From positions 51 through 64,050 of the forward strand of contig CAKOPG010000009.1 of assembly GCA_934098745.1 (NCBI GenBank): a stretch of DNA of 64,000 nucleotides. Reading direction: 5' to 3'. Positions within the stretch are counted from its first letter, which is position 1. Each line of letters starts with the position of its first letter. A model generated the notes under the pieces. The model was not told where the DNA came from. It did no database searches and saw only the letters and a program-made list of their open reading frames with translations. The stretch comes from an uncultured Bacilli bacterium. Its GTDB lineage: Bacteria; Bacillota_I; Bacilli_A; RF39; UBA660. The translations under genes were made by a program, and so were the position numbers. Below, one piece after another: positions 1-64,000 of the stretch.

Positions 1-21
1 TTTCCGAGTTTCCTATCAATC

Positions 22-95
22 TGGAGCAGATGAGGAGAATCGAACTCCCGTCAGGAGCTTGGAAGGCTCTTATTCTACCATTAAACTACATCTGC
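22..95 (-). tRNA. tRNA-Gly (anticodon TCC)
   Basis: The reverse complement reads GCAGATG...AGAGC-CTTCCAA-GCTCC-TGAC-GGGAG-TTCGATT-CTCCT-CATCTGC-T-CCA. It has a 7-bp acceptor stem, a canonical T arm, the anticodon loop CT-TCC-AA, discriminator U and an encoded CCA. Confidence 0.9.
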
Positions 96-267
96 AAATC
101 AAGTAGGCAATATAAATTATAGTAAAATAATTATTTTTTGTCAATACTTTTAACAAAAAAATATAAATTTTCCCCTCAATACACATAAAAAGCATGGCCA
201 TGCCCAATATCATTCGTAAAAAAAGGGTATCCATACTTAATTATATCCAACATATCTAAAAATATTC

Positions 268-1014
268 TTATCTAATAATATCTTCTAGTACCAAAACTAA
301 TTCATCCATTGTAACATTAGTATTAATATCAAAGTATATATCATCTTCCTTAAACAGACTTAAATAACATTTACTTTCTTCATATATATTCTCATCACCA
401 TCTGTGTTAGTAGATAAATCGATATAACACATTCCAGTATCCAAAATAATTACATCATTATTATTCCCAATAACACTTCTTTCATTACTGAAAATTGCTT
501 GTTTCACCTCCGGAGATATCTCACGTGGTTTCATATCCATATTCAAAGACATAAAAATATCTATAACCTTTTTTTCCTTATCATTAACATAAGTTAACAT
601 ATATCCAGATAATTCATTATAAATATATTTCTTAGCAAAAGTTACTCTGTAATCTTTAATGATCTTAATATTTTTCAGTAGCTTATCACCATATTCTAAA
701 TCATCAAAACTAAAATCTTCCATAAATCCGGCTATATCATAAATTCCTCCAGCAATAGAAGTATTTCCTGCTTGTAAAGTACCATTAAATTTATTTACGA
801 TAATATGATTACGGTCTCCAAAACCGTTGTCATCTCCCTGTAATTCACGACCCCCACCATAAAAAATAACTGCCATAATTATCGTGCCTAAACATCCACC
901 AATCATAACATACCTAAACCAACTTCTTTTATTACCACTAACTACCTTATCATATATCATTTGTTTATTAATTTTCTTATTAAACATCTTTTTAATCTTT
1001 TCCTCATTATCCAT
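268..1014 (-). CDS. Single-pass membrane protein, putative anti-sigma factor
   Basis: Its start overlaps the stop of the upstream sigma gene by 8 nt. GGAGGT sits before the ATG at 1014. There is one TM segment (WFRYVMIGGCLGTIIMAVIFY). No recognisable family motif. Confidence 0.45.
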   Translation of the reverse strand: MDNEEKIKKMFNKKINKQMIYDKVVSGNKRSWFRYVMIGGCLGTIIMAVIFYGGGRELQGDDNGFGDRNHIIVNKFNGTLQAGNTSIAGGIYDIAGFMEDFSFDDLEYGDKLLKNIKIIKDYRVTFAKKYIYNELSGYMLTYVNDKEKKVIDIFMSLNMDMKPREISPEVKQAIFSNERSVIGNNNDVIILDTGMCYIDLSTNTDGDENIYEESKCYLSLFKEDDIYFDINTNVTMDELVLVLEDIIR

Positions 1015-1543
1015 TCTTATTACCTCCACACAAATATATATTGAGTTCTTTTAAAGTTCTATACAAATAATGTTTAACATTACTTTCACTTATCATAAGT
1101 TCATTAGCTATCTCTTTAATCGTATATTCCTCATAATAATATAGCCAAAATATCTTTCCAATAATAACTTTCTTTTCTTTTAAAAAAAGCCAAATTTTAT
1201 CAATATCATCACTAATTATATATTCCTTTTCAATATCCTCATTACTTGGGATTTTTTCCATTAAAGTAATATCATCGTCATTATCCTTATTCAAAGATAT
1301 CAAACTATATCTATATCTAAATCGATAATAATCCTTAACCTTATGCTTACATATTCCCATTATATAATTACTATTAATATCTTTTTTCTTTTCTAAAAGT
1401 TTTAATATTGCTAAATAAATGTTTTGTACAATATCACTAACATCATCTATATTTTTACAAGAACAAACAACATATTTAACTACCTTTTTATAAGTATCGT
1501 TATATATCTTATCAAATTTATTTAAGATATCTTGACTAGTCAT
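1007..1543 (-). CDS. ECF-type RNA polymerase sigma-70 family factor
   Basis: 178 aa. Region-2-like segment (DVSDIVQNIYLAILK) and a C-terminal region-4 HTH (YTIKEIANELMISESNVKHYLYRTLKEL). RBS GTGAGGTG. Confidence 0.8.
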   Translation of the reverse strand: MTSQDILNKFDKIYNDTYKKVVKYVVCSCKNIDDVSDIVQNIYLAILKLLEKKKDINSNYIMGICKHKVKDYYRFRYRYSLISLNKDNDDDITLMEKIPSNEDIEKEYIISDDIDKIWLFLKEKKVIIGKIFWLYYYEEYTIKEIANELMISESNVKHYLYRTLKELNIYLCGGNKNG

Positions 1544-1646
1544 AAATACACCTCACTATATATATCGTTATATTTCTATAAAAAGTTCCAAAAATAAAAT
1601 ATTTTATTAAATTTATCACTTATAATTAATAATTTTAAAATTAATT

Positions 1647-1722
1647 GTCATATTCCTCTAGATACCTATCCCCAGTACATGTAATCATCGTTATATTCCT
1701 CTAAATACCCATCCCCAGTACA
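1647..1722. repeat. Two imperfect 31-bp direct repeats upstream of the sigma operon
   Basis: ATATTCCTCTAGATACCTATCCCCAGTACAT and ATATTCCTCTAAATACCCATCCCCAGTACAT, with a 43-bp period and 2 mismatches. They lie about 100-180 bp upstream of the sigma start on the minus strand. Confidence 0.8.
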
Positions 1723-1942
1723 TTAGTTATTGCATAATATCCTCTACACATAACTCCAATATAATCATAACTATAATTACTTCCTTATAAATTTATATGA
1801 ATATCTTAATTTTATCATATCATACTACAACCCATAAAAAAATACATGACTTCTTAATATATCATGTAATATAAACTTCTTTACCATTATTTTAGCTTCA
1901 ATTATTGGCAAAGAACCATCAAAAGTCACATATTTTATATTA

Positions 1943-4099
1943 TTAATTATTTTTAATCATTGTTAAACTAACCTTATTTTTATCTAGCTTAATTTCCTCT
2001 ACATAGCAGTCAATTATATCACCAACACTAAGAACCTCACTAGGATGCTTAATATACTTATCAGTAATTTTAGATATATGAACTAATCCATCTTCATGTA
2101 ACCCAATATCGACAAATGCTCCAAAGTCAACTACATTCCTAACCGTTCCTTGAAGTTTCATTCCCACAGTTAAATCTTTTAATTCCAGTACATCACTCTT
2201 TAGTATAGGTTGAGGCATATCATCTCTTGGATCTCTATTAGGCTTCTTCAAACATTCAATAACATCTTCTAAAGTATAAATATCAGTATTTAGTAAATCC
2301 TTATACTTATCCGCATCAATTTCATTTAACTTACTAGCTAATTTATCGCTACCAACATCTTCTAAAGTCATTCCCAACTTATTAAGTAGATTAATAGCAA
2401 CATTATAACTCTCTGGATGAATTCCTGTAGCATCTAAAATATTACTTCCATCAGTAATTCTCAAAAATCCAATCGCTTGTTCATATACTTTATCAGTTAA
2501 AATGTCTTGTATTTCTTTTCGAGAATTAATTCTTCCAACTTTTTCTCTATAATCGATTAATTTATCACTGACCCTTTTAGTAATGCCAGAAACATATTTA
2601 AGTAGAGAAGGGGAAGCGGTATTGACATTAACCCCCACACTATTAACAGCTTTACTAACAACAAAGTCGAGATTATCTTTCAATTTCTTACTAGACACAT
2701 CATGTTGATATAATCCAACTCCAATTCCTTCAGGAGGAATCTTTACAAGTTCAGCTAAAGGATCTTGAAGTCTTCTTCCAATACTAACAGCACTTCTTTT
2801 TTCAATAGCCAAGTCCGGGAATTCTTCACTTGCAATTGGAGAAGCACTATAAATAGAAGCTCCGGCTTCAGATACAATTACATACTTACAATTAAGATTA
2901 TACTTCTTAATCATTTCTGCAATCATCTTTTCACTTTCCCTTGAAGCCGTTCCATTACCAATAGCAATAACATCTACCTTATATTTATTAATTAAATTAA
3001 CTAAAACAGCCATAGATTGCTCAATTAACTTATCAGTATTACTTCCCTTTAAAAATGGCTTAACTACTGTAGAATCTAAATACTTTCCTGTTGGATCAAT
3101 TACTGCAATCTTACATCCATTAACATATCCCGGATCAAAGGCAAGTACCACTCTATCTTTCATTGGCGGAGTGAGTAGTAATGCCTCTAAATTCTTTCCA
3201 AAATTATTGATAGCAGCTTCTTCTCCAATTGCAGTCAAATCACTTCTAATTTCTCTTTCAATAGAAGGCTCAATTAGTCTCTTATAAGCATCACTTATAG
3301 CATCCTTAACTATATCTACTACAAAAGATTTCTCATTTTTAATAACTTTCTTTTCAATATATTGAATAACTCTATCTTTATCATTTTCAATACTTACACT
3401 AAGTACTCCCTCATTTTCTCCTCTGTTTAATGCCAGTATTCTATGAGGTTTAATATATTTAACTCGCTCTTCATAATCATAATACATATCATATATCTTA
3501 TTTTCATCCTGAGCATTCTTCTTTATTTTACTCTTAATTACTCCAAAGTTATACGTATTATCTCTAATACTCTTTCTTATCTTTGCATCATCACTAATAT
3601 TCTCTGCAATAATATATTTAGCTCCCTCAATTGCTTTATCTATACTAGTTACAGCTTCATTAAGATATTTTTTTGCCATTTCCTCAATATTTCCTTTAAT
3701 AGGAAAAGCCATAATTTCCTTAGCTAAAGGTTCAAGTCCATTCTTAATCGCTTCCGTAGCTTTAGTCTTTTTCTTTTCCTTAAAAGGTCTATACAAATCT
3801 TCTACTTCTACTAATTTAGTACACTTCATAATACTATCTTTAAGTTCATCAGTAAGAAGTCCTTTTTCATCAATTAACCTAATAACATCTTCTTTTCTTT
3901 TAGCTAGATTAACTTGATATTCATATACTTCATCTATTTTTCTAATTTGTTCTTCATCAAGAGCTCCTGTTGCTTCCTTACGGTATCTTGCAATAAATGG
4001 AATCGTATTTCCTTCCTCTAATAATTTTAAAACAGTCTCTACCTGTTTAATCTCTACCTCTAATTCTTTTGCAATTTCTTGAATAATAAATTCATTCAT
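1943..4099 (-). CDS. tex: Tex-like transcription accessory protein (YqgF/RuvC-like, HhH and C-terminal S1 domains)
   Basis: 718 aa. N-terminal IPFIARYRKE motif and a C-terminal S1 domain (GTVRNVVDFGAFVDIG...GLVHISK). Confidence 0.9.
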   Translation of the reverse strand: MNEFIIQEIAKELEVEIKQVETVLKLLEEGNTIPFIARYRKEATGALDEEQIRKIDEVYEYQVNLAKRKEDVIRLIDEKGLLTDELKDSIMKCTKLVEVEDLYRPFKEKKKTKATEAIKNGLEPLAKEIMAFPIKGNIEEMAKKYLNEAVTSIDKAIEGAKYIIAENISDDAKIRKSIRDNTYNFGVIKSKIKKNAQDENKIYDMYYDYEERVKYIKPHRILALNRGENEGVLSVSIENDKDRVIQYIEKKVIKNEKSFVVDIVKDAISDAYKRLIEPSIEREIRSDLTAIGEEAAINNFGKNLEALLLTPPMKDRVVLAFDPGYVNGCKIAVIDPTGKYLDSTVVKPFLKGSNTDKLIEQSMAVLVNLINKYKVDVIAIGNGTASRESEKMIAEMIKKYNLNCKYVIVSEAGASIYSASPIASEEFPDLAIEKRSAVSIGRRLQDPLAELVKIPPEGIGVGLYQHDVSSKKLKDNLDFVVSKAVNSVGVNVNTASPSLLKYVSGITKRVSDKLIDYREKVGRINSRKEIQDILTDKVYEQAIGFLRITDGSNILDATGIHPESYNVAINLLNKLGMTLEDVGSDKLASKLNEIDADKYKDLLNTDIYTLEDVIECLKKPNRDPRDDMPQPILKSDVLELKDLTVGMKLQGTVRNVVDFGAFVDIGLHEDGLVHISKITDKYIKHPSEVLSVGDIIDCYVEEIKLDKNKVSLTMIKNN

Positions 4100-4150
4100 A
4101 CTTTCATCCTTCCTTCTACATATTGCTAATTAATTATATCACAAATCTAT

Positions 4151-5368
4151 TTAATTTTTCTTCTTATCCATCCTATCTGCATAAGTAATAGAATTATCTC
4201 CATATTTATCCTTAATCTTATCTAAAGCCTTTTTAAGATCCTCACTAACATCATCCTTAGTAACATCTTGCTTAGTAAATAAAGATAATTGTACTTTATA
4301 TATATCAGTTAAATTAGCTACCCCTACACATAAAGCTCTAACTTTTTTATCACTATCTGGGCTCCATATCTTATTAAATAATTTTATAGCATTTTCATAT
4401 ATATCTTTATCTTGATTAATTAAATTATCTAAAGTTACTTGCTTACTAATTTTTGTAAAGTCATGAAATTTAACCCATACCATAACACTTAAAGAATACA
4501 TCTTCTTACTACGTAGTTTTCTTCCTGTTGCTTCTGCCAAGTTTTTAAGTTCTCTATAAATGTCAGAAATATTCGTATAATCATAAGGAAGTACTATTGA
4601 ATTAGATATACTCTTAGGATTACCATAATCACTTTCTACCGGTGAATAATCCATTCCATTAGCATATTCCCACATCATTTTACCCATACTCTTAAAATGT
4701 AGTTTTAAATATTCTATATCACTATTAGCTAATTCTCCAATTGTTTTAATTCCTAATTCCTGAAGTTTTTTATTACTAGCTCTTCCTATCATGAATAATT
4801 CTCCCACCGGTAAATTCCACATCTTTTCCCTTACTTCAGAAGAAAATAAAGTATGAACCTTATCTGGTTTTGAAAAATCACTTGCCATTTTAGCTAACAG
4901 TTTATTATTTCCAATTCCTACATTTACCGTAAAACCAAAATTATCACGTATATCATTCTTAATCTTATATGCTACTTTTATAGCCACATCGTGATTATCT
5001 ATTTTATCAGTTAAATCCATAAAACATTCATCTATGGAATATCTCTCTATCTTATCTGTATAACTACATAAATAGGTGTACATTATATCTGAATATTTTT
5101 TATATATTTTAAATTCAGGTTGATAGACTTCTAAATAAGGACATTTCTTTCTAGCTGTATATAAAGTTTCTCCTGTAGTAACTCCTTTTTGCTTACATAA
5201 ATTACTCTTAGCCAGTACTATTCCTTTTCTTTCAGATTCCTTTCCTCCAATGACCGCATATCTTTTTCTAATATCCATTGTACTACCACTATGTAACATA
5301 TGTACCGCCGACCATGATAAAAAAGCATTATTACAATCAATATGTAAAATATATCTTTCCCTCATCAT
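4151..5368 (-). CDS. dinB: Y-family DNA polymerase IV
   Basis: ILHIDCNNAFLSW and SIDECFMDLT catalytic motifs. Little-finger-length C-terminus. The start is ambiguous among adjacent GTG/ATG codons. Confidence 0.85.
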   Translation of the reverse strand: MMRERYILHIDCNNAFLSWSAVHMLHSGSTMDIRKRYAVIGGKESERKGIVLAKSNLCKQKGVTTGETLYTARKKCPYLEVYQPEFKIYKKYSDIMYTYLCSYTDKIERYSIDECFMDLTDKIDNHDVAIKVAYKIKNDIRDNFGFTVNVGIGNNKLLAKMASDFSKPDKVHTLFSSEVREKMWNLPVGELFMIGRASNKKLQELGIKTIGELANSDIEYLKLHFKSMGKMMWEYANGMDYSPVESDYGNPKSISNSIVLPYDYTNISDIYRELKNLAEATGRKLRSKKMYSLSVMVWVKFHDFTKISKQVTLDNLINQDKDIYENAIKLFNKIWSPDSDKKVRALCVGVANLTDIYKVQLSLFTKQDVTKDDVSEDLKKALDKIKDKYGDNSITYADRMDKKKN

Positions 5369-5527
5369 AACCACCTAATATTATTATACCAAACAATTGT
5401 TAACTTATCAATTATATATCTAAATACTTTTAAATTAATATATATATATATAACATATAACATATAAAATTATTGAAGAAATCTCTATTTTATGATATAC
5501 TTAATACCGCAAGAGAGGACTGATTTT

Positions 5528-6589
5528 ATGATAAATAGACTTGAAGCTATTCAAAATAGATATGATGAAATATCAAAAGAATTAACCCAAGATGAAGTAA
5601 TCAAAGACATAAAAAAAATGACCGAATTATCTAAAGAACAAAGAAGACTAGCCCCTACTGTTGAAATTTATCAAAGATATAAAACCATTTTAAGTGATTT
5701 AGAGACTGCTAAAGAAATGTTAAATGATAAAGATATGCAAGAATTTGCCAAAGAAGAAATTTCATCTTTACACAAACAAAAAGAAAGCCTCGAAAAAGAA
5801 TTAGAAATCCTTCTTTTACCACATGACCCTAACGATGAAAAGAATGTTATTGTTGAAATTCGTGGTGCTGCTGGTGGTGATGAAGCTAACATCTTTGCTG
5901 GTGACTTATTTGATATGTATAATCATTATATTAGTAACTTTGGTTGGAAAATAGAAGTATTAAATGAAGAACCTGGTTCAGCTGGCGGATATTCGCAAAT
6001 AGAATTTATGATAAAAGGTGAGGGGGCTTATTCCAAATTAAAATACGAGTCTGGTGCCCACCGTGTTCAAAGAGTACCTGAAACCGAATCAGGAGGCCGT
6101 GTTCATACCTCAACAGCTACAGTTTTAGTAATGCCTGAAGCCGAAGAATTTGATTATGAACTAGACGAATCCGAAGTAAGAATAGATATTACTAGAAGTA
6201 GTGGTTGTGGAGGTCAAGGCGTAAATACAACTGACTCAGCTGTAAGACTTACCCATATTCCCACAGGTATTATAGTTTATTCTCAAACAGAACGTAGCCA
6301 GATAAAAAATAAAGAAAAAGCCTTCAAAATATTAAAAACAAGATTGTATGACTTAAAACTAAGAGAACAAGAAGCCGCTAATGCTTTAGAAAGAAAAAAT
6401 AAAATAGGTACTGGTGATAGATCAGAAAAAATAAGAACCTATAATTACCCCCAAAATAGAGTTACTGACCACCGTATTGGCTTTACATCTATGAATCTAG
6501 ATCGTATTATGGCCGGAGACCTGGGAGTAATAATTGAGGCTCTAATTAATGAAAACCAAAGAATTGAGCTTGAACAAAGCGAAATATAA
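5528..6589 (+). CDS. prfA: Peptide chain release factor 1
   Basis: GGQ motif (SGCGGQGVNTTDSAVRLTH) and an RF1-type PxT tripeptide (VPETES). RBS AGAGAGGA before the ATG at 5528. Confidence 0.95.
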   Translation: MINRLEAIQNRYDEISKELTQDEVIKDIKKMTELSKEQRRLAPTVEIYQRYKTILSDLETAKEMLNDKDMQEFAKEEISSLHKQKESLEKELEILLLPHDPNDEKNVIVEIRGAAGGDEANIFAGDLFDMYNHYISNFGWKIEVLNEEPGSAGGYSQIEFMIKGEGAYSKLKYESGAHRVQRVPETESGGRVHTSTATVLVMPEAEEFDYELDESEVRIDITRSSGCGGQGVNTTDSAVRLTHIPTGIIVYSQTERSQIKNKEKAFKILKTRLYDLKLREQEAANALERKNKIGTGDRSEKIRTYNYPQNRVTDHRIGFTSMNLDRIMAGDLGVIIEALINENQRIELEQSEI

Positions 6590-7322
6590 TGAAGATTTAA
6601 TATATCTAAAAAAATATATTAAAGAATATAATTTAACTGCCTCAGACTATCAAAAGTATCTAGAAAAATTGCCTACATCTCTTCCAATTCAATATCTAAT
6701 TGGTAACGTTAACTTTTATGGTTATCAAATAAAAGTAAATGAATCAGTTCTAATTCCTCGTTTTGAAACCGAACTTTTAGTAGAAAAAACTATAAATAAA
6801 ATAAATAGATATTTTCCTAGTAAAAAAATAGATATTATAGATCTTGGTACTGGTAGTGGTTGCATAGCTATAACCCTAAAAAAAGAGTTAAATTCTAATG
6901 TTTATGCTCTAGATATATCTCTTGAAGCCCTAAACATTGCTAAAGATAATGCCAAATTAAATAATGCTGAAATAACCTTTATCAATGATGATATGGATAC
7001 ATATAAAGAAAAAAAGTTTGATGTAATTATTTCTAACCCCCCATATATTAACCCTGATGAAGAAATAATGCCTCTAGTAAAAGATAATGAACCAAGTATA
7101 GCTCTCTATGCTAAAGATAAAGGATTATATCACTATGAACAAATAATTAAAAATTTAAAGTATCTTACTAAAGAAAATTATCTATTAGCATTTGAAATTG
7201 GTTATAATCAAGCTGAATCAATTAAAAATATTGCTAATAAATACTTAACAAATATAAATATATCTCTTGAAAAAGATTATCAAGATAAAGAACGTTTTAT
7301 ATTTATAACTAATATTAAATAA
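6549..7322 (+). CDS. prmC: Release-factor glutamine N5-methyltransferase
   Basis: SAM motif DLGTGSGCIA and the NPPY motif. Overlaps and follows prfA, as in many bacteria. Confidence 0.85.
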   Translation: MKTKELSLNKAKYNEDLIYLKKYIKEYNLTASDYQKYLEKLPTSLPIQYLIGNVNFYGYQIKVNESVLIPRFETELLVEKTINKINRYFPSKKIDIIDLGTGSGCIAITLKKELNSNVYALDISLEALNIAKDNAKLNNAEITFINDDMDTYKEKKFDVIISNPPYINPDEEIMPLVKDNEPSIALYAKDKGLYHYEQIIKNLKYLTKENYLLAFEIGYNQAESIKNIANKYLTNINISLEKDYQDKERFIFITNIK

Positions 7323-7400
7323 ACCTCAATTAGAGGTTTTTTTCTTAATTTATTGCTAAATCTTAAAAAATATGCTAAATTTTATATAGGGGGAGTAAAT

Positions 7401-8315
7401 ATGTTGAAAAAACAAATACAAGAATTATTAGATATCTGTAAAGAGGTTGATTATGAATATGATGTACTAATGCAATTATCTGAACAAAACAAAGAAGATA
7501 CATCTGATTATGAAGAACATCTAGAATTATTAAATTTTTATGTTTTGACTGGTTTAGAATACTGTCAAAATTGTCCTCTTAATGTCTTAGAAAAGATGTT
7601 AAGTAATATTAATAAATTAACAGATGCTAATCCCGATAACTACTCATATATAGCTGCTGCCAATACTATTTCTTATGTTTTAGATAAAAAATACATCGAA
7701 TCAAGAAACAGTAATCAAGAAGAAAATGTAGATGAGGATTTAGATGAAGATTGCTACGAATGTGCCGACGAAGAAATACCTGAAGAAAATAAATATTTTG
7801 AAGAATATCCGAATGAATTAGATGATTTATATGATAAAGCCATGAGTATAATCTATGTAAATGCCACTAGAAACGTTGTTAAAAAATTAAGAAATATCAA
7901 ACCACAAAACGAATATGAAACTAAGTATAAAAAGCAACTAGTAAAATTATATCAAACTAGATATAAATATGATTATCTTGCCAGCAGTATATCTTTAGAA
8001 TTGATAGCTATTAAAGCCCATTTCAATCCTTTTAGAATTCATATTATATTAGATGAAACTGATTATAGACCAATTTATTTTAATGAAGCTATTGGCATCA
8101 TTCAAAATTTATATCAAAGAAAAAATACTCATACCAATCCTGAAGATGTCATGGAAGATTATTTCTCTATCGAATGCCTTGAAGAAATATTTAGACACTT
8201 AGATATTGAAAGACTATCTAAATTAAAAGATTTGTGTCAAGATCTATCTATTTCATCTCCTAAAAATAATTATGGTGATATTTGTTTAAGAAAAATAAAA
8301 GAGCGTTTAAGTTAA
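7401..8315 (+). CDS. Hypothetical acidic cytoplasmic protein
   Basis: Long ORF with RBS GGGGGAG before the ATG at 7401. Contains a D/E-rich stretch. No family recognised. Confidence 0.5.
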   Translation: MLKKQIQELLDICKEVDYEYDVLMQLSEQNKEDTSDYEEHLELLNFYVLTGLEYCQNCPLNVLEKMLSNINKLTDANPDNYSYIAAANTISYVLDKKYIESRNSNQEENVDEDLDEDCYECADEEIPEENKYFEEYPNELDDLYDKAMSIIYVNATRNVVKKLRNIKPQNEYETKYKKQLVKLYQTRYKYDYLASSISLELIAIKAHFNPFRIHIILDETDYRPIYFNEAIGIIQNLYQRKNTHTNPEDVMEDYFSIECLEEIFRHLDIERLSKLKDLCQDLSISSPKNNYGDICLRKIKERLS

Positions 8316-8392
8316 CGTTCTTTTAAAATATGTTATAATTAATTAGAAAGGAAAACAATCTATTAACTTTAAGATTGCTTATATGTGATTAT

Positions 8393-9202
8393 ATGTTAAA
8401 AAGTAAAATTAAATTTATTAAAGTAAATAATAGAAAAATTAAAATAATTATTCTAGATTCTAGAACTACCAATAAAAAAGCTCCCTGTATAATGTGGATT
8501 CATGGTGGAGGCTATGCTTTAGGAATGCCTGAAATGGTATATGCTTCAAGAGTAAGGGATTTAATGAGAAATAACGAACTAATAGTTATATCACCACGTT
8601 ATAGATTATCTATAACCTCGCCATATCCAGCTGCTTTAAATGACTGTTATGATATTCTTCTATATATTAAAAATAATGCTCAAGAATTAGGTATTGATGC
8701 TACAAAAATAATGTTAGGAGGAGAAAGTGCTGGTGGTGGTTTAGCCCTTGCTACTGCCATTTATGCGAGAGATAAAAAAGAAGTTCCTCTTAAATATGTT
8801 TTTCCCCTATATCCCATGATAGACTGTGATGATACCTCTTCATCTTCTAATAACCATGGCCATATTTGGAATACCAAAAAAAATCATCATGCTTGGAAAA
8901 GATACCTTAGCTCATTATATGGTACTAAAGATATCTCTCCATATGCGTCTCCCGCTAAATTAAAAGATTTCACAAACTTACCACCATTTTATACCTTTGT
9001 AGGAGATGGTGAACCATTCTATAAAGAGACCATAGATTTTACCAAAAAAGCCCAAGAAGCCGGTATTGATGCCAAATGTGATGTGTATCACTCAGATGTT
9101 CATGCCTTCGATATATATTGTGCTAAAACTGAAGAAGGCCAACAAGCTATAAAAGCTTTTATAGATAATTATGAATATGTTAAAAATAAGTATTTAAAAT
9201 AA
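8393..9202 (+). CDS. Alpha/beta hydrolase (esterase/lipase, Abhydrolase_3-like)
   Basis: Oxyanion HGGG motif (WIHGGGYALG) and nucleophile elbow GESAGG. Confidence 0.75.
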   Translation: MLKSKIKFIKVNNRKIKIIILDSRTTNKKAPCIMWIHGGGYALGMPEMVYASRVRDLMRNNELIVISPRYRLSITSPYPAALNDCYDILLYIKNNAQELGIDATKIMLGGESAGGGLALATAIYARDKKEVPLKYVFPLYPMIDCDDTSSSSNNHGHIWNTKKNHHAWKRYLSSLYGTKDISPYASPAKLKDFTNLPPFYTFVGDGEPFYKETIDFTKKAQEAGIDAKCDVYHSDVHAFDIYCAKTEEGQQAIKAFIDNYEYVKNKYLK

Positions 9203-9260
9203 TATTTATTTTTTTGTTTAAATAATTACTAATAATAACAATATATATATAGGTGAAACA

Positions 9261-9776
9261 ATGAAAAGAAAAATATTTTTAATCTTATTATTTTTAGTAA
9301 TTATTTTTACATATAAACAAAGTGAAGAAATTATTTTTATTCCCGATAGTTCTATTAGGTTAAGAGTAATTCCTAATAGTAATGATCCCCAAGATATCTA
9401 TATAAAAGAAAAAGTAAAAAAATATTTAGAAAGTAATGTTTTTGATTTAACTAAAAATACTACTTCCATCGAAGAAGCTAGATTTATTCTTAAAGATAAT
9501 CTCAAAGAAATAGAAACAGATATTGATAGTATCTTTAAGGATAATACCTATACATTACCATTTAATATTAATTATGGTACTAACTACTTTCCTGAGAAAA
9601 ATTATAAAGGTATTACATATAAAGAAGGATACTATGAATCTTTAGTTATTTCTATCGGAGAGGCTAATGGAGATAACTTCTGGTGTGTATTGTTTCCTAA
9701 TTTCTGTTTAATAGACAACGAAGAACCCCATACATATAAATCTTACATCAAAGAGTTAATAAATAAAATATTCTAA
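9261..9776 (+). CDS. spoIIR: Stage II sporulation protein R
   Basis: Signal/TM N-terminus. IRLRVIPNSNDPQDIYIKEKVK and FWCVLFPNFC resemble the conserved SpoIIR motifs. Confidence 0.75.
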   Translation: MKRKIFLILLFLVIIFTYKQSEEIIFIPDSSIRLRVIPNSNDPQDIYIKEKVKKYLESNVFDLTKNTTSIEEARFILKDNLKEIETDIDSIFKDNTYTLPFNINYGTNYFPEKNYKGITYKEGYYESLVISIGEANGDNFWCVLFPNFCLIDNEEPHTYKSYIKELINKIF

Positions 9777-9815
9777 AAATACAAAAGTTCTCGTATTATT
9801 ATATAGGTGAATACG

Positions 9816-10349
9816 ATGAACTCTTTTTTTACAATCATTTTAATCGCTTTAAGTTTAAGCATGGATGCTTTTTCTTTGGCTTTAGTATATGGAATGTCCC
9901 ATATAACCCCAAGGCAAAAAATATTATTATCTCTAATTGTTGGTGCATATCACTTCATAATGCCGGTTATTGGCTTACAATTTGGTAAAATTCTTAACAA
10001 TCTAGCTTTTATTAATATAGATATTATTGCTTCCATAATACTTCTATATATAGGTATAGAATTAATCTTATCTAATAATAAAGAAGAAAATAAATTAACT
10101 ATCAGTATTATTGGTTTTCTTCTCTTTGGTTTATCCGTAAGTATTGATAGTTTAAGCATCGGTATTGGTTTAAAAGCCTTAACCAATAATTACTACTTAT
10201 CAGCTCTAACTTTTTCCATAACTAGTGCTATTTTTACCTATTTAGGACTATTTCTTGGCAATATTATCGGTAATAAAATTGGTACATATTCCAAGACCGT
10301 TGGCGGTATAATCTTAATATTAATTGCTATAATGACATTTATTAATTAA
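9816..10349 (+). CDS. mntP: Manganese efflux pump MntP family (DUF204)
   Basis: Six-TM protein with duplicated LS(M/I)D(A/S)(F/L)S motifs (LSLSMDAFSLAL and GLSVSIDSLSIG). Confidence 0.8.
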   Translation: MNSFFTIILIALSLSMDAFSLALVYGMSHITPRQKILLSLIVGAYHFIMPVIGLQFGKILNNLAFINIDIIASIILLYIGIELILSNNKEENKLTISIIGFLLFGLSVSIDSLSIGIGLKALTNNYYLSALTFSITSAIFTYLGLFLGNIIGNKIGTYSKTVGGIILILIAIMTFIN

Positions 10350-10395
10350 AAATATTGACAAACATCAGTATTCATGATAAAATTACAAACGTACT

Positions 10396-10472
10396 GGCGG
10401 ATTTGGTGAAGTGGTTAACACATTGGATTGTGGTTCCAACATGCGTGGGTTCGATTCCCACAATCCGTCCCA
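10396..10472 (+). tRNA. tRNA-His (anticodon GTG)
   Basis: GGCGGATT...TTGGA-TTGTGGT-TCCAA...GTGGG-TTCGATT-CCCAC-AATCCGT-C-CCA. The extra G-1 opposite C73 is typical of tRNA-His. CCA is encoded. Confidence 0.9.
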
Positions 10473-10544
10473 TTAAGAAAAATAAGCATATCTATAAAAG
10501 GTATGCTTTTTATATTAATAAATATCGACAATACCTGTTGATAT

Positions 10545-11876
10545 TTATTCCTCTCTTGCTAAATAATTAACAACTTTAATTAAATTCATTGCATGTGATC
10601 CCTTAACTAATATTGTATCACCATCTAAAATTAATTTATTAATATCTCTTAATAAATTATCATTATTATTAAAATGCTTTTTATTACCATTAAACTTGTT
10701 AAAAGTATCACGTGCTAAAGCCCCTACTGTTAGTAATAAATCTACACCATATTCATTACATAATTTTCCAATTTCCTCATGAATATCTTTGGCATATTCT
10801 TGAAGTTCCAAAATATCTGCAAATATAAATACTTTTCTACCATCCATCTTACTAAGAATAGATAAAGCATTTATAACTGAATCTAAACTAGCATTATATG
10901 TATCATCAATAATGGTGTATTTTTTTCTTTTAATAATCTCTAATCTATGTGGACTAAGAGAAAACTCTTTAAGAGATTCTTCAATAGCCTTTTCACTAAT
11001 TCCTAATTTTCTTCCTACCGCATAAGCAAACAATGCATTATATACAAAAGCAATACTTCCCACAGGAACAGTTAAATAATTATCTAAAATAGCAAATTTA
11101 GAATAACTACCATAATCCATAATATCATGTGCCATATAATCACTATCATTATCAATTCCAATAGTAATTAAATTATCATATTTAACTGTTCTTAACATAT
11201 CATTATCATTATTGATAATTAAAATACCATGATGCATACCATCTAATATTTCTAACTTAGCCTTTAAAATATTTTCTCTACTCCCCAAATTACCAATATG
11301 AGCAGTTCCAATATTGGTAATAACTGCTATATCAGGACATGCTACATTCGATAAAATATGTAATTCTCCCGCATGATTCATTCCCATTTCCAATACCATG
11401 GCATTTTCTTTATCTAAATTAAGAATTGTTAACGGCAATCCAATATTATTATTCATATTCCCTTTAGTAGCTAAAACATCATATTTACTACTTAAAACCT
11501 TAGTAATCATATCCTTAACAGATGTCTTACCGACACTTCCCGTAACAGCTACCACAGGTATATCATATAAACTTCGCTTATATTTAGCTAACTTAAGTAT
11601 TGCTTCTACTGAATTATCTACTAAAATAATAGTTTCATTCTTTTTATATTTTTTATCTAATACTTCTTCATTATCTATTATACAGACAACTGCGCCCTTA
11701 TCTATTGCTTCTTTATAAAAAGTATTTCCATCAAATACTTCTCCCTTAATACCTACATAGACATCTCCCTTATTAATTGTTCTCGTATCCTTAGAAAAAG
11801 ATTTACATAATATATTCTCATCACCACATACAAGTTTTCCCTTACATATATTAACTATATCTTTAACATAAATCAT
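10545..11876 (-). CDS. murF: UDP-MurNAc-tripeptide--D-alanyl-D-alanine ligase
   Basis: Mur ligase P-loop VTGSVGKTS. Length and domain order match MurF. RBS GAGGTG lies 7 nt before the ATG at 11876. Confidence 0.9.
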   Translation of the reverse strand: MIYVKDIVNICKGKLVCGDENILCKSFSKDTRTINKGDVYVGIKGEVFDGNTFYKEAIDKGAVVCIIDNEEVLDKKYKKNETIILVDNSVEAILKLAKYKRSLYDIPVVAVTGSVGKTSVKDMITKVLSSKYDVLATKGNMNNNIGLPLTILNLDKENAMVLEMGMNHAGELHILSNVACPDIAVITNIGTAHIGNLGSRENILKAKLEILDGMHHGILIINNDNDMLRTVKYDNLITIGIDNDSDYMAHDIMDYGSYSKFAILDNYLTVPVGSIAFVYNALFAYAVGRKLGISEKAIEESLKEFSLSPHRLEIIKRKKYTIIDDTYNASLDSVINALSILSKMDGRKVFIFADILELQEYAKDIHEEIGKLCNEYGVDLLLTVGALARDTFNKFNGNKKHFNNNDNLLRDINKLILDGDTILVKGSHAMNLIKVVNYLAREE

Positions 11877-12091
11877 TTTCATCACCTCACTATTAATTTA
11901 TGATTCAATCTATAAATCTATATTATTATATCATAAGTTCAAACTAAATAACAAACATGTCTAATAAATCACTTTAATATAAAAAAGTAAAACGTAAAAT
12001 AAATATTTCCTTAAAAATTAATTCAAATAAAATAATTTCTTGTATTATCACGCATAAAAAAAGCTAGTTTTTATATATTTTATTAACTAGC

Positions 12092-12430
12092 TTATAACTT
12101 TGTTTTAGTATTGTTAGACATTACACAAATCATATTAATAACAAAATCAAGTTCTGAATTAGAAAGATATGAACAATATTGCGTTACTTTCTTAATTTTA
12201 TTAAGCTTAGCTTCAGCTCCAGCTTTACCATCTAAATTAATACCTAATAAAGAATCTATACTGATACTGAAAGCCTCAGCTAATCTAGTCAATACCTCTG
12301 CCGTAGGCAAAGATTTATTAGTTTCTATTCTTGATAAATAATTTCTATTGATTTTCAAAATTTTAGCCATTTCTTCCTGACTAATATTATTATTGTATCT
12401 AATATTCTTGATTTTACTTCCTAAATCCAT
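12092..12430 (-). CDS. XRE-family helix-turn-helix transcriptional regulator
   Basis: N-terminal HTH_3 pattern (IKNIRYNNNISQEEMAKILKINRNYLSRIETNKSLP). RBS GGAGGT. Confidence 0.8.
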   Translation of the reverse strand: MDLGSKIKNIRYNNNISQEEMAKILKINRNYLSRIETNKSLPTAEVLTRLAEAFSISIDSLLGINLDGKAGAEAKLNKIKKVTQYCSYLSNSELDFVINMICVMSNNTKTKL

Positions 12431-12505
12431 AATTACCTCCATAAAACATATAACACATAATAATTATAATAAAATATGTATCATAATTCCCTCTGTTATC
12501 AAAAT

Positions 12506-12550
12506 ATTACCATAATTGGTAAAATTATTACCAAAAATTACCAAAAAAAA
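12506..12550. promoter_or_regulatory. Operator-like ATTACCA repeat cluster in the divergent XRE/HD intergenic region
   Basis: ATTACCAtaaTTGGTAAaattATTACCAaaaATTACCAaaa. Three direct copies plus one inverted copy. Confidence 0.4.
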
Positions 12551-12681
12551 TTTAAAATCCGATAAGTAAAATCATTGAAAAATAATCTTTCTTGTTATAT
12601 ACTTAATATATATAAAGTTAAAAGATATAATTCTTAAAGAATTAATTACATAAATATATGCATATGAAAGAGGTACTATAT

Positions 12682-13428
12682 ATGAGAAGTAGTAGATTAT
12701 TAAAAGTATTTGAAGAATATATAAAAAAAATAGATATGACTAATAGTTATGCCAAAGCTAAATATTTTCATTCCTTAAAATCAATGGATTTAGCAAGAAC
12801 TATTGCTACTAGTTTAAACATATTTACAGATGAAGAAATTGTCTATATTGAGTTGATTGCTTTATTTCATGATATTGGTAATTTTGAACAATCTAATCAT
12901 AATTTCTTAGATAATGAAGAAGAAGATCGCGCTATGCATTCAATAGAAATATTATTTGATGGTGGCTTAATTAGAAAAATAACTGATGAAACTAAGTACG
13001 ATAATATTATCAAACTAGCTATATATTGTCATGACAAAGAAGGTTTACCTAAGAATATTGATGATAAAACAATAACTATTTGTAATATTATGAAAGATGT
13101 TCATAAATTAGAAGAATTACGTATGTTAATAAATTATCCATATATAGATAATCGTATTAATAGTTATCCCAGTGTTTTAGTATATAATGAATTCAAATTA
13201 TTTAGACAATTAAATAATAAATTATCTGATAATAATGCTGATAATATATTAATTGTGCTATCTAACTTATTTGGCTTTAATTATCAAATAAGCTATACTA
13301 TTATAAATGATAATAATTATATTGAAAAAATAATTTCATCTTTAATATTTGAAGATCGTAAAATAGAAAAATTCTTTAAACAAATAGAAGCTGTTTTAAA
13401 AGGCTACTTAAAAAAGAAGTTAAATTAA
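12682..13428 (+). CDS. HD-domain phosphohydrolase-like protein
   Basis: H...HD motif (LIALFHDIGNF) and a downstream His/Asp pair (YCHDKE). RBS AAAGAGGT. Confidence 0.65.
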   Translation: MRSSRLLKVFEEYIKKIDMTNSYAKAKYFHSLKSMDLARTIATSLNIFTDEEIVYIELIALFHDIGNFEQSNHNFLDNEEEDRAMHSIEILFDGGLIRKITDETKYDNIIKLAIYCHDKEGLPKNIDDKTITICNIMKDVHKLEELRMLINYPYIDNRINSYPSVLVYNEFKLFRQLNNKLSDNNADNILIVLSNLFGFNYQISYTIINDNNYIEKIISSLIFEDRKIEKFFKQIEAVLKGYLKKKLN

Positions 13429-13466
13429 TTATTGTAAATGGTTAATTTATATGATATAATACAGAT

Positions 13467-13700
13467 TATCAAAAACCAAGACCGAGAGGAGTAAGATATT
13501 TTTAATTCAAAGAGAGTTAGTGTTTGGTGTAAACTAATAATTATAATATCTGAAGGTAGCTCGTGAGTTGTATATTTGAAATTAAGTAGAATATACCGGT
13601 TAACCCCGTTAAAGTTTCAAGTGATAGATTAGTCTATAAGAAAGGTGGTACCACGAGTAGTCTCGCCCTTTCATTATAGACTTTTTATTTTTTAGAAAGG
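13467..13700 (+). promoter_or_regulatory. T-box leader (tRNA-sensing riboswitch) controlling valS
   Basis: The consensus-like promoter TTGTAA (13432-13437), 17-nt spacer, TATAAT (13455-13460) precedes it. AGAGA-type stem I elements are present. The conserved T-box core AAAGGTGGTACCACG is at 13641-13655, followed by a terminator arm and T-runs just before valS. Confidence 0.8.
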
Positions 13701-13709
13701 AATGATATT

Positions 13710-16247
13710 ATGTTAGAAAAAAAATATAATCATAAAGAAGTTGAAAGTGGAAAATATAGCAAATGGCAAGAATCTGGTTATTTTAATTCCGGAGATTTAT
13801 CCAAGGAACCTTACTGTATTGTTATTCCTCCTCCAAATGTAACTGGTAAATTACACCTAGGACATGCTTGGGATACCGCCTTACAAGATATCATTATTAG
13901 ATATAAAAGAATGCAAGGATATGATTGCCTTTGGTTGCCAGGAATGGATCATGCCGGCATCGCTACTCAAGCAAAAATCGATAAACGCCTTCGTGATGAA
14001 GGAATTAATCCGCGTAGCTTAACTAGAGAAGAGTGGTTGGAACATGCTTGGGCTTGGAAAAAAGAATATGCTGACTTTATTCATACTCAGTGGGCTCGTC
14101 TTGGCCTAAGCCTAGATTATTCTAAAGAAAGATTTACTCTTGATGAAGGACTAAATTATGCGGTTAGAAAAGTTTTCGTAGATTTATATAATAAAGGACT
14201 TATCTATCGTGGCGAAAGAATTATTAACTGGGATCCCGTTCAAATGACGGCCTTATCGAGTGAAGAAGTTATTTATAAAGAAGATAAAGGAGCTTTCTAT
14301 CACATAAAATATTATATTGATGGCACAGATAAATATCTTGATGTCGCTACTACTAGACCAGAAACCCTATTCGGAGATACTGCTGTTGCTGTAAATCCTA
14401 AAGATGAAAGATATAAAGAATATATTGGTAAAAATGTTATATTACCAATTGTAGGTAAAAAAATTCCTATTATTGCTGATAATCATGCCGACCCAGAATT
14501 TGGTACCGGTGTTGTTAAAATCACTCCTGCACATGATCCTAATGACTTTGAAGTAGGAAATAGACACCATCTAGAAAGAGTCGTAATCATGAATCCTGAT
14601 GCTACCATGAATGAATTAACTGGTAAATATCAAGGTATGACAAGAGAGGCATGCCGTGAAGAATTAATTAAAGATTTACAAGAACAAGATCTTCTTATTA
14701 GTATTGAAGAAATGACGCACTCTGTAGGACATTCTGAAAGAAGTGACGCTGTAATTGAACCATACCTATCAAAACAATGGTTTGTAAAAATGCGTCCTTT
14801 AGCAGATGCTGTACTAGCTAATCAAAAAAATAAAGATACCAAAGTAAATTTTGTTCCAGAAAGATTTGAAAAAATTATGAATCACTGGATGGAAATAACT
14901 TATGATTGGTGTATTTCTCGTCAACTATGGTGGGGTCATCGTATTCCTGTTTGGTATAAAGATGATGAAGTATATTGTGGCATGGAAGCCCCTAAAGGCG
15001 AAGGTTGGGTTCAAGACCCTGATGTTCTAGATACATGGTTCTCATCAGCTTTATGGCCATTTTCTACCCTTGGTTGGCCTAATGATACTGCCGATTTTAA
15101 AAGATACTATCCTAATAACGTTCTAGTAACTGGTTATGATATTATTCCTTTTTGGGTTAATCGTATGACTTTCCAAGGCCTTGAATTCACCGGTCGTCGT
15201 CCATTTAAAGATTGCTTAATACACGGTCTTATTCGAGATAAACTAGGTAGAAAATTCTCTAAATCCCTAGGTAATGGTGTTGATCCTATGGATATGTGTG
15301 AAATATATGGCGCTGATGCTCTAAGATATTACCTAACAACCACTGCTGCTAATGGTACAGATATTCGTTTTGATGAAGATAAAATTAAAGCTACTTGGAA
15401 CTTCATAAACAAACTATGGAATGCCACAAGATTTACTCTTCTAAATATTGAAGATTTAAAAGAAATTAAACTAGATAATTTGAATGTTGCGGATAAATGG
15501 ATCTTATCAAAATATGAAAAAACAATAAAAGAAGTAACAAAGTATATGGATAAATATGAATTTAATAATGCTACCAATACAATATATACATTTACTTGGT
15601 CTAATTTCTGTGATAATTATATTGAAATGTCTAAATTCACTATTGATAAATGTTCGACAAAATCAACATTATGCTACGTCCTAACAGGTATACTAAAAAT
15701 GCTTAGCCCATTTATGCCATTTGTAACAGATGAATTATATTGTAATCTCCCAATTAAAGATGCTAAAGACATTATGATCTCTTCTTATCCAAAATATGAT
15801 AAATCATTAATAAGTTCTACCAAAGAATTAGATGAAGCTATTGAATTTATAACTCTATATAGGAATAAAATAAAAGAACTAAATATCAAAAATTACCAAG
15901 TAATTAATCATATTGACAATGTCGAAATATCTACCTTAGTTCTAAATATGCTAAAACTAAATGATAAAATAACCACTAATAACAATTCATTTGAATTAAA
16001 AGAAACTATTAAATTAGGAACTCTATTTATAGAAGTACTATATAATGATGAAGTAGATCATCAAAAAGAGTTAGAAAGTCTTCTTAAAGAAAAAGAAAAA
16101 TTAATCGGTTCTATTGCCAGAAGAGAAAAATTACTATCAAATGAAAACTATGTTGCTAAAGCTCCTGCAAGTGTAGTAGAATTAGATCGTACTAACTTAG
16201 CAAAAGAGGAGAGTAGACTAAAAGAAATTTTAGAAAAGTTAAACTAA
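13710..16247 (+). CDS. valS: Valyl-tRNA synthetase
   Basis: Class I HIGH (GKLHLGHAW) and KMSKS-like (KFSKSLGN) motifs. C-terminal coiled coil. 845 aa. Confidence 0.97.
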   Translation: MLEKKYNHKEVESGKYSKWQESGYFNSGDLSKEPYCIVIPPPNVTGKLHLGHAWDTALQDIIIRYKRMQGYDCLWLPGMDHAGIATQAKIDKRLRDEGINPRSLTREEWLEHAWAWKKEYADFIHTQWARLGLSLDYSKERFTLDEGLNYAVRKVFVDLYNKGLIYRGERIINWDPVQMTALSSEEVIYKEDKGAFYHIKYYIDGTDKYLDVATTRPETLFGDTAVAVNPKDERYKEYIGKNVILPIVGKKIPIIADNHADPEFGTGVVKITPAHDPNDFEVGNRHHLERVVIMNPDATMNELTGKYQGMTREACREELIKDLQEQDLLISIEEMTHSVGHSERSDAVIEPYLSKQWFVKMRPLADAVLANQKNKDTKVNFVPERFEKIMNHWMEITYDWCISRQLWWGHRIPVWYKDDEVYCGMEAPKGEGWVQDPDVLDTWFSSALWPFSTLGWPNDTADFKRYYPNNVLVTGYDIIPFWVNRMTFQGLEFTGRRPFKDCLIHGLIRDKLGRKFSKSLGNGVDPMDMCEIYGADALRYYLTTTAANGTDIRFDEDKIKATWNFINKLWNATRFTLLNIEDLKEIKLDNLNVADKWILSKYEKTIKEVTKYMDKYEFNNATNTIYTFTWSNFCDNYIEMSKFTIDKCSTKSTLCYVLTGILKMLSPFMPFVTDELYCNLPIKDAKDIMISSYPKYDKSLISSTKELDEAIEFITLYRNKIKELNIKNYQVINHIDNVEISTLVLNMLKLNDKITTNNNSFELKETIKLGTLFIEVLYNDEVDHQKELESLLKEKEKLIGSIARREKLLSNENYVAKAPASVVELDRTNLAKEESRLKEILEKLN

Positions 16248-16373
16248 ATAAAGAAGAATAATAATTTGATATCTTAGATATCTTAGATATCTTAACTTTA
16301 CAGTTTTTTACCAACCATATTTATAATACAACCAAGAAAAGTAAAAAAATAAGATAAAAATATAACAAAAAGG

Positions 16374-16850
16374 TTAACTACGAAAAATAGTTAACTTTTT
16401 AATTTGCTTAATAGTAGTCTTCTCTTCAGCACTATTCTTATATTTCTCTACCTGATCCATTAAAGTCTTTAGCTTTATATAATTATCTAAAACCATATAA
16501 TATTCCCCATTTGAAGAAACAATATGTTTAATAATCTTCTTATAGTTTGTCGGAGCTACTCCCATAACCTTTTTAAATATCTCTGAAAAATATTCTAAAG
16601 AATTAAAACCATTTTCTAAAGCGATTCTCATCATTGATTTATTACTCTCATTAATATCTTGTATACTATGATATATTCTTAATCTATTAATATAATCAAA
16701 TATCGTAACCTTTAACTTCCTCTTAAAAACCTTCATTATATAGTATCTATTATAATAAAATTTATCCTCTAATACTTTAATAGTTATATTACTATCTATA
16801 TTAATATTAATAAAATCTAATATTTGTTTAACCAATCTATTAGTATTCAT
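16374..16850 (-). CDS. AraC-family transcriptional regulator (HTH_18 only)
   Basis: The C-terminal dual HTH pattern (IALENGFNSLEYFSEIFKKVMGVAPTNYKK) is typical of AraC/XylS. Confidence 0.75.
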   Translation of the reverse strand: MNTNRLVKQILDFININIDSNITIKVLEDKFYYNRYYIMKVFKRKLKVTIFDYINRLRIYHSIQDINESNKSMMRIALENGFNSLEYFSEIFKKVMGVAPTNYKKIIKHIVSSNGEYYMVLDNYIKLKTLMDQVEKYKNSAEEKTTIKQIKKLTIFRS

Positions 16851-16944
16851 TTTCTTCACCAAACTAATTATATCATAAAAGCCACTATTGTTTAAGTATA
16901 TTTATAAAAAATGATTTACAATGTTAGTGAAAGGAGATATTAGT

Positions 16945-18285
16945 ATGAGTTATGCATATTGGGAAAAAGAAAATAATATTGAAAAGAATTTAAAAAAAAT
17001 AAGTTTTGAAGGTGAAATAGAATCGTCAGGTATTCCAGTAATCTATGATAAAAATGGTTGCTATATTACAAAAGGAATTGCTCACTCTTTAATCGTTGGT
17101 TCTACTGGCAGTGGTAAGACACAAGCATTAATTCTTCCATTGATTAGATTATCACTTCGTGCAAATGAATCACTAATTGTTAATGACAATCGTGGAGATA
17201 TCTATGAAAGGACTGCTGCTGACTTTATCAAGAATGGCTATAACGTTATCGTATTAGACTTTGACAAATCGATGTATGGTAATTCTTGGAATCCATTAAT
17301 TTTGCCATATGAAGAGTATAAGAATAATCATAAAGATATAGCTAGTAAACTACTAGAGTATCTTTCATACTATCTATTTAATGATGAAAAAAATACCAAT
17401 ACCGATCCATTTTGGATAGAGTCAGTATGTAATTATTTTACTGGTTTATGCCTATATCTATTTGATAATTATAGCAAAGAAGAAATAAATCTAACAAATG
17501 TTTTCAAACTATCTACTAAAGTAATTAAAGACAGTAATTTCTTAAAAACTATCGGAGAAGATAACATTATTTATTATAGCTTATCAAGTATTCTTGAAGC
17601 TCCTGAAGAAACAAAATTAAGTATTACTACAATGTTTAATCAAAAAATGAAAAAATATCTTGCAAATGAAAATCTTTCAAACATGATGCTAACTAGTGAT
17701 TTTGATATATCTAAAATAACAACTGAAAAGACAATCATCTATATAATTAATGGTTATCATAACTATGGTAATAATTTAACCCCATTATTTATAAGTCAAG
17801 TAATCGAATCAACTAATTTGCTACCATCTCATAATAAAAAGTTAAATATTGTTCTAGATGAGTTTGATCGCTTACTACCAATCAAAGATTTCCAAGAGAT
17901 AATCAATTACTCACGTAGCCTAAATATTTGTTTCACCGTAGTTATCCGTAGTTATCTAGATCTGGTAAATACTTATGGTAAAGAAAATATTGAATTAATT
18001 AAAATGTGCTTTGCTAACATTATCTATTTATTATCAAATGATATTTATACTTTAAATGAAATAAGTAGTTTATGTGGCAATAAAGAAGAAAATAATAAAA
18101 TAAGTCCATTAATAACTGTCGAAGAATTAAAAACTTTAAAGCCATTCGAAGCCATTTACTTATTAATTAGAAACATGCCATTTAAAACAACTTTAACACC
18201 TGATTGGCGCCTATTCCCAAATAGTGGCACCCAAAACTTACCATTACCTGAAAGAAAAAATAATTCTTATCAAAAAATTTCTTAA
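16945..18285 (+). CDS. VirD4/TraG/TraD-like coupling-protein-type P-loop ATPase, no TM segments
   Basis: HSLIVGSTGSGKTQALILP (Walker A context as in T4CPs). Walker B NIVLDEFDRLLP. A downstream RS...L...YG motif follows. Confidence 0.6.
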   Translation: MSYAYWEKENNIEKNLKKISFEGEIESSGIPVIYDKNGCYITKGIAHSLIVGSTGSGKTQALILPLIRLSLRANESLIVNDNRGDIYERTAADFIKNGYNVIVLDFDKSMYGNSWNPLILPYEEYKNNHKDIASKLLEYLSYYLFNDEKNTNTDPFWIESVCNYFTGLCLYLFDNYSKEEINLTNVFKLSTKVIKDSNFLKTIGEDNIIYYSLSSILEAPEETKLSITTMFNQKMKKYLANENLSNMMLTSDFDISKITTEKTIIYIINGYHNYGNNLTPLFISQVIESTNLLPSHNKKLNIVLDEFDRLLPIKDFQEIINYSRSLNICFTVVIRSYLDLVNTYGKENIELIKMCFANIIYLLSNDIYTLNEISSLCGNKEENNKISPLITVEELKTLKPFEAIYLLIRNMPFKTTLTPDWRLFPNSGTQNLPLPERKNNSYQKIS

Positions 18286-18378
18286 TCCCAAAACTTAATC
18301 TAAAATAAAGAAGAATACCTAAGAGGCCTCATACCTGAATAAGTATTCTTTTTTCACCATAATAACTATGGTGAAACA

Positions 18379-18963
18379 TATGAATGTAAAAACTATCTTA
18401 GTACTAGCTATTCTTTTTCTAGTTTTTCAAATTACTAGGCAAAAAACAAATATCTGAAATAAACATGTTTGACTATATCACCGGTATCACTATCGAATCA
18501 ATCGTAGCAGATATTTCTCTAGATATTGAAAAAATCTTCCAGGAGGCCTAATCTCCCTCTTAATATACTGTCTTATACTCGTTCTAATATCTTATCTTAG
18601 TTTAACATTCCTTTAAGAAACTTCTTTAACGGAAAAGAAACTATTCTCATGTCCTCTGGTCATCTAATAAGAAAGAATATGTCTCAAAAAAAATAACTAT
18701 CAATGTCTTAGAAAGAGAAGCTAGACTAATTGGCTACTTTCATTTAGAAGAATTAAATAATATCATCTTAGAATCCAATGGTAAAATGAGCTTTGAATCT
18801 AAAGAAAAAACAAACCTCTAACTAAAGAAGACACTCACATTTCTGTACGAGATAAAAGCCTTGCATATAATCTTATCATTGATGGCACTATCAATAAAGA
18901 AAACCTAAAACCTGTTAATATAACTATTAAATGGCTGAATCATGAATTAAAAATACATAGATA
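18379..18963 (+). pseudogene. Frameshifted, truncated paralogue of the DUF421 (YetF-like) gene at 28521-29195
   Basis: Pieces translate in three frames to NMFDYITGITIESIVADISLDIEK, NLPGGLISLLIYC and similar, matching the intact copy. Stops occur after 25 codons and at later frame junctions. Confidence 0.85.
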
Positions 18964-19147
18964 ATAATAAAAAAATTAACTATTATTTAAAATAAAAAAG
19001 ACTATAATTAGTCTATTCAGATAACTATCATCATATTATTAGAGTTTTAATTTAAATATCTAAACTTCAATTCAAATATCTAGAATACTATTTCTAAATA
19101 CTAGGAATACACTCTATAATAATAAAAATTAACTATCTGTGTTAGAG

Positions 19148-19711
19148 CTAATCATTAGTCCTTTTTAATTTTTGAAGATTGAAATCTTTCTTTAAAATAT
19201 TCATAAATACTTCATCTTCATATTTTCCATTAAAGTAAATAGCTTCTTTCCATACTCCGAATACTTTAAATCCACATTTTTCATAAGCCTTAAGAGCTCT
19301 CTTATTAAAAGCACAAGCTTTAAGCATAATATTATTCAAATTAAGATAATTAAATCCATAATCCAAAATAAGTTTTATAGCTTCGCTTCCATATCCACGG
19401 GATAAATAATCTTCATCGCCAATAAAGACACCCATTTCTGCATGACTATCAACTGAATCAATATTCATTAGTCCTATATTACCTAGTAGTTTATCATGTT
19501 CCTTATCAACAATTGCAAAAGTATAATTGCCATTTTTACCTAGATTATCTAACCATTCTTTTTCCGCTGGAATAGATAAAATCCTCTTAACATGCCCTAA
19601 GTATTTAGCTATTTCAAAATTATTTAACCACTCTACATACTGAACTAAATCTTCTGGGTTAATTGGCGATAAATATATTCTTTCTCCCACTATTTTTTTA
19701 AAATATCTCAT
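19148..19711 (-). CDS. GNAT family N-acetyltransferase (RimJ/RimL-like)
   Basis: Acetyl-CoA binding core (VFIGDEDYLSRGYGSEAIKLILDYGF). Start placed at MRYFKK, after an upstream terminator. Confidence 0.8.
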   Translation of the reverse strand: MRYFKKIVGERIYLSPINPEDLVQYVEWLNNFEIAKYLGHVKRILSIPAEKEWLDNLGKNGNYTFAIVDKEHDKLLGNIGLMNIDSVDSHAEMGVFIGDEDYLSRGYGSEAIKLILDYGFNYLNLNNIMLKACAFNKRALKAYEKCGFKVFGVWKEAIYFNGKYEDEVFMNILKKDFNLQKLKRTND

Positions 19712-19887
19712 TATCTTGTTCCTCCTTTCTAGTAACTGTGTACTAAAAAAAGACACACAATCACTTTGTATGTGACTCCGTATCTTAGATTACGTGTAAG
19801 CAAATTGCTCTATATAGCTAGGTTAAAAAACCATATATATACTCACAAAACTTAAATCCATTATAACATTATATATTTATTTGTCAA

Positions 19888-21291
19888 CTATAAAGTTTTA
19901 TTATTACTATTTATTGGTATTCCTACTAGTTGACAATGATTATCTAATGCTGTATAAAATCTAGAAGTATCGATATTATAATCTTCTGGTACATCGAACA
20001 TAATATCATTTACAAGTGTATCAGCTACCTTTAAAGCTTCGCTATAAGACATTCCTGGAGTAATATATTTCATATAATACATATCAGCTATATAATCATA
20101 TATTGGATAATATTCCTCTTGTTCTATCTCAATCTTATCACTATGATAATCTTTATACTGCGTATCTATTAAACTTAAAATAACGGTAGCATAATTATTA
20201 TCTTGATTATGTTCATCTAATTTTTTAGCAAAATAACTCAAACTATGATTAGCATAATCTTGAATTTTATAATTGTCCATGCACTCTAACATTACTTTAA
20301 GATAATTACTTTGTAACTGATATGCAATATCCTTTTCTTGATAATCAAATAGTCCTACAGTAAATAAAGAGTTTAAAGCCTCATCTACTATAACAAGTGA
20401 TAATGTAGGACCATCGCCTTGTATCTTAATCGTCTTACCATTATCATTTTTTATCCAAGCTAACCTAAATGCATGTGATATTTCATGAAAGATAACCTGA
20501 TATTCCCATGTTCCCTTTTTATATTCATAATCAGCTAAAGTATATATCTTATTTTTTGAACGAGAATAACAGGCACAAGAATCCATTGATAAAGATTCTA
20601 TCATAAGTTCATTCTTACTACATTCAATAACCTCTAAAGTCTTTAAATTCTCATAAAAAGCTCTTCTATCAGCTTCTGGATACTTTATACATACATTATC
20701 TATAAATTCTCTAATTATATCTTTATATTTTTTATCTATCTTATCATTATTATTTAAAACTTCTAATAACATTTCTCTAGAAACATTCTTATATCCTAAA
20801 TAATCATCTAAATATTCAGCGTCATATATGTATATAGCATCTGAATATTCATTATCTAATACTGTATCGACAACTAAGTCTTCTTCACTATCTTCTACGG
20901 TAAAAGAAACATGTCTTTGAATCTTGGATTCATCTAATAACTTATCCGAATATCCACTATTTTGAATATAACGTTCTTTCTTGATATCATATTTTATCTT
21001 AGCTCCCAAAGAAATAACAATAGGAAAAGTAAGTAGTACTGCTGTTCCTCTTATTAAAATTCTAGGAATAATATGTATCTTCTTATTATTCTTTTTTTCT
21101 CTAGTTATAAACATATTTTGTGGATAGCGACAAAAAATCCTAACAAATTCAATATATTCAAATATATTTACATAAGCATAACTACCATTAGGTAATATTT
21201 TTAAAAAGAAATACTTATTATTATCATCTAAAAGTAATTGATAAGCTTTCTTTTTATAATTAAATTTAACTAACTTTCTATACTCGTTCAT
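19888..21291 (-). CDS. Membrane-anchored protein with an HExxH zinc-metalloprotease-like motif
   Basis: One TM (GTAVLLTFPIVISLGA) near residue 100. VIFHEISHAF lies in the predicted external domain. Divergent from essC. Confidence 0.45.
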   Translation of the reverse strand: MNEYRKLVKFNYKKKAYQLLLDDNNKYFFLKILPNGSYAYVNIFEYIEFVRIFCRYPQNMFITREKKNNKKIHIIPRILIRGTAVLLTFPIVISLGAKIKYDIKKERYIQNSGYSDKLLDESKIQRHVSFTVEDSEEDLVVDTVLDNEYSDAIYIYDAEYLDDYLGYKNVSREMLLEVLNNNDKIDKKYKDIIREFIDNVCIKYPEADRRAFYENLKTLEVIECSKNELMIESLSMDSCACYSRSKNKIYTLADYEYKKGTWEYQVIFHEISHAFRLAWIKNDNGKTIKIQGDGPTLSLVIVDEALNSLFTVGLFDYQEKDIAYQLQSNYLKVMLECMDNYKIQDYANHSLSYFAKKLDEHNQDNNYATVILSLIDTQYKDYHSDKIEIEQEEYYPIYDYIADMYYMKYITPGMSYSEALKVADTLVNDIMFDVPEDYNIDTSRFYTALDNHCQLVGIPINSNNKTL

Positions 21292-21350
21292 CTTATCACC
21301 ATTATAATTATAACGCATAATTAACTAATAATAAACCAAAGTAATTAAAG

Positions 21351-21379
21351 TTGACACAAAAAGTCAAATGTTGTATAAT
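21351..21379 (+). promoter_or_regulatory. Consensus sigma-A promoter of the T7SS-like operon
   Basis: TTGACA (21351-21356), 17-nt spacer, TATAAT (21374-21379). RBS AGAGGGTGG precedes the essC ATG. Confidence 0.7.
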
Positions 21380-21407
21380 TTACCTATAATAAAGAGGGTG
21401 GCTAAAA

Positions 21408-24400
21408 ATGATCATATATGTTTTCAATAATAATTATCTAAATAAAATTAATCTCCCGGTAAAAGTTAGTGGTGTCTATCAATTACATGGAAAAAATAAC
21501 CTTTTTCTAGGTAATTTTGAAGCTACAAATGATTCGTGGAACTTTATCCCTGCTAGTAGTGTTCTTCTAGATTATCAAAGTAATCCTAAAATTACTAATT
21601 ATGAAGAAATAATCATCACTGACACCATTAGTCAAGAAAAATATATGATTTATAGTATTCCCACTTATGATCAAAATAATTTTAAATGTCTTGCCCAAAA
21701 AGATAATATTACTATTGGTAGCGATGGTAGTAAAGATATAACATACCGTAAAAATATTATGGATAACGGACTCATTTCATTGACATATACCACCAATGGT
21801 TGGTATTTAGAAACTAATTATCAAAATGTTTTCGTTATGGATAAACCGGTAACAAAAACTTATCTACTAGATGGAGATTACTTATTTTTCTATGGATTAA
21901 AAATAATTTTTTATGGCAAAATAATTCTTATCAATAATCCTAATAATTTAGTAACTATTAATAGTGCTTCGCTTTCTCCATATCAAGATAATAATGCTTT
22001 TGAATTGGTTGAGTCAACTATCCCTGAAGATACCCCATTATATACAAAAGATGATTATTTTTTTAAATCGCCCCGTTTTGATACAGTTATTGAAGAAGAA
22101 ACTGTAAAAATAGATGAACCACCAGCTCCCGAAGATACCGAGTCAACCCCGTTAATTACTACTATAGGTCCGCAATTGACAATGCTTTGTACTTCTGGTA
22201 TCTCTATTGCTTCAACTATTTACTCATTTACCAATAATGGTGGCTCAGGAGTTAATAATAAACCTCGATTGATATTGTCGATATCTACCATGGTTGTTAC
22301 TATGATTGGCGCTTTCTTATGGCCTGGAATAGTCAGAAATATCAATAAAAATAAATCTCTTACCAAAGAGTCTAAAAGAAAACAAAAATATAACCGTTAC
22401 CTAGAGAGAAAAAAACAAGAAATAGAAACTATTAAGTTAAAACAAAAACAGATACTTACCGAAAATGCCTTAACAAGTGAAAAGTGTATCGAAGCCATTA
22501 ATCAAAAAAATAGATTATTATGGCAAAGAAATATAGAACACGATGATTTCTTACAAATAAGATTAGGTACAGGACGTGTTGAAACAAAAATCAAAGTAGA
22601 TATTCCTGAAGATAAATTTACTGTCGAAGATACTGATAAAATGTATGATTTACTTCAAGGAGTAGTTCAGAAATCATTAACTATAGATAATGCTCCTCAA
22701 TGTGTAACTCTTACTGAAGATTTTATTACTGCTATTGTTGGTAAAGATGAATTAATTAAAAGTTTCTTAGATAATGTCTTTCTTCAAATAATGACTCTTC
22801 ATTCTTATGCCGAATTAAAAATTATTGTCTATACCAAAGATGAAGATAAATGGAATTATTTAAAAATTATTCCTCATTGCTGGGATAATTCTAAAAAAGT
22901 AAGATATTTTGCTACTTCTATTGAAGAACTTACCGAAGTTACTGCTGAAATTGAAAAAACATTCGATAGTAGAGTTAAACAAGAAGAAGATGCCAAAAAA
23001 GAAGAAGATGGTGCTAAAGAAGATGACAAGAATATATATAAAGAATATAAACCATATTATCTAATATTTACCGATGATATCTCTAGCATTAGAAATGTTC
23101 CTCTAATCAAAAAAGTTTTAAAATATAAACAAAATGTTGGTTTTTCCATTATGATGGCCAATGACCGTTTATCTAATCTACCAAGTGAAACTACTTCATT
23201 TGTTATTGTAGCTTTACCGGAGTCTGGTTTAATTCGTAACGAATTAACTAAAGCCAATCAAAAGCCATTTATTGCTGATTTCTTACAAAATATTGACATC
23301 TACGAATATGCTCAAAAAATTGCTAACATTCCCATAGTAGTCGAAAAATCCAAATATGAATTACCAAATAGTTTATCTTTCTTAGAAATGTATAATGTTG
23401 GTAAAGTAGAACAACTAAATATAAGTGAAAGATGGGTAAATAATAATCCTACTAATAACTTATCTGTTCCCATAGGAATCGATCAAAATGGTGAAATCTT
23501 TAAAATGGATATTCATGAAAGTGCTTATGGTCCTCATGGCTTAATTGCAGGAACAACTGGTAGTGGTAAATCAGAATGGATTATTACCTATATTCTTTCC
23601 TTAGCGGTAAATTATCACCCAGATGAATTGCAATTCGTCTTAATAGACTATAAAGGTGGTGGCTTAGCTTTAAGTTTTGAAAATGAACAATTAGGTATAA
23701 AATTACCACACTTAGCTGGTACTATTACCAACCTTGATAAATCAGAAATAAATAGATCTATTGCCTCTATGGAATCAGAACTAAAAAGAAGACAACAAGT
23801 TTTTAATGAAGCCCGTGAAAAACTAAAAGAAGGTTCGATGAACATCTATAAATATCAAGAATTTTATCGCAAAGGTCTCGTCTCTGAACCAATGAGCCAT
23901 CTATTAATTATTTGTGATGAATTTGCTGAATTAAAACAACAACAACCAGAATTTATGGAACAATTAATATCTATTTCTCGTATTGGTCGTAGTTTAGGAG
24001 TTCATCTAATTTTAGCTACCCAAAAGCCAAGTGGAGTTGTCAATGATCAAATATGGTCTAACTCTAAATTTAAAGTCTGCTTAAAAGTACAAGATCGAAG
24101 TGATTCCAACGAAATTCTAAAAAAACCAGATGCGGCATACCTAAAACAAACCGGTTCATTTTATCTAGAAGTTGGTAATGATGATTATTACAATTTAGGA
24201 CAATCAGCTTGGGCTGGAGCTAAGTATTACCCATCAGAAACAATGCAAAAGAAAATAGATCAGTCTGTAGCATACATTAGTAATACAGGAAAAGTTATCA
24301 GTAGTTTTGATGATGAAAGAATACGAGATACTAAAAAGGAATGTAAGGGTGAAGAATTAATAAATATAATTAAATATATTGATGAAGTAAGTAGAAAAGA

Positions 24401-25982
24401 AACTCTTGTAAAAAGACAACTATGGTTACCTAATGTTCCCAAAGTATCCTACTTACAAAATCTATATAAAAAATATCCTCACAAAGTATTACCATATACA
24501 TATAACATCGCAATAGGGGAATATGATGAACCACGTAAACAACAACAAGGATTGTTGGAAGTAGATTTAGCAAAAGGAAATATTGGTATTATTGGCCAAG
24601 TAGGATCTGGTAAAGAAATGTTGATATCTACATTAATATGGTCAAGTTTAAGTGAACATACTCCTCAAGAAATAAATTACTATATAATTGATATGGGGGC
24701 AGAAACATTAAAAAAATTCTCTAAATTTCCTCATGTTGGCGAAGTAGTTACCCAAGAAGAACCTGATAAAATAATTGGCGTATTAGAATTAATCTTAGAA
24801 GAACAAGATAAAAGAAAAGAAGAATTTGTTGATTATAATGGTTCATTTGAATACTATAACAAAGTAAGTAAAAATAAAAAACCACTTATTGTTGTAGTAA
24901 TAAATGGTGTTGAAATATTTGATGAAGTAATGCCTAAAATATCAGAAACTATCAATACCATGTATCGTGATGGCCCAAGATATGGTATTATTTACATCTC
25001 TAGTACATCTTCTCAAAGTGGTTTAAGACAAAGACAATTACAGTACTTTAATCATACCATCGTAATGCAGATGCAAGATGATTCTTATTACCGTTCCATA
25101 ACCAACTGTCGAAGAGGTTTATTACCAGGTAAATCAATCGGTAGAGGTATATGTAAAATAGGTGAAGATGTTGACTCTTATTGTGAATTTCAAACTGCTT
25201 ACTTTATTGAAGATAGCAAACAAATTGAGTTTTTAAATGCTACTGCTACGAAAATGATTACGCATTATAAAACTAAAGCTAAACAGTTAGCTAAAGTACC
25301 AGATAGTGTAACAAGTGATGAATTAACTAAATATATAACTACTATGGAAAGTGTCCCTATAGGTTATAACTTCTATGAAAAAACAATTAGTAAATATAAC
25401 TTTACTAAAGAAAAAATATATCTAATAACTGGTAAAAATATTAAAGAAAATATTAAATTTATCTATGGATTAACAAGTATTTTAAGTAAAATATCTAATG
25501 TTAAAGTAAGAGTAATAGATATGCTAAGTATCTTTAACAAACCAATACTAGATATTAAAATATTTAATGACAAAATAGATGAAGTTTTTGCTGCTATAGA
25601 AAAAGATGTATTAACCAGAACTATTACTCAAGATAATGCTATTAATATTATTATTGGTATTGGAAGATATAAACAATATTTAAAATCAGGTGGTATTGAA
25701 ATATTCCAAAATGTTTTTAATAAAATACCATTATCTAAAAAAGAAACCTTTATCTTAATAGATGACTATGATAAATTAAAAGCTCTTAAATTAGAATCCT
25801 GGTATAGTCAAATTAATAATAATGAAGGTATATGGTTAGGACCTGGACTAAGTAACCAAAGCATTTTTGCTACTAATGAAATGACTCAAGAGGATAAAAA
25901 ATATAACTATGAAGGACTTGCCTATACTATAACTGATGCCAAATATACTGTTATTAAAACTGTTATGGATGGTGATGAATAA
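21408..25982 (+). CDS. essC: Type VII secretion FtsK/SpoIIIE-family ATPase EssC/YukB
   Basis: 1524 aa. FHA-like N-terminus, two TM segments around residues 250-310, and three P-loop domains (GTTGSGKSE with DEFAELK, then the degenerate GQVGSGKE, then a third module). Confidence 0.9.
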   Translation: MIIYVFNNNYLNKINLPVKVSGVYQLHGKNNLFLGNFEATNDSWNFIPASSVLLDYQSNPKITNYEEIIITDTISQEKYMIYSIPTYDQNNFKCLAQKDNITIGSDGSKDITYRKNIMDNGLISLTYTTNGWYLETNYQNVFVMDKPVTKTYLLDGDYLFFYGLKIIFYGKIILINNPNNLVTINSASLSPYQDNNAFELVESTIPEDTPLYTKDDYFFKSPRFDTVIEEETVKIDEPPAPEDTESTPLITTIGPQLTMLCTSGISIASTIYSFTNNGGSGVNNKPRLILSISTMVVTMIGAFLWPGIVRNINKNKSLTKESKRKQKYNRYLERKKQEIETIKLKQKQILTENALTSEKCIEAINQKNRLLWQRNIEHDDFLQIRLGTGRVETKIKVDIPEDKFTVEDTDKMYDLLQGVVQKSLTIDNAPQCVTLTEDFITAIVGKDELIKSFLDNVFLQIMTLHSYAELKIIVYTKDEDKWNYLKIIPHCWDNSKKVRYFATSIEELTEVTAEIEKTFDSRVKQEEDAKKEEDGAKEDDKNIYKEYKPYYLIFTDDISSIRNVPLIKKVLKYKQNVGFSIMMANDRLSNLPSETTSFVIVALPESGLIRNELTKANQKPFIADFLQNIDIYEYAQKIANIPIVVEKSKYELPNSLSFLEMYNVGKVEQLNISERWVNNNPTNNLSVPIGIDQNGEIFKMDIHESAYGPHGLIAGTTGSGKSEWIITYILSLAVNYHPDELQFVLIDYKGGGLALSFENEQLGIKLPHLAGTITNLDKSEINRSIASMESELKRRQQVFNEAREKLKEGSMNIYKYQEFYRKGLVSEPMSHLLIICDEFAELKQQQPEFMEQLISISRIGRSLGVHLILATQKPSGVVNDQIWSNSKFKVCLKVQDRSDSNEILKKPDAAYLKQTGSFYLEVGNDDYYNLGQSAWAGAKYYPSETMQKKIDQSVAYISNTGKVISSFDDERIRDTKKECKGEELINIIKYIDEVSRKETLVKRQLWLPNVPKVSYLQNLYKKYPHKVLPYTYNIAIGEYDEPRKQQQGLLEVDLAKGNIGIIGQVGSGKEMLISTLIWSSLSEHTPQEINYYIIDMGAETLKKFSKFPHVGEVVTQEEPDKIIGVLELILEEQDKRKEEFVDYNGSFEYYNKVSKNKKPLIVVVINGVEIFDEVMPKISETINTMYRDGPRYGIIYISSTSSQSGLRQRQLQYFNHTIVMQMQDDSYYRSITNCRRGLLPGKSIGRGICKIGEDVDSYCEFQTAYFIEDSKQIEFLNATATKMITHYKTKAKQLAKVPDSVTSDELTKYITTMESVPIGYNFYEKTISKYNFTKEKIYLITGKNIKENIKFIYGLTSILSKISNVKVRVIDMLSIFNKPILDIKIFNDKIDEVFAAIEKDVLTRTITQDNAINIIIGIGRYKQYLKSGGIEIFQNVFNKIPLSKKETFILIDDYDKLKALKLESWYSQINNNEGIWLGPGLSNQSIFATNEMTQEDKKYNYEGLAYTITDAKYTVIKTVMDGDE

Positions 25983-26236
25983 TGGAATACAAAGTATTAA
26001 TAAAATTATATGTTCCTGAAATAGAAAAAAAATATGATATTTATATTCCTATAAATAAAACCGTAAGTCAAGTATTAGTATTAATTAATAGATTAATAAA
26101 TAATGCTACTGGTGGAATATATCCTCTTAAAAATAATATTTACTTAGCAAATAGAAAAACTTTTAATATATATACTAATGATGCTGTAATCCGTAATACT
26201 GATATACGTAATGGCACTGAATTAGTTTTAATGTAA
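25982..26236 (+). CDS. esaB: YukD/EsaB-like ubiquitin-fold protein
   Basis: 84 aa. Its start overlaps the essC stop (ATAATG). The C-terminal IRNTDIRNGTELVLM resembles the YukD C-terminal pattern. Confidence 0.6.
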   Translation: MEYKVLIKLYVPEIEKKYDIYIPINKTVSQVLVLINRLINNATGGIYPLKNNIYLANRKTFNIYTNDAVIRNTDIRNGTELVLM

Positions 26237-26356
26237 TTAGTTTACAAATAATGTCAAATATAAAATAAAAAGACTTGCTAAAATTAAAAATAAATGAAAT
26301 AATGAATATAGAATACAGGGTATTCTGAATATTAAACTATTAAGGAGAAGATAACT

Positions 26357-26710
26357 ATGGCCAAAGATAACATTGAATTAGCCATCAGGGAACATGAAAT
26401 AGAAGATCTTGTTGTTGAAATAACTAATATCTCAGATAATATTTCCTCATACTTTGATGAAATAGATAAAAAAGTTGAAAGTATTAAAGAATATTTATCA
26501 GCTGAAGCCAATACCGATATTTCCAAAAAATATGATGAAATTAAAAGTAATTATCCAACCATAAAAGATAATATTATTTCATATTCTGATGATTTGGTAA
26601 GTTTAAATGAAAAAATGCGTGAAGGTAAAATATATCTTGTAAATAGGTTTAATGTTGAAGAGGAAAAATATAATGATAAGAAAAGGGAGGTGAATATAGA
26701 TGGCTCTTAG
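26357..26710 (+). CDS. Small helical protein, T7SS-associated (unknown family)
   Basis: 117 aa with a strong RBS (AAGGAGAAG). Heptad-like acidic helices and no TM. First gene of the small-protein operon. Confidence 0.5.
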   Translation: MAKDNIELAIREHEIEDLVVEITNISDNISSYFDEIDKKVESIKEYLSAEANTDISKKYDEIKSNYPTIKDNIISYSDDLVSLNEKMREGKIYLVNRFNVEEEKYNDKKREVNIDGS

Positions 26711-27005
26711 TATTGAAAATGCAACATTTGGATATGATGCTAATGGTTTACAACAAGCTATTAACAATCTAAATCTTAAATGTGTTACAGAAACAATATC
26801 AGCAATTAATGGCGGAATGGCTGATTTAAGAAGTTCTGTTGATGCTGCATGGAAAGGACAAGCAGCTGAGAAATTCAAAACTAAAATGGAAGAAGATGCT
26901 GATGAAGTATCATCAGCAATCCAAGAAGCAGGTGAAGCTTTAACTAGTTCATTAAAGACATTTGTTTCAAATTTAGCTGATGTTGATAATAGCATATCAT
27001 TTTAA
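26700..27005 (+). CDS. WXG100-family protein (EsxA-like)
   Basis: 101 aa with a central W-K-G (AAWKGQAAEKF) between two predicted helices. RBS GGGAGGTGA. Confidence 0.75.
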   Translation: MALSIENATFGYDANGLQQAINNLNLKCVTETISAINGGMADLRSSVDAAWKGQAAEKFKTKMEEDADEVSSAIQEAGEALTSSLKTFVSNLADVDNSISF

Positions 27006-27042
27006 TTAATAAAGATTAATAATATAAAAGGAGGAAAAGAAT

Positions 27043-27516
27043 ATGTCAATACAAGGTACAATAGGAAACGTTGGGTCTTTTGCGTCAAATACAATTGAAA
27101 GTGGAATAGCTTATGCTAAAGGGATATTAAATAACGTCGGAAGTACTGTTAGTGCTACCCTAGGAAATATCTGGAGTGGCGGATTTGCTGGAATCAGTAA
27201 AGCTGAAGTTGAAGGAACATTAATTCCTGCCATCGAAAATTATTGTAAGACAATTGAAGACAAAATTGCTGAATTTAATGCCGACGCTGATTTAGCTCAA
27301 ACATTTGCTGGTACAGAAATGCAAGGTGCTGCTAAAGAATTCGTTGAAGCTGTAAAAGAATTATTACAAGCATATGTATCAACTATGCGTGCTGAAATAG
27401 CTAGAGTTAATCAAGCTTATGAAGCATGGGAAACTGGAACACAAAGTGTTTCTTCAAATGCTACCAGCGATGCTTCAGAAATTCGTAATGCCGCTAGCAA
27501 TATTAAATTAGATTAA
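27043..27516 (+). CDS. Ala-rich helical protein with an N-proximal W-S-G, candidate T7SS substrate
   Basis: 157 aa. RBS AAAGGAGGA. GNIWSGGFAG motif. No TM or signal peptide. Confidence 0.5.
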   Translation: MSIQGTIGNVGSFASNTIESGIAYAKGILNNVGSTVSATLGNIWSGGFAGISKAEVEGTLIPAIENYCKTIEDKIAEFNADADLAQTFAGTEMQGAAKEFVEAVKELLQAYVSTMRAEIARVNQAYEAWETGTQSVSSNATSDASEIRNAASNIKLD

Positions 27517-27547
27517 TAATTTAGTAATTTAGTAAAAGGAGGACTAT

Positions 27548-27868
27548 ATGTTAGAAGCGCTAATAGCAGAACTAGAATGTTGTAAAAGACTATTAGTTCA
27601 AGTAACCGGGACTATCGGTGTTTTGAATTCAACATCTGGTCAGTATAGTGAGATGAGTGGTAAATTAGCCCTTGATTATACCGTAGATGATGAAAGAACA
27701 CCAGTTAATGAAAAAGTAGACCGAGCAGAAGAAAAAATAAGAAAGATATCAGCGCACCTAAGTGGTGTAACGATACCTAAAATAAATGCACGTATAGCCG
27801 AATTAAGTGCTTTAATAGCCGAATTGATGGCTAAAATGCAAGAAGAAGCTGCAGGAGGTAGTAGATAA
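27548..27868 (+). CDS. Small helical protein, T7SS-associated
   Basis: 106 aa. RBS AAAGGAGGA. Coiled-coil-like C-terminus (IAELSALIAELMAKMQEE). Confidence 0.5.
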   Translation: MLEALIAELECCKRLLVQVTGTIGVLNSTSGQYSEMSGKLALDYTVDDERTPVNEKVDRAEEKIRKISAHLSGVTIPKINARIAELSALIAELMAKMQEEAAGGSR

Positions 27869-28173
27869 TGAAATTTACCTATGCCGATACTAAGAATATC
27901 GAAGAAGTTGGTAAAGATATTATTGAATTAGCCAACAAATATAACTTAGAAATTACTAAATTATTCAAAAGATTAACTGGTCTTCCATTCGAAACATATG
28001 AATGGACCGGTAACAAAGCTGAAGATTATTCAGCAATAGTTGGATTAGATAAACAACAGTATTTAGATTTTTGTGATTTATTAAAAAGTTTTGGAACAAG
28101 CCTTATAGAAAGTGCTAGTAATATTAACATTTGTGTCAAAAAGACTTTAGCAGAAGAGGATTATAGAATATAA
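27868..28173 (+). CDS. WXG100-like protein
   Basis: 101 aa with a central W-T-G (YEWTGNKAEDY). Start overlaps the previous stop (ATAATG). Confidence 0.55.
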   Translation: MKFTYADTKNIEEVGKDIIELANKYNLEITKLFKRLTGLPFETYEWTGNKAEDYSAIVGLDKQQYLDFCDLLKSFGTSLIESASNINICVKKTLAEEDYRI

Positions 28174-28472
28174 TGACAAAGTTAAAGTATCCTGAATTAG
28201 GAATAATTAAAACACAAGAAGCTCTTATTACTGGAATCCAAGGAAATATTAATACTTTAGTAGGAACAACATTTGAAGTACCTGGTAGTATAGATGATGT
28301 AGTTCTTAAAACATTTCCCCAAATAGCTGAAGGTTTCAATAACGACTTTAAAAAGATTAAAGAAAGTTTTGAAAGATCAGATAAAAACTATAAGTTGTTA
28401 GATATCCAAATCCAAAATGAATTTAAAAATATTACTGTTGATCCAATGTCTAAAAGAGATAAAATTGTTTAA
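28173..28472 (+). CDS. Small protein, T7SS-associated
   Basis: 99 aa. Translationally coupled (TAATG). No motif recognised. Confidence 0.45.
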   Translation: MTKLKYPELGIIKTQEALITGIQGNINTLVGTTFEVPGSIDDVVLKTFPQIAEGFNNDFKKIKESFERSDKNYKLLDIQIQNEFKNITVDPMSKRDKIV

Positions 28473-28520
28473 GGAATACATGTTATTCCTTTTTTTGTTA
28501 ATAATATATTTGGTGATTAT

Positions 28521-29195
28521 ATGAACGAAATAACCCATGTTATCTTAAGAACATCCTTAGTATTAATAATTGTCTTCATAATGTTTAAATTATTAGGTAA
28601 GAAGCAAGTTTCCCAAATGAATATGTTTGATTATATTACTGGTATAACTATAGGTTCTATTGTAGCTGATATCTCATTAGATATTGAAAAAAACCTTTTA
28701 GCCGGTTTAATTAGTTTATTTATCTATTGCTTTGTATCAATACTCATTTCTTATATTAGTCTGAAAAGTGTTAAATTACGAGAATTTTTAAATGGTAAAG
28801 AAACAATCCTTATTGAAAATGGCCATATAATAAGAGAAAATTTAGCAAAGAATCGCATAACTATTAATATCCTAGAAACCGAAGCTCGACTTATGAGTTA
28901 TTTTGATTTATCAGAAATAAATAATGCTTATTTAGAACCAAATGGCAAAATAAGTTTTGAACCCTTTGAAAAAGACAAACCAGTTACCTTAAAAGATATA
29001 AACCTTAAATCAGAAAATCAAAGTATAATATATAACATCATAATAGATTCAAATATCATTAAAGAAAATCTAAGTAAAGTAAATATAACCGAAAAATGGC
29101 TCTATCATGAACTAAAAGTAAAAGGAATTAAACTATCTAATATCATGTTAGCTACCATTGATAATAATAAAAAACTAACTATTTATAAAAAGTAA
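28521..29195 (+). CDS. DUF421 (YetF/YdfS-like) membrane protein
   Basis: The N-terminal TM region with LLGKKQVSQMNMFDYITGITIGSI matches the conserved LxGKRxxSQxxxFDxV pattern of DUF421 proteins. Confidence 0.75.
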   Translation: MNEITHVILRTSLVLIIVFIMFKLLGKKQVSQMNMFDYITGITIGSIVADISLDIEKNLLAGLISLFIYCFVSILISYISLKSVKLREFLNGKETILIENGHIIRENLAKNRITINILETEARLMSYFDLSEINNAYLEPNGKISFEPFEKDKPVTLKDINLKSENQSIIYNIIIDSNIIKENLSKVNITEKWLYHELKVKGIKLSNIMLATIDNNKKLTIYKK

Positions 29196-29225
29196 TAAAT
29201 ACATCTAACAACAATATAATTAAGT

Positions 29226-29891
29226 ATGAATAAATATAAATGTTTAATTATAATTTTACTTTTAATAACTATTGCTTCTATCTCTAAAACATATGCTGCT
29301 AATAATAACTATACCCTCCTAGGTAAAGTAATTTATCTTGATGCCGGACATGGCGGCATTGATAGTGGAACTACCTATAAAAAAATATATGAAAAAGATA
29401 TTAATCTAATTTTATGTAAAAAATTAGAACAAGCTCTAATAGAACGTGGAGCAACTGTTTATTTAACAAGAAGAACAGATAAAGATCTAGCTTTATCAAA
29501 TAAAAATCGAAAAAGAAGTGATTTAATCAATAGAGCATACTTAATTAATAAAACAAAACCAGATCTCTACCTTTCTCTCCATCTAAACTATATTAGTAAT
29601 TCTAAATGGAAAGGCTTACAAATATTTTATAATAATAATAAAAACAAAGAAAATGAAATAATAGCAAATAAACTAACTAAATATATTAAAGAAAAAACCT
29701 ATAACGTTAGAGATCCTAAAAAAAACAATACTTACTACATGTATAAAAATATAACTTCACCGGGTGTTTTAATAGAAGTAGGCTTTTTATCTAACCCTGA
29801 TGATAGATATCGTCTAACTCATGAAAAATATCAAAATATAATAATAGAAAATATTACCTACGGTATAGAAAAATTATTTAAAGAAAAATAA
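29226..29891 (+). CDS. cwlD: Germination-specific N-acetylmuramoyl-L-alanine amidase (Amidase_3)
   Basis: YLDAGHGGIDSG, DLYLSLHLN and LIEVGFLSNPDD are the zinc-ligand motifs of Amidase_3. The size and signal anchor match CwlD. Confidence 0.8.
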   Translation: MNKYKCLIIILLLITIASISKTYAANNNYTLLGKVIYLDAGHGGIDSGTTYKKIYEKDINLILCKKLEQALIERGATVYLTRRTDKDLALSNKNRKRSDLINRAYLINKTKPDLYLSLHLNYISNSKWKGLQIFYNNNKNKENEIIANKLTKYIKEKTYNVRDPKKNNTYYMYKNITSPGVLIEVGFLSNPDDRYRLTHEKYQNIIIENITYGIEKLFKEK

Positions 29892-30155
29892 TACATCTCT
29901 TAAAGTTAAAAAGGTCCTTAAGTATAATACTTAGGGACTTTTAAATTGTAGGCTAAAGCCTTACAAAATATGAGTTTAACCTTTATTTTACTGGATAGAG
30001 AAATTTAAAAAATTTAAATTTTGTATTTACAGGAAACAATGGTTATGCCATAATCCTGACTTTGACAGTTTTGAAAGAGTAAAAACTCCCTATGCCTTAT
30101 TTTATAAAGGTTTAGAGAGTTTTTAATATGTTCAAAAAATGCGTAATGTGGAATG

Positions 30156-30650
30156 TTATTTTATTTGTTCAAAAATTTTTTTAAAATTTTTATATGTGTT
30201 TATTTCATAATCTGTCCTGAAACTAAAAATTTCGTGTAATTCATCGATTAAATTTGTTCTAATATAAGTTGGAATATAGCCATCTCCTTTAGATTCGAAT
30301 ACATACATATTTTTTAGTGTTTCTATTATTTGAGATGAAGTGTATTTGTTTTCTAATTTCTTTTCTAATAATCTAAAAATAAATAAAGATATAAAACAAG
30401 TCATAAAGTGTGCTTTAATTCGATCTTCTCTTGATAAATTAACTGGCCTAGCTAGGAAATCAGATTTCATGATTCTAAAAGATTCTTCTATTTCCCATCT
30501 ACCTTTAACTATTTTAAATATTTCTGAAATATCGCCAATTAAATTAGTTGTTAATGCATAATATCCATCATACTTTTCTTCTTCTTCGATTAATTCTTGA
30601 TTAATTGTGTAAGATTTGTTTTCAGCAACTTCACCATTATCTGTTGAACT
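30156..30650 (-). mobile_element. 5'-truncated IS1634/IS4-type DDE transposase gene fragment (C-terminal ~165 codons)
   Basis: The open frame reads ...YDGYYALTTNLIGDISEIFKIVKGRWEIEESFRIMKSDFLARPVNLSREDRIKAHFMTCFISLFIFRLLE.... This is the conserved C-terminal YxxRWxIEExF(R/K)xxK and RPV block of IS4/IS1634 transposases. No N-terminal part or upstream start. Confidence 0.7.
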
Positions 30651-30967
30651 AGGGGATGTGGTCCAACTAATATGTGTGAGTATTATATAGATTCATCAGG
30701 TAATAAAAAGAAAAATCCTATATATCAAACTGAATGTGCTAACACTAGAAAAGAAGTGAGTTGCCCATGAAATGGTCATTTTCTTTCATTATAACTATTG
30801 TAATAAGCCTACTTGCAATAATTATTATTTCTTTTAATAAAATAACCGTATCCAATGAACAAGATAATTACAATAATAATGAAAATATATCAACTGAATC
30901 AGTAGATATTACTTATTTTAGATTAACTGGTGAAATAAAAACAAATCAAGAAAAAATTTATTCATAA
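30649..30967 (+). pseudogene. Decayed duplicate of the 3' end of the 535-aa gene plus the 5' third of the 146-aa gene (33367-33690)
   Basis: The first ~125 nt are nearly identical to 33367-33490, with about 5 differences including a 2-nt indel. Beyond that it diverges. The 68-aa remnant ORF MKWSFSF... parallels MKWSFASIG.... Confidence 0.85.
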
Positions 30968-31177
30968 ATCTATATAAATATAAATATTTTAATAAGAAAA
31001 TTATAATATAAAGTAGTTTAATACACATATATGTTTATTCAGTATCATTCTCATTAACAAACAATTTTTAATATTGCCTTCAATATAGAAAAAATAAAAA
31101 AAAGATTAAAAAGTCTTTTTTTTCTGATTAACCTATGATATACTTTAATAGTAGGAAAATAGGCCAAAGGAGGTAGT

Positions 31178-31882
31178 ATGAAAAGAAAAAAATGTTTATT
31201 ATTAATTACACTTTTATCTCTTTTATCAACAAACAAAGTATATGCAGCATGTACTGAAGCCGAGTTAAATCATTTTAAAGAAATTGAAAATCAATATAGT
31301 GTTACATATGAATATGATAAGAATACCGATGAATATAGTATCATTTATTATATGCCAGAGCCAAACAAATACGCCTATTACATATTTCTACCACAAGATA
31401 CAGTTTGTACATCTCCTGCTCTTAGTACTTTGAAATGTACTGGTAAAAATTTATCAGGAAAGTATGAAATGATCATCCAAGGAACAACCTCTAGTTGTAC
31501 TGATGATTTAAAAAAAGAAAGTTTAGAAATTCCAAAATATAATAAGTACTATGGCCGAGAAGAATGTCAAGGAATAGAAGAATTCTCTCTATGTCAAGAA
31601 ACATATAATAAAGACGTTACGGAAGAAGACTTTAAATCAAGAACTGATCTATATAAGGAAAGTAAAGCAAATAATCCAAGTAGTAGTACAAATAATAATA
31701 ACAACAATAATGATAATGATAAAAATAACAATATTAAAGAAAATACTTTTTTTGAAAAAATAGTATATTATGTTCAAAATAATTTAACAAAAGTAATAAT
31801 AATTACCGTATTTATAATATTACTCGTTATAACCGGAGTAATAACTATAAAATCTATCAAAAAAAGTAGGCGATTAGAATGA
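31178..31882 (+). CDS. Secreted or anchored Cys-containing protein with an Asn-rich linker and C-terminal TM
   Basis: Signal peptide (LLLITLLSLLSTNKVYA). 10 Cys. NNNNNNNDNDKNNN tract. C-terminal TM plus KKSRRLE. RBS AAAGGAGG. Confidence 0.6.
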   Translation: MKRKKCLLLITLLSLLSTNKVYAACTEAELNHFKEIENQYSVTYEYDKNTDEYSIIYYMPEPNKYAYYIFLPQDTVCTSPALSTLKCTGKNLSGKYEMIIQGTTSSCTDDLKKESLEIPKYNKYYGREECQGIEEFSLCQETYNKDVTEEDFKSRTDLYKESKANNPSSSTNNNNNNNDNDKNNNIKENTFFEKIVYYVQNNLTKVIIITVFIILLVITGVITIKSIKKSRRLE

Positions 31883-33486
31883 AAAATGCCAAAAAAATAT
31901 TTCTCCTACTAATAATTGCTATTATAGTCTTTTCTTCGTGTGGAAACATAGTTAAGGCAGACGGACCATCCGTAAGTGCTGGCGACGGTGGCGGTACCGG
32001 CGGTGGCGACGGTGGCGGCGGTGGCGGCGGTGGCGACGGTGGCGGCGGTGGCGGCGGCGGCGGCGGTGGTCGGTCTGCAAATTGTTCCTGCTCGGTGTCA
32101 GGATGCATAGCTAGTTATGGATTAAGAAGACGAGATTATAAAGCACAATGGAAAATATATGATGCCTATAATAATGATGTAGAAATAACTGGTCAAAGTA
32201 TAATTGCTGGAACTCAATTAGGCTTTAATTTATATGAGGAAAGAAAAACCTATTGGTATGCCACCGGAGCCACACAATATTCATGTACTTGTTGGTATTT
32301 TGAGATGGTAGCATATGATTGTACTGGAGATCATGGAGAAGCATGGATATGTTATACGCCAATAAAACACACTTACCCATCCGGTTATGTTGGAAACACC
32401 CCCGGATGTTACAATCAGAATGCAGATGCAGCATATTATTTAGCAAAAAACGATGTAGAATCGGGTGCTTCATACTCATTAACAATTCCCGATCCAAATG
32501 ATGCCAGATGCGCTGATCCAGTAAAATATAAAGAAGAATTAGAAAGAGATAATGTTATTTGCAATAATTATACCAGTGTTGAAGCTATTCCTGGTGAAAC
32601 CTCAGAATATAGAACCAACCCTGTAACGAAAAAATACTATTATGAAATGTATGGTTCATGTATAAATGTGAAGACAGGAAAAGTTAGATATTTAAGTAAA
32701 GATGATAAATGTAATGATGAAGAGTATTATATTGCCAAAGATGAGGAAAATGAAGCAACAAGACATTGGCATGTATTTACCCCATTAAATACAAAAACAC
32801 CAAGCGGTTACGCTTTAACTCTAGATGGAAAAAGTAAAGGAACAAAACAAAAAGGTAATCTTTGCGAGGCCATTGTTGAGAAGTACAAAGAAAATTACAA
32901 ATATATGCGATATATTATTCCATTAACGGGTAGCTTTACAAGAAATGTAACTGCCGATAAGAAGAAAGTGTCAAATGGTTGTTATATGCAAACGTTAGTT
33001 AGTATTCCAACCATCCAAAAATTCTATGGTGAAGAAATAAATGATGCCGGTGATGATTCAACTTTAATTGGTTTCCAATTCTATTATCGTCAAATAGATA
33101 TAACTAATCCATTTCCTAATGGTATAGCTAATGATAGTTATTGGAAAGATTGGGAAGATAATAAAAAGGATCCTGATATAGAAAAATCATATAATAATGT
33201 CACATATCAGACAGATGGCATAGACTTAAGTTATATAAGAGATTATAATGATAAAAATAATTATACTAGTTGGAAAACTATGAATATTAATGGAACAAGT
33301 CCTTTTATAACAAGTGGCAAAATAGTAAGTAGAAGTAGTACTATTAATCAACAATCACTATATAATCTAGGATGTGGTCCAACTAATATGTGTGAGTATT
33401 ATATAGATTCATCAGGTAATAAAAAGAAAAATCCTATGTATCAACCTGAATGTGCTAACACTAGAAAGGAAGTGAGTTGTCCATGA
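31879..33486 (+). CDS. Secreted Cys-rich protein with an N-terminal poly-Gly tract
   Basis: ATGA overlap with the previous gene. Signal peptide. GDGGGTGGGDGGGGGGGGDGGGGGGGGGGG tract. More than 20 Cys across 535 aa. No family recognised. Confidence 0.6.
   Translation: MKNAKKIFLLLIIAIIVFSSCGNIVKADGPSVSAGDGGGTGGGDGGGGGGGGDGGGGGGGGGGGRSANCSCSVSGCIASYGLRRRDYKAQWKIYDAYNNDVEITGQSIIAGTQLGFNLYEERKTYWYATGATQYSCTCWYFEMVAYDCTGDHGEAWICYTPIKHTYPSGYVGNTPGCYNQNADAAYYLAKNDVESGASYSLTIPDPNDARCADPVKYKEELERDNVICNNYTSVEAIPGETSEYRTNPVTKKYYYEMYGSCINVKTGKVRYLSKDDKCNDEEYYIAKDEENEATRHWHVFTPLNTKTPSGYALTLDGKSKGTKQKGNLCEAIVEKYKENYKYMRYIIPLTGSFTRNVTADKKKVSNGCYMQTLVSIPTIQKFYGEEINDAGDDSTLIGFQFYYRQIDITNPFPNGIANDSYWKDWEDNKKDPDIEKSYNNVTYQTDGIDLSYIRDYNDKNNYTSWKTMNINGTSPFITSGKIVSRSSTINQQSLYNLGCGPTNMCEYYIDSSGNKKKNPMYQPECANTRKEVSCP
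31981..32073 (+). repeat. Near-pure (GGY)n trinucleotide tract
   Basis: About 93 nt built almost only of GGC/GGT/GAC codons, inside an AT-rich genome. The antisense poly-Pro ORF (31857-32108) is an artefact of this tract. Confidence 0.9.
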
Positions 33487-33917
33487 AATGGTCATTTGCT
33501 TCCATCGGAATGATTGTAATGGGTTTATTTGGAATCGTTATTATCATGCTCTTTAATGAAATAACCGTATCCAATGAACAAGATTATTACACGCTAAAAG
33601 ATGCTACGGAAGCAGCATTAATCGAATCAGTCGATGTTGCTTACTTTAGGTTAACTGGTGAAATAAAAATAAGTCAAGAGAAATTTGTTGAAAATTTTAC
33701 TCGTAGATTTACAGAAACTTCAACATTTGGACAAGGAAATTACAATATTGAGTTTTATCAAATAAGTGAAATTCCTGCTAAAGTAAGTTTAAGAATAATT
33801 GATTCAACTAAGAAATACAATATATACAATTCATTTAATGGTGGTAAAGTAGAAGTAGATCCTACTGAAACTAATATCGTTAATGAACTATCTGCAATAT
33901 TAGATGGTTATAAATAA
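33483..33917 (+). CDS. Small N-terminally anchored protein, possible minor-pilin or pilus-assembly component
   Basis: ATGA overlap with the 535-aa gene. One N-terminal hydrophobic helix (SIGMIVMGLFGIVIIMLF). It sits first in the Tad-core gene string. Confidence 0.5.
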   Translation: MKWSFASIGMIVMGLFGIVIIMLFNEITVSNEQDYYTLKDATEAALIESVDVAYFRLTGEIKISQEKFVENFTRRFTETSTFGQGNYNIEFYQISEIPAKVSLRIIDSTKKYNIYNSFNGGKVEVDPTETNIVNELSAILDGYK

Positions 33918-33940
33918 AGAAAGAAAGGAAGAAAAAAATT

Positions 33941-34819
33941 ATGAATATGAACAATTTAAAAAAATTCTTGAAAAACAAAAACACCGTTACAATTTTAGGA
34001 GTTTTAGCTTGTTTAGTAATTCTATATGCTGGTTATACCATGAGAATAAATAAAAAGACTGCTCTTGTTGACGTATATTATGCTAACCAAACTATTCAAC
34101 CTAAAACCTTAATTACTGAGGATATGATATCAAAAACAAGTGTTCCTGAATCATTTATTTTAGGTACATACTATAAAAACTATAAAGATATCGTTGGAAA
34201 GTACAGTAATTATAACACCATGATTGCTAGTGGAAGTTTATTCTACTCAGACTTGCTAATCGAAGAGGAAAATTTACCTGACGCTATTCTTTACAATGTA
34301 AATGAAGGAGAAAGAGTCGTAAGTTTCCCTGTTGACACTGTTACAACTTATGGAAATACAATGATGCCTGGAGATAAAATAGATATTTATGTAAAATTAA
34401 TTCAAGATGGCAAAGTTATTTATGGGGATTTTATGAACAAAATTGAAATCCTTGGTGTAAAAGATGCTAGTGGCAAGAATGTATTTGAACGTACAGATGA
34501 AAGTAGAACTCCTGCTTACATGTACTTCTCATTACCTGAAGTAAAATATTTATTATTTTCTTCATTAAACTATGTATCAGACTACTTTGGAGAGTATGAA
34601 ATTGAAGTAGTCCTTGTACCAAATACCGTTGAATATAAAGATGATGATGTTACGGCTACTGAAGTAACAAGTAATTATCTATATGATTTCGTTGTTGACA
34701 AAATTGAAAAAATTGATGATCAACAAGATTTATATAATCAATTAATCAATGAAATGGAACAAGAAGCATTGAGAAGACAACAACAAAATATTGATGATAA
34801 TACTACTAACAATGATTAA
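33941..34819 (+). CDS. cpaB: CpaB/RcpC-like Flp pilus assembly protein (SAF domain)
   Basis: N-terminal TM followed by a SAF-like segment (VDVYYANQTIQPKTLITEDMI). Located immediately upstream of the CpaF ATPase. Confidence 0.6.
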   Translation: MNMNNLKKFLKNKNTVTILGVLACLVILYAGYTMRINKKTALVDVYYANQTIQPKTLITEDMISKTSVPESFILGTYYKNYKDIVGKYSNYNTMIASGSLFYSDLLIEEENLPDAILYNVNEGERVVSFPVDTVTTYGNTMMPGDKIDIYVKLIQDGKVIYGDFMNKIEILGVKDASGKNVFERTDESRTPAYMYFSLPEVKYLLFSSLNYVSDYFGEYEIEVVLVPNTVEYKDDDVTATEVTSNYLYDFVVDKIEKIDDQQDLYNQLINEMEQEALRRQQQNIDDNTTNND

Positions 34820-34845
34820 TAAAAAAGATATAAGGGAGTGATACT

Positions 34846-36327
34846 ATGGATACACAATTTCAACAAGTAGATTTTGGACCATTAAAGCAGTTCTTAGATA
34901 ATGATGATGTAACAGATATATCTTATAGTAATGGTGGACAAGTTTGGATTAAAACCTTATCTAAAGGTGTCTACCGTGTAGAAAATACTGGTATAGATAA
35001 TACCCTAATAGAAAAAATAGCCTTTCAATGTGCTAACACTATGGGTAAGTCGTTTAACATGGCTAATCCATTTCTCGATGCTGAAAGCGCTGAACTAAGA
35101 CTTAACTTTGTTCATGATTCAATTGCCAGAAATGGTGTAGCTCTCTTAGTACGTAAAACTCCTGCCAAAATAAGATTAAAAAAAGATCAAATTATTGCTG
35201 ATGATTATATAAGACTTGATATTCACGACTTCTTATTAAAATGTGTTGAAGGACACTGTAACATTCTAGTTAGTGGAGAAACTGGTTCCGGAAAAACCGA
35301 ATTTATTAAATATTTAGCAGCTCATACCAAAGAAAATGAAAAGATTATTACTATTGAAGATACCTTAGAACTTCACTTAGATAAAATCTTTCCCACTAGA
35401 GATATTGTTGCTATGAAAACTAATAATATTGCTAGTTATTCCGATGTATTAGTTACCTGTATGAGACAGAACCCTCGATGGATTCTTCTATCCGAAGTCA
35501 GAAGTGCTGAAGCCGTAATGGCAGTCAGAAACTCTATTTCATCAGGACACAACATCTTATCAACAATACATGCTGATAAAGCTGCTTCTATCCCTAACAG
35601 ATTGTATAGCTTACTAGAAAGTAACATTGACCTAGAACAATTTTTAAGAAGTATTCACCGTTATGTACAATTAGGCGTCCATGTAAAAGGATATTATAGT
35701 AAAGAAAGACAAAGATTTCATCGTGAAATAGCCGAAGTAACCGAATTCTATGTAACCGAAGATAATGAACCTAAAACAAATACTATCTATAAAAAAACTC
35801 CTGATGGTCGTGTAACATTACATAATCCAACAAAATATTTACTAGGATATTTAGAAAGCCAAGGTCTAATTATGCAACCTGACATCTTAGTTAAAGAAGA
35901 ATTTAAAGAACCAGATAAAAAAGATGATTATACTGTTGATACATCATCTAATGAATCAGTAGAAAAGGCTCCTGTTAAACAAGATTCTCAAGTTAGCGTA
36001 CCTAAACCCGTTGTAACAAGTCAAATAAATAATAGTCAGCCAATACCGGCTAATATTAACAATCAAGTTCCTGTAAATAATAATCCAGTAATAAATAATA
36101 ACCAAAATATACAAAATAATCCAATACCTAGCCAAAATATTGCTAGTCCAGTAAATCAATTTAATAATACACCTCATGTAAATCAGATGAATCAAGTACA
36201 ATATAGTCAACCAGTTTCTATGCCTCAACCAAATAATATACCCTCAAACAATATGCAAACTGGTCAAGTAAATACTCAGATGACTTATCAACAAGGAATT
36301 AATCCAAATCAATATAATAATCAATAA
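34846..36327 (+). CDS. cpaF: CpaF/TadA-type secretion ATPase with a C-terminal N/Q/P-rich extension
   Basis: Walker A VSGETGSGKTE. Asp box ITIEDTLEL. Walker B RWILLSEVR. His box LSTIHA. The last ~130 aa are low-complexity N/Q/P. Confidence 0.85.
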   Translation: MDTQFQQVDFGPLKQFLDNDDVTDISYSNGGQVWIKTLSKGVYRVENTGIDNTLIEKIAFQCANTMGKSFNMANPFLDAESAELRLNFVHDSIARNGVALLVRKTPAKIRLKKDQIIADDYIRLDIHDFLLKCVEGHCNILVSGETGSGKTEFIKYLAAHTKENEKIITIEDTLELHLDKIFPTRDIVAMKTNNIASYSDVLVTCMRQNPRWILLSEVRSAEAVMAVRNSISSGHNILSTIHADKAASIPNRLYSLLESNIDLEQFLRSIHRYVQLGVHVKGYYSKERQRFHREIAEVTEFYVTEDNEPKTNTIYKKTPDGRVTLHNPTKYLLGYLESQGLIMQPDILVKEEFKEPDKKDDYTVDTSSNESVEKAPVKQDSQVSVPKPVVTSQINNSQPIPANINNQVPVNNNPVINNNQNIQNNPIPSQNIASPVNQFNNTPHVNQMNQVQYSQPVSMPQPNNIPSNNMQTGQVNTQMTYQQGINPNQYNNQ

Positions 36328-36344
36328 AGAAAGTAGGTGATTAT

Positions 36345-37238
36345 ATGGAATTTATATTAATCGGTATAATATTAGTTTTCGTCATAACATATCGTAATAG
36401 TTCAGGAGAAGGTATATATAAATTTGTTAAAGAACAATCTACTGTAATATATGATACTTATGCTCCATACTCATACAAAGTAATGCGTGAAAAAATCAAA
36501 GATTTAGGTCTTGAATATACCACTAGACAATATACTCTTCAAGCCTTAGCCTTTGCTGCCGGAGCGGGAATTGTTGGATATCTATATTTTTACAATCTAG
36601 TAGTAGTAATAGTTTATGCTATTATAGCTGTATCAACTATACCATATATAACTTATCTAAGATGTAAAAGACAGTATAGTGAATTTATCTTTGAACAAAT
36701 TCAAGTATATACAACTAATACCATAATGGAATTTAATACTACTCAGTCCTTTATAAAATCATTAGAAGGAGTTGTAGAATCTGGAGTATTAGAAGAACCA
36801 GTCTTATCTGACGTTAAAACAATGATTGCCTTATCATATGAAAACGGTGATGTAACCGAATCAATTAACTATATGAATTCCAAATATCCATATTATATGG
36901 TGAAAAATATGCATCAATTATTCTTACAAGTAACTAAAGAAGGTGCTAAAAATACTGAAGAAACATTTGATAATATGTTAAATGATATTGATATCCTAAT
37001 TGAAGGAGTATATCGTGATAGATCAGATAGAAAACAATTCCATCGTCAATTCTTATTGTTTGGAATCGCCTTATATTCCCTAATAATGTTAATTCAATTA
37101 ATATTAGGAGTAGATCAATATATTAGTATGTTAGATAATACTTTAATGCGTATTTTAGTACACTCAGTTGTATTAATAAATAGTTATTTCCTTTTAAAAG
37201 GAGAAAAATACTATAATGAGAATGTGGGGGCTGAATAA
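36345..37238 (+). CDS. tadB: TadB-like inner-membrane platform protein (T2SSF-like)
   Basis: 297 aa with TM helices at both ends flanking a cytoplasmic helical domain. Positioned after cpaF. Confidence 0.6.
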   Translation: MEFILIGIILVFVITYRNSSGEGIYKFVKEQSTVIYDTYAPYSYKVMREKIKDLGLEYTTRQYTLQALAFAAGAGIVGYLYFYNLVVVIVYAIIAVSTIPYITYLRCKRQYSEFIFEQIQVYTTNTIMEFNTTQSFIKSLEGVVESGVLEEPVLSDVKTMIALSYENGDVTESINYMNSKYPYYMVKNMHQLFLQVTKEGAKNTEETFDNMLNDIDILIEGVYRDRSDRKQFHRQFLLFGIALYSLIMLIQLILGVDQYISMLDNTLMRILVHSVVLINSYFLLKGEKYYNENVGAE

Positions 37239-38029
37239 TGTATATAGAAATATTATTAGTAGGAATTATAACCTTCTTCTTATTAATCTATAATGGTACA
37301 ATTAGTACTTCGAAGTTCTTTAAAGAAAATAATGGTATATTTAAAGTATTAGAAGAAAAAGATTTTGAATTTTTACTTCGTGCTAAATATGGAGATCGTG
37401 TATATGATGTTAACCAAGTATTCAGAAAAAGAGTAATGCAAGGTCTAACAGCTATGGTAATAGTCCTTTTTGTCTTTTTATCAAACTTAAAAGCTCTATA
37501 TATATTAATAGCCGTTGCCTTTGGATACTTTGTTTTCAAATCACAATATTTAGATTTAAAAAAATTCTATAAAAAGCACTTAAATACTATTGACGCTTTA
37601 CTACCATATTATTTAAAAAGCTTGGAAGTATTAGTTCAACACTATACAGTACCCGTAGCTTTAGCAAGATCAATTGAAGATGCTCCAGAAGTATTTAAAC
37701 CAGGTCTTCGTGAATTAGTAGCTAAAATTGAAAGTGGAGACTCTACTGTAGATCCATATATGGATTTTGCTAATAAATATCCAGTAAGAGATTCTATGCG
37801 TATGATGCGTTTACTATATCGTTTAAGTTTAGGAGAACAAGATAAAAAGCATGAACAAATGCTATCATTCTCTAAAACCGTATCAGCACTTCAATTAAAA
37901 GCCAGAGAACAAAAGTATAAAGCAAGATTAGATAGTATGGAAAATCAGACTATGAAAATGTTAGTATGTACTGGTGGTGTTTCACTAGTATTAATGTTAA
38001 TTGCTTCATTCTCAATGATTGGTGGATAA
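37238..38029 (+). CDS. tadC: TadC-like inner-membrane platform protein (T2SSF-like)
   Basis: 263 aa with the same architecture. Start overlaps the tadB stop (ATAATG). Confidence 0.6.
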   Translation: MYIEILLVGIITFFLLIYNGTISTSKFFKENNGIFKVLEEKDFEFLLRAKYGDRVYDVNQVFRKRVMQGLTAMVIVLFVFLSNLKALYILIAVAFGYFVFKSQYLDLKKFYKKHLNTIDALLPYYLKSLEVLVQHYTVPVALARSIEDAPEVFKPGLRELVAKIESGDSTVDPYMDFANKYPVRDSMRMMRLLYRLSLGEQDKKHEQMLSFSKTVSALQLKAREQKYKARLDSMENQTMKMLVCTGGVSLVLMLIASFSMIGG

Positions 38030-38088
38030 TATCTAGAAAAATATAAAATGTTATGATATAATTAAGTTAAATATAGGGAGGTGAAATA

Positions 38089-38250
38089 ATGAAAGAAGCA
38101 ACAGGTGAAGTATCAATGACAGTTGTAACATTGGTTGCCATTGCCGTAATCGGAGCCATTCTTGCATTTATGTGGCCAAGTATTCAAAATAGTATCGTAG
38201 GATTGTGGGGAAATACACAAACGTCAGGACAATATGATCCAAGAGGATAA
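38089..38250 (+). CDS. flp: Flp-type prepilin (53 aa), not in the supplied ORF track
   Basis: RBS AGGGAGGTGA lies 6 nt upstream. The product is MKEATG/EVSMTVVTLVAIAVIGAILAFMWPSIQNSIVGLWGNTQTSGQYDPRG: a short leader ending in G, then E, then a ~22-aa hydrophobic helix, as in Flp pilins. Confidence 0.7.
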   Translation: MKEATGEVSMTVVTLVAIAVIGAILAFMWPSIQNSIVGLWGNTQTSGQYDPRG

Positions 38251-38295
38251 TAAACATATGAAGAGCTAAAGTCGAAATAAAGGAAGTGATCTTAA

Positions 38296-38763
38296 ATGAG
38301 AGATGCCTTTGGTGGCGCATTCATGATAAAACTATTCTTAGTTTTTATAATTATATATGTTAGCTTTACGGCTTTAGCCCTAAACTATGCCAAAGCTTTC
38401 AAAGTAAAAAGCAAAGTTGTTGAATATATTGAACAAAATGAAATTGTCGATTTTCAAAACATGCCAGCTAATGTAAGAAATGCCATGGAATTGTTTTTTG
38501 AACAAGAAATGCTAGGTAATATGAACTATAAATCAGAACTTAGTTGTGAAGGTACCAATGTCGTATATTGCCGTGACGGTATTCGTATCGAACGAGTTGG
38601 TAAAGGAATAAATACCGCCGGAGCTTACTACCGAGTAACAACATCGTTTGGATGGACTATTCCTTTCATCAACAAACTAATAGAACTTAGTGGCGGCAGT
38701 GGCGACGTCGCTTTTGGTACTTGGGAAATATCTGGCGAAACAAGATTAATTGTTAAAGAGTAG
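38296..38763 (+). CDS. TadE-like / minor-pilin-like protein, paralogue A
   Basis: MRDAFGGAFMIKLFLVFIIIYVSFTALALNYAKAF N-terminus and a ...WEISGETRLIVKE C-terminus. RBS AAGGAAGTGA. Confidence 0.55.
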   Translation: MRDAFGGAFMIKLFLVFIIIYVSFTALALNYAKAFKVKSKVVEYIEQNEIVDFQNMPANVRNAMELFFEQEMLGNMNYKSELSCEGTNVVYCRDGIRIERVGKGINTAGAYYRVTTSFGWTIPFINKLIELSGGSGDVAFGTWEISGETRLIVKE

Positions 38764-38774
38764 GTGATATAAAC

Positions 38775-39293
38775 ATGAGAGATGCTTTTGGCGGTATATT
38801 TATGATTAAAGTATTGCTTGTCTTCGTATTCATATATGTAGCATTTACAGCAATATCTCTAAACTATGCTAAAGCTTTCAGAGTAAAAAATAGAGTTATA
38901 GATTACGTTGAAAAAAATGATATAATGTCTTTAGATGAAAAAAGTATGGCCAAAGTTTGCCAAGAGAATGGTGAATTTAGAAATATTTTAAAAAATTCTC
39001 AATACAATAAATCTTGTATAAATGGTAATGGAACAACCTATAACGAAGAAGGAAAAGCTGTAGGTTTCTGTTGTAATGGAGTAGTTATTGAAAATAATTT
39101 AGAATTAAGTGATAAAAATATACAAGTATATAATATTAAAACCTATGCCAATTGGGATATTGGTGCTCTTAATTTGATTTTAGCCCTAGGAGGAAGAGAC
39201 AAAAACTCTGGAACTTACGTTAATGGATATTGGGAAATATCTGGCGAAGCTAAAGTAGTTTTAAGAAAAGCTCCTAGTGAGCCTAACTACTAA
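38775..39293 (+). CDS. TadE-like / minor-pilin-like protein, paralogue B
   Basis: MRDAFGGIFMIKVLLVFVFIYVAFTAISLNYAKAF N-terminus and a ...WEISGEAKVVLRK C-terminus. The ends are conserved and the Cys-containing centre is divergent. Confidence 0.55.
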   Translation: MRDAFGGIFMIKVLLVFVFIYVAFTAISLNYAKAFRVKNRVIDYVEKNDIMSLDEKSMAKVCQENGEFRNILKNSQYNKSCINGNGTTYNEEGKAVGFCCNGVVIENNLELSDKNIQVYNIKTYANWDIGALNLILALGGRDKNSGTYVNGYWEISGEAKVVLRKAPSEPNY

Positions 39294-39311
39294 AAAAGGA
39301 GATTGAAAAAA

Positions 39312-40289
39312 ATGAATGTAATTGTTTCAAATAAAAATCAAGGATTATTAAGTAGCCTCGACATAGATGTTATTAAATCCATGAATGGTGAATTTACTGC
39401 TGATGAAATTATTGATACTTTTTCTAATTTTTTCTTTAACCGTATGTTCTTAGATATAACTTCCATTAAAGATTACTTTGATATTAATAATATTCAAAAA
39501 TTATCTATGGGCTTAGAAATGGATAAAGTTATTCTCCTATTAGATAATAATTTAATGCGTGATAATGAATATCTATCTAAACTTATCAGTATGGGAATAT
39601 ATAATTTTGCTAGTGATAAAGAGTCACTAATGTATCTATATAATCACCCTAATACATATAAGGATGTTGCCCACATTCATAGATTAAATAGTAATAAAAC
39701 GGAAGAAAGTTCAACAAAAGAAAGAAAATCACTATTTAGAGGTAGCAGTAGTGAAGAAGAAGTATATCAACCACAAAGAGTAAAAACAGCCAAAGTAATT
39801 GGTTTTAAAAATGTTACAAGTGGCGCCGGAGCTACAACTTTAGTATATATGATAAAAAAATTATTATCTGAAAAAGACTATGTCGTAGCCTTAGAAGTTA
39901 ATAAAAATGATTTTGGATTCTTTGGAGAAAAAGATATGTTCTCCGTTAATCAAAATAACTTAAATGCTGCTATTTATAAATTTGGAAATGCTAATACAAT
40001 TCTTGTAGACTTAAATAATGCTCCTAACCTAGATATATGTGATGATGTTATTTACTTAATAGAACCTAGTACTATTAAATTAAATAAAATGATGCTAGTT
40101 AATAAAGATGTTTTTGACAAACTATATGATAAAAAAATAGTTTTAAATAAAAGTATGTTATCTGCTAAAGATGTAAATGATTTTGAATTTGAATCACGTG
40201 CTAAAATATCTTATAACTTACCACCATTAAATGATCGTGCAGATAATACCGATACTCTACAAGACTTTATTAGAAAATTAGATATCTAA
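39312..40289 (+). CDS. TadZ/CpaE-like ParA/MinD-family ATPase with a receiver-like N-domain
   Basis: Deviant P-loop GFKNVTSGAGATTLVYMI at about residue 165. The N-terminal ~120 aa are receiver-like without an obvious phospho-Asp context. Confidence 0.5.
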   Translation: MNVIVSNKNQGLLSSLDIDVIKSMNGEFTADEIIDTFSNFFFNRMFLDITSIKDYFDINNIQKLSMGLEMDKVILLLDNNLMRDNEYLSKLISMGIYNFASDKESLMYLYNHPNTYKDVAHIHRLNSNKTEESSTKERKSLFRGSSSEEEVYQPQRVKTAKVIGFKNVTSGAGATTLVYMIKKLLSEKDYVVALEVNKNDFGFFGEKDMFSVNQNNLNAAIYKFGNANTILVDLNNAPNLDICDDVIYLIEPSTIKLNKMMLVNKDVFDKLYDKKIVLNKSMLSAKDVNDFEFESRAKISYNLPPLNDRADNTDTLQDFIRKLDI

Positions 40290-40314
40290 AGTAATGCATA
40301 ATTACTTTTTTTTT
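40290..40314 (+). terminator. Rho-independent terminator ending the Tad operon
   Basis: AGTAAT-GCATA-ATTACT followed by a T9 run, directly after the stop at 40287-40289. Confidence 0.6.
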
Positions 40315-40411
40315 CTTGTCAAATTTTATAGTCATGATATAATACAAAGTATAACTATTGCTTTAACTCTTATTATAACTAATAATTCTAAATATTTCAG
40401 AGGGTGATTAT

Positions 40412-41743
40412 ATGAAAGTAAAACTTAAAAAGAATGCAATAATTGAATTAATTACCATCTTTGTCTTAACACTTCTCTTTACATTATTTAATAATAGCAT
40501 AACTAGTGATGAAGTTTGGAACTATGGATTTTCCTATAATATTGCTACCGGTTTAATCCCTTACAAAGATTTTAACATGGTCGTAACTCCTGTTTTTCCT
40601 ATGCTAGGATCATTCTTTCTAAGCATCTTCGGAAAAAACATTTTAGTATTTACCATCTTTAATTCTTTGATATGTACTACTATCTTTTATTTTCTAAAAA
40701 AAAATAATCCTCAATCATATTATATATCATATACAATCCTTTTATTATTTTCCATTCCCACATATACCTTATTTTGCTTACTACTACTATATATTATAAT
40801 CGATTTAGAAGATAAAAAAACTAACGATATCCTTATTGGTATCACTCTAGGTATAACTTTCCTAACCAAGCAAAACATTGGTATCTATCTATTATTTCCT
40901 ACCTTCCTCACTAAAAACATAAAACAAATTACAAAAAGAATAATCGGATTTATTATTCCCAATATTATACTATTAATTTACCTATTATTAAGTAATAGCT
41001 TCCATGAATTTATTGATTATTGCTTTCTAGGAATATCTTCCTTCAAAGAGAACTTTATGATATACCCCTATGCCTTTATCATTCCCATTCTAGCAGTCAT
41101 CTACATAATTTTTAAATATCATCAAAATCATGATAAAAAATTATTATACTTCTTATCATTTCAATTACTATCATATCCTATAATAGATCCATACCATGTT
41201 ATTATTCCCTTTATTCCGGTATTTAATTATTTCCTAAATACCAAAAAATATAATAAAAAAATCGTTATGATAGCCTTCCTTTCTTTTATACTAGCTATTA
41301 CCATCAGTAATATAATTAGTTATCACAAAAATATCTATGTATTTTCTAGTAATACCAATACTCTTAAATATCGTAAATTAACTCCTGAATTTATCCATGA
41401 ATTTAGTAGTGCTAAAAACTATATATCAAATATTCCTTCTAATTATAATTTATATATTATAAGTAGCCATGCTTATCTTTTAAAACTAGAAACTAATCTT
41501 CCCATTAATAAATATGATCTTTTAAATAAAGGCAATCTTGGCTCTCGAGGCTATTCCAAAATTATTACAGAAATAGATAATAATTGCCAAAATAATTTAT
41601 GTCTATTTCTAATATATGATAAAAAAGGCTATAAAGATTGCCAATATGATACCGCGATAATTAAATATATAACCGATAATTATACCTATTATGAAGACAT
41701 TCCAGATACCCCATTAAAAGCATATATTAATACAGTTCAATAA
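40412..41743 (+). CDS. Polytopic GT-C-type glycosyltransferase-like membrane protein (PMT_2/ArnT-like)
   Basis: 443 aa with about 10 TM helices, an early D/E-containing loop (SITSDEVWNYGF) and a soluble C-terminal domain. It has its own promoter (TTGTCA, 16 nt, TATAAT at 40316-40343). Confidence 0.45.
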   Translation: MKVKLKKNAIIELITIFVLTLLFTLFNNSITSDEVWNYGFSYNIATGLIPYKDFNMVVTPVFPMLGSFFLSIFGKNILVFTIFNSLICTTIFYFLKKNNPQSYYISYTILLLFSIPTYTLFCLLLLYIIIDLEDKKTNDILIGITLGITFLTKQNIGIYLLFPTFLTKNIKQITKRIIGFIIPNIILLIYLLLSNSFHEFIDYCFLGISSFKENFMIYPYAFIIPILAVIYIIFKYHQNHDKKLLYFLSFQLLSYPIIDPYHVIIPFIPVFNYFLNTKKYNKKIVMIAFLSFILAITISNIISYHKNIYVFSSNTNTLKYRKLTPEFIHEFSSAKNYISNIPSNYNLYIISSHAYLLKLETNLPINKYDLLNKGNLGSRGYSKIITEIDNNCQNNLCLFLIYDKKGYKDCQYDTAIIKYITDNYTYYEDIPDTPLKAYINTVQ

Positions 41744-41848
41744 AATCTATTAAGTAATTGCTTTATAATATCCCTTAATTGCCTTTTAAGAGTCTTTTTC
41801 TTTTAAATAATATATGATATACTAACATATATAAAAAGAAGGAATATT

Positions 41849-42283
41849 ATGATTAAAATTATCTGTATTGGAAAAATTAAAGAAAATTATTTAAAAGAAG
41901 GTATCAACGATTACTTAAAAAGATTGAGTAAATATCATAAAGTTAATCTAATAGAATTACCAGATAGTTCTATAATCGATGAAGCTAAAGAAATATCAAA
42001 ATATCTAGATTCTAAAGACTATATAATCTCTTTAGCTATTGAAGGTAATAGCTTATCATCATTAGAATTATCTGAAAAAATAGATAAAACATTTATTAAT
42101 TATCCCAATATTACATTTATCATTGGAGGTTCTAATGGCCTTCATGAAAGCATTAAAAAACAGTCCAATTATTTATTATCATTCTCTAAATTAACCTATC
42201 CTCACGGTTTATTTAGATTAATTCTATTAGAACAAATATATCGTAGTTTCAAAATATTAAATAATGAAACTTATCATAAATAA
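41849..42283 (+). CDS. rlmH: 23S rRNA (pseudouridine1915-N3)-methyltransferase
   Basis: 144-aa SPOUT protein. FIIGGSNGL and the LTYPHGLFRLILLEQIYRSF C-terminus. Confidence 0.85.
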   Translation: MIKIICIGKIKENYLKEGINDYLKRLSKYHKVNLIELPDSSIIDEAKEISKYLDSKDYIISLAIEGNSLSSLELSEKIDKTFINYPNITFIIGGSNGLHESIKKQSNYLLSFSKLTYPHGLFRLILLEQIYRSFKILNNETYHK

Positions 42284-42293
42284 AGGTGATTAT

Positions 42294-43268
42294 ATGAAAA
42301 TAGGAAATGTATTTATAGATGGCAAAGTAATTTTAGCTCCCATGGCTGGAGTATGCAATAGTGCCTTCAGAAAAATATGCAAAGAAATGGGTTGTGCTTT
42401 AGTATGTGCCGAAATGGTCTCAGATAAAGGCATGGTTTATAACAGTAAAAAAACTCAAGATATGCTTTATTTTGAAGAAGCAGAAAGACCAATATCTCAG
42501 CAAATATTTGGTAGTGACAAAGAAACCTTCCAAAAAGCTGCCAAAATGGTATATGAAATTATGCATCCAGATATTATCGATATCAATATGGGTTGCCCTG
42601 TTCCTAAAGTGGCTGTCAAATCCCAAGCAGGCTCTGCCTTGTTAAAAAATCCCGAATTAATCTATGAAATTGTATCAGCCATCGTGGCCACCGTCCCAGT
42701 TCCCGTAACCGTAAAAATTCGTAGTGGTTGGGACTTTAACTCCATCAACGCCGTAGAAGTAGCTAAAATTTGTGAAAAAGCCGGTGCCAGTGCCATTACC
42801 GTTCACCCCCGCACCAGAAGTCAACTATATTCTGGCAAAGCTGATTTAGATATAATAAAAAAAGTAAAAGAAAATGTCTCTATTCCCGTTATTGGCAATG
42901 GCGATATAAAAGATATTGAATCTGCTAAGCACATGCTTGAATATACCAAATGTGATGCTATCATGATAGGAAGAGGCGTACTAGGTAACCCCTGGTTAAT
43001 AAAAGAAATAGATACCTATTTAAAAACTGGAAAAATAATAGATAAACCAACATTCCAAGAAAGAATCAACATGTGCTATAAACACCTAGATTACCTTTTA
43101 AAAATTAAACCCGAAAGAATAGCTATCTTAGAAATGCGTAGCCATACTGCATGGTATATAAAAGGTATGCCCGGATATAAAGAAGTCCAAAACCAAGTAT
43201 TTAAAGCCAAAAACATTGAGGAATTTACGCAAATACTTGATAATTATTCAAAAAAATTATATAATTAA
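42294..43268 (+). CDS. dusB: tRNA-dihydrouridine synthase
   Basis: LAPMAGVCNSAFR, NMGCPVPKV and the FMN-binding TIM-barrel pattern. RBS AAAGGTGA. Confidence 0.9.
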   Translation: MKIGNVFIDGKVILAPMAGVCNSAFRKICKEMGCALVCAEMVSDKGMVYNSKKTQDMLYFEEAERPISQQIFGSDKETFQKAAKMVYEIMHPDIIDINMGCPVPKVAVKSQAGSALLKNPELIYEIVSAIVATVPVPVTVKIRSGWDFNSINAVEVAKICEKAGASAITVHPRTRSQLYSGKADLDIIKKVKENVSIPVIGNGDIKDIESAKHMLEYTKCDAIMIGRGVLGNPWLIKEIDTYLKTGKIIDKPTFQERINMCYKHLDYLLKIKPERIAILEMRSHTAWYIKGMPGYKEVQNQVFKAKNIEEFTQILDNYSKKLYN

Positions 43269-43286
43269 AAAAGAAAGAGGGATTAT

Positions 43287-43880
43287 ATGAAAGCAACATT
43301 TTTTGAAAGATTAGGCTCCTATGCTATAGATATCTTATTATTAAGTGTTATTGCCTCATTAATTTGTTCTGGTATAACTACTAATAGTAGTGAAGCCAGT
43401 AAAAAACTTGATGATATTACCAATAAATGGAATAGTGGCGAAATAACTAATGAAGTATATCTAGAAGAATATGGAAACCTAATGTATGATTACCAAAAAG
43501 GAAATGTTATACCATTAGCCGTTAATGCTACCTTAACTATTGCTTACTTTGTTATATTCCAGTATATGAATAAGGGACAAACTCTTGGTAAAAAACTATT
43601 CCATATAAAAGTAGTTGACAATAAAACTGAAAAACCTATCTCTATATTAAAAGGATTATTAAGATCATTAATTACTTTAGGTATTATATCTAGTTGTTTA
43701 AACATCTTATTTATCTATGTATTAAACAAAAACACCTACTTTATACCATACATAACAATAGGAGTTATTGAATTATTATTTGACCTAGTGACAATTATCT
43801 TTATCTTATATAAACAAGATGGTCGAGGATTACATGATTTAATGGCTAACTCTAAAGTAATTAAAGAAGGAAGAGGATAA
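43287..43880 (+). CDS. RDD-family membrane protein
   Basis: R..SY.ID N-terminus, QTLGKKLFHIKVV, and a terminal GRGLHDLMANSKV. Confidence 0.7.
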   Translation: MKATFFERLGSYAIDILLLSVIASLICSGITTNSSEASKKLDDITNKWNSGEITNEVYLEEYGNLMYDYQKGNVIPLAVNATLTIAYFVIFQYMNKGQTLGKKLFHIKVVDNKTEKPISILKGLLRSLITLGIISSCLNILFIYVLNKNTYFIPYITIGVIELLFDLVTIIFILYKQDGRGLHDLMANSKVIKEGRG

Positions 43881-43882
43881 AA

Positions 43883-45364
43883 ATGCGTGAATTTACAGAT
43901 CAAGAATTAATAAGAAGAGAAAAAGCAACCAAATTAAAAGACTTAGGGCTAGACCCATACGGAACTAGATTTGACCGTGATGCCTACAGCTTAGAAATAA
44001 AAGAAAAATACAAAGATATACCTCATGAAGAATTTGAAAATATCTCTGACATTTATACCGTTGCCGGTAGAATAATGTTTATCCGAAAAATGGGTAAAGC
44101 TTCCTTTTTTACCATTCAAGATAAAATGGGAAAAATTCAAATATATATATCAATAAATGATGTGGGAGAAGATACTTACAATTTATTTAAAACAGCAGAT
44201 ATTGGAGATATCGTCGGTATTAAAGGAAAAGTAATGAAAACTAAAACTGGTGAAATAACTTTAAAATGCCTAGAATATACTCATCTCGTTAAATCACTAA
44301 GACCATTACCTGAAAAATTTCATGGTCTAACTGACATTGAAGAAAGATACCGTCGCCGTTATGTTGATTTAATAATGAATGAAGATTCCAAAAGAATTGC
44401 CTTTACAAGACCAAAAATCATTCGTTGTATCCAAAAATTTATGGATAACCGTGGTTTCACCGAAGTAGAAACCCCAGTCTTATCAACTCTTTTAACCGGT
44501 GCTTCTGCTAGACCATTTGAAACACATCATAATGCCCAAGATTTAGATATGTATCTTCGTATTGCTTTAGAGTTGCCTCTAAAAAGATTACTAGTTGGAG
44601 GCATGGAAGCTGTTTACGAAATCGGTCGTGTTTTCCGTAACGAAGGCATGGATCCCAAACACAATCCAGAATTTACTCTAATGGAAGCCTACCTTGCATA
44701 TTCTAACTTAGATGGCATGATGGAATTAACAGAAAGCATGTTTAAAACCATTGCCAAAGAAGTATTTAATAAATATATTTTTAATTGGGTAGGGTATGAA
44801 ATTGATTTAGAAAAACCTTTCAAAAAAATAAGTATGGTTGATGCTATAAAAGAAAAAACCGGTATCGACTTCAAAAAACCAATGACCGTTGAAGAAGCTC
44901 TATCACTAGCTGAAGAACATCACATTGAAGTTGAAAACCACCAAAAGAACGTTGGCCACATAATTAATTTATTCTTTGAAAAATATGTTGAAGAAACCTT
45001 AATTCAGCCAACATTCTTATATGGACATCCTGTAGAAATATCACCACTTACTAAAAGAAACCCAGAAGATCCTCGCTTTGTTGACCGCTTTGAATTATTT
45101 ATTGCCGGAAAAGAATTTTGTAATGCTTATACTGAACTAAATGATCCAATAGATCAATTAGAAAGATTCACCGATCAATTAAAAGAAAGAGAATTAGGAA
45201 ATGAAGAAGCCAATGATATTGATATGGACTTTATTGAAGCCCTTGAATATGGTATGCCACCAGCTGGTGGAATTGGCTATGGAATAGATCGTTTATGTAT
45301 GTTATTTACAGAGCAAGACTCTATTAGGGATGTGATTTTATTTCCACAGATGAAAAAAAAGTAA
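43883..45364 (+). CDS. lysS: Lysyl-tRNA synthetase, class II
   Basis: OB-fold N-domain. Class II motifs (FRNEGMDPKHNPEFT and GGIGYGIDRLCM). Confidence 0.95.
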   Translation: MREFTDQELIRREKATKLKDLGLDPYGTRFDRDAYSLEIKEKYKDIPHEEFENISDIYTVAGRIMFIRKMGKASFFTIQDKMGKIQIYISINDVGEDTYNLFKTADIGDIVGIKGKVMKTKTGEITLKCLEYTHLVKSLRPLPEKFHGLTDIEERYRRRYVDLIMNEDSKRIAFTRPKIIRCIQKFMDNRGFTEVETPVLSTLLTGASARPFETHHNAQDLDMYLRIALELPLKRLLVGGMEAVYEIGRVFRNEGMDPKHNPEFTLMEAYLAYSNLDGMMELTESMFKTIAKEVFNKYIFNWVGYEIDLEKPFKKISMVDAIKEKTGIDFKKPMTVEEALSLAEEHHIEVENHQKNVGHIINLFFEKYVEETLIQPTFLYGHPVEISPLTKRNPEDPRFVDRFELFIAGKEFCNAYTELNDPIDQLERFTDQLKERELGNEEANDIDMDFIEALEYGMPPAGGIGYGIDRLCMLFTEQDSIRDVILFPQMKKK

Positions 45365-45426
45365 TAATGTAAAAAAAGAAAAAAAGAAAAAAACTATGTG
45401 ATACTTAAAATTTTAGGAGGAAAAAA

Positions 45427-47106
45427 ATGAAAAAACATGGATTATTAAAAATCTTAGGATTACTTTTACTACTTGTAGCTGTAGTAACTTATTTCGTACC
45501 TGGAAGACAAGATGTTGTAAATTTCGTAGGTTTAGTAGACATTCCTATAAATTACTTCAGTATTGTTCTCCAAAACTTTAGTTATATATTTCTATTAGTT
45601 TTAACAATAGGTGGTTTTTATGGCGTTTTAAGTAAAATACCTGCTTATAAAAAATTATTAGATAATATTGTAGCCAAAGTAAAACCATTAGGACACAAAT
45701 TTATCTTTTTGGTTATTATCTTATTTGCCGTTATTGCTTCACTAACTGGAATGAATATTCAACTATTAGTATTTGTTCCCTTTGTCGTTTCAATAATTAT
45801 ATTATTAGGATATGACAAATTAGTAGCTTTATCTTCAACCATTGTCAGCATTTTAGTAGGTTATTTAGGAGGAATATTTGTAAATATTGTTAATCCTAAC
45901 ACCTATGGCGTTTCTACTTTTGAAGAATTAGTAGGTTTAGAAGATAAATACGCTAATGTCTTTCCAAAATTATTATTACTTTTATTAGGCATCGCCCTAT
46001 TAATTTACTTTGTAAATAAATACATAACAAACGTAGAAAACAAAAAAGTTAAATATGAATTAAATGATAACTCAGAATTACTAATAAATGAAGTAAAAGG
46101 AAGTTATAAAAATATTAAAGTATGGCCATTAGTAATGATTTTATCAATATTATTCATTATTATGGTATTAGGAATAATTCCATGGGAATCATTATATGAA
46201 GTTGATTTCTTTACATTATTCCACGAAAGAGTAGTAGGATTAACTATAGGAAATATAATATTTAGAATATTACTTATAGCTGTTATCTTCGGAATTATTC
46301 AATTAGGTATTTACTTAGTTTCATTAATTAAAAAGAGTAAATATACTTTTAAAGCAACAATTCCTGTATTTGCATCTCTTGCCATTGCTTTGACATTAGA
46401 AATATTAAGTGTAGGTAAAATATGGAGTATTTATGATGTATCTTTCATAAGTAAAATAGTTAAATTCTTTAGTGGTAATAACTTCTTTGATTTTGCTTTC
46501 ATTAGTAATATTATTTCTGCTAAATTACCAGCTCTAGGAGCATGGGACACAATAAATGGTAATATTTACCCAGGTGGTGTAAACTACATTTACATAAGTA
46601 TTCTTCTATTATTTGTAACATTAGTTATTGCCTTAATTAGCAAAGTAAAATTAAATGATGCCATGGATTACTTTATTGAAGGAATCAAAAAAGCTTTACC
46701 AGCTGGTATCCTAATGACCCTTGCTTATACCGTATTAATATGTGCATATAACAATGGTTTCTTAGAAGGAATTATTTCTAATTATGGTAAATTCAATTTT
46801 GGTATATCATCAGTTCTTGCATTCTTTGGATGCTTACTAAATGTTGATATGTACTATATCACATATGGATGTTTCTTACCAATAATTAACCTAGTAACCG
46901 ATGAAACAATATATGCCGGATTAGCTATCTTACTACAAGGTATCTATAGTATCTTTAGTCTAGTTGGTCCAACAAGTTTAATCTTAATATTTGGATTAAC
47001 TTATATGGATGTTCCATATACAACATGGCTAAAATATATTTGGAGATTTGTTTTAAGCCTAATAATTCTCCTAGCCTTAGTAGTTTTAATCGTTGTATTA
47101 CTATAA
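45427..47106 (+). CDS. Polytopic membrane transporter-like protein (YfcC/DcuC-like, tentative)
   Basis: 559 aa with at least 12 TM helices. The N-terminal LLLVAVVTYFVPG resembles the YfcC family start. Family assignment is uncertain. Confidence 0.45.
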   Translation: MKKHGLLKILGLLLLLVAVVTYFVPGRQDVVNFVGLVDIPINYFSIVLQNFSYIFLLVLTIGGFYGVLSKIPAYKKLLDNIVAKVKPLGHKFIFLVIILFAVIASLTGMNIQLLVFVPFVVSIIILLGYDKLVALSSTIVSILVGYLGGIFVNIVNPNTYGVSTFEELVGLEDKYANVFPKLLLLLLGIALLIYFVNKYITNVENKKVKYELNDNSELLINEVKGSYKNIKVWPLVMILSILFIIMVLGIIPWESLYEVDFFTLFHERVVGLTIGNIIFRILLIAVIFGIIQLGIYLVSLIKKSKYTFKATIPVFASLAIALTLEILSVGKIWSIYDVSFISKIVKFFSGNNFFDFAFISNIISAKLPALGAWDTINGNIYPGGVNYIYISILLLFVTLVIALISKVKLNDAMDYFIEGIKKALPAGILMTLAYTVLICAYNNGFLEGIISNYGKFNFGISSVLAFFGCLLNVDMYYITYGCFLPIINLVTDETIYAGLAILLQGIYSIFSLVGPTSLILIFGLTYMDVPYTTWLKYIWRFVLSLIILLALVVLIVVLL

Positions 47107-47107
47107 T

Positions 47108-47137
47108 AAAAAAGCCGATTTCTAATTATCGGCTTTT
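47108..47137. terminator. Bidirectional rho-independent terminator between convergent genes
   Basis: AAAGCCGAT-TTCTAATT-ATCGGCTTT, flanked by A-runs and T-runs. Confidence 0.75.
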
Positions 47138-47183
47138 AAAATAATTATTTCTAATTAATATATTTAAAAACAAATAACTTTAA

Positions 47184-47933
47184 CTAGCTATTTGTTTTCC
47201 TTTTTTGAATATTATATGCCACTTTAAGAAGTAACTTCGTAGGTAAGAATCTACTAAAAAATATTCCCAATTTCATATACATACCCGGAATAATTATTAA
47301 CTTACCCTTAAACATCTTATCAATAGCATACCTAGCAACATATTGTGCATCCAAAGATTTCATATTAAATCTTACATGTGCTCTCTTATTAAAATTCGTA
47401 TCCACAGGACCTGGGCATAAAACTGAAATATGTTTATTTTCCTTAGATCTCCTTAACTCCTCATATAATGCTAAAGAATAACTACACACATAACTTTTCG
47501 TTGCATAATAAGTACTCATTAACGGCCCACCTTTCATAAGCCCCGCTGAACTAGATACATTTAAAATGTATTTAACATTCTTATTATTTATAAATAATTT
47601 TGTTAAAGTATGTAAGCATTTAACATTTAAGTCAATCATATTTAATTCAATATCCAAATTATCTACTTGATAATTACCATAAGCTCCAAAACCAGCATTA
47701 TTAATAACTATAGAAATATCCTGATCCTTTACTTCATCATATAACTTATAACAGTTACCAATATCAGATAAATCGTACGGAAATATCTTGATATTTGTCT
47801 TAAGTCTATTCTGAAGTTCTTTTAATTTATCTTGACTCCTTGCTACCAAAATTAAATCATATCCCAATTCCGATAAATAAATTGCCATTTCCTTACCTAT
47901 ACCAGAACTAGCCCCTGTTATTAACGCTTTCAT
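47184..47933 (-). CDS. Short-chain dehydrogenase/reductase
   Basis: TGASSGIGK cofactor motif, NNAG, and the catalytic YYATK. Confidence 0.85.
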   Translation of the reverse strand: MKALITGASSGIGKEMAIYLSELGYDLILVARSQDKLKELQNRLKTNIKIFPYDLSDIGNCYKLYDEVKDQDISIVINNAGFGAYGNYQVDNLDIELNMIDLNVKCLHTLTKLFINNKNVKYILNVSSSAGLMKGGPLMSTYYATKSYVCSYSLALYEELRRSKENKHISVLCPGPVDTNFNKRAHVRFNMKSLDAQYVARYAIDKMFKGKLIIIPGMYMKLGIFFSRFLPTKLLLKVAYNIQKRKTNS

Positions 47934-47960
47934 ATCAAATCACCTCACTATTATTATACA

Positions 47961-48039
47961 CTATTGTTTAATTTTTAAAAATAGTATATAATACTTAACA
48001 AGTGAATAATTACATCAAAATTACAAAAAATATTACTAG
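47961..48039 (+). repeat. Left direct repeat of the retron/Rpn islet (decayed copy of the rluB promoter and 5' end)
   Basis: 47961-48000 is identical over 40 bp to 50422-50461. The next ~39 bp match about two-thirds, and the rluB ATG is mutated. Confidence 0.9.
47964..47992 (+). promoter_or_regulatory. Sigma-A promoter inside the left repeat, oriented into the retron
   Basis: TTGTTT (47964-47969), 17-nt spacer, TATAAT (47987-47992). The same element lies upstream of rluB in the right repeat. Confidence 0.6.
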
Positions 48040-48088
48040 ATTTAATAGTTTAATTATTGAAAGAACCATCATCTAAATAGTAAAATTA

Positions 48089-48264
48089 TATATAGCAATA
48101 GCGTGTGGATAAATATCCCCTTTAACGAGTCGTTAAAGCACCTAATTATTAAAGACATGAATTATAATTTTCCATAGGACCTAACTATGGCTAGCCATAG
48201 ACACTTCATTACATTACGTTAAGTCCAATTCCAAATTATAATATCATAAAGTATTGCTTATATA
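48089..48264 (+). ncRNA. Retron msr-msd non-coding RNA
   Basis: a1 TATATAGCAATA (48089-48100) is complementary to a2 TATTGCTTATATA (48252-48264) with one bulge. TAGCG follows a1. Hairpins lie at 48107-48118 and 48120-48138 (CTTTAACG-AGT-CGTTAAAG). A long imperfect hairpin spans 48161-48242 (ATTATAATTT/AAATTATAAT) with the apex palindrome CTATGGCTAGCCATAG. Confidence 0.7.
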
Positions 48265-48281
48265 CCGAGGAGGTAATAAAT

Positions 48282-49253
48282 ATGTGGAAATATCTGACTA
48301 AAGAAGCCGAAATCAAATATTTATTATCTATTCATTTAATTGATGGCACTAGTGATAAAGATATCTTAAATAAAATATATACAATAAGTAACAATAAAGA
48401 GAAAAATTATAAAATATATAAAATAAAAAAGAAAAATGGTCATTATCGTACTATTTATGCACCTAAACCTAATCTCTTAATTATTCAAAAAAATATCTTA
48501 AAAAATATTCTTGAAAAGAGAAGTATTTCTAAATATGCTAGAGCTTATAAAAAAGGAATAACCCTAGTTGATAATGCCAAGGAGCATCTAAATAAAAAAA
48601 TAATTCTTAAATTAGATATAAAAGATTTTTTTAACAGTATCCAATATATTCAGATATATAATACCTGTTTTCCTCAAGAATTATTTCCTAAATCCATTGG
48701 AACTCTTCTTACAAATTTATGCACTTGTTATGATATTCTTCCTCAAGGGGCACCAACCTCATCATATATTTCTAATCTTGTTATGTATAATTTTGACATA
48801 ATCATAGGGACATTTTGTGACAGTAGAAATATTGCCTACACAAGATATTGTGATGATATGACCTTTTCTGGAGATTTTGATTATCATGAAATAATTAATC
48901 TTGTAAAACAAGAACTGACAAAATTAAATTTATCTCTAAACATGAAAAAAATTCATGTAATTACCCAAAAGAGTAGGCAAATAGTTACCGGTGTAGTCGT
49001 CAATAAGAAATTACAGGTAGCTAAATATTATCGTCAAGAAATAAGAAAAAATGTATACTATATAAAAAAGTATGGCCTTATTTCTCATTTAGGAAGAACA
49101 AATAACAAAATGGCCCCAGTTACTTACCTAAATACCTTATTGGGAAAGATTAATTATGTTTTGCAAATAGATAAATCTAACAAAGAATTTATAAATTATA
49201 AAAAAGAAATCCTAAAAACAATTAAAAACATTCATAATAAAAAAATAATTTAG
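48282..49253 (+). CDS. Retron-type reverse transcriptase
   Basis: 323 aa. NAKEH (NAxxH), QGAPTSSYISN, RYCDDMTFSG (YxDD) and RQIVTGVVVN (VTG) motifs. RBS GAGGAGG. Confidence 0.85.
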   Translation: MWKYLTKEAEIKYLLSIHLIDGTSDKDILNKIYTISNNKEKNYKIYKIKKKNGHYRTIYAPKPNLLIIQKNILKNILEKRSISKYARAYKKGITLVDNAKEHLNKKIILKLDIKDFFNSIQYIQIYNTCFPQELFPKSIGTLLTNLCTCYDILPQGAPTSSYISNLVMYNFDIIIGTFCDSRNIAYTRYCDDMTFSGDFDYHEIINLVKQELTKLNLSLNMKKIHVITQKSRQIVTGVVVNKKLQVAKYYRQEIRKNVYYIKKYGLISHLGRTNNKMAPVTYLNTLLGKINYVLQIDKSNKEFINYKKEILKTIKNIHNKKII

Positions 49254-49336
49254 TTATCTCTCAACGCTATTGTTTTGTTAGTCATTTGACATATTTTTAT
49301 GTAAAATAATTAAATTTATTAATTTATAAAAATTAG

Positions 49337-49377
49337 AAAAACAGTTAAAATACAATATAAATATTTAACTGTTTTTT
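49337..49377 (+). terminator. Rho-independent terminator after the RT gene
   Basis: AAAAACAGTTAAA-(14 nt)-TTTAACTGTTTTT. Confidence 0.7.
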
Positions 49378-49510
49378 AATATCTGTTTACTTCATATTAC
49401 AGAATTTAATAAAATGATAAACTTATTATTCAGAAATACCATATTTTTTACAAAGAGTTAATTTTGACAATTTTTTTTAATTTTGTTATAACCAAAAAGA
49501 AGGAGGCTAT

Positions 49511-50326
49511 ATGGCTAAATTTTACAAAATAAGTACAGACGGTATGTTTAAATCTATCTTTGAAAACGAAAACAATAAGCATCTATTAGAAAGAATAATT
49601 GAAGAAGTAATTAAAGAAAAAGTAATTATTACCAAATTACTAGTACCAGAACTAAGAAAAAATAAAATAACTGTAAAAGGAAAGACTTTAGACGTATTAG
49701 TAAAAACAGATAATAAAGAAATTAATATAGAGATTAACTCTTCAATGTATGATGATATTAAAAGAAGAAATGCTGGATTTATTTTCAGAAGATATAGTGA
49801 TTCCGTTGGTATAGGGGGAAGTTATGATAAAATGCCAGGGTTTATTCAAATAAACTTTTCAGCTAATTTAGGAAAGAATTATCCCATGGTAGCGGAATAC
49901 AATTTATATGATGAAAAGGCAAAATTAATGTTCATTAACAACTTCAAAATATATGAAATAAATCTTGAAAAGTATAAGAAGTTTTGCTATGATAATAATA
50001 TCTTAAGTCTCATATCAATGCTCGATATGGACTATGGAGAATTAATAAATGTTAAGGGTGATAAAGATATGGAAAAATTAAGAGATGAAGCACTAACATT
50101 AAATAATGATTCAGAACTTTTAAATTATTTGTCAGATGAAGAGGAAGAAAAATTAATTAAAAATACATACATATCAAAGGGCATTGAAAAAGGTATTGAG
50201 CAAGGTGTTGAGCAAAATAAAATAGAAATGGTTAAAAAGATGCTAAAAGAAAACATCGATATTAGCATTATATCTAGAATATCTGGATTAAGCAAAAGTG
50301 AAATAGAGAAGATTAGAAAAAATTAA
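49511..50326 (+). CDS. Rpn/YhgA-like PD-(D/E)XK nuclease family protein (TIGR01784-type putative transposase)
   Basis: N-terminal DGMFKSIF...LL and KGKTLDVLVKTDNKEINIEINSS (D...ExN core in place of ExQ/K). The C-terminal GIEKGIEQGVEQNKIEMVKKMLKENIDISIISRISGLSKSEIEKIRK repeat-plus-HTH tail is typical of the family. Own promoter: TTGACA (49464-49469), 17 nt, TATAAC (49487-49492). Confidence 0.75.
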   Translation: MAKFYKISTDGMFKSIFENENNKHLLERIIEEVIKEKVIITKLLVPELRKNKITVKGKTLDVLVKTDNKEINIEINSSMYDDIKRRNAGFIFRRYSDSVGIGGSYDKMPGFIQINFSANLGKNYPMVAEYNLYDEKAKLMFINNFKIYEINLEKYKKFCYDNNILSLISMLDMDYGELINVKGDKDMEKLRDEALTLNNDSELLNYLSDEEEEKLIKNTYISKGIEKGIEQGVEQNKIEMVKKMLKENIDISIISRISGLSKSEIEKIRKN

Positions 50327-50421
50327 TCTTTTCCATGAAGTAATACATAATTGCGTTAGTCCTCTGGGATAATCTAAAATTAATCCTTGTAGTTACTCTT
50401 CTTACCAATTCATTGTATCTG

Positions 50422-50500
50422 CTATTGTTTAATTTTTAAAAATAGTATATAATACTTAACAGGTGAACAAGTATGGAAAGATTACAAAAAGTAATAGCTG
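50422..50500 (+). repeat. Right direct repeat (functional rluB promoter and start)
   Basis: Partner of 47961-48039. Contains the rluB -35/-10 elements, RBS and first codons. Confidence 0.9.
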
Positions 50501-51189
50501 ACTTAGGATATTCTTCAAGAAGAAAAGCCGAAGAACTAATCCAAGAAGGCAAAGTTAAAGTAAATGGAATAACCATTACAAAACTAGGTACTAAGGTAAA
50601 AAGTAGCGATACTATTGAAGTAGAAAACACTATTTTAGATAACAATAAAAATTATGAATATTATCTTTTGAATAAGCCCCGTGAAGTAATTTCTTCTGCT
50701 CGTGATGAACACGGTAGAACAACCGTAGTTGATTTAATAAAAACAAGCCAAAGAATATATCCTATAGGAAGACTTGATTATGACACTACTGGAATAATTC
50801 TTTTGACAAATGATGGTAATCTTGCTAACAAACTAATGCATCCATCTAGTAAAATTGAAAAAAAATATGTAGCTAAAGTAAGTGGTTTGGTTACTGGGTA
50901 TGATATAAAAAGGCTTCGCGAAGGCGTTATCGTAGATGGCAAAATTACTGCTAAAGCCAAAGTAGATTTGAAAAAATATGATAAAAAAACAGATAAATCT
51001 CTTGTAGAATTGACTATTCATGAAGGTAGAAACCATCAAGTCAAAAAAATGTTTGAAGCCATTAATCATGATGTTATAAAATTAAAAAGAGAAAAATACG
51101 CTAATCTGGATTTAACTGGTTTAAAACCTGGAGAATATCGTCATCTAACTAACAAAGAAATAGCTGTTTTATATTCATTAGTGAAGTAA
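50473..51189 (+). CDS. rluB: Pseudouridine synthase, RsuA/RluB family
   Basis: N-terminal S4 domain (RLQKVIADLGYSSRRKAEELI) and the catalytic RLDYDTTGIILLTNDG. Confidence 0.9.
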   Translation: MERLQKVIADLGYSSRRKAEELIQEGKVKVNGITITKLGTKVKSSDTIEVENTILDNNKNYEYYLLNKPREVISSARDEHGRTTVVDLIKTSQRIYPIGRLDYDTTGIILLTNDGNLANKLMHPSSKIEKKYVAKVSGLVTGYDIKRLREGVIVDGKITAKAKVDLKKYDKKTDKSLVELTIHEGRNHQVKKMFEAINHDVIKLKREKYANLDLTGLKPGEYRHLTNKEIAVLYSLVK

Positions 51190-51191
51190 AA

Positions 51192-51686
51192 ATGTTAAAT
51201 AGTATTATTTTCTTAGACATCGATGGTGTTTTAAATTCAGATAGTACCTTTAAAGAAAACGAAGGCTTTAGTAAAGCTATTTCAAAGTTACCAAAAAATA
51301 GCTCTCCTTCACCCCTTTATTTAAGTCAAATAAATGATTTGGATAATAATAAAATATCTCTAATTAAAGAATTATCCCATGTTACAAATTCCAAAATTGT
51401 TATCACTTCAACATGGAGAAATCTAAAAATATGGCCATTAATAGAAGAATATCTAATTACCAAAGGTTTGCCCGTTATTGATACAACCCCATATATAGAG
51501 AATAATCGTAGCAAAGAAATAGCTACATATCTAAAAGAACATCCGGATATTTCCAATTTTATAATTATTGATGATGACTTCTTTCCCGGATATGAAGAAT
51601 ATTGCGATAAATTTATTCATCCTAGTTTTTATCAAGATGGCTTTACCGAAGAACATCTAGAATTAGCTAAAACTCTCTTAAAGTAA
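51192..51686 (+). CDS. HAD-like hydrolase domain protein
   Basis: IIFLDIDGVLNS motif I and IIIDDD motif IV-like. 164 aa. Confidence 0.5.
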   Translation: MLNSIIFLDIDGVLNSDSTFKENEGFSKAISKLPKNSSPSPLYLSQINDLDNNKISLIKELSHVTNSKIVITSTWRNLKIWPLIEEYLITKGLPVIDTTPYIENNRSKEIATYLKEHPDISNFIIIDDDFFPGYEEYCDKFIHPSFYQDGFTEEHLELAKTLLK

Positions 51687-51829
51687 TTAATATTAAATAA
51701 TAATAAATTAATAAAAAAAATCAAGAGTTCAAATACAAACTTACTTTACTCTTGATTTTTTATCTATTCTTATTTAAATAAAATCCACTTATCAACGTTT
51801 AAACATCTATCTTCTCATTAGTTGATAAA

Positions 51830-52426
51830 TTACTTATTCTTTGCTTTTTTTCTTTTTTTATCTTTATCCATATCAATACTAATATATTTTATTAAAGTTA
51901 TCACTTGACATATAATCGTAACAATTGAAGATATAAAAATAACTTTAATATTGGTTTCAGGAATGTACACTAAAATTAATGTTATTGATAATAGTGTCGT
52001 TTTAATTTTTCCTATAACAGTTGATCTCGGATGATTTCCTTTTGCCTCGGATAACAAATTGGTATAACTAATAGCTATTTCCAGTATCAAATTAAATAAT
52101 AAAATATAACATTCAAATACAGTTGGAATTACCAAACTCATCGCAAATATTTTATCGCAAACTGCATCGAGTTTTACACCGAACTCCGATACATAATTAT
52201 ATTTTCTAGCTATTCTCCCATCTAAAAAGTCTGTTATAGCAAAAAATATCAAAGCTCCAATAGCAATCTTTATTTCCCCTAAAAGCATTGATGGAATAAT
52301 TATAAAAGGGGATAATGCCCTAGAAAAAGTTAACATATTAGGAATTTGCCTTTTAATATTACCATTCTTAATATCTTTTATCTGTAATTTAAAATCTTTA
52401 AAAAACTCTTTTATCATTTTTTTCAT
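51830..52426 (-). CDS. CDP-alcohol phosphatidyltransferase family protein
   Basis: DFLDGRIARK...GVKLDAVCDK matches D(x2)DG(x2)AR...G(x3)D(x3)D. Multi-TM. Confidence 0.8.
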   Translation of the reverse strand: MKKMIKEFFKDFKLQIKDIKNGNIKRQIPNMLTFSRALSPFIIIPSMLLGEIKIAIGALIFFAITDFLDGRIARKYNYVSEFGVKLDAVCDKIFAMSLVIPTVFECYILLFNLILEIAISYTNLLSEAKGNHPRSTVIGKIKTTLLSITLILVYIPETNIKVIFISSIVTIICQVITLIKYISIDMDKDKKRKKAKNK

Positions 52427-52622
52427 CTTAACACCCCACAAACTACTTCCTTATCAAATTATCCTTATTATATCCAATTAAAATTCAAAAATCAATTACC
52501 AATTCTATTTTTCCTCATCTTTCTAATAAATCTATATATTAAATACTAAATAAAGTATATTTATCCCTCTTAAAGTTATCATAACTACATAACCATAGTT
52601 ATTTTAAATATAAGAAAAGAGA

Positions 52623-52883
52623 CTATTTCGTCTCTACAATTAACTTAATAGCAGTCCTTTCATCTCCATCTATCACAATATCTGTAAATGCTGGAATACA
52701 TACCAAATTTTTACCAGATGGTGCCACAAACCCTCTTGCAATTGCAATTGCCTTAATAGCCTGATTAAGTGCTCCGGCTCCAATAGCCTGTATTTCTACA
52801 GAGTCTTTTTCTCTAAAAACATTAGCAAGCGCTCCGGCTACTGAATTAGGATTAGACTTTGTTCCTACTTTAAGTGTTTCCAT
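52623..52883 (-). CDS. spoVS: Stage V sporulation protein S
   Basis: 86 aa. METLKVGTKSNPNSVAGALANV...IQAIGAGALNQAIKAIAIARGF is near-canonical SpoVS. Confidence 0.9.
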   Translation of the reverse strand: METLKVGTKSNPNSVAGALANVFREKDSVEIQAIGAGALNQAIKAIAIARGFVAPSGKNLVCIPAFTDIVIDGDERTAIKLIVETK

Positions 52884-52999
52884 TGTTTTCACATTCCTTT
52901 CTTTATACACTTAACTATATGATATTATTTTAAAAAAGATACTAACAATTTACATTTGCCCTCTAGTTTGCTATAATTAATTATAAGGAGATGATTGTT

Positions 53000-54160
53000 A
53001 TGTACCGTAATACTTATGTAAATATAGATAACCAAGCCTTAACTGATAATGTAAAAAAAATAACTACCCATTATAAAAATTACCAATATTTTATTGGCGT
53101 CGTTAAAGCTAATGCCTATGGCCACGGTATATATATCGTAAACGACCTAATTAAAGGCGGTATTAACTATCTAGCAGTCTCATCCCTTGATGAAGCTCTA
53201 GAAATAAGAAAATATAATCAAGATATTCCTATCTTGGTATTAGAACCCATTGATTTAAAATATCTAAATATTGCTGAAACTAATCATATTACTATAACTA
53301 TAGATAGCCTAATATATACAAAAGAATTATTAAAAAATAAATTCCAAAATATAAAAATACATCTAAAACTAGATACCGGTATGAATCGTTTAGGATTTAA
53401 AAATAAAGAAGAATTAGAAGAAGCCGTATCATTACTTAAAAAAAATAATTCTCTTGAAATAGAAGGAATATATACCCATCTAGCTACAAGCGGATATAAT
53501 GATAAATACTATGACAAACAAATAGCTAAATTTATGTATTTAACTACAAATATCGATTTATCTTCAATAAAAATAGTCCATCTAAACCGTTCTATTACCT
53601 TATCTAATCATACCATGTTACCATTTGAAACAGGTACTCGCCTAGGTATTATTATGTATGGTTTTAATCAATGTTTAAAAGCTCCAACCGGACTTAGAAA
53701 AATTAAATATAACATTATAAACCAACTAAATCATATAAGTAAAACTAGTCCTACCAACAACTTTAAACTAAAAGAAGCATATAGCTTATACACTGAAGTA
53801 ATGAGTATCAGAAAAGTTTCTAAAGGAGAATTTATTGGTTATGGAGCATCATATAAAGTAACTAAAGATGAATACATTGCTACCCTTCCAATAGGATATG
53901 CCGACGGCATTAACGAAAACTTTAAATATGTTTATATAAATAACTTACCATATAAAATAGTTGGTACCATATGTATGGATATGACAGAAGTACTTATAGA
54001 TGATACTATAAATATTCATGATTTAGTAGAAATAATTGGTCCCAATCAAAATATTAGAAAGGTCTCTAGAAACTTAAATACTAATGCTTACCACGTTTTG
54101 ACCATGATAACTTCAAGAGTACCACGAAAATATCTCGATAATAAAATAATTAAATATTAA
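53000..54160 (+). CDS. alr: Alanine racemase
   Basis: PLP-lysine context VVKANAYGHG and a C-terminal beta domain with TICMDM. Confidence 0.85.
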   Translation: MYRNTYVNIDNQALTDNVKKITTHYKNYQYFIGVVKANAYGHGIYIVNDLIKGGINYLAVSSLDEALEIRKYNQDIPILVLEPIDLKYLNIAETNHITITIDSLIYTKELLKNKFQNIKIHLKLDTGMNRLGFKNKEELEEAVSLLKKNNSLEIEGIYTHLATSGYNDKYYDKQIAKFMYLTTNIDLSSIKIVHLNRSITLSNHTMLPFETGTRLGIIMYGFNQCLKAPTGLRKIKYNIINQLNHISKTSPTNNFKLKEAYSLYTEVMSIRKVSKGEFIGYGASYKVTKDEYIATLPIGYADGINENFKYVYINNLPYKIVGTICMDMTEVLIDDTINIHDLVEIIGPNQNIRKVSRNLNTNAYHVLTMITSRVPRKYLDNKIIKY

Positions 54161-54174
54161 AAAGGATGATGTCT

Positions 54175-55410
54175 ATGAAATTTAATGTTTTAATCATTGG
54201 CAGTGATGCTAACGCCTACTACTTAGCCAGATGCTATCATGAACTATATCATAAAAAAGCCTACGTATTAGGAAAAGATCCACTTCCATTTACCAAGTAT
54301 TCAAATATTATTAATCATATTTATGATAAATCTATTTGGGATGAACAAGGTTTCTTAAATGCTATTTATAAATTTAAAGAAGAGCATAATAATTATAAAA
54401 CCCTTCTTATTAGTTCCAACGAAAGCTATGCTAAGTTTATATCTAAAAACAAACTCAAACTTGAAAAAGATAACTTTGTTTTTAACTATCCAGATATATC
54501 TATTATTGAATCTTTAATAATGAAAGAAAAGTTTTACAAAACATATAAAGATTCCTGTTTATCTCTTCCTAAAACCTACTATTTCAATTGTTCAAAAGAG
54601 ACCCAATTTAAAGAAAAAATGACTTACCCAGTTATTCTTAAACCTAGTAATGTCATTATGTATAATCACATATCATTTGTTGGTAAAAACAAAATTTATA
54701 AATTAGAAAATAAAGAAGAATTAGATAACACCATCCAAAGAATTATTGAAAGTGGTTATACAGATTATTTAATCATTCAAGACTTTATTCCGGGAGATGA
54801 TTATTACCTGTTCGATGCTGTTGCATATTGTGATAAATCTAAAAAAGTAAAAATGTTATCTTTTGCCCAAATAGGCCTTCAAGAACATAGCAAAAATATG
54901 GTTGGTAATGCCGCCGTTTTAATCAATGGTTACAATCAATTTGGTAACACAAAAGAAATAGAAAAAATCATGCGTAAATTTCTTGAAGACATTGGTTATC
55001 AAGGATTTGCCGAATTCGATTTAAAATATGATTATCGTGACAAAAAATTTAAAGTCTTAGAAATAAATGCTAGACAGGGTAGGTGTAGTTATTACATCGA
55101 TCCTCTTGGATATAATCTTATCCAAGTTTTGGTAGATGATTTAATATATAATAAAAAAATGGAATATAAATTTCTAACAGATGAAGTACTATTATCTTTC
55201 GTTCCTAAAGGCGTTGCCAAAAAATATATTAATAATCCTGCCTACTTAAAAAAAGTTATGTCTTTGTGGCATAAATCTAGAGTCAATCCTGTAAAATATT
55301 CCCACGATCATAATTTTTTAAGAAAATTATACCTATTAAAAAAACAGTATAGATACTATAAAGAATACAAAAATAGTTACTGGAAAGTATCAGATAAGGA
55401 GATGAAATAA
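54175..55410 (+). CDS. ATP-grasp carboxylate-amine ligase (D-aspartate-ligase-like)
   Basis: Pre-ATP-grasp N-domain (VLIIGSDANAYYLARC), PVILKPSN, and the LEINARQGR Mg-ATP motif. Confidence 0.6.
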   Translation: MKFNVLIIGSDANAYYLARCYHELYHKKAYVLGKDPLPFTKYSNIINHIYDKSIWDEQGFLNAIYKFKEEHNNYKTLLISSNESYAKFISKNKLKLEKDNFVFNYPDISIIESLIMKEKFYKTYKDSCLSLPKTYYFNCSKETQFKEKMTYPVILKPSNVIMYNHISFVGKNKIYKLENKEELDNTIQRIIESGYTDYLIIQDFIPGDDYYLFDAVAYCDKSKKVKMLSFAQIGLQEHSKNMVGNAAVLINGYNQFGNTKEIEKIMRKFLEDIGYQGFAEFDLKYDYRDKKFKVLEINARQGRCSYYIDPLGYNLIQVLVDDLIYNKKMEYKFLTDEVLLSFVPKGVAKKYINNPAYLKKVMSLWHKSRVNPVKYSHDHNFLRKLYLLKKQYRYYKEYKNSYWKVSDKEMK

Positions 55411-55411
55411 T

Positions 55412-57247
55412 ATGTGTGGTTTTGTTGGCTTCGTAGGCAAACAAAAAGTTCCTACTAAAAACAAAATTATTAAATCTATGGCTGACGCTATAATTCATCG
55501 TGGACCAGATAGTGATGGTTACTATACAGATGACTTTGTTGCTCTAGGATTTAGAAGATTATCTATAATAGATTTAGATGGTGGTTCCCAACCGATATAC
55601 AACGAAGATAATACTAAAGTCATTATCTTTAATGGAGAAATTTATAATTATAAAGAGTTAAAAGCTGATTTAATTAAAAAAGGCCATATCTTTAAAACTA
55701 ATACTGATACCGAAGTAATCTTACATGGTTATGAAGAATACCAAGAAAAACTCTTTAAAAACCTTCGTGGTATGTTTGCTTTTGTCATATATGATATAAA
55801 AAATAATACCCTAGTTGGTTGCCGTGATCATTTTGGTATAAAACCATTCTATTACTATAAAAATGGTAAAGAATTTATGTTTTCCTCAGAAATTAAAGGT
55901 ATGATTCCTCATCCTGATTTTAAAAAAGAAGTAAATGATAAAGCCCTAAAAATGTATTTAATATTTCAATATTCTGTTTTTGAAGAAACATTCTTTAAAA
56001 ACGTTTATAAATTAAAACCAGGTCATTATTTCAAATATCAAAACGGAGTTCTTACTATAGAAAAATATTTTGATATTTTATACGAAAAAGAAAATAAATC
56101 TTATGAAACTTATAAAAAAGAAATAAAGGACGTTTTAGCCTCATCTATTAAATACCATCAAATAACTTCCGATGTTGAAGTAGGTTCCTATTTATCTGGT
56201 GGTGTTGATTCCTCATACGTCGTTAGTGTTGCTAAACCTGATAAAACATTCTCCGTAGGTTTTGATGAATCAGGATTCGATGAAACCAAAATGGCTCAAG
56301 AGTTTTCCGATTTAATGGGTGTAAAAAATTATAGTAGATATATCTCTAAAGAAGATTTCTTTAAAAGTCTTCCTAAAGTAGAATATTATACAGATGAACC
56401 TCATGCCAATCTTTCAACCGTTCCCTTGTTATTCTTATCTGAATTAGCCAGAAAACAAGTAAAAGTTGTCTTATCAGGTGAAGGTTCTGATGAAATGTTT
56501 GGCGGTTATAACGAATACCTCGAACCCCTTCCTGTAAAAATATACATGAATATGCCAGGTTTTATCAAAAAGCCAATAGCCAGTATTGCTAAAAAACTTC
56601 CCCATTTTCCTGGTAAAAATACCCTTATAAAATATAGCCATTCATTTTGCGAAAGATATATTGGTCATGCCAGTATCATGACTGAAGATGAAGCCAATAA
56701 CATTTTAGCTGATAGATTGAAAGATAATATGACGACAACCGATGTCTTAAAACCGTACTATGAAAAAGTAAAGCATGAGAATGATATTGTAAAAAAAATG
56801 TATATTGACATGCATTTCTGGCTTCCCCAAGATATCCTTCTAAAAGCTGATAAAATGACTATGGCCAATTCTATTGAACTAAGAGTTCCCTTCCTTGACA
56901 AAGAAGTATGGGAAGTTGCTAGAAAAATACCTACCAAATATCTAATAAGAAAGAAGAAAACTAAAGAAATATTCCGTAGCGTAGCGGATGAAGTAATGCC
57001 TGATGAATGGTCTAAACGAAGAAAATTAGGTTTCCCTGTACCATTTTCTAAATGGATTAAAGAAGAAAAATATTATAATCTTATTAAAGAGGCCTTTAAC
57101 CAAGATTATGTCTCTAAATATTTTAATAAAGAATATATCAATAAATTATTAGAAGATCATTATCATAATATCGCTAATAATGGACGAAAAATATATAATA
57201 TTTATATCTTCTTAGTATGGTATAACGTATATTTTAGTGAGGCTTAA
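55412..57247 (+). CDS. asnB: Asparagine synthase (glutamine-hydrolysing) family amidotransferase
   Basis: N-terminal MCGF nucleophile and PP-loop SGGVDSS. 611 aa. Confidence 0.9.
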   Translation: MCGFVGFVGKQKVPTKNKIIKSMADAIIHRGPDSDGYYTDDFVALGFRRLSIIDLDGGSQPIYNEDNTKVIIFNGEIYNYKELKADLIKKGHIFKTNTDTEVILHGYEEYQEKLFKNLRGMFAFVIYDIKNNTLVGCRDHFGIKPFYYYKNGKEFMFSSEIKGMIPHPDFKKEVNDKALKMYLIFQYSVFEETFFKNVYKLKPGHYFKYQNGVLTIEKYFDILYEKENKSYETYKKEIKDVLASSIKYHQITSDVEVGSYLSGGVDSSYVVSVAKPDKTFSVGFDESGFDETKMAQEFSDLMGVKNYSRYISKEDFFKSLPKVEYYTDEPHANLSTVPLLFLSELARKQVKVVLSGEGSDEMFGGYNEYLEPLPVKIYMNMPGFIKKPIASIAKKLPHFPGKNTLIKYSHSFCERYIGHASIMTEDEANNILADRLKDNMTTTDVLKPYYEKVKHENDIVKKMYIDMHFWLPQDILLKADKMTMANSIELRVPFLDKEVWEVARKIPTKYLIRKKKTKEIFRSVADEVMPDEWSKRRKLGFPVPFSKWIKEEKYYNLIKEAFNQDYVSKYFNKEYINKLLEDHYHNIANNGRKIYNIYIFLVWYNVYFSEA

Positions 57248-57248
57248 C

Positions 57249-58886
57249 ATGGGAAAACTAAAAAAATCATCCTTTTTAGAAGGCGCTTTCATTGCTACTC
57301 TTTGTATTATTATAACCAAAGTATTGGGAGTTCTCTATGTTATTCCTTTTTACAAAATAATTGGTAAACAAGGTGGTACTCTATATGGCTACGCCTATAA
57401 TATTTATAATGTTTTTCTAATCATCTCTTCCGCCGGTATTCCCCTAGCTATTAGTAAATTGACAAGTGAATATAATACCCTAAAAGAATATGATAAAAAA
57501 ACACGAATGTACCACTTAGCTACCTATATCATTATGACCTTCTCAATATTATCATTTATTATTTGTTTTACCTTTGCTCCTAATTTATCCAACCTAATAA
57601 TTGGTGAATTAGAAGGTGGTAATACCATAAAAGATGTTACTTTCGTTATTCGCTTAATATCCTTTGCCCTTCTAGTCATCCCTTTTCTAAGTATAGAAAG
57701 AGGATATCTCCAAGGACATAGACATATCTTAGAACCATCTATTAGTCAAGTAATCGAACAAGTAGTAAGAATAGCTGTCATCTTAGTAGGTAGTTATGTT
57801 TGTACTTACACCTTAAAATTACCAACAAGATATGGTGTAGGTGTATCTGTCTTTGCTGCCTGCATTGGTGGTATAGCAACATTCATATATCTTCACTCCA
57901 TTGTTAAAAAAAATAAACATCAAATAGGTCTTGATAATAAAGTAGCTAAAGATAAAACAAGAGATAAGGAAATAATCAAAAAAATAGTAGCATATTCCAT
58001 TCCTTTTATCATTATCAATTTAGCCAATACGCTATATACATCAACAGATATGATACTAGTAATACGTACACTTCCTAAATTAGGATTTAGTGCTACTGAT
58101 ACCGAGTTTGTCTCAAGCGTATTTACTACTTGGGGCGTTAAATTTAATACCATCATTACTTCTATTTCTACTGGATTAATAGTTAGTTTAATACCTAATA
58201 TGGTTAAAGATTATACTGAAAAAAATTATCAAGCTGTTAATAATAATTTTAATAAATGCCTAAAAATAATTCTCTTCATTATCGCTCCATTAGCTATTTT
58301 TCTAAGTTGCATGTCATCAAGCATGTGGAACGTTTTCTACGGATCAAGTACCATAGGACCAAAAGTAATTAAATATACCATTCTAGTAACAATATTTGAC
58401 TGCTTATATATGGTAATTAACTCTTTATTGCAGAGCCTAAATAAATCTAAAATGATATATTTAAGTGTTATAAGTGGCCTAATAATAAATCTTGCATTAG
58501 ACATTCCCATGATGTATCTCTTTAACGCTCTACAATTACCGGCATACTATGGAGCTATCTTTGCGACATTCTTAGGATTTCTCGTATCAAATACCATAAG
58601 CATTATCTATCTAAATAAAGAAATGTCTTTTAAATATCATGAAACTATTAAAACTATTCCAAGATTTATCATATCTATAATAGTCCTAATAGTTACAATC
58701 AGTTTATTAAAGATTGTTCTTCCAATAGATAGTCCAAATCGATTAATCCAAGTTATTAATCTCTTAATAACAGGTCTAATATCTTTAGGTTCATATCTTT
58801 TAATCAACTTTAAATATCTTAAAGAAATATTACCTCAAAAAGTATTAAAAAAACTACACCTAGATTTTCCTAAAGAAAATAATTAA
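57249..58886 (+). CDS. MOP-superfamily flippase (MurJ/SpoVB/YtgP-like)
   Basis: About 14 TM helices and an N-terminal SFLEGAFIATLCIIITKVLGVLYVIPF pattern. Overlaps the asnB stop. Confidence 0.7.
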   Translation: MGKLKKSSFLEGAFIATLCIIITKVLGVLYVIPFYKIIGKQGGTLYGYAYNIYNVFLIISSAGIPLAISKLTSEYNTLKEYDKKTRMYHLATYIIMTFSILSFIICFTFAPNLSNLIIGELEGGNTIKDVTFVIRLISFALLVIPFLSIERGYLQGHRHILEPSISQVIEQVVRIAVILVGSYVCTYTLKLPTRYGVGVSVFAACIGGIATFIYLHSIVKKNKHQIGLDNKVAKDKTRDKEIIKKIVAYSIPFIIINLANTLYTSTDMILVIRTLPKLGFSATDTEFVSSVFTTWGVKFNTIITSISTGLIVSLIPNMVKDYTEKNYQAVNNNFNKCLKIILFIIAPLAIFLSCMSSSMWNVFYGSSTIGPKVIKYTILVTIFDCLYMVINSLLQSLNKSKMIYLSVISGLIINLALDIPMMYLFNALQLPAYYGAIFATFLGFLVSNTISIIYLNKEMSFKYHETIKTIPRFIISIIVLIVTISLLKIVLPIDSPNRLIQVINLLITGLISLGSYLLINFKYLKEILPQKVLKKLHLDFPKENN

Positions 58887-58979
58887 TTTAAATTAATAAC
58901 CTATTAAATGATTTCTGCATTTTACAGTAATCATTTTTTCTATATATAAAAATCCCTATACCATAAGGTTAAAAATTAC

Positions 58980-59022
58980 TTGACATAAAATAAAAACAAC
59001 TATACAATTATATTGTATAGTT
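58980..59022 (+). promoter_or_regulatory. rny promoter overlapped by an 11-bp perfect inverted repeat
   Basis: TTGACA (58980-58985), 17 nt, TACAAT (59003-59008). AACTATACAAT-TAT-ATTGTATAGTT spans 58998-59022. Confidence 0.55.
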
Positions 59023-59079
59023 TAAATTTTAATAATAATTTTTTCTATAAAATAAATATACAAGAATGGAGGTGTTCAC

Positions 59080-60633
59080 ATGGGTAAAGATACCTTCTCC
59101 ATTTTAATGTTTATTCTTGGATTAATATTAGGAATTGTTGCTTTAGCAGTTACTAATTATATTAAAAATAAAAAAAGAGAAAATAAAGCTGATTCTATAA
59201 TTGAAAAAGCTAAAAAAGATGCTGACAAAATAAAAAGAGAAACTTTATTTGAAACAAAAGAAGAAGTTAACAAACTAAAAATAGAAGCCGATAAAGAAAT
59301 AAAAGAAAAGAAAAGTGAAGTAAAAGAATCTGAAGAACGTCTTTTACAACGTGAAAAAAATCTTGATAAACGTGATGAAATTATGCAAAATAGAGAAAAT
59401 GGGCTTGAAGAAAGAGAAAAAAATCTTCTAAAAAAACAGGATGAAATCCAAGAAATTAAAGATAAAATGGAAGATATTAAACGTGAACAATTAGAAAAAC
59501 TAGAACAAGTTAGTGGTTTTACAAAAGAGCAGGCTAGAGAGTCTGTCATGAAAATAGTTGAAGAGAAAATGAGCAAGGAAATTGCCGCTTACGTTAAAGA
59601 GCGTGAAATGGAAGCAAAATTAGATGTAGATACCAAAGCGCGTGAAATGTTAGTTAGTTGTATGCAAAAATATGCTGCTGATGTTACAAATGAACAAACA
59701 GTCTCAGTAATATCTCTTCCAAATGATGAAATGAAAGGCAGAATAATAGGCCGTGAAGGAAGAAATGTCAGAACTATCGAATCCGTTACCGGTGTTGATT
59801 TAATTATTGATGATACCCCAGAAGCTATAGTTATTTCTAGCTTTGATCCATTGAGAAGAGAAATAGCTAAACTTACACTAGAAACTTTAATTAAAGATGG
59901 TCGTATTCACCCAGCTAGGATTGAAGAAGTATATGATAAAATGTGTAATGAAGTAAATCAAAAAATTAAAGAATATGGAAAAAATGCTGTTTATGAACTA
60001 GGTCTATCTAAAATGGATCCAGAATTAATAAGCATTGTTGGTAAATTGCATTTTAGAACCAGCTATGGCCAAAACGCCCTAAAACATTCTAAAGAAGTTG
60101 CTTACATTTCCGGACTATTGGCTGGTGAGTTTGGTGAAAACGTCAATCTTGCTAAAAGAGCTGGATTACTTCATGATATTGGTAAAGCTATTGATTTTGA
60201 AATGGAAGGAAGCCATGTTCAAATTGGTGCTGATTTAGCTAAGAAATATAACGAAAACAAAATTGTTATTAATGCTATTGCCTCTCATCATGGAGACACT
60301 CCAGCTACTAGCATTATCTCATCTATCGTCAACATTGCAGATACCATCTCTGCATCACGTCCTGGTGCTAGAAACGATTCATCAGAAAACTATTTCCAAA
60401 GATTAGAAAAAATTGAGCAAATAGGAAATGAAGTTAAAGGTGTTGATAAAGCCTATGCTATTCAAGCCGGAAGAGAACTTCGTGTTATTGTAAAGCCTGA
60501 GGAAGTAGATGACTTAATGTCATTCCAAATTGCTAGAAACATTAAAGAAAAAATTGAATCAGAAGTTCAATACCCTGGTACAATTAAAGTAACCGTAATA
60601 AGAGAAACTAGAGCTACCGAAGAAGCTAAATAG
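59080..60633 (+). CDS. rny: Ribonuclease Y
   Basis: N-terminal TM, K/E-rich coiled coil, KH domain ([12 protein letters not shown]) and HD domain (LLHDIGKA). Confidence 0.95.
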
Positions 60634-60726
60634 TAGTTTCTTTTTTTTATTTAAAAAAACATAGTTACCACTTGCTAATTAAAAAAAAATAATATATAAT
60701 TAAGACATAATAAAATAGGTGAGAAA

Positions 60727-61683
60727 ATGAAAAAAAGTAAAATTATTTTAATGCTAATTATGGCTTTTGGCCTTACAAAAACTGTATATGGTGCCGGTGG
60801 TACAATTAAAATGTATTATACATATTATAATGATGTTGAAGATGGTAATAATAGAATACAAAAAACTATTGGTGGTAAAACTACATATGTAGATTTAATT
60901 AAAATAGCAGGAGATCAAGAATATATAGGTTATTGCGTTGATGTTGGAGCTAACTTAGCAACTCAAGAACCAGTTCAAACTGTTGGTGACTTAGCTACAT
61001 ATCTCAATACTACATTAAATAATGCTTCAAAATCTCAAAGTTTAGCCAAAAAGATTAATGAATACATTTATTTTGGCTATGGATACTCAAATCATAAGAG
61101 TCAAAACTATTATGCCGCTACCCAAAAACTTATATGGGAAGAATTATATAAAAATGGTTATCGTCAAAACTATTATGAAGAAAATGTTCCATTTAGTTAT
61201 GGTTCGACTTATATAGCACTAAACGATGAAGAAAATAGTATTAAAGCATCCATTACCGCTTACTATCAAAAACCATCTCTTTGTTCTAGCTCATCAAAAT
61301 TAGAATTAGCCAAAGGAGAAACCAAAAGTTATACTGACACCAACGGTGTATTAGCAAATTACAAAGTTACATGTAGTTCAGGATTGACTTGTACCACAAA
61401 TGGAAATGAACTAAAAATAACAGCAAATCAAGCAAGTTCCGGACAAAAAGTAAGCTTCACAAAGGGCGGTTCAGAAACTTATCCAGTAGTATATCGTAAT
61501 GGAACTGATCAAGGCGTTGCAGTAAGTACTGGTAGTATTGGCCCTGTTAGCTGTGAATTTGGTGTTGATTCTTATGAAAATGTTCAAACATCAGGTTCAA
61601 TAGCCATAGTTGTAATTTCAATTGGTTTAATTGCTGCCATTATGTCCTATGCTATATATATAACTAAAAAAGAAAGTGTTTAA
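60727..61683 (+). CDS. Surface protein with a putative Cys-Gln thioester (TQxA-type) domain and a C-terminal TM anchor
   Basis: Signal peptide. YIGYCVDVG (Cys70) and NYYAATQKLIWEEL (Gln133) resemble the YC(I/V)(D/E) and TQxA(I/V)W thioester-domain motifs. C-terminal hydrophobic helix plus KKESV. Confidence 0.5.
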   Translation: MKKSKIILMLIMAFGLTKTVYGAGGTIKMYYTYYNDVEDGNNRIQKTIGGKTTYVDLIKIAGDQEYIGYCVDVGANLATQEPVQTVGDLATYLNTTLNNASKSQSLAKKINEYIYFGYGYSNHKSQNYYAATQKLIWEELYKNGYRQNYYEENVPFSYGSTYIALNDEENSIKASITAYYQKPSLCSSSSKLELAKGETKSYTDTNGVLANYKVTCSSGLTCTTNGNELKITANQASSGQKVSFTKGGSETYPVVYRNGTDQGVAVSTGSIGPVSCEFGVDSYENVQTSGSIAIVVISIGLIAAIMSYAIYITKKESV

Positions 61684-61829
61684 AAGTCCTAATAATCCCT
61701 ATTTAGGGCTTTTTTTCTATAACAAAAATAATCCTTATCCAAATTTAGAAAAAAATTATTTATTGTTATATCATTTTTTTTAGTAGTATGATATAATAGA
61801 AAATGAATATTAAAGGATGGTGCAAATAA

Positions 61830-62663
61830 ATGACTGCAAACAATATATTAACAATTCTTCAAAAGTTAATAGATGTATCGTTAGTGTGGATACTTATATA
61901 TGCTGTTTTAAAAAATCTTAAAAATAATATAAAGATGGTTATGATATTCAAAGGTGTTTTAATAGTCGTCTTAGTCAAAGTATTAAGCGATTACCTAAAC
62001 TTGACAACTATTGGTATGATTTTAGAATATGTCATAACATGGGGACCATTAGCCCTAATAATAATTTTTCAACCCGAAATTAGAACCGCTTTAGAACAAT
62101 TAGGAAAAAAACAAATCTTGACAAGACGTCAATCTCTTACTCTTGATGAAAGAGAAAAGGTAGTTTACGAAATTATCAATGCTGTTGACTATATGCGTAA
62201 AGCTAGAATAGGTGGCCTATTCGTTATTGAAAGAGAAATTAGTCTAAATGATTATGTCGCAAAAAGTAAAAACCTTTACGCCGACATATCATCCGAATTA
62301 TTAATTTCTATCTTTTTTCCACGCAATCCATTACATGATGGTGGTGTAATAATTCAAGGAAATAAAATAACTTCTGCTGGCGCTGTTTTTCCAATAAGTT
62401 TAAATAGTAAAATCAATAAAAAATTAGGAACTAGACATAGAGCAGCTTTAGGAATAAGTGAAGAAAGCGATTGTATAGCCTTAGTAGTATCAGAAGAAAG
62501 TGGAAAAATTTCTATAGCCATTGGCGGCGTTTTGAATTACAATTTATCATTAGATGATGCCAGAATGATTTTAATAGAGGAATTAAAACCTAAAAAAGAA
62601 TTGTTATTAGATGATGAATTTATTGATGAAGAAAGTGAGTCTGATAATAATGAAACAAAATAA
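61830..62663 (+). CDS. cdaA: Diadenylate cyclase
   Basis: Three N-terminal TM helices and a DAC domain with HDGGVII and GTRHRAALGISE. Confidence 0.9.
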   Translation: MTANNILTILQKLIDVSLVWILIYAVLKNLKNNIKMVMIFKGVLIVVLVKVLSDYLNLTTIGMILEYVITWGPLALIIIFQPEIRTALEQLGKKQILTRRQSLTLDEREKVVYEIINAVDYMRKARIGGLFVIEREISLNDYVAKSKNLYADISSELLISIFFPRNPLHDGGVIIQGNKITSAGAVFPISLNSKINKKLGTRHRAALGISEESDCIALVVSEESGKISIAIGGVLNYNLSLDDARMILIEELKPKKELLLDDEFIDEESESDNNETK

Positions 62664-64000
62664 AACTAAAAAAAGAACTAAAAAAACATTTATGTTTATT
62701 AAAGCAATTATTAGATTAATAGATAAAAAAATTATTACTCCCATTACTAAATTTATTCTTATGATTAGTGAGAAGATGGGTCAAAGAACAGATAAATTTG
62801 AGCGCTGGTTAGTAAGAAAGAATACCTTATTGTTTATTTCTTTAATATTAGCTATAATCACATTTATAGCCGTTGATAAAAAATCTATCGTTTTAGTAGA
62901 TTCATATGCTGAAGTATTACACGATCAAAAAGTAGAGGCTGTATATAATACAGAAACCTATGTCGTAGAAGGTCTACCTGAAACAGCCGATGTAACCATA
63001 ATAGGAAGAAAAGTAGATATGTATCTTGCAAAACAATTATCCAAAGGCATGGTTACTGTAGATATCTCAAATCTAGGAGCCGGTACACATAAAGTTGATC
63101 TTAATTACGAAGGAGTAGTAAATTCACTAGACTATAGTGTTTCTCCATCGAGTATAACAATTATTATTTATCCTAAAGTATCATCTACAAAAACAGCTAT
63201 AATTGATACTATAAATAAAGAGAAGATAGATTCAAAACTATCAATTACTAACGTTAGTATCGATCAACAAGAAATAATAATAAAAGGAGCCGAACACACC
63301 CTAAATGAAGTTGCCACTGTAAGAGCTCTTGTAGATGTCTCAAAATTAGTAGATCCAGGTGTTGGTGTAACTACTTTGGAAAATGTTCCGTTAATTGCTT
63401 ATGATAAAGATGGTAAAACTATTGATGTAGAAATGGTGCCAAGTAAAGTAAATGCCACTATAAATATTGATTCGCCACACAAAGAAGTACCGATTAAAGT
63501 AATACCAGAAGGGGAAGTTCAATTTGGTAAAGCAATTAGCTCTATCACTTCAACAGAAACAAAAGTAACAATATATGGTAGCAATGATGCTATAGCAAAA
63601 ATTGAATATTTACCAATAACAATCGATGTAAAGAATTTAAATACTAATAAAGAATATAATGTTTCACTAACACTTCCTGAAGGAATTAGAGATTTATCGG
63701 TTAAAAACACCAAGATAAGAGTAACTCTAGGCGAAGAAGTTACAAAAGAAATAAATGATGTAATGATAGAAACAACTAACCTAGATTCAAACTACAAAGC
63801 TGCCGCTATTGGAGCCTCTTCGATAAAAACTACCGTAATTGTTAAAGGCACACAAGAAGTAATTAACTCTATCGATGAATCTAAAATTAAAGCCATTGTT
63901 GATTTATCTGGATACAAAGAAGGAGATCACGAAGTTGAAGTAACCGTTACCGGTGATGATGTCAAAGCACGATATACTGCTAAAACTAAGAAAATAAAAA
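62650..64000 (+). CDS. cdaR: CdaA regulator CdaR (YbbR-domain protein), 3'-truncated by the window end
   Basis: ATG at 62650 overlaps the cdaA stop. The frame stays open to the window end. One TM, then repeated beta-rich YbbR-like modules. It is absent from the ORF track because no stop is reached. Confidence 0.75.
   Translation, partial: MKQNKTKKRTKKTFMFIKAIIRLIDKKIITPITKFILMISEKMGQRTDKFERWLVRKNTLLFISLILAIITFIAVDKKSIVLVDSYAEVLHDQKVEAVYNTETYVVEGLPETADVTIIGRKVDMYLAKQLSKGMVTVDISNLGAGTHKVDLNYEGVVNSLDYSVSPSSITIIIYPKVSSTKTAIIDTINKEKIDSKLSITNVSIDQQEIIIKGAEHTLNEVATVRALVDVSKLVDPGVGVTTLENVPLIAYDKDGKTIDVEMVPSKVNATINIDSPHKEVPIKVIPEGEVQFGKAISSITSTETKVTIYGSNDAIAKIEYLPITIDVKNLNTNKEYNVSLTLPEGIRDLSVKNTKIRVTLGEEVTKEINDVMIETTNLDSNYKAAAIGASSIKTTVIVKGTQEVINSIDESKIKAIVDLSGYKEGDHEVEVTVTGDDVKARYTAKTKKIK

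Follow-up and report, generated by a model that had tools for sequence, protein, structure and literature searches.

A 2,461-bp accessory segment separates a short-chain dehydrogenase (SDR) gene from rluB in an uncultured gut Bacilli species, and direct repeats of the rluB promoter and gene start bracket it. The segment lies in a window of 64,000 nucleotides (GenBank assembly GCA_934098745.1, contig CAKOPG010000009.1), which is the whole stretch of DNA that was analysed. As shown in Table 1, it carries a retron and an Rpn-family nuclease gene, each a self-contained module of the defence type. The best reading, to which we give a probability of about one half, is that homology-driven recombination between an rluB-retron and an rluB-HAD arrangement produced the locus and left a dead rluB stub behind. 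The duplication looks like the scar of ordinary recombination rather than a new kind of mobile element, because in sister species the same retron comes immediately after a complete rluB gene.

Table 1. Features of the SDR-rluB region, in positions of the window.
Feature	Positions	Strand	Basis or details
SDR (short-chain dehydrogenase) gene, left flank	47184-47933	-	Pfam adh_short 7.5e-29; divergent from shared intergenic promoter region
Left 40-bp copy, ancestral rluB promoter (P)	47961-48000	+	-35 TTGTTT 47964-47969, 17-nt spacer, -10 TATAAT 47987-47992
psi-rluB, dead 5'UTR and first 11 codons	48001-48044	+	ACA at 48012-48014 replaces ATG
30-nt joint, rluB stub to retron module	48045-48074	+	no significant match to rluB or any fetched locus
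Retron-proximal promoter-like site	48057-48086	+	TTGAAA-18-TAAAAT, ends 1 nt before a1
Retron ncRNA (msr-msd)	48087-48264	+	fold and covariation
Retron reverse transcriptase (RT), Ec107-like clade	48282-49253	+	PADLOC, Pfam, motifs
AU-rich 14-bp hairpin, then T-run (A-run upstream)	49336-49384	+	MFE -11.4 kcal/mol, z = -3.2
Nuclease promoter-like site	49464-49492	+	TTGACA, 17-nt spacer, TGT-TATAAC (extended -10); read from sequence
Rpn-family PD-(D/E)XK nuclease (RpnL-like)	49511-50326	+	TIGR01784, PF12784
Segment Y, 95 nt, nuclease stop to right promoter copy	50327-50421	+	GC 0.32; minus-strand open frame
Right repeat copy, working rluB promoter, 5'UTR and 11 codons	50422-50505	+	-35 50425-50430, -10 50448-50453
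rluB-type 23S rRNA pseudouridine synthase, right flank	50473-51189	+	S4 and PseudoU_synth_2 domains; Pfam and NCBIfam matches

The repeats and the segment between them

The two copies of the promoter block agree at 40/40 positions (47961-48000 and 50422-50461), just as the initial annotation had stated. With up to three mismatches allowed, the block has just these two matches in the window, and none were obtained in 100 shuffles. Ungapped homology continues past the block (48001-48044 and 50462-50505, 30/44 identical), where random 44-mers of the window share 13.2 ± 3.2 positions and a fraction of 3.5e-5 of pairs reach 30. The decayed homology described earlier is therefore present, although it runs for 44 bp and not ~39 bp. 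The 16 bases that follow match at the chance level (6/16), and the sequences 5' of the left and right copies are unrelated, with a sharp outer boundary at 47961/50422. In total the partial duplication spans 84 bp and runs from the rluB promoter through the 5'UTR to codon 11. The rluB ATG (50473) corresponds to ACA at 48012 in the left copy, in agreement with the reported loss of its start codon, and the in-frame reading there is TSKLQKILLDLIV followed by a stop, where the working gene gives MERLQKVIADLGY.

Assembly error does not explain this arrangement. Both repeat copies are covered at 99.93% identity by an independent k141 contig (L001/L011, 29,850 bp), and Logan k=31 contigs stop exactly 30 nt into each copy, as expected from a true 40-bp repeat. 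All conspecific contigs, identified by exact protein matches, either have the filled arrangement or are broken at the repeat, and no empty site of the same species was found among them. A second partial duplication of similar span is present elsewhere in the window, showing that such events do occur in this genome.

Profile matches, and in the case of the ncRNA its fold and covariation, support the earlier view that the flanking SDR gene and rluB are housekeeping genes, and that a retron ncRNA, an RT and an Rpn-like nuclease gene occupy the space between the repeats. The SDR gene is syntenic in L016, L017, L018, L021, L096, L099 and L109, and rluB is tightly coupled to a HAD_SAK_2 gene at 51192-51686. 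No integrase or conventional transposase was detected in or near the segment with Pfam, PADLOC or NCBIfam, as had been noted before, and we found no inverted repeat pairing the two segment ends. The segment thus lacks the marks of an integrative or transposable element, its duplication being an 84-bp stretch of a host promoter and the beginning of the host gene. It is improbable that we are dealing with a small site-specific integrative element that uses the 40-bp promoter block as its attachment site and is mobilised by a recombinase from another part of the genome or from a helper element. The direct repeats, perfect over 40 bp and with sharp outer limits, do resemble attL and attR, and one side has diverged past the core, as happens when an element brings its own copy of the end of its target gene. 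However, neither the segment nor the adjacent genes encode an integrase, the block occurs only upstream of rluB at every locus examined, and the segment DNA has no phage or plasmid relative in the collections searched. Moreover, sister species share the retron half at another position relative to rluB and without such repeats.

Related loci and the origin of the segment

A comparison with related genomes had been proposed as a check for empty sites, and three related species (L016, L017 and L021) have one: an SDR-rluB gap of ~80 bp with a single promoter copy and no segment. The tight rluB-HAD junction is common to the window and the retron-free L016. In four sister species (L096, L099, L100/101 and L109), rluB is intact and is followed at once by an orthologous retron, which begins 1-25 nt past the rluB stop codon. 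The RTs of these orthologues are 64-67% identical to that of the window, all with YCDD, and their loci share the synteny Dus-RDD-lysS-DcuC-SDR-rluB...SpoVS-Alr. Linkage of rluB and retron is seen in five species in two different arrangements. Judged by this synteny, the retron is not foreign to the locus, contrary to its initial classification as purely non-backbone, and the piece of rluB 5' sequence ahead of it is better read as the stub of a preceding rluB or as recombination homology.

DNA homology between the window and the sister loci is limited to 48075-49250 and begins ~10-12 nt inside the sister rluB 3' ends. In the sister species, direct repeats flanking the retron do not exceed chance, and no intermediate with two full rluB copies was found. 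RT and RluB similarity patterns are roughly congruent, with L096, L100 and L109 clustering in both. Although L099 is nearer to the window by RluB, the window RT is no closer to it (66%) than to the other cluster (64-67%), which makes vertical descent of the retron uncertain. Since the more distant relative L021 is retron-free, the rluB-retron arrangement may itself be derived.

With SDR-P-rluB-retron-RT in the sisters and SDR-P-rluB-HAD in other relatives, the window can be read as the left half of the former fused to the right half of the latter. Recombination in the promoter/rluB region, either by a single crossover (Campbell-type) or unequal, plus one illegitimate joint between segment Y and P at 50421/50422, would have set the rluB-linked retron, with the Rpn gene behind it, before a second P-rluB copy. 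The redundant upstream rluB would then have shrunk to the 44-nt dead stub. This route would need no integrase or transposase. The right end of segment Y at 50421/50422 is a novel junction. Segment Y may be the relic of a gene because its minus strand has an open frame; it has no homologue by blastn or tblastx and contains no terminator-like fold. Matches of segment Y and the RT-nuclease spacer to other loci and to the rest of the window were rejected as homology, being of low complexity only.

The stub, psi-rluB, is 31/44 identical to L016 and 30/44 identical to 50462-50505. We rejected an origin from another lineage, as the closest of 95 rluB starts are those of its own lineage and L016 (30-31/44), with lower identity to the others. 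We likewise rejected the idea that 48045-48087 derives from the body or 3' end of rluB, its local alignments being no better than those of shuffles. All that is shared is the 9-mer TAGTAAAAT, which is the retron -10 box. Because no trace of the rluB body or 3' end is detectable there, it is not established that the stub was once part of a complete rluB. In L032, a supposed relic of an RT 3' end between rluB and a PDDEXK_2 gene was dismissed as A-rich low-complexity sequence.

A rather less probable history is the one-step insertion of a foreign retron-nuclease islet at the rluB promoter/coding border or at codon 11, with an 84-bp target duplication that left rluB a promoter and gave the islet a captured copy for msr-msd and the RT, and with later decay of the useless part of the left copy. 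Such an event would account for the sharp repeat ends at 47961/50422 and for the exactly one copy at the empty sites of L016, L017 and L021. It is also consistent with a left promoter copy that was kept and aims into the retron with no terminator between them, and the retron-free L021 together with the rluB-HAD junction of L016 suggests a retron-free ancestor at the site. Yet it leaves the retron directly behind rluB in four sisters unexplained, and it invokes an 84-bp duplication without terminal inverted repeats or a recombinase. To our knowledge, a target duplication of 84 bp far exceeds that of any known transposition mechanism. Promoter capture would also be unnecessary given the retron's own conserved promoter, and the retron and nuclease seem to be transcribed separately and to have evolved separately.

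Promoters, retron and nuclease

In six related species, the 29-nt core of P occurs once, ahead of rluB, with 0-5 substitutions. Minus-strand promoter-like sites are present at 47979-47950, and the first ~20 nt of the left copy likely carry the -35 of the divergent SDR promoter. The left copy has 0/40 changes in the block compared to 14/44 in the adjoining stub (Fisher p = 4e-5), a difference that fits continued use. Both copies agree in the final 8 nt of the perfect block (ACTTAACA), which differ from species to species; this speaks for a recent event or for gene conversion rather than for selection alone (0.68^8 = 0.046). The left promoter copy is oriented into the retron, as claimed at the outset, and nothing between it and a1 folds like a terminator.

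The further claim that a captured host promoter drives msr-msd and the RT needs revision, in that no capture is required. The site TTGAAA-18-TAAAAT is the best-scoring promoter-like site in the region (10/12) and supplies a -35 as well as a conserved -10. A (TG)nTAAAAT-like -10 box lies 6-12 nt upstream of a1 in 8/8 RT-family loci, including loci unrelated to rluB. This conservation indicates that the retron has its own promoter, which would drive msr-msd and the RT. Left P would still fire rightward through the stub into the retron, on top of the retron's promoter, and would supply part of the divergent SDR promoter, with the right copy driving rluB. Strong purifying selection on this bidirectional promoter block, possibly with gene conversion, may have kept the 40 bp identical while the useless stub decayed.

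In the ncRNA, a1 (48087-48100) pairs with a2 (48251-48264), enclosing two msr hairpins (48107-48118 and 48120-48138) and, at 48157-48246, a long msd stem. The fold is more stable than expected (MFE -34.7 kcal/mol, z = -3.1; 0/200 shuffles as good), and 13/29 consensus pairs are compensatory in an alignment of 8 homologous loci. The a1/a2 pairing covaries (GCAATA/TATTGC versus TCAATA/TATTGA) and a conserved AGCG follows a1; in retrons, branched msDNA is made from the 2'-OH of a conserved G. A scan of 46500-52000 against Rfam at E ≤ 1 matched no family. From the msd part of this folded RNA, the RT would be expected to make multicopy single-stranded DNA.

The RT best matches the PADLOC model RT_Ec107-like (3.7e-122, 405 bits), with RT_III-A models next (347 bits), and also matches Pfam RVT_1 (8.2e-22). 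It has NAKEH at aa 98 (region X, NAXXH), YCDD at aa 189 and VTG at aa 235; a YCDD box has been noted for Ec107 (PMC6868368). These matches place the RT in the Ec107-like orphan group, which lacks a conserved effector; the Ec107 branch consists of orphan retrons without an associated protein (Mestre et al. 2020, PMC7736814). In the tripartite retron system of Mestre et al., the third component is an effector gene that co-evolves with the retron. No gene neighbour is common to the 8 RT-family loci, and the retron neighbours in L111 and L113 matched no PADLOC model. RT-based scans of metagenome and viral contigs, which used poorly conserved back-translated peptides, returned only distant RTs (33-56%), none of them viral.

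The nuclease exceeds the cutoffs of TIGR01784 (58.9 versus 52.1 bits) and PF12784 (5.9e-13; 49.5 versus 27.4). D61, E74 and N76 are invariant in 10 nuclease homologues, the acidic D61 and E74 being candidate catalytic residues. Four-residue repeats (KGIE/KGIE/QGVE) occupy aa 223-234, and the number of units varies among homologues. Rpn proteins are DNA endonucleases that are toxic and have anti-phage activity, their genes are enriched near defence genes, and annotation labels the family "putative transposase", although it is not a conventional transposase (PMC10400941). A KGIE repeat and an intragenic antitoxin, RpnS, have been described for Rpn (Zhong et al. 2023, PMC10400941). Here, a candidate internal promoter (49965-49993) precedes an internal ATG at 50069 (Met187), from which the predicted product is an RpnS-like antitoxin of 85 aa. 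Met187 is nearly invariant and has GGTGAT 9 nt upstream, and the internal SD, ATG and TG-extended -10-like box are kept in the window, L114 and L119. The nuclease gene probably carries an internal antitoxin start, and a small C-terminal antitoxin would be made from it, as in Rpn proteins.

The hairpin between the RT and nuclease genes is possibly a weak, and perhaps bidirectional, terminator separating the two. A G+C-based terminator scan called neither this hairpin nor anything else, and the sequences downstream of the RT in sister species show no terminator similarity. The nuclease promoter-like site was passed over by the promoter scan, the last base of its -10 hexamer being C. The nuclease homologues examined are at most 61% identical, solitary and found in other contexts beside unrelated genes, and the nuclease is missing at all other retron loci (no PDDEXK_2 neighbour at the 7 other RT-family loci). 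This pattern makes the nuclease a free-standing Rpn gene, separate from the retron and with a promoter-like site of its own. Retron and nuclease do share one bounded segment, as the initial annotation described. They are not a single unit, given the hairpin with its T-run, the strong promoter-like site that intervenes and the separate distributions of the two genes.

It is accordingly very unlikely that the retron and the Rpn nuclease form one system. The retron would then be of a new type, its effector a PD-(D/E)XK nuclease that msDNA and RT restrain until phage infection and whose recombination-promoting activity may even have made the insertion. The pairing occurs in this species only, no PADLOC retron-effector model matches the nuclease, and it seems to bear its own antitoxin start, like free-standing Rpn systems. 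Three observations would suit a joint system: the genes are adjacent, on the same strand and within the repeat-bounded segment; Ec107-type retrons have no known effector (PMC7736814); and Rpn proteins combine toxicity and anti-phage activity with enrichment near defence genes (PMC10400941). Against these stand the seven RT-family loci without a PDDEXK_2 neighbour, the solitary nuclease homologues with unrelated neighbours, and the hairpin, T-run and strong separate promoter-like site between the genes.

Known systems and significance

The retron resembles Retron-Eco5 (Ec107) and the orphan branch (clade 2 in Mestre et al. 2020) in its best RT model and its unusual YCDD catalytic box. Like Ec107, it fits promoter, msr-msd and RT into a compact ~1.2 kb, has no conserved effector and sits among housekeeping genes without signs of a prophage or mobile element. 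Ec107 itself replaces a 34-bp intergenic palindrome. Its host, by contrast, is a low-GC uncultured Bacilli lineage rather than E. coli; five species have the module linked to rluB, and in the present one a dead rluB start and duplicated promoter precede it. The nuclease is similar to Rpn (YhgA-like) proteins in its TIGR01784 score above cutoff, PDDEXK_2 domain and C-terminal KGIE-type repeats, and to RpnS systems in that its internal Met is conserved and preceded by an SD-like sequence and a -10-like box. It is also solitary, horizontally scattered and adjoins another defence gene. However, it is only ~25% identical to annotated plasmid Rpn genes, and its repeats start 36 residues after the candidate internal Met rather than 8-20.

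Direct repeats of host sequence bracket the added DNA, one on the working gene and the other truncated, and no recombinase gene is present, all of which resembles Campbell-type or unequal recombination. The locus differs in that 84 bp of homology are left, of which 40 are identical, and in that the second joint, between Y and P, is illegitimate; the event here is a reconstruction. Retrons also occur inside repeat-bounded insertions beside host genes in phiR73/Ec73 and the Ec67 element. Those elements span tens of kilobases, and a phage integrase created their repeats, which are att sites. In contrast, the segment in the window is 2.4 kb, has no phage genes and is bounded by a repeat of a host promoter.

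Directly shown are the repeat, the empty sites and the rluB-retron linkage in relatives, the structure of the ncRNA, the protein families and the conserved promoter blocks, whereas the history of recombination, the activity of the promoters, the synthesis of msDNA and the roles in defence are inferred. The locus shows neither a new kind of system nor a new insertion mechanism. In a far-fetched reading, the orphan retron lineage would be functionally wired to rluB: each species with the retron would keep it downstream of the rluB promoter, and the duplication of that promoter when the pair was split here would have preserved the wiring. RluB or the state of 23S rRNA pseudouridylation, or else the adjacent Rpn nuclease, would then fill the vacant role of partner or trigger in Ec107-type retrons. 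If true, this would supply a partner for retrons whose effector has been lacking since 2020.

These results provide a clear Ec107-type orphan retron from outside the enterobacteria; covariation supports its ncRNA, and its own promoter is conserved. The retron has stayed by the housekeeping gene rluB in at least five gut Bacilli species, in two arrangements. Under the recombination reading, a small defence segment would have been gained beside a housekeeping gene without a recombinase, and the scar would be the second promoter copy together with the dead start of the gene. The locus thereby offers a testable case of one promoter that, in two copies, may serve both a housekeeping gene and a defence module.

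The duplicated rluB promoter

The initial annotation described the retron and nuclease as lying between direct repeats copied from the rluB promoter and 5' end. The 40-bp block is identical in its two copies, which are the only matches at ≤ 3 mismatches in the 64-kb window, and no match arose in 100 shuffles. Decayed homology does extend past the block, but over 44 ungapped bases (30/44 identical) rather than the ~39 first proposed; random 44-mers in this 28% GC window share 13.2 ± 3.2 matches, and 3.5e-5 of pairs reach 30. Farther on, the match falls to 6/16, a chance level, and 5' of the block the copies are unrelated. The right copy continues into the 5' end of an RluB-type gene (238 aa, S4 and pseudouridine-synthase domains), and the left copy reads ACA where rluB has its ATG, in line with the start-codon loss noted previously. 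An independent k141 contig crosses both copies at 99.93% identity, and in several Logan assemblies at k=31 the contigs end precisely 30 nt inside each copy and are 2,481 bp long (2,421 + 2 x 30). The repeat arrangement is not an assembly artefact. One SDR-side Logan contig (L015, ERR7738593) ends at window position 47975, 15 nt into the repeat rather than 30 nt, a sign that a co-occurring strain or species may differ in the block's T-run.

Changes between the copies number 0/40 in the block versus 14/44 beyond it (Fisher p = 4e-5), which fits purifying selection on the block. Since its 29-nt core carries only 0-5 substitutions among six related species and is single-copy upstream of rluB in every species compared except that of the window, the block is probably a promoter under strong constraint. 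Within its first 20 nt it also shares sequence with promoter-like sites of the divergent SDR gene. Because its last 8 nt differ among species yet agree in both window copies, the block may have undergone gene conversion, or a crossover in the fairly recent past.

The captured host promoter had been proposed to drive the retron, and this is partly supported. The left copy faces the retron and no terminator-like fold separates it from a1, a pairing end of the retron RNA; read-through would therefore be expected. The retron also has its own promoter-like site, the best-scoring in the region, and a (TG)nTAAAAT-like -10 box stands 6-12 nt 5' of a1 in 8/8 family loci, three of them without a link to rluB. 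Promoter capture is thus plausible as an extra that the retron would not need.

Coordinates of features in the window
Feature	Position	Strand	Detail
SDR gene	47184-47933	-	
Direct repeat, left copy	47961-48000		
Promoter in left copy	47964-47992		TTGTTT-17-TATAAT
Retron promoter-like site	48057-48086		TTGAAA-18-TAAAAT
Retron RNA	48087-48264		
RT gene	48282-49253		
Strong promoter-like site before nuclease gene	49464-49492		TTGACA-17-TGTTATAAC
Nuclease gene	49511-50326		
Candidate promoter within nuclease gene	49965-49993		TTGAAA-17-TATGAT, TG extension
95-nt segment before right promoter copy	50327-50421		
Direct repeat, right copy	50422-50461		
Promoter in right copy	50425-50453		TTGTTT-17-TATAAT
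rluB	50473-51189	+	
HAD_SAK_2 gene	51192-51686		
Second duplication	30655-30967 and 33370-33686		
ORFs bracketed by second duplication	31178-31882 and 31879-33486		
Periodic repeat	31980-32078		GGC/GGT-rich, 9 nt
DUF5411 gene	33477-33917		
RcpC-like gene	33941-34819		

The rluB locus in relatives

Scanning for RluB with one genome per species led to uncultured gut Bacilli MAGs (best identity 88%). The empty, single-repeat site sought in related genomes was found in three (L016, L017, L021), where SDR and rluB are divergent neighbours with ~80 bp and one promoter copy between them and 48001-50421 is missing; in L017, 36 nt of the block are the same as in the window. No same-species empty site occurred among all contigs encoding identical RluB, RT, SDR or nuclease, which show the filled arrangement or break at the repeat. 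At one further locus (L018, 6066-8000 and 8772-9671), the gap is taken up, without a repeat, by genes on the minus strand, one for a uracil permease and the other a fragment of a uracil phosphoribosyltransferase gene, and an IS3-like transposase ORF lies just 3' of rluB. A Bacillales MAG (RluB 65% identical; L032, 819-2659) has a 312-aa PDDEXK_2/Rpn-like gene directly 3' of rluB. Accessory genes seem to gather at the rluB flanks.

The nearest RT homologues outside the window species are 64-68% identical. Neighbourhoods of four of the nearest (P0014, P0005, P0004, P0022) all read Dus-RDD-lysS-DcuC-SDR(-)-rluB(+)-RT(+)-...-SpoVS(-)-Alr, with the retron RNA beginning 1-25 nt past the rluB stop codon in 4/4 and no PDDEXK_2 gene at any of these loci. 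Because the RNA begins directly behind complete rluB in these sister species, the rluB start fragment before the window retron appears to mirror the position of the complete gene. Measured against the window, their hosts (RluB 78-87% identical, DNA ~75%) are as close as the empty-site species. DNA homology with the window segment covers 48075-49250 only, the retron module, beginning ~10-12 nt before the end of their rluB genes. Similarity patterns of RT and RluB are roughly congruent, and more distant RTs (58-59% identical) have unrelated contexts. Hence the segment is non-backbone, as first described, in being absent from the three empty sites, but an orthologous retron already sits behind rluB in sister species. 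Between rluB and SpoVS, the window and retron-free relatives have HAD_SAK_2 and CDP-alcohol phosphatidyltransferase genes, which are missing from the sister loci with the retron behind rluB (L096, L099, L100, L109), as if the two sets of genes were alternative cassettes.

The retron and nuclease modules

The RT has an RT_Ec107-like match in PADLOC (3.7e-122), with type III-A models ranking behind, and carries NAKEH, VTG and an unusual YCDD box, reported for Ec107 (PMC6868368). Directly 5' is a canonical retron RNA fold (-34.7 kcal/mol, z = -3.1) with an a1/a2 stem around two msr hairpins and a long msd stem; aligned with seven homologous loci, it shows compensatory changes in 13/29 consensus pairs. 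No Rfam model was found for this RNA. By sequence and predicted structure, the module appears to be a retron of the Ec107-like orphan branch, which has no associated protein according to Mestre et al. (PMC7736814). At two loci (L111, 6015-6506; L113, 6069-7878), small genes without PADLOC matches lie behind more distant RT-family members (58-59% identical), one locus having a weak AAA_18 match and the other two proteins without known family; these are possible unrecognised retron partners.

The nuclease matches TIGR01784 (Rpn family recombination-promoting nuclease/putative transposase) at 58.9 bits versus a curated cutoff of 52.1, and also PF12784. D61, E74 and N76 do not vary among homologues, and its repeats read KGIE-KGIE-QGVE; Rpn proteins carry a four-residue repeat of the KGIE type (PMC10400941). 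On these features it belongs to the Rpn family. The RT-nuclease spacer holds both an AU-rich hairpin followed by a T-run (z = -3.2) and the strong promoter-like site of the nuclease gene. Homologues reach at most 61% identity, most of them on very short contigs, and those with a readable context are solitary, with unrelated neighbours (RNase HII or a glycoside hydrolase, for example). The nuclease therefore looks like a module separate from the retron, and a functional retron-Rpn pair is less likely. At one locus (L114, 5961-6712), a homologue (54% identical) adjoins a bAvd-family gene; bAvd is an accessory protein of diversity-generating retroelements.

The nuclease gene also contains a conserved internal ATG at 50069 (Met187) with an SD-like GGTGAT upstream, from which an 85-aa C-terminal protein including the KGIE repeats is predicted. 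This ATG, the SD-like sequence and a TG-extended -10-like box, embedded in conserved codons, are common to the window nuclease and homologues in L114 and L119. These candidate start signals would agree with the RpnL/RpnS gene-within-gene design (PMC10400941). The rpn genes, which are over-represented near defence genes, are not conventional transposases; they spread by hitchhiking or through recombination (PMC10400941).

Origin and meaning of the arrangement

The window appears to combine the left half of the sister-species arrangement, SDR-P-[rluB]-retron-RT, with the right half of the retron-free one, P-rluB-HAD-CDP-OH transferase-SpoVS, where P is the promoter block. At their joint lie the Rpn gene and the 95-nt segment, which has a GC of 0.32 versus 0.17 in nearby spacers and a minus-strand open frame; no homologue of it was found, and it may be a gene relic. 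A foreign source of the dead rluB start was rejected, as the start is no closer to any foreign lineage. For this reason, and because 48045-48087 holds no remnants of the remaining rluB, the history of the locus is one that we infer.

Homology-driven recombination is the model that would account for the most. A single-crossover or unequal event between rluB-retron and rluB-HAD arrangements would require one illegitimate joint, at 50421/50422, and the redundant rluB body would have been lost afterwards. One-step insertion of the segment with an 84-bp target duplication, the model of the initial annotation, is possible but does not account for the rluB linkage seen in sister species. Moreover, the segment has neither terminal inverted repeats nor a recombinase, and to our knowledge 84 bp exceeds the target duplication of any known transposition mechanism. 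A site-specific element moved in trans is less likely.

Such events do occur in the window genome, as another partial direct duplication of similar span shows. Its copies (~305 nt, 83-89% identical) are spaced ~2,720 bp apart next to Flp/Tad-type pilus genes, among them the RcpC-like gene, and the upstream copy repeats the 3' end of a 535-aa ORF together with codons 1-68 of the DUF5411 gene. Within the 535-aa ORF, the periodic repeat codes for a run of glycines and is sharply conspicuous at 28% GC.

Both modules are of known kinds, and the locus does not call for a new mobility mechanism. A functional tie of the orphan retron to RluB, or to the Rpn nuclease, is very improbable. The new elements are local ones, namely the host lineage, the lasting linkage to rluB, and the promoter-duplication scar.

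Follow-up and report, generated by a model that had tools for sequence, protein, structure and literature searches.

Retrons are now viewed as tripartite systems, and the absence of an effector is typical of the Ec107 branch (PMC7736814). The 64-kb stretch of DNA analysed here (the window) contains an open reading frame for a 323-aa protein, which was initially annotated as a retron reverse transcriptase (RT) with an msr-msd non-coding RNA (ncRNA) in front of it. The locus raises the question of whether it is indeed a retron, which of the known retrons it resembles, and whether an effector gene belongs to it. The GC content of the window is 28.2%; it carries a T-box leader and genes for SpoVS, SpoIIR and RNase Y. 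The relatives carry the label of Bacilli bacterium MAGs and come from animal guts. A low-GC Firmicute, as had been proposed, is thus the host. The features of the locus are collected in Table 1.

Table 1. Features of the retron locus and its flanks, in window positions.
Feature	Positions	Strand	Basis or remark
Promoter-like site: TTGAAA, 18-nt spacer, TAAAAT	48057-48086	+	Top consensus match of the region, 10/12
a1, 5' arm of the closing inverted repeat, TATATAGCAATA	48089-48100	+	MFE pairing with 48252-48264; MFE helix may begin at 48088
Predicted branching guanosine, 2'-OH as would-be primer	48101	+	First unpaired base 3' of a1
msr hairpin 1 (GGAT/ATCC)	48107-48118	+	MFE, consensus structure
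msr hairpin 2 (CTTTAACG-AGT-CGTTAAAG), apex CGAGUCG at 48126-48132	48120-48138	+	MFE, covariation
msd, long imperfect hairpin, predicted msDNA template	48161-48242	+	Inverted repeats I1 and I23; covariation
G immediately before a2, facing the branching G; predicted start mark of reverse transcription	48251	+	Invariant
a2, 3' arm of the closing inverted repeat, TATTGCTTATATA	48252-48264	+	One bulged T; MFE, consensus, covariation
Ribosome-binding site GAGGAGG of the RT	48268-48274	+	Inside the AGGAGGTA block, invariant in 8 aligned relatives
Retron RT, 323 aa, assigned to the Ec107-like branch of RT clade 2	48282-49253	+	PADLOC, Pfam, PDB, identity to Ec107 RT
Terminator-like AT-rich hairpin, then T run	49336-49377	+	-11.4 kcal/mol, z -4.39, 0/200 shuffles
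Rpn/PDDEXK_2 putative nuclease/transposase	49511-50326	+	PF12784 5.9e-13; TIGR01784 6.8e-16
Divergent short-chain dehydrogenase (SDR), gene upstream of the retron		-	No retron-accessory match
Direct repeat D1, left copy: decayed duplicate of the rluB promoter and first 33 nt of rluB	47961-48044	+	Alignment to relatives
Direct repeat D1, right copy: functional rluB promoter, RBS and start codon	50422-50505	+	Alignment to relatives

We compared the RT with several collections of protein models. In PADLOC the top model was RT_Ec107-like (E 3.7e-122, 405.5 bits, full length), followed by the RT_III-A models (346.8 bits, 2.9e-104), and the score of the RT_VI model was far under that of RT_Ec107-like. 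All 25 of the 25 listed matches were retron-clade RT models, which is where the initial annotation had put the protein. Pfam gave RVT_1 only, and neither PADLOC nor Pfam detected an extra domain. In NCBIfam the RT fell slightly under the cutoff of the generic 'retron St85 family' model (218 vs 235 bits), which is uninformative as to subtype. The best 12 chains in the PDB search were all retron RTs, with Ec86 first (8e-32), and the matches to Drt2 were weaker (~1e-10 to 1e-15). Because of these matches we regard the protein as a retron RT and not as an RT of the group II intron, DGR, Abi or DRT classes. Its assignment to the Ec107-like branch of RT clade 2 is based on HMM scores and pairwise identity.

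The motif definitions of retron RTs are NAxxH (region X), VTG (region Y) and YxDD (PMC7736814, PMC6868368). The translation reads DNAKEH, VTGVVVN and YCDD at these places, and all three had been taken to separate retron RTs from other classes. A homology search with the RT returned thousands of relatives. NAxxH and VTG were conserved in 24 of them, in which the catalytic box was Y[CS]DD. The claim does not stand for YCDD, since retron RTs mostly have YADD, and YCDD is a variant noted for Ec107 (Simon et al., PMC6868368). The frame opens with an ATG 7 nt downstream of GAGGAGG.

The structure of the upstream RNA was then predicted. Folding of positions 48080-48280 recovered, as the minimum free energy (MFE) structure, the architecture that the initial annotation had described: closure by a1 and a2, two short msr hairpins and a long msd hairpin. 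The MFE modestly beats that of shuffled sequences (z -1.93, 7/200), for this single sequence. The complementarity of the msd arms (48161-48185 and 48218-48242) is 80%. The 16-nt palindrome reported at its tip, CTATGGCT/AGCCATAG, is found at 48185-48200. The DNA complement of the msd also folds into a hairpin, of -11.9 kcal/mol (z -4.39 vs shuffles). Directly 3' of a1 stands AGCG, which agrees with the branching-G context that had been claimed. No retron RNA family was found in Rfam, either by a local scan at E<=10 or by a scan of the whole window at gathering thresholds, and we therefore built our own covariance model.

For this purpose about 100 loci of the RT family were collected, and the upstream regions of six relatives were aligned for a consensus structure, in which RNAalifold detected compensatory changes in 13 of 40 pairs. 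The covariance model built from this alignment, R1, contains low-GC Bacilli sequences only. It found the ncRNA directly upstream of the RT and on the same strand in 68 loci. Counting the window, 67 loci besides it and a single match truncated at its 5' end, there were 69 sources, and the matches ended about 10-60 nt ahead of the RT start.

Covariation was estimated in an alignment of 56 distinct homologous sequences, A4. Standard pairs filled 94.9% of its pair cells, against 79% in column shuffles and 29-44% in slid controls; A4 was fitted to R1, which inflates the percentage paired toward the structure and does not create double substitutions. Double (compensatory) changes were found in 39 of 40 pairs, a number that 0 of 500 shuffles reached. 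The a1/a2 helix was 97.4% paired with compensatory changes in 8/8 pairs, msr hairpin 1 was 81.7% paired with double changes in 4/4, msr hairpin 2 was 99.1% paired (7/8), and the three helices of the msd were 90-99% paired (20/20). The covariation across the 56 distinct homologues thus strongly supports the msr-msd structure as real.

Some unpaired positions were conserved as well. G48101 was G in 55 of 55 distinct homologues, while adjacent stem positions were variable, and G48251 was G in 56 of 56. Mestre 2020 described two opposing G residues in retron ncRNAs (PMC7736814), and G48101 and G48251 correspond to this pair; we infer that G48101 is the branching G. The apex CGAGUCG of msr hairpin 2 was near-invariant across the homologues. 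This hairpin and its apex are likely to be the element that the RT recognizes.

Signals on both flanks of the retron were also searched for. The promoter-like site would place the start of transcription at about the 5' end of a1. The count of such sites in the region is not above that in shuffles, which makes this site weak evidence. In alignments with relatives, its TAAAAT box falls where they have the region of the rluB stop codon. Beyond the RT, the terminator-like hairpin begins 83 nt past the stop codon and before the next gene. A consensus terminator scan missed it because its stem has few G-C pairs.

To compare the locus with Ec107, complete E. coli genomes were searched with the slmA-pyrE region of K-12, and one was used that has a 'reverse transcriptase family protein' between slmA and pyrE. 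The RT of the window and the E. coli Ec107 RT are 41% identical over 300 aa, and both have YCDD. With 38.1 bits (E 8.7e-8), R1 also detected the ncRNA of E. coli Ec107, in the expected position and orientation. The two ncRNAs have in common the blocks GCAAUAGCG, CGAGUCG and GGUAUUGC, as well as GUAUUGC, and the context of a1 and the following G, CAAUAGCG, is identical. Because of the identity and YCDD of the RTs, and of the R1 match with its common blocks, both the protein and the RNA are homologous to those of Ec107. A covariance model for the Ec107-like clade has already been published.

Ec107 (Retron-Eco5), with its stand-alone branch, is the known retron that the locus resembles most closely, in its best HMM, unusual YCDD box, a1-G context, CGAGUCG apex and a2. 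Both are msr-msd-RT cassettes without an accessory gene, located in chromosomal intergenic regions between housekeeping genes and not in a prophage (PMC6868368). They differ in that the host of Ec107 is E. coli, whereas the host here is a gut Bacilli with 28% GC, and the GC content of the ncRNA is 56% in Ec107 and 31% in the window. The window retron also differs in its position beside rluB, syntenic across several species-level relatives, in the 84-nt duplication that flanks it and in the nearby gene for an Rpn-type nuclease.

Two other known systems were considered. Type III-A retrons, which have a PRTase-like effector and a winged-helix protein (e.g., Retron-Eco11, III-A3), supply the second-best models of the RT; in contrast to them, no PRTase-like or winged-helix gene adjoins the RT or occurs in the 64-kb window. 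The structurally solved Retron-Eco1 (Ec86, II-A3) has the closest solved RT and the same overall ncRNA plan, and its mechanism of 2'-5' primed msDNA synthesis would be expected for the window retron too. However, it has an NDT-like effector, a YADD box, an RT of another clade and an ncRNA of another family.

We next investigated the history of the locus in the three closest relatives with long contigs (L006, L009 and L010). Their gene order is lysS - dcuC-like - SDR(-) - rluB - ncRNA - RT - spoVS(-) - alr, and the ncRNA starts at the rluB stop codon. In the window, SDR(-) is followed by the retron, Rpn and rluB. Compared with the proteins of these relatives, those of the window had an identity of 92-97% for SpoVS, 86-87% for LysS, 78-87% for RluB, 72-77% for SDR, 64-67% for the RT, 63-64% for Alr and 54-67% for the DcuC-like protein. 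The RT has diverged about as much as the faster housekeeping genes (Alr and DcuC-like), which fits vertical inheritance within the clade. The same housekeeping neighbourhood beside rluB in the closest relatives likewise suggests that the retron was inherited vertically. In more distant relatives (RT <=62% identical) the retron is sited elsewhere.

The window also has a direct repeat at the locus. The two copies of D1 (84 nt, 83% identical, the first 43 nt identical, spacing 2,461 nt) bracket a 2.46-kb segment that consists of the retron and the Rpn gene. In L006, L009 and L010 the repeat corresponds to a single sequence, the SDR-rluB intergenic promoter with the first 33 nt of rluB. Left copy and a1 are separated by 40 nt with a weak resemblance to a decayed rluB 3' end. 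On the simplest reading of these alignments, the ancestral order was promoter-rluB-retron, and in this lineage a duplication followed by an internal deletion would have left an extra rluB promoter in front of the retron and the intact rluB downstream. The Rpn gene would have arrived between them.

We then explored whether any neighbouring gene could be an effector. Neither the SDR nor the Rpn protein matched a retron accessory model in PADLOC, Pfam or NCBIfam. When the proteins within three genes of the RT were clustered for 94 family loci, which form 58 RT groups at 90% identity, no neighbour cluster was present in more than 5 of the 58 groups. The immediate downstream same-strand genes of the family RTs were heterogeneous and mutually unrelated. 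A PADLOC search of the 44 further ORFs of the 64-kb window gave nothing retron-specific, and no PRTase-like match was obtained in the window at E 1e-8. There is no conserved neighbouring effector gene for the window retron or for the loci of its RT family.

Several candidates from these searches were rejected. The matches to mad8, SspH and HerA trace to an ATPase domain of FtsK/HerA type within a protein of 1,524 aa, apparently part of a conjugative element. A match to HTH_VI (12092-12442, 9.3e-17) lies 36 kb off and also fits capH and generic control-protein models, and is attributed to a generic Cro/C1 regulator. The signature of type VI, a small Cro/C1 HTH gene adjoining a clade 3 RT, is absent from the locus. 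A PtuA/AriA-like ATPase occurs directly upstream of the ncRNA in one close sub-lineage of the family. It was rejected as a hidden effector of the family, being confined to that sub-lineage, broken in two loci (L049 and L060) and absent from the window.

The absence of an effector agrees with the literature on the orphan Ec107 branch. Mestre 2020 reported 59 stand-alone cassettes around Ec107, on a branch that shares a node with PRTase-linked RTs, and left open both trans effectors and a different mechanism (PMC7736814). In a 2026 survey of SPIRE metagenomes, clade2_Ec107like retrons had no recurrent accessory module, and 178 of the 192 (93%) were from Bacillota, mostly host-associated (10.64898/2026.05.14.725207). 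The initial annotation had called the retron complete and had pointed out that experimentally studied retrons are overwhelmingly proteobacterial. The retron is complete in the older two-part sense of msr-msd and RT, but not in the tripartite sense, because no effector gene is attached. The argument for novelty is overstated: few Firmicute examples have been studied experimentally, but in sequence catalogues they are not rare. The best explanation, which we consider very probable, is a stand-alone Ec107-like clade 2 retron on the chromosome of a low-GC gut Bacilli.

Other explanations were weighed against it. The retron could be a classical tripartite defence system whose effector is encoded in trans elsewhere in the genome, a possibility that Mestre 2020 raised for the orphan branch (PMC7736814). 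Our view of this genome comprises the 64-kb window, and the PtuA/AriA-like ATPase illustrates that the branch can adjoin defence-type ATPases. However, Mestre 2020 found that most genomes with orphan retrons are without homologues of the known retron-associated proteins (PMC7736814), and the window has no gene of a retron effector type. Moreover, the ATPase is 87-100% identical among its loci, and with its broken copies it may be a lineage-specific neighbour. We therefore regard a trans effector as possible and rather unlikely.

A partner in cis, which is improbable, would be the Rpn gene, the retron and this nuclease then forming a two-gene defence module. The gene lies 258 nt downstream of the RT, on the same strand and within the same repeat-flanked segment; its product has a PD-(D/E)XK nuclease fold, and retron effectors are often nucleases (PMC7736814). 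One further locus of the family (L002) has a partial Rpn match of 30% two genes downstream of the RT. On the other hand, none of the other 90+ family loci, among them the closest syntenic relatives L006, L009 and L010, has an Rpn gene beside its RT, the terminator-like hairpin separates the two genes, and the Rpn protein has no meaningful PADLOC match. Rpn genes are common and putatively transposase-like, and their adjacency here may stem from the rearrangement that moved the retron.

It could also be supposed that the retron is a decaying, non-functional relic that has lost its effector. The Ec107 branch has been suggested to have lost an ancestral PRTase-like partner (Mestre 2020, PMC7736814), and the locus bears scars of rearrangement in its decayed rluB fragments. 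A relic is nevertheless very improbable: 90+ loci that have diverged to 43-68% identity keep an uninterrupted ORF and every catalytic motif, compensatory changes keep the RNA helices, the branch G and the ribosome-binding site are invariant, and the divergence of the RT is similar to that of Alr and DcuC in the same genomes. That the ORFs are intact and that L006, L009 and L010 have the retron in a conserved syntenic position speaks for a maintained function. Finally, that the ORF is an RT of another bacterial class (group II intron, DGR, Abi or DRT) with a coincidental fold upstream, as the generic RVT_1 match and the lack of an Rfam match might allow, is effectively refuted by the retron-clade models, the far weaker Drt2 matches, the NAxxH and VTG motifs, the absence of both a maturase domain and an intron RNA, and an upstream RNA that covaries and is homologous to that of Ec107.

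For the stand-alone Ec107-like retron, the following mechanism may be proposed. One transcript would carry the msr-msd RNA and the RT and end at the terminator-like hairpin. The RNA would fold by pairing of a1 with a2, and the RT would dock on the msr hairpins, probably via the invariant CGAGUCG apex. The 2'-OH of G48101 would prime the reaction, and the msd would be copied leftwards from just 5' of G48251. Synthesis would cross the msd hairpin and halt near the msr/msd junction, and the product would be a branched RNA-DNA molecule (msDNA) with a DNA hairpin of roughly 90-100 nt. That msDNA is made, where precisely it branches and ends, and what it does in the cell are inferred here from the behaviour of the family.

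Our best guess for the role is that the RT-msDNA complex works without a toxin encoded in cis, either with a partner encoded elsewhere or alone. It would possibly act in the physiology of stress or of the stationary phase, a role that has been reported for Ec107, and a classical three-gene abortive-infection module is unlikely. We also suggest, quite tentatively, that in this gut Bacilli lineage the retron without an effector is a chromosomal gene passed on vertically and tied to rluB, with a toxin-free host function, and not a mobile defence island. If this is true, regulation of stress or the stationary phase and direct interference with phages by the msDNA complex would be candidate roles.

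The window retron belongs to a catalogued, effector-less branch that is common in gut Firmicutes; the finding is solid but ordinary. The clade, its bias toward Bacillota and its lack of accessory genes were already described, so that little is added as discovery. The synteny beside rluB, with its apparent vertical inheritance, and the duplication scar are new but minor, and the ncRNA, mapped in full and tied explicitly to Ec107 by homology, is of modest added value. What orphan retrons do, having an RT and an ncRNA and no effector, has been a standing question since Mestre 2020. A well-defined orphan from a Firmicute would be a clean construct for testing msDNA production, phage defence and binding partners; its a1/a2 arms are mapped, along with a predicted branch G, a loop that may serve recognition by the RT, a terminator-like hairpin and the homology to Ec107. 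In an experimental census, clade 2 retrons ranked with the best producers of RT-DNA (PMC10849725), and for this reason the element may suit retron tools in low-GC Gram-positive hosts.

A further observation concerns the assemblies in Logan. Several independent assemblies contain a 2,481-bp contig with the RT and Rpn genes only. This might be taken for a presence/absence polymorphism of a mobile cassette, a reading that we rejected. The contigs recur because the 43-nt perfect repeat of D1 exceeds the typical assembly k-mer, and they represent a repeat-caused break of the assembly.

The retron and the Rpn-family gene, which lies directly 3′ of it, are bracketed by an 84-nt direct repeat. The 43 leading nucleotides are identical in the two copies (43/43), and the spacing between them is 2,461 nt. 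The repeat is a duplication that covers the rluB promoter together with the 5′-terminal 33 nt of the gene; its left copy (47961-48044) has decayed. Because of this repeat, 2,481-bp contigs recur in independent assemblies. Between the left copy and a1, the 5′ arm of the inverted repeat that closes the ncRNA, 40 nt (48045-48083) bear a weak resemblance to the rluB 3′ end, which suggests that an internally deleted copy of rluB lies upstream of the retron.

The Rpn-family gene was missing from nearly all of the related retron loci. It is possible that this gene is a lineage-specific partner of the retron, or else that it is a passenger of the rearrangement. On the other side of rluB, a HAD_SAK_2 gene starts 3 nt past the rluB stop; none was found at the corresponding position in L006, L009 and L010, the closest relatives on long contigs.

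Features in the window and in related retron loci (L046, L047)
Feature	Size	Location	Coordinates	Strand	Matches or remarks
tRNA-Gly		window	22-95	-	
tRNA-His		window	10397-10472	+	
Cro/C1-type HTH protein	116 aa	window	12092-12442	-	retron type VI accessory model HTH_VI, 9.3e-17
T-box leader		window	13469-13673	+	153 bits; upstream of 845-aa ORF (13710-16247)
Protein with FtsK/HerA-type ATPase domain	1,524 aa	window	21408-25982	+	PADLOC mad8, SspH, HerA
Direct repeat	84 nt	window	47961-48044 and 50422-50505		brackets retron and Rpn genes
Rpn-family PD-(D/E)XK putative nuclease/transposase	271 aa	window	49511-50326	+	PF12784, TIGR01784
HAD_SAK_2 protein (HAD domain of 'Swiss Army Knife' RNA repair proteins)	164 aa	window	51192-51686	+	
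AAA_15/AAA_21 ATPase (PtuA/AriA/GajA-like)	~290-300 aa	L046; L047	725-1633; 1446-2354		

Neighbouring genes were also found in related loci. One sub-lineage of the family (L046 and L047, together with L032, L038, L050-L052, L055, L056 and L059) carries an AAA_15/AAA_21 ATPase gene on the same strand as the ncRNA, ending 10-20 nt 5′ of it. The identity of this ATPase across the sub-lineage loci is 87-100%, and in L049 and L060 its gene is broken. Either an accessory gene not reported before or simply a lineage-specific neighbour could be present here. At two other loci (L015, 6948-7908, and likewise L016), a 138-aa ORF without a family match overlaps the RT stop codon on one side and a NUDIX hydrolase gene on the other, and the arrangement looks like an operon. 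At L013, a NUDIX gene is located a few genes 3′ of the RT.

The HTH protein was considered as a type VI retron accessory and rejected: it lies 36 kb from the retron, and it is a generic regulator because capH and control-protein models match it too. The FtsK/HerA-type protein and its neighbours (~16-34 kb), together with T4SS-DNA_transf and Amidase_3, which Pfam also detected elsewhere in the window, seem to belong to an integrative conjugative element. Pfam further gave a class I aminoacyl-tRNA synthetase match among the window ORFs, which is most likely the 845-aa ORF after the T-box leader.

Follow-up and report, generated by a model that had tools for sequence, protein, structure and literature searches.

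How a predicted nuclease gene came to stand directly behind a retron, and whether it is the effector of that retron, is the question raised by this locus. The window (the whole stretch of DNA that was analysed, 64,000 nucleotides) carries an islet bounded by direct repeats, and the only credible genes between the repeats are a retron reverse transcriptase (RT; 48282 to 49253) and an Rpn-like open reading frame (ORF; 49511 to 50326). Thus, the original prediction that the Rpn-like gene is the sole partner within the islet holds. The same prediction offered two readings of the arrangement: either the retron and the nuclease are a new pair of retron and effector, or they are separate defence modules that travel as companions. 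We consider it quite probable that the ORF is an autonomous single-gene Rpn cassette whose neighbour, an Ec107-like orphan retron, has long been resident, and that the ORF is not the effector of that retron. All features described below lie on the forward (+) strand.

A retron beside rluB

The direct repeats that bound the islet, at 47961 to 48006 and 50422 to 50467, are identical at 45 of 46 positions. The right repeat is the working promoter region of rluB, which starts at 50473, and the left repeat is a copy of that region that probably drives the retron. The 46-nt sequence is single-copy in the syntenic spacer between the SDR gene and rluB of loci L010 and L120, and such an empty spacer was seen in related species only. 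When the exact RluB and SDR proteins were used to look for a copy of the site that lacks the islet within the species of the window, only contigs that bear the islet or that break inside the 46-nt repeat were returned. Immediately after the left repeat, 48007 to 48044 corresponds to a decayed copy of the beginning of rluB, with its ribosome-binding site, its start codon and some 11 of its initial codons, from which the ATG has been lost. This segment matches 50468 to 50505 in register at 25 of 38 positions, where ~13 would be expected from base composition, and with it the flanking duplication grows from 46 nt to as much as 84 nt. The idea that the 3' part of rluB had also left a remnant on that side of the retron was rejected, as free local alignment of 48007 to 48084 with five rluB genes was no better than that of shuffled sequences, and only the in-register 5' extension stands. 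In the rest of the window, PADLOC returned generic-domain matches only. The surroundings are housekeeping genes and not a defence island, and the retron is chromosomal and outside any prophage.

The RT is a protein of 323 aa that belongs to the Ec107-like (orphan) clade. Its best match was PADLOC RT_Ec107-like (3.7e-122), it matched Pfam RVT_1 at 8e-22, and the motifs NAxxH (N98, H102), YxDD (Y189, D191, D192) and VTG (T236, G237) were invariant in 45 sequences. Directly upstream, at 48086 to 48265, is a predicted retron noncoding RNA (ncRNA; msr-msd) in which a2/a1 terminal pairing encloses a long hairpin and a pair of short stem-loops; the structure was predicted for 48086 to 48270. The predicted fold has a minimum free energy of -34.7 kcal/mol (z = -2.6), and no shuffled sequence equalled its stability. 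Moreover, nucleotide homology between retron loci starts at 48075 to 48120, upstream of the RT, such that ~165 to 200 nt are conserved. No Rfam match was found between 46000 and 52000.

The five nearest relatives of the RT are 66 to 68% identical to it, which falls inside the range shown by the housekeeping proteins around them (63 to 86%, with SpoVS aside at 97 to 100%). In all five, the RT gene comes immediately after rluB in a syntenic block that has no Rpn gene. In the window, the retron is on the other side of rluB than in all its relatives. A scan of viral contigs gave no close relatives of the RT, only four distant matches at 26 to 39% identity. Vertical descent appears to have kept the retron at rluB throughout a genus-level clade, and without any partner gene. 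Among 80 related RT loci, the 247 neighbouring proteins fell into 188 clusters, each with four members or fewer and all housekeeping, and the 32 co-oriented downstream neighbours were likewise unrelated housekeeping proteins. Consistent pairing of RT relatives with a different known effector had been named in advance as the outcome that would speak against Rpn. That outcome was not literally what was found, as the relatives have no conserved partner at all, in agreement with the description of the Ec107 branch as one without an associated protein (Mestre et al. 2020, PMC7736814). Retron-Eco5 (Ec107), of the orphan branch of clade 2 (PMC7736814), is like the retron of the window a compact ncRNA and RT with no conserved accessory protein, and both are chromosomal and non-prophage. 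The two differ in host, which is a low-G+C gut Bacilli lineage here and Enterobacteria for Retron-Eco5, and the window's retron is further distinguished by its apparent retention beside rluB and by the Rpn cassette directly 3' of it in this genome.

A predicted Rpn nuclease and its cassette

The ORF at 49511 to 50326 begins with ATG and encodes 271 aa, and by profile matches and alignments it is a genuine Rpn-family predicted DNA nuclease of the PD-(D/E)XK type, as had been proposed. It matched NCBIfam TIGR01784, named [quoted passage not shown] at 58.9 bits (cut-off, 52.1), from residue 9 to residue 268 of 271 and from position 2 to position 273 of the 273-position profile. It also matched Pfam PF12784 (PDDEXK_2) with an E value of 5.9e-13 and 49.5 bits (cut-off, 27.4). 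The Pfam scan gave no match at an E value of 0.1 or below to PF04754 (Transposase_31, YhgA-like sensu stricto), the family of E. coli RpnA-E, and therefore the "YhgA-like" label once given to the ORF holds only if it is taken to mean the broader Rpn/PD-(D/E)XK group. In alignments of 27 to 44 homologues, D61 and E74 were invariant and D10, N76 and R86 were invariant or nearly so. These residues match D11, D63, E82, Q84 and R94 of RpnA in order and spacing, including the step of 10 residues from E-x-N to R here and from E82-x-Q84 to R94 in RpnA. The third catalytic position is N in place of the Q of RpnA, and N76 is itself conserved within the subfamily.

A model of the protein (pLDDT 85) has helices and strands in the order expected of the fold. 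Its alpha-beta-beta-beta-alpha-beta core, in which D61 and E74 lie on strands next to each other, is followed by one long helix and two short helices. Foldseek matches to the PDB, which holds no full-length Rpn structure, were weak (all with E values above 0.001), and most were PD-(D/E)XK nucleases (for example McrC, R.BspD6I, cap-snatching endonucleases and Can2). The tail gave a weak alignment (E value, 0.18) with 7TH0, the crystal structure of RpnA-S. The identical protein is present in several independent metagenome assemblies. Relatives were absent from the viral contigs scanned, a plasmid scan gave two weak matches, and a plasmid homologue annotated by PGAP bears the same TIGR01784 name.

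Upstream of the gene, 49296 to 49510 contains a hairpin, a second and weaker inverted repeat, a promoter and a ribosome-binding site. The hairpin (49337 to 49377; -11.4 kcal/mol, z = -3.2) is terminator-like and carries a T-run, the promoter (49464 to 49492) is of the sigma-70 type and reads TTGACA-17 nt-TGtTATAAC with an extended -10 element, and the ribosome-binding site is GGAGG (49502 to 49506). In an alignment of nine loci, the promoter and the ribosome-binding site fall in conserved columns, and the hairpin, the -35 element, the extended -10 element and the ribosome-binding site are all kept upstream of eight solo Rpn homologues. Moreover, 6 of the 17 hairpin pairs show compensatory changes at other Rpn loci. 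A terminator between the two genes and a promoter belonging to the nuclease had both been foreseen, and both are borne out by this conservation. We note that a simple consensus scan overlooked the hairpin and the promoter because of the rules it applied to G+C content and to T6.

The ends of the cassette are definable only through loss of homology. In a blastn comparison of 134 loci, homology to the solo Rpn loci L097, L109 and L095 began at 49295 to 49303, and homology to solo Rpn loci stopped at 50330 to 50332, such that the islet divides into a retron module (48075 to 49250) and an Rpn cassette (~49296 to 50332). The spacer that follows the Rpn stop codon and leads up to the right repeat (50333 to 50421) had no blastn match in any fetched locus. 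Neither an inverted-repeat pair nor a short target-site duplication was seen at the cassette ends (~49296 and 50332). Judged from these comparisons, the hairpin and the promoter between RT and Rpn are parts of the Rpn cassette that accompany solo Rpn genes elsewhere, and the hairpin is predicted to insulate Rpn from upstream transcription. The Rpn gene of the window has every feature found in solo copies.

The C-terminal part of the protein contains the four-residue repeats GIEK-GIEQ-GVEQ, GIEKGIEQGVEQ (50180 to 50215; residues 224 to 235). In the predicted structure, the repeats are carried by a helix of residues 201 to 246, and a three-helix tail lies C-terminal to them. Among Rpn homologues, the number of copies at the same place ranges from one or two (L092) to ~20 (L107), and C-terminal four-residue repeats that vary in number are a known property of Rpn proteins (PMC10400941). 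By analogy, the GIEK/GIEQ/GVEQ stretch would be the hypervariable oligomerisation region of the family.

Where an internally translated C-terminal fragment might begin was also considered. The internal Met named in the original prediction, M240 in KIEMVKK (50228 to 50230), is an unlikely start and was rejected, as just 8 of 44 homologues have Met at this position, which lies C-terminal to the repeats, and no sequence resembling a Shine-Dalgarno element is suitably spaced from it. Two other candidates fit better. M187 (50069 to 50071), with a predicted product of 85 aa, occupies a position that is Met in 37 of the 44 homologues, and GGTGAT or GGAGAT (GGWGAT) ends 6 to 7 nt upstream of it in 18 of 18 loci. 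Codon 207 (50129 to 50131) is TTG in the window's gene; the position is Met in 22 of 44 homologues, and many solo copies read TTA. It precedes the repeats by 17 residues, within the 8- to 20-residue rule of Zhong et al. 2023, and no Shine-Dalgarno-like sequence was found upstream of it in the window's gene. We infer that M187 is the most likely internal start and that codon 207 is the alternative. Homologues of 159 to 181 aa that begin exactly at M108 might have been taken for natural stand-alone C-terminal proteins, or for evidence of an internal start, but locus L126 rules this out. There, the frame of the short form runs upstream to residue 46, and the "164-aa" forms of Rpn are 5'-truncated pseudogenes.

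The features of the cassette are those of known Rpn systems. E. coli RpnA-E, the plasmid protein RpnP2 and C. difficile Rpn (PMC5350276; PMC10400941) have an N-terminal PD-(D/E)XK core, as is predicted for the protein of the window, with matching catalytic positions. They also share with it a long C-terminal helix that bears KGIE-like four-residue repeats of hypervariable number, and a small tail made of helices. Moreover, both the known genes and the one in the window are single-gene units that are horizontally mobile without inverted repeats or target-site duplications, and both lie near other defence genes. Besides the third catalytic residue, the differences are in family, as the window's protein is in PF12784/TIGR01784 and E. 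coli RpnA-E are in PF04754, and in the short product, which is the predicted 85 aa from candidate M187 versus ~49 aa for RpnA-S. Finally, the window's cassette has a conserved terminator-like hairpin upstream, and we found none described for E. coli rpn genes in a literature that was not searched systematically.

Association of RT and Rpn genes

An effector would be expected to belong to a family recurrently associated with the RT clade and to share a transcription unit with the RT. An Rpn-like gene adjoined the RT in only 1 of the 80 related RT loci, and here the two genes are separated by the conserved hairpin with its T-run and by a separate promoter, although read-through is possible. Viewed from the nuclease, an RT was near Rpn in 1 of 25 Rpn loci, with a housekeeping gene in between. 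An RT is absent from all four of the closest Rpn loci, and the nearest relatives adjoin IS256, IS3 or tsaD. Contexts of solo copies included tsaD, Rpn and a pilin gene (L117), Rpn and IS256 (L116), Rpn and IS3 (L119), VanZ, an Rpn remnant and GATase (L126), and yneF and Rpn (L105). Contigs of 2.5 to 2.8 kb that contain the closest Rpn homologues were considered as possible islets of RT and Rpn like L001 and were rejected, as they carry Rpn by IS256, IS3 or tsaD. L051 offers an independent further instance, in which an RT 58% identical to that of the window is followed by a similar hairpin and then by a distantly related, frameshifted Rpn gene in the same orientation. The gene order of L051 could hint at a preference or synergy between RT and Rpn.

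These frequencies, together with the five syntenic relatives that lack Rpn, argue against the proposal of a new retron-effector pairing. The other proposal, that two independent defence modules travel together, is favoured by the separate homology modules, the solo Rpn cassettes and the partnerless retrons. In the tripartite retrons, for example Eco1/Ec86 with its nucleoside deoxyribosyltransferase-like effector or Ec78 with Septu PtuAB (PMC12819146), the RT and ncRNA also adjoin a potentially toxic protein. Their effector, however, is conserved across the RT clade and lies in the same operon, whereas the Rpn gene is sporadic and stands behind a terminator-like hairpin and an independent promoter.

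Origin and role of the Rpn gene

Because the Rpn gene has a hairpin, promoter and ribosome-binding site of its own, occurs alone elsewhere and is absent from the closest relatives of the retron, the likeliest reading is that it is a defence gene that neighbours the retron and does not act as its effector. As toxin-antitoxin and antiphage genes, rpn genes are complete in themselves, are found clustered with other defence genes and hitchhike (PMC10400941). The present one is most probably an autonomous defence gene of this kind, which encodes an Rpn toxin and its intragenic antitoxin and came to lie next to a retron already in residence. The best reading of its position is that mobile defence genes have accumulated at a permissive site. 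By analogy with characterised Rpn proteins (Kingston 2017; Zhong 2023), full-length Rpn would be a Mg2+-dependent, largely sequence-unspecific DNA endonuclease that acts through D10, D61, E74, N76 and R86 and that would be toxic when unrestrained. Restraint would probably come from a C-terminal fragment made from an internal start (likeliest M187, alternatively codon 207), which may bind the full-length protein via the long helix that bears the four-residue repeats, and the number of repeats may set the pairing of the short form with the long form. Phage infection would then upset the balance and release DNA cleavage in an abortive-infection-type defence.

Rpn might instead be a newly recruited cis effector that makes the retron a new type, in which the RT and msDNA hold the nuclease inactive until phage tampering with the msDNA frees it. 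Only the RT and Rpn genes lie between the repeats. The Ec107-like retrons have no known effector (PMC7736814), and orphan retrons may therefore use one in trans or in cis. The order of RT and then Rpn recurs in L051, where the RT is of an unrelated lineage and the Rpn gene of a distant subfamily. There is also precedent in retron Ec78, which co-opts Septu PtuAB, an otherwise autonomous nuclease system (PMC12819146). The pairing, however, is missing from 79 of the 80 related RT loci and from all five nearest syntenic relatives, and the nearest Rpn relatives have no RT. Moreover, a conserved hairpin and a separate promoter stand between the genes in a layout identical to that of solo copies, and no feature of a solo copy has been lost. 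We therefore regard recruitment as unlikely. A related idea, to which we give a slim chance, is that the cassette was captured at least twice independently (in the window and in L051) 3' of orphan Ec107-like retrons, as a missing effector or co-worker, with msDNA modulating the nuclease.

The repeats around the islet raise a different possibility, that Rpn is mainly a recombination-promoting nuclease ("putative transposase") that made or moved the islet and is no defence gene. Such an activity would account for the flanking direct repeats, and overexpression of RpnA increases RecA-independent recombination. The target-sequence duplication of 46 nt (up to 84 nt) around the region is unusual, and the retron is on the opposite side of rluB from that in all relatives. 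An RT-only retron at L055, however, has a similar 46-nt flanking repeat and no Rpn, terminal inverted repeats and short target duplications were not seen at the cassette ends, and Zhong et al. found no evidence of autonomous rpn transposition (PMC10400941). A role in making the islet likewise has only a slim chance of being correct. Finally, the gene may be an inert passenger, an intact-looking remnant that is unexpressed or inactive, and many homologues are indeed decaying (the 5'-truncated "164-aa" forms, as in L126, and the frameshifted copy of L051), while the third catalytic position is N and not Q or K. Yet the ORF is full length with equivalents of all five catalytic positions, N76 is conserved in the subfamily, the upstream hairpin, promoter and ribosome-binding site show no sign of decay, and the identical protein recurs across independent assemblies. 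That the gene is inert is very improbable.

Why the pairing matters depends on whether it is functional. If it were, Rpn would be the first effector for orphan Ec107-like retrons, and the islet would define a new retron type and give orphan retrons a function. The evidence points to the ordinary case, in which an Rpn defence/toxin-antitoxin cassette of one gene, of a kind already known, lies beside a retron. A portable Rpn cassette of low-G+C gut Bacilli is now delimited, with its putatively insulating hairpin, promoter, ribosome-binding site and gene, and M187 or codon 207 provides an improved candidate for the start of the intragenic antitoxin. Ultimately, with a partnerless orphan retron apparently kept beside rluB throughout a clade, the question of the mode of action of such retrons becomes sharper.

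Composition of the islet and conservation of the pairing

Two genes occupy the islet, which is bounded by a 46-nt direct repeat (47961-48006 and 50422-50467, identical at 45 of 46 positions) and is slightly richer in A+T than its surroundings (24% versus 28% G+C). One encodes the retron RT (48282-49253; best PADLOC model RT_Ec107-like, 3.7e-122), in which the NAxxH, YxDD, and VTG positions are invariant across the RT alignment. The 185 nt upstream of the RT gene give an a1/a2-closed fold (z = -2.6) comprising a long hairpin and two small stem-loops, and this region is conserved at the nucleotide level in other retron loci. The other is the Rpn gene (49511-50326, plus strand, 271 aa). No third credible ORF was found between the repeats, and Rpn indeed stands as the only partner gene in the islet; neither gene has a second copy within the window. 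Further along, two neighboring asparagine-synthase-like ORFs (55412-58886) are probably the source of strong PADLOC "mad8" matches (2.8e-34), which we read as cross-matches of generic domains within a housekeeping region.

The RT-Rpn pairing is not conserved. A scan with the RT alignment, restricted to one genome per species, gave 80 loci (47 to 66% identity) in MAGs of gut Bacilli or "Tenericutes," and a profile of Rpn homologues found a neighboring Rpn-like gene at one of them, locus L051. Proteins flanking the RTs (n = 247) fell into 188 clusters, the biggest of which had four members and comprised LexA and other housekeeping proteins common to syntenic genomes. Moreover, the 32 co-oriented genes directly downstream of RTs encoded unrelated housekeeping functions (CofD, NusB, SecG, FtsA, NUDIX, GNAT, and others). 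The clade to which the window RT belongs is without a partner gene, in line with Mestre et al. 2020, whose Ec107 branch had no protein associated with it (PMC7736814). When 25 metagenomic Rpn loci were inspected, an RT was present at L105 alone, on the strand opposite Rpn and with a small yneF-like housekeeping gene between. At that locus (1-1500), the retron borders on an ORF that resembles the C terminus of IS200/IS605 TnpB, and the yneF-like gene separates it from the divergently oriented Rpn cassette. The closest Rpn homologues are 54 to 60% identical and have other neighbors: an IS256 transposase (L116), an IS3 transposase (L119), or tsaD on one side and a pilin gene on the other (L117 and L118).

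Comparison of the islet with all fetched loci by blastn resolved two separate homology blocks. Retron loci match 48075-49250. For solo Rpn loci, the match begins at 49295-49303 and ends at 50330-50332, and this second block takes in some 210 nt that precede the Rpn start. An alignment of this upstream region from nine loci conserves a hairpin with a T-run (49337-49377; -11.4 kcal/mol, z = -3.2), in which compensatory changes keep pairing in 6 of 17 pairs, a promoter (49464-49492; TTGAC(A/T) -35, 17-nt spacer, TGnTATAA extended -10), a GGAGG ribosome-binding site, and a second, weaker inverted repeat. The latter reads TTACAG…CTGTAA in most cassettes and is weaker in the window. The terminator-like hairpin and the second inverted repeat both lie upstream of the promoter (window 49296-49460) and could act as operators for the helix-turn-helix-like tail of Rpn in addition to a possible insulating role. 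Thus, the terminator and the promoter originally predicted between RT and Rpn are real, but they belong to a portable Rpn cassette that is self-insulating from upstream transcription; an operonic effector would need the reverse. The window cassette is no different in architecture from the solo copies that occur elsewhere. Of the two readings first offered, two independent modules is supported, and a new retron-effector pairing is not.

The Rpn protein and its candidate internal starts

The Rpn ORF matches Pfam PF12784 (PDDEXK_2; E 5.9e-13) and, end to end, NCBIfam TIGR01784 ([quoted passage not shown]; 58.9 bits against a curated cutoff of 52.1), consistent with its prediction as an Rpn-like PD-(D/E)XK nuclease; the Pfam scan gave no match to PF04754, the family of E. 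coli YhgA/RpnA-E. In alignments of 27 to 44 homologues, D61 and E74 are invariant, and D10, N76, and R86 vary little or not at all. By order and spacing, D10/D61/E74/N76/R86 correspond to D11/D63/E82/Q84/R94 of RpnA, mutation of which abolishes RpnA activity (PMC5350276), and the sole difference at these positions is N where RpnA has Q. An AlphaFold model based on the 44-sequence alignment (pLDDT 85, pTM 0.72) shows helices and strands in the order of a PD-(D/E)XK core, after which come a long helix (201-246) and two short ones. Foldseek matches to the PDB were all weak (E > 0.001), the majority being PD-(D/E)XK nucleases, and the RpnA-S crystal structure 7TH0 aligned weakly with the tail (E 0.18). 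Within the long helix lies the four-residue repeat GIEKGIEQGVEQ, whose copy number among homologues runs from one or two to about twenty, and such variable-number repeats are exactly the hallmark that Zhong et al. 2023 give for Rpn proteins (PMC10400941). The homologues at L107 (about 5700-5900) and L106 represent the extreme end of this variation, with roughly twenty tandem GIEQ-type repeats versus three in the window.

In the system of Zhong et al., a short C-terminal protein neutralizes the full-length nuclease, and its internal start lies 8 to 20 residues before the repeats (PMC10400941). The internal Met originally singled out as a start (M240, in KIEM) is not a good candidate: it is located after the repeats, is Met in 8 of 44 homologues, and lacks a usable ribosome-binding site. 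M187 is shared by 37 of 44 homologues, and GGTGAT or GGAGAT precedes it by 6 to 7 nt in 18 of 18 loci examined, but the amino acids G-D are conserved at the same place, and thus these nucleotides do not count as independent evidence. Codon 207 precedes the repeats by 17 residues; it is Met in half of the homologues (22 of 44), TTG in the window, and TTA in many solo copies. An internal antitoxin is plausible for this family, and the window Rpn may have one. About eighteen database entries of 159 to 181 aa (P0162-P0180) begin at the M108 position; they are gene calls on 5'-truncated Rpn pseudogenes (L126 2860-3495) and do not form a short family of their own. Separately, three syntenic rabbit-gut MAGs carry, 3.5 kb from the RT, minus-strand ORFs of ~130 aa (L012 1745-2140, L013 1981-2394, and L015 2022-2408) that match the Rpn profile solely in the C-terminal tail (positions 214-277) and could be RpnS-like or helix-turn-helix proteins that stand alone.

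History of the islet and the relationship of its genes

The five nearest RT relatives (66 to 68% identity; L010, L120, L123-125, L133, and L134) share with the window the synteny block lysS-dcuC-SDR-rluB-…-spoVS-alr-ATP-grasp-asnB. In all five, the retron comes immediately after the stop codon of rluB, nothing occupies the SDR-rluB spacer, and the Rpn gene is absent. Flanking proteins (DcuC, SDR, RluB, Alr, and ATP-grasp) are 63 to 86% identical, with small SpoVS alone far higher (97 to 100%). Because RT identity falls inside the range of most of these proteins, the retron seems to be an old resident of the neighborhood, and the Rpn gene seems to have been added in a lineage-specific way. The window lineage (47184-52900) differs from L010, L120, L123, L133, and L134 in having the retron 5' of rluB and, in the interval from rluB to spoVS, additional HAD-like and CDP-alcohol phosphatidyltransferase genes.

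The flanking repeat is single copy in syntenic relatives, where it is the rluB promoter region. The left copy runs on in register for 38 nt, and this extension, in which the ATG is gone, is the counterpart of the ribosome-binding site, start codon, and opening 11 codons of rluB. Divergence over the whole stretch (47961-48044 versus 50422-50505) is uneven: the first 46 nt are 98% identical (45/46) and the next 38 nt 66% (25/38). The pattern could have arisen by an 84-nt duplication in which selection acted on the promoter part, by tandem duplication of PrluB-retron and then deletion, or by import of the segment from a relative, the crossover lying in the promoter. At L055, a retron of this clade that consists of the RT only is flanked by a 46-nt direct repeat (one mismatch; 5695-5740 and 7057-7102, 1,362 bp apart), an architecture like that of the window without the Rpn gene.

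How the two genes are related is best explained, we think with good confidence, by Rpn being an autonomous cassette that neighbors the retron by accretion. Real functional coupling is very unlikely. Coupling as an idea is not absurd, as retron Ec78 co-opts Septu PtuAB (PMC12819146), and L051 (385-2426) is a second, independent RT-hairpin-Rpn arrangement, in which the RT is 58% identical to that of the window and a perfect 10-bp hairpin with a T-run precedes a co-oriented Rpn gene. The L051 Rpn, however, is only distantly related (phmmer E 4e-8) and has a frameshift or stop near 1772, which could be a MAG assembly error. Given Rpn density and roughly 800 kb sampled, roughly 0.1 to 0.5 chance adjacencies are expected; the single case observed apart from the window is not significant. 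No report of a retron-Rpn/PDDEXK_2 link was found in the literature searched. Less probable still is a mainly recombinational role for Rpn in building the islet: the RT-only L055 has a comparable repeat, and thus such repeats do not need Rpn. Least probable is that Rpn is an inert passenger; the gene is intact, its catalytic positions are conserved, and it has expression signals of its own.

As an autonomous cassette, Rpn would, judging from its characterized family, encode a toxic, largely unspecific DNA endonuclease that a C-terminal fragment might hold back via the repeat-bearing helix, and it may act in abortive-infection-type phage defense. For the retron, the comparisons suggest a partner-less element that may have been kept vertically across a clade of gut Bacilli.
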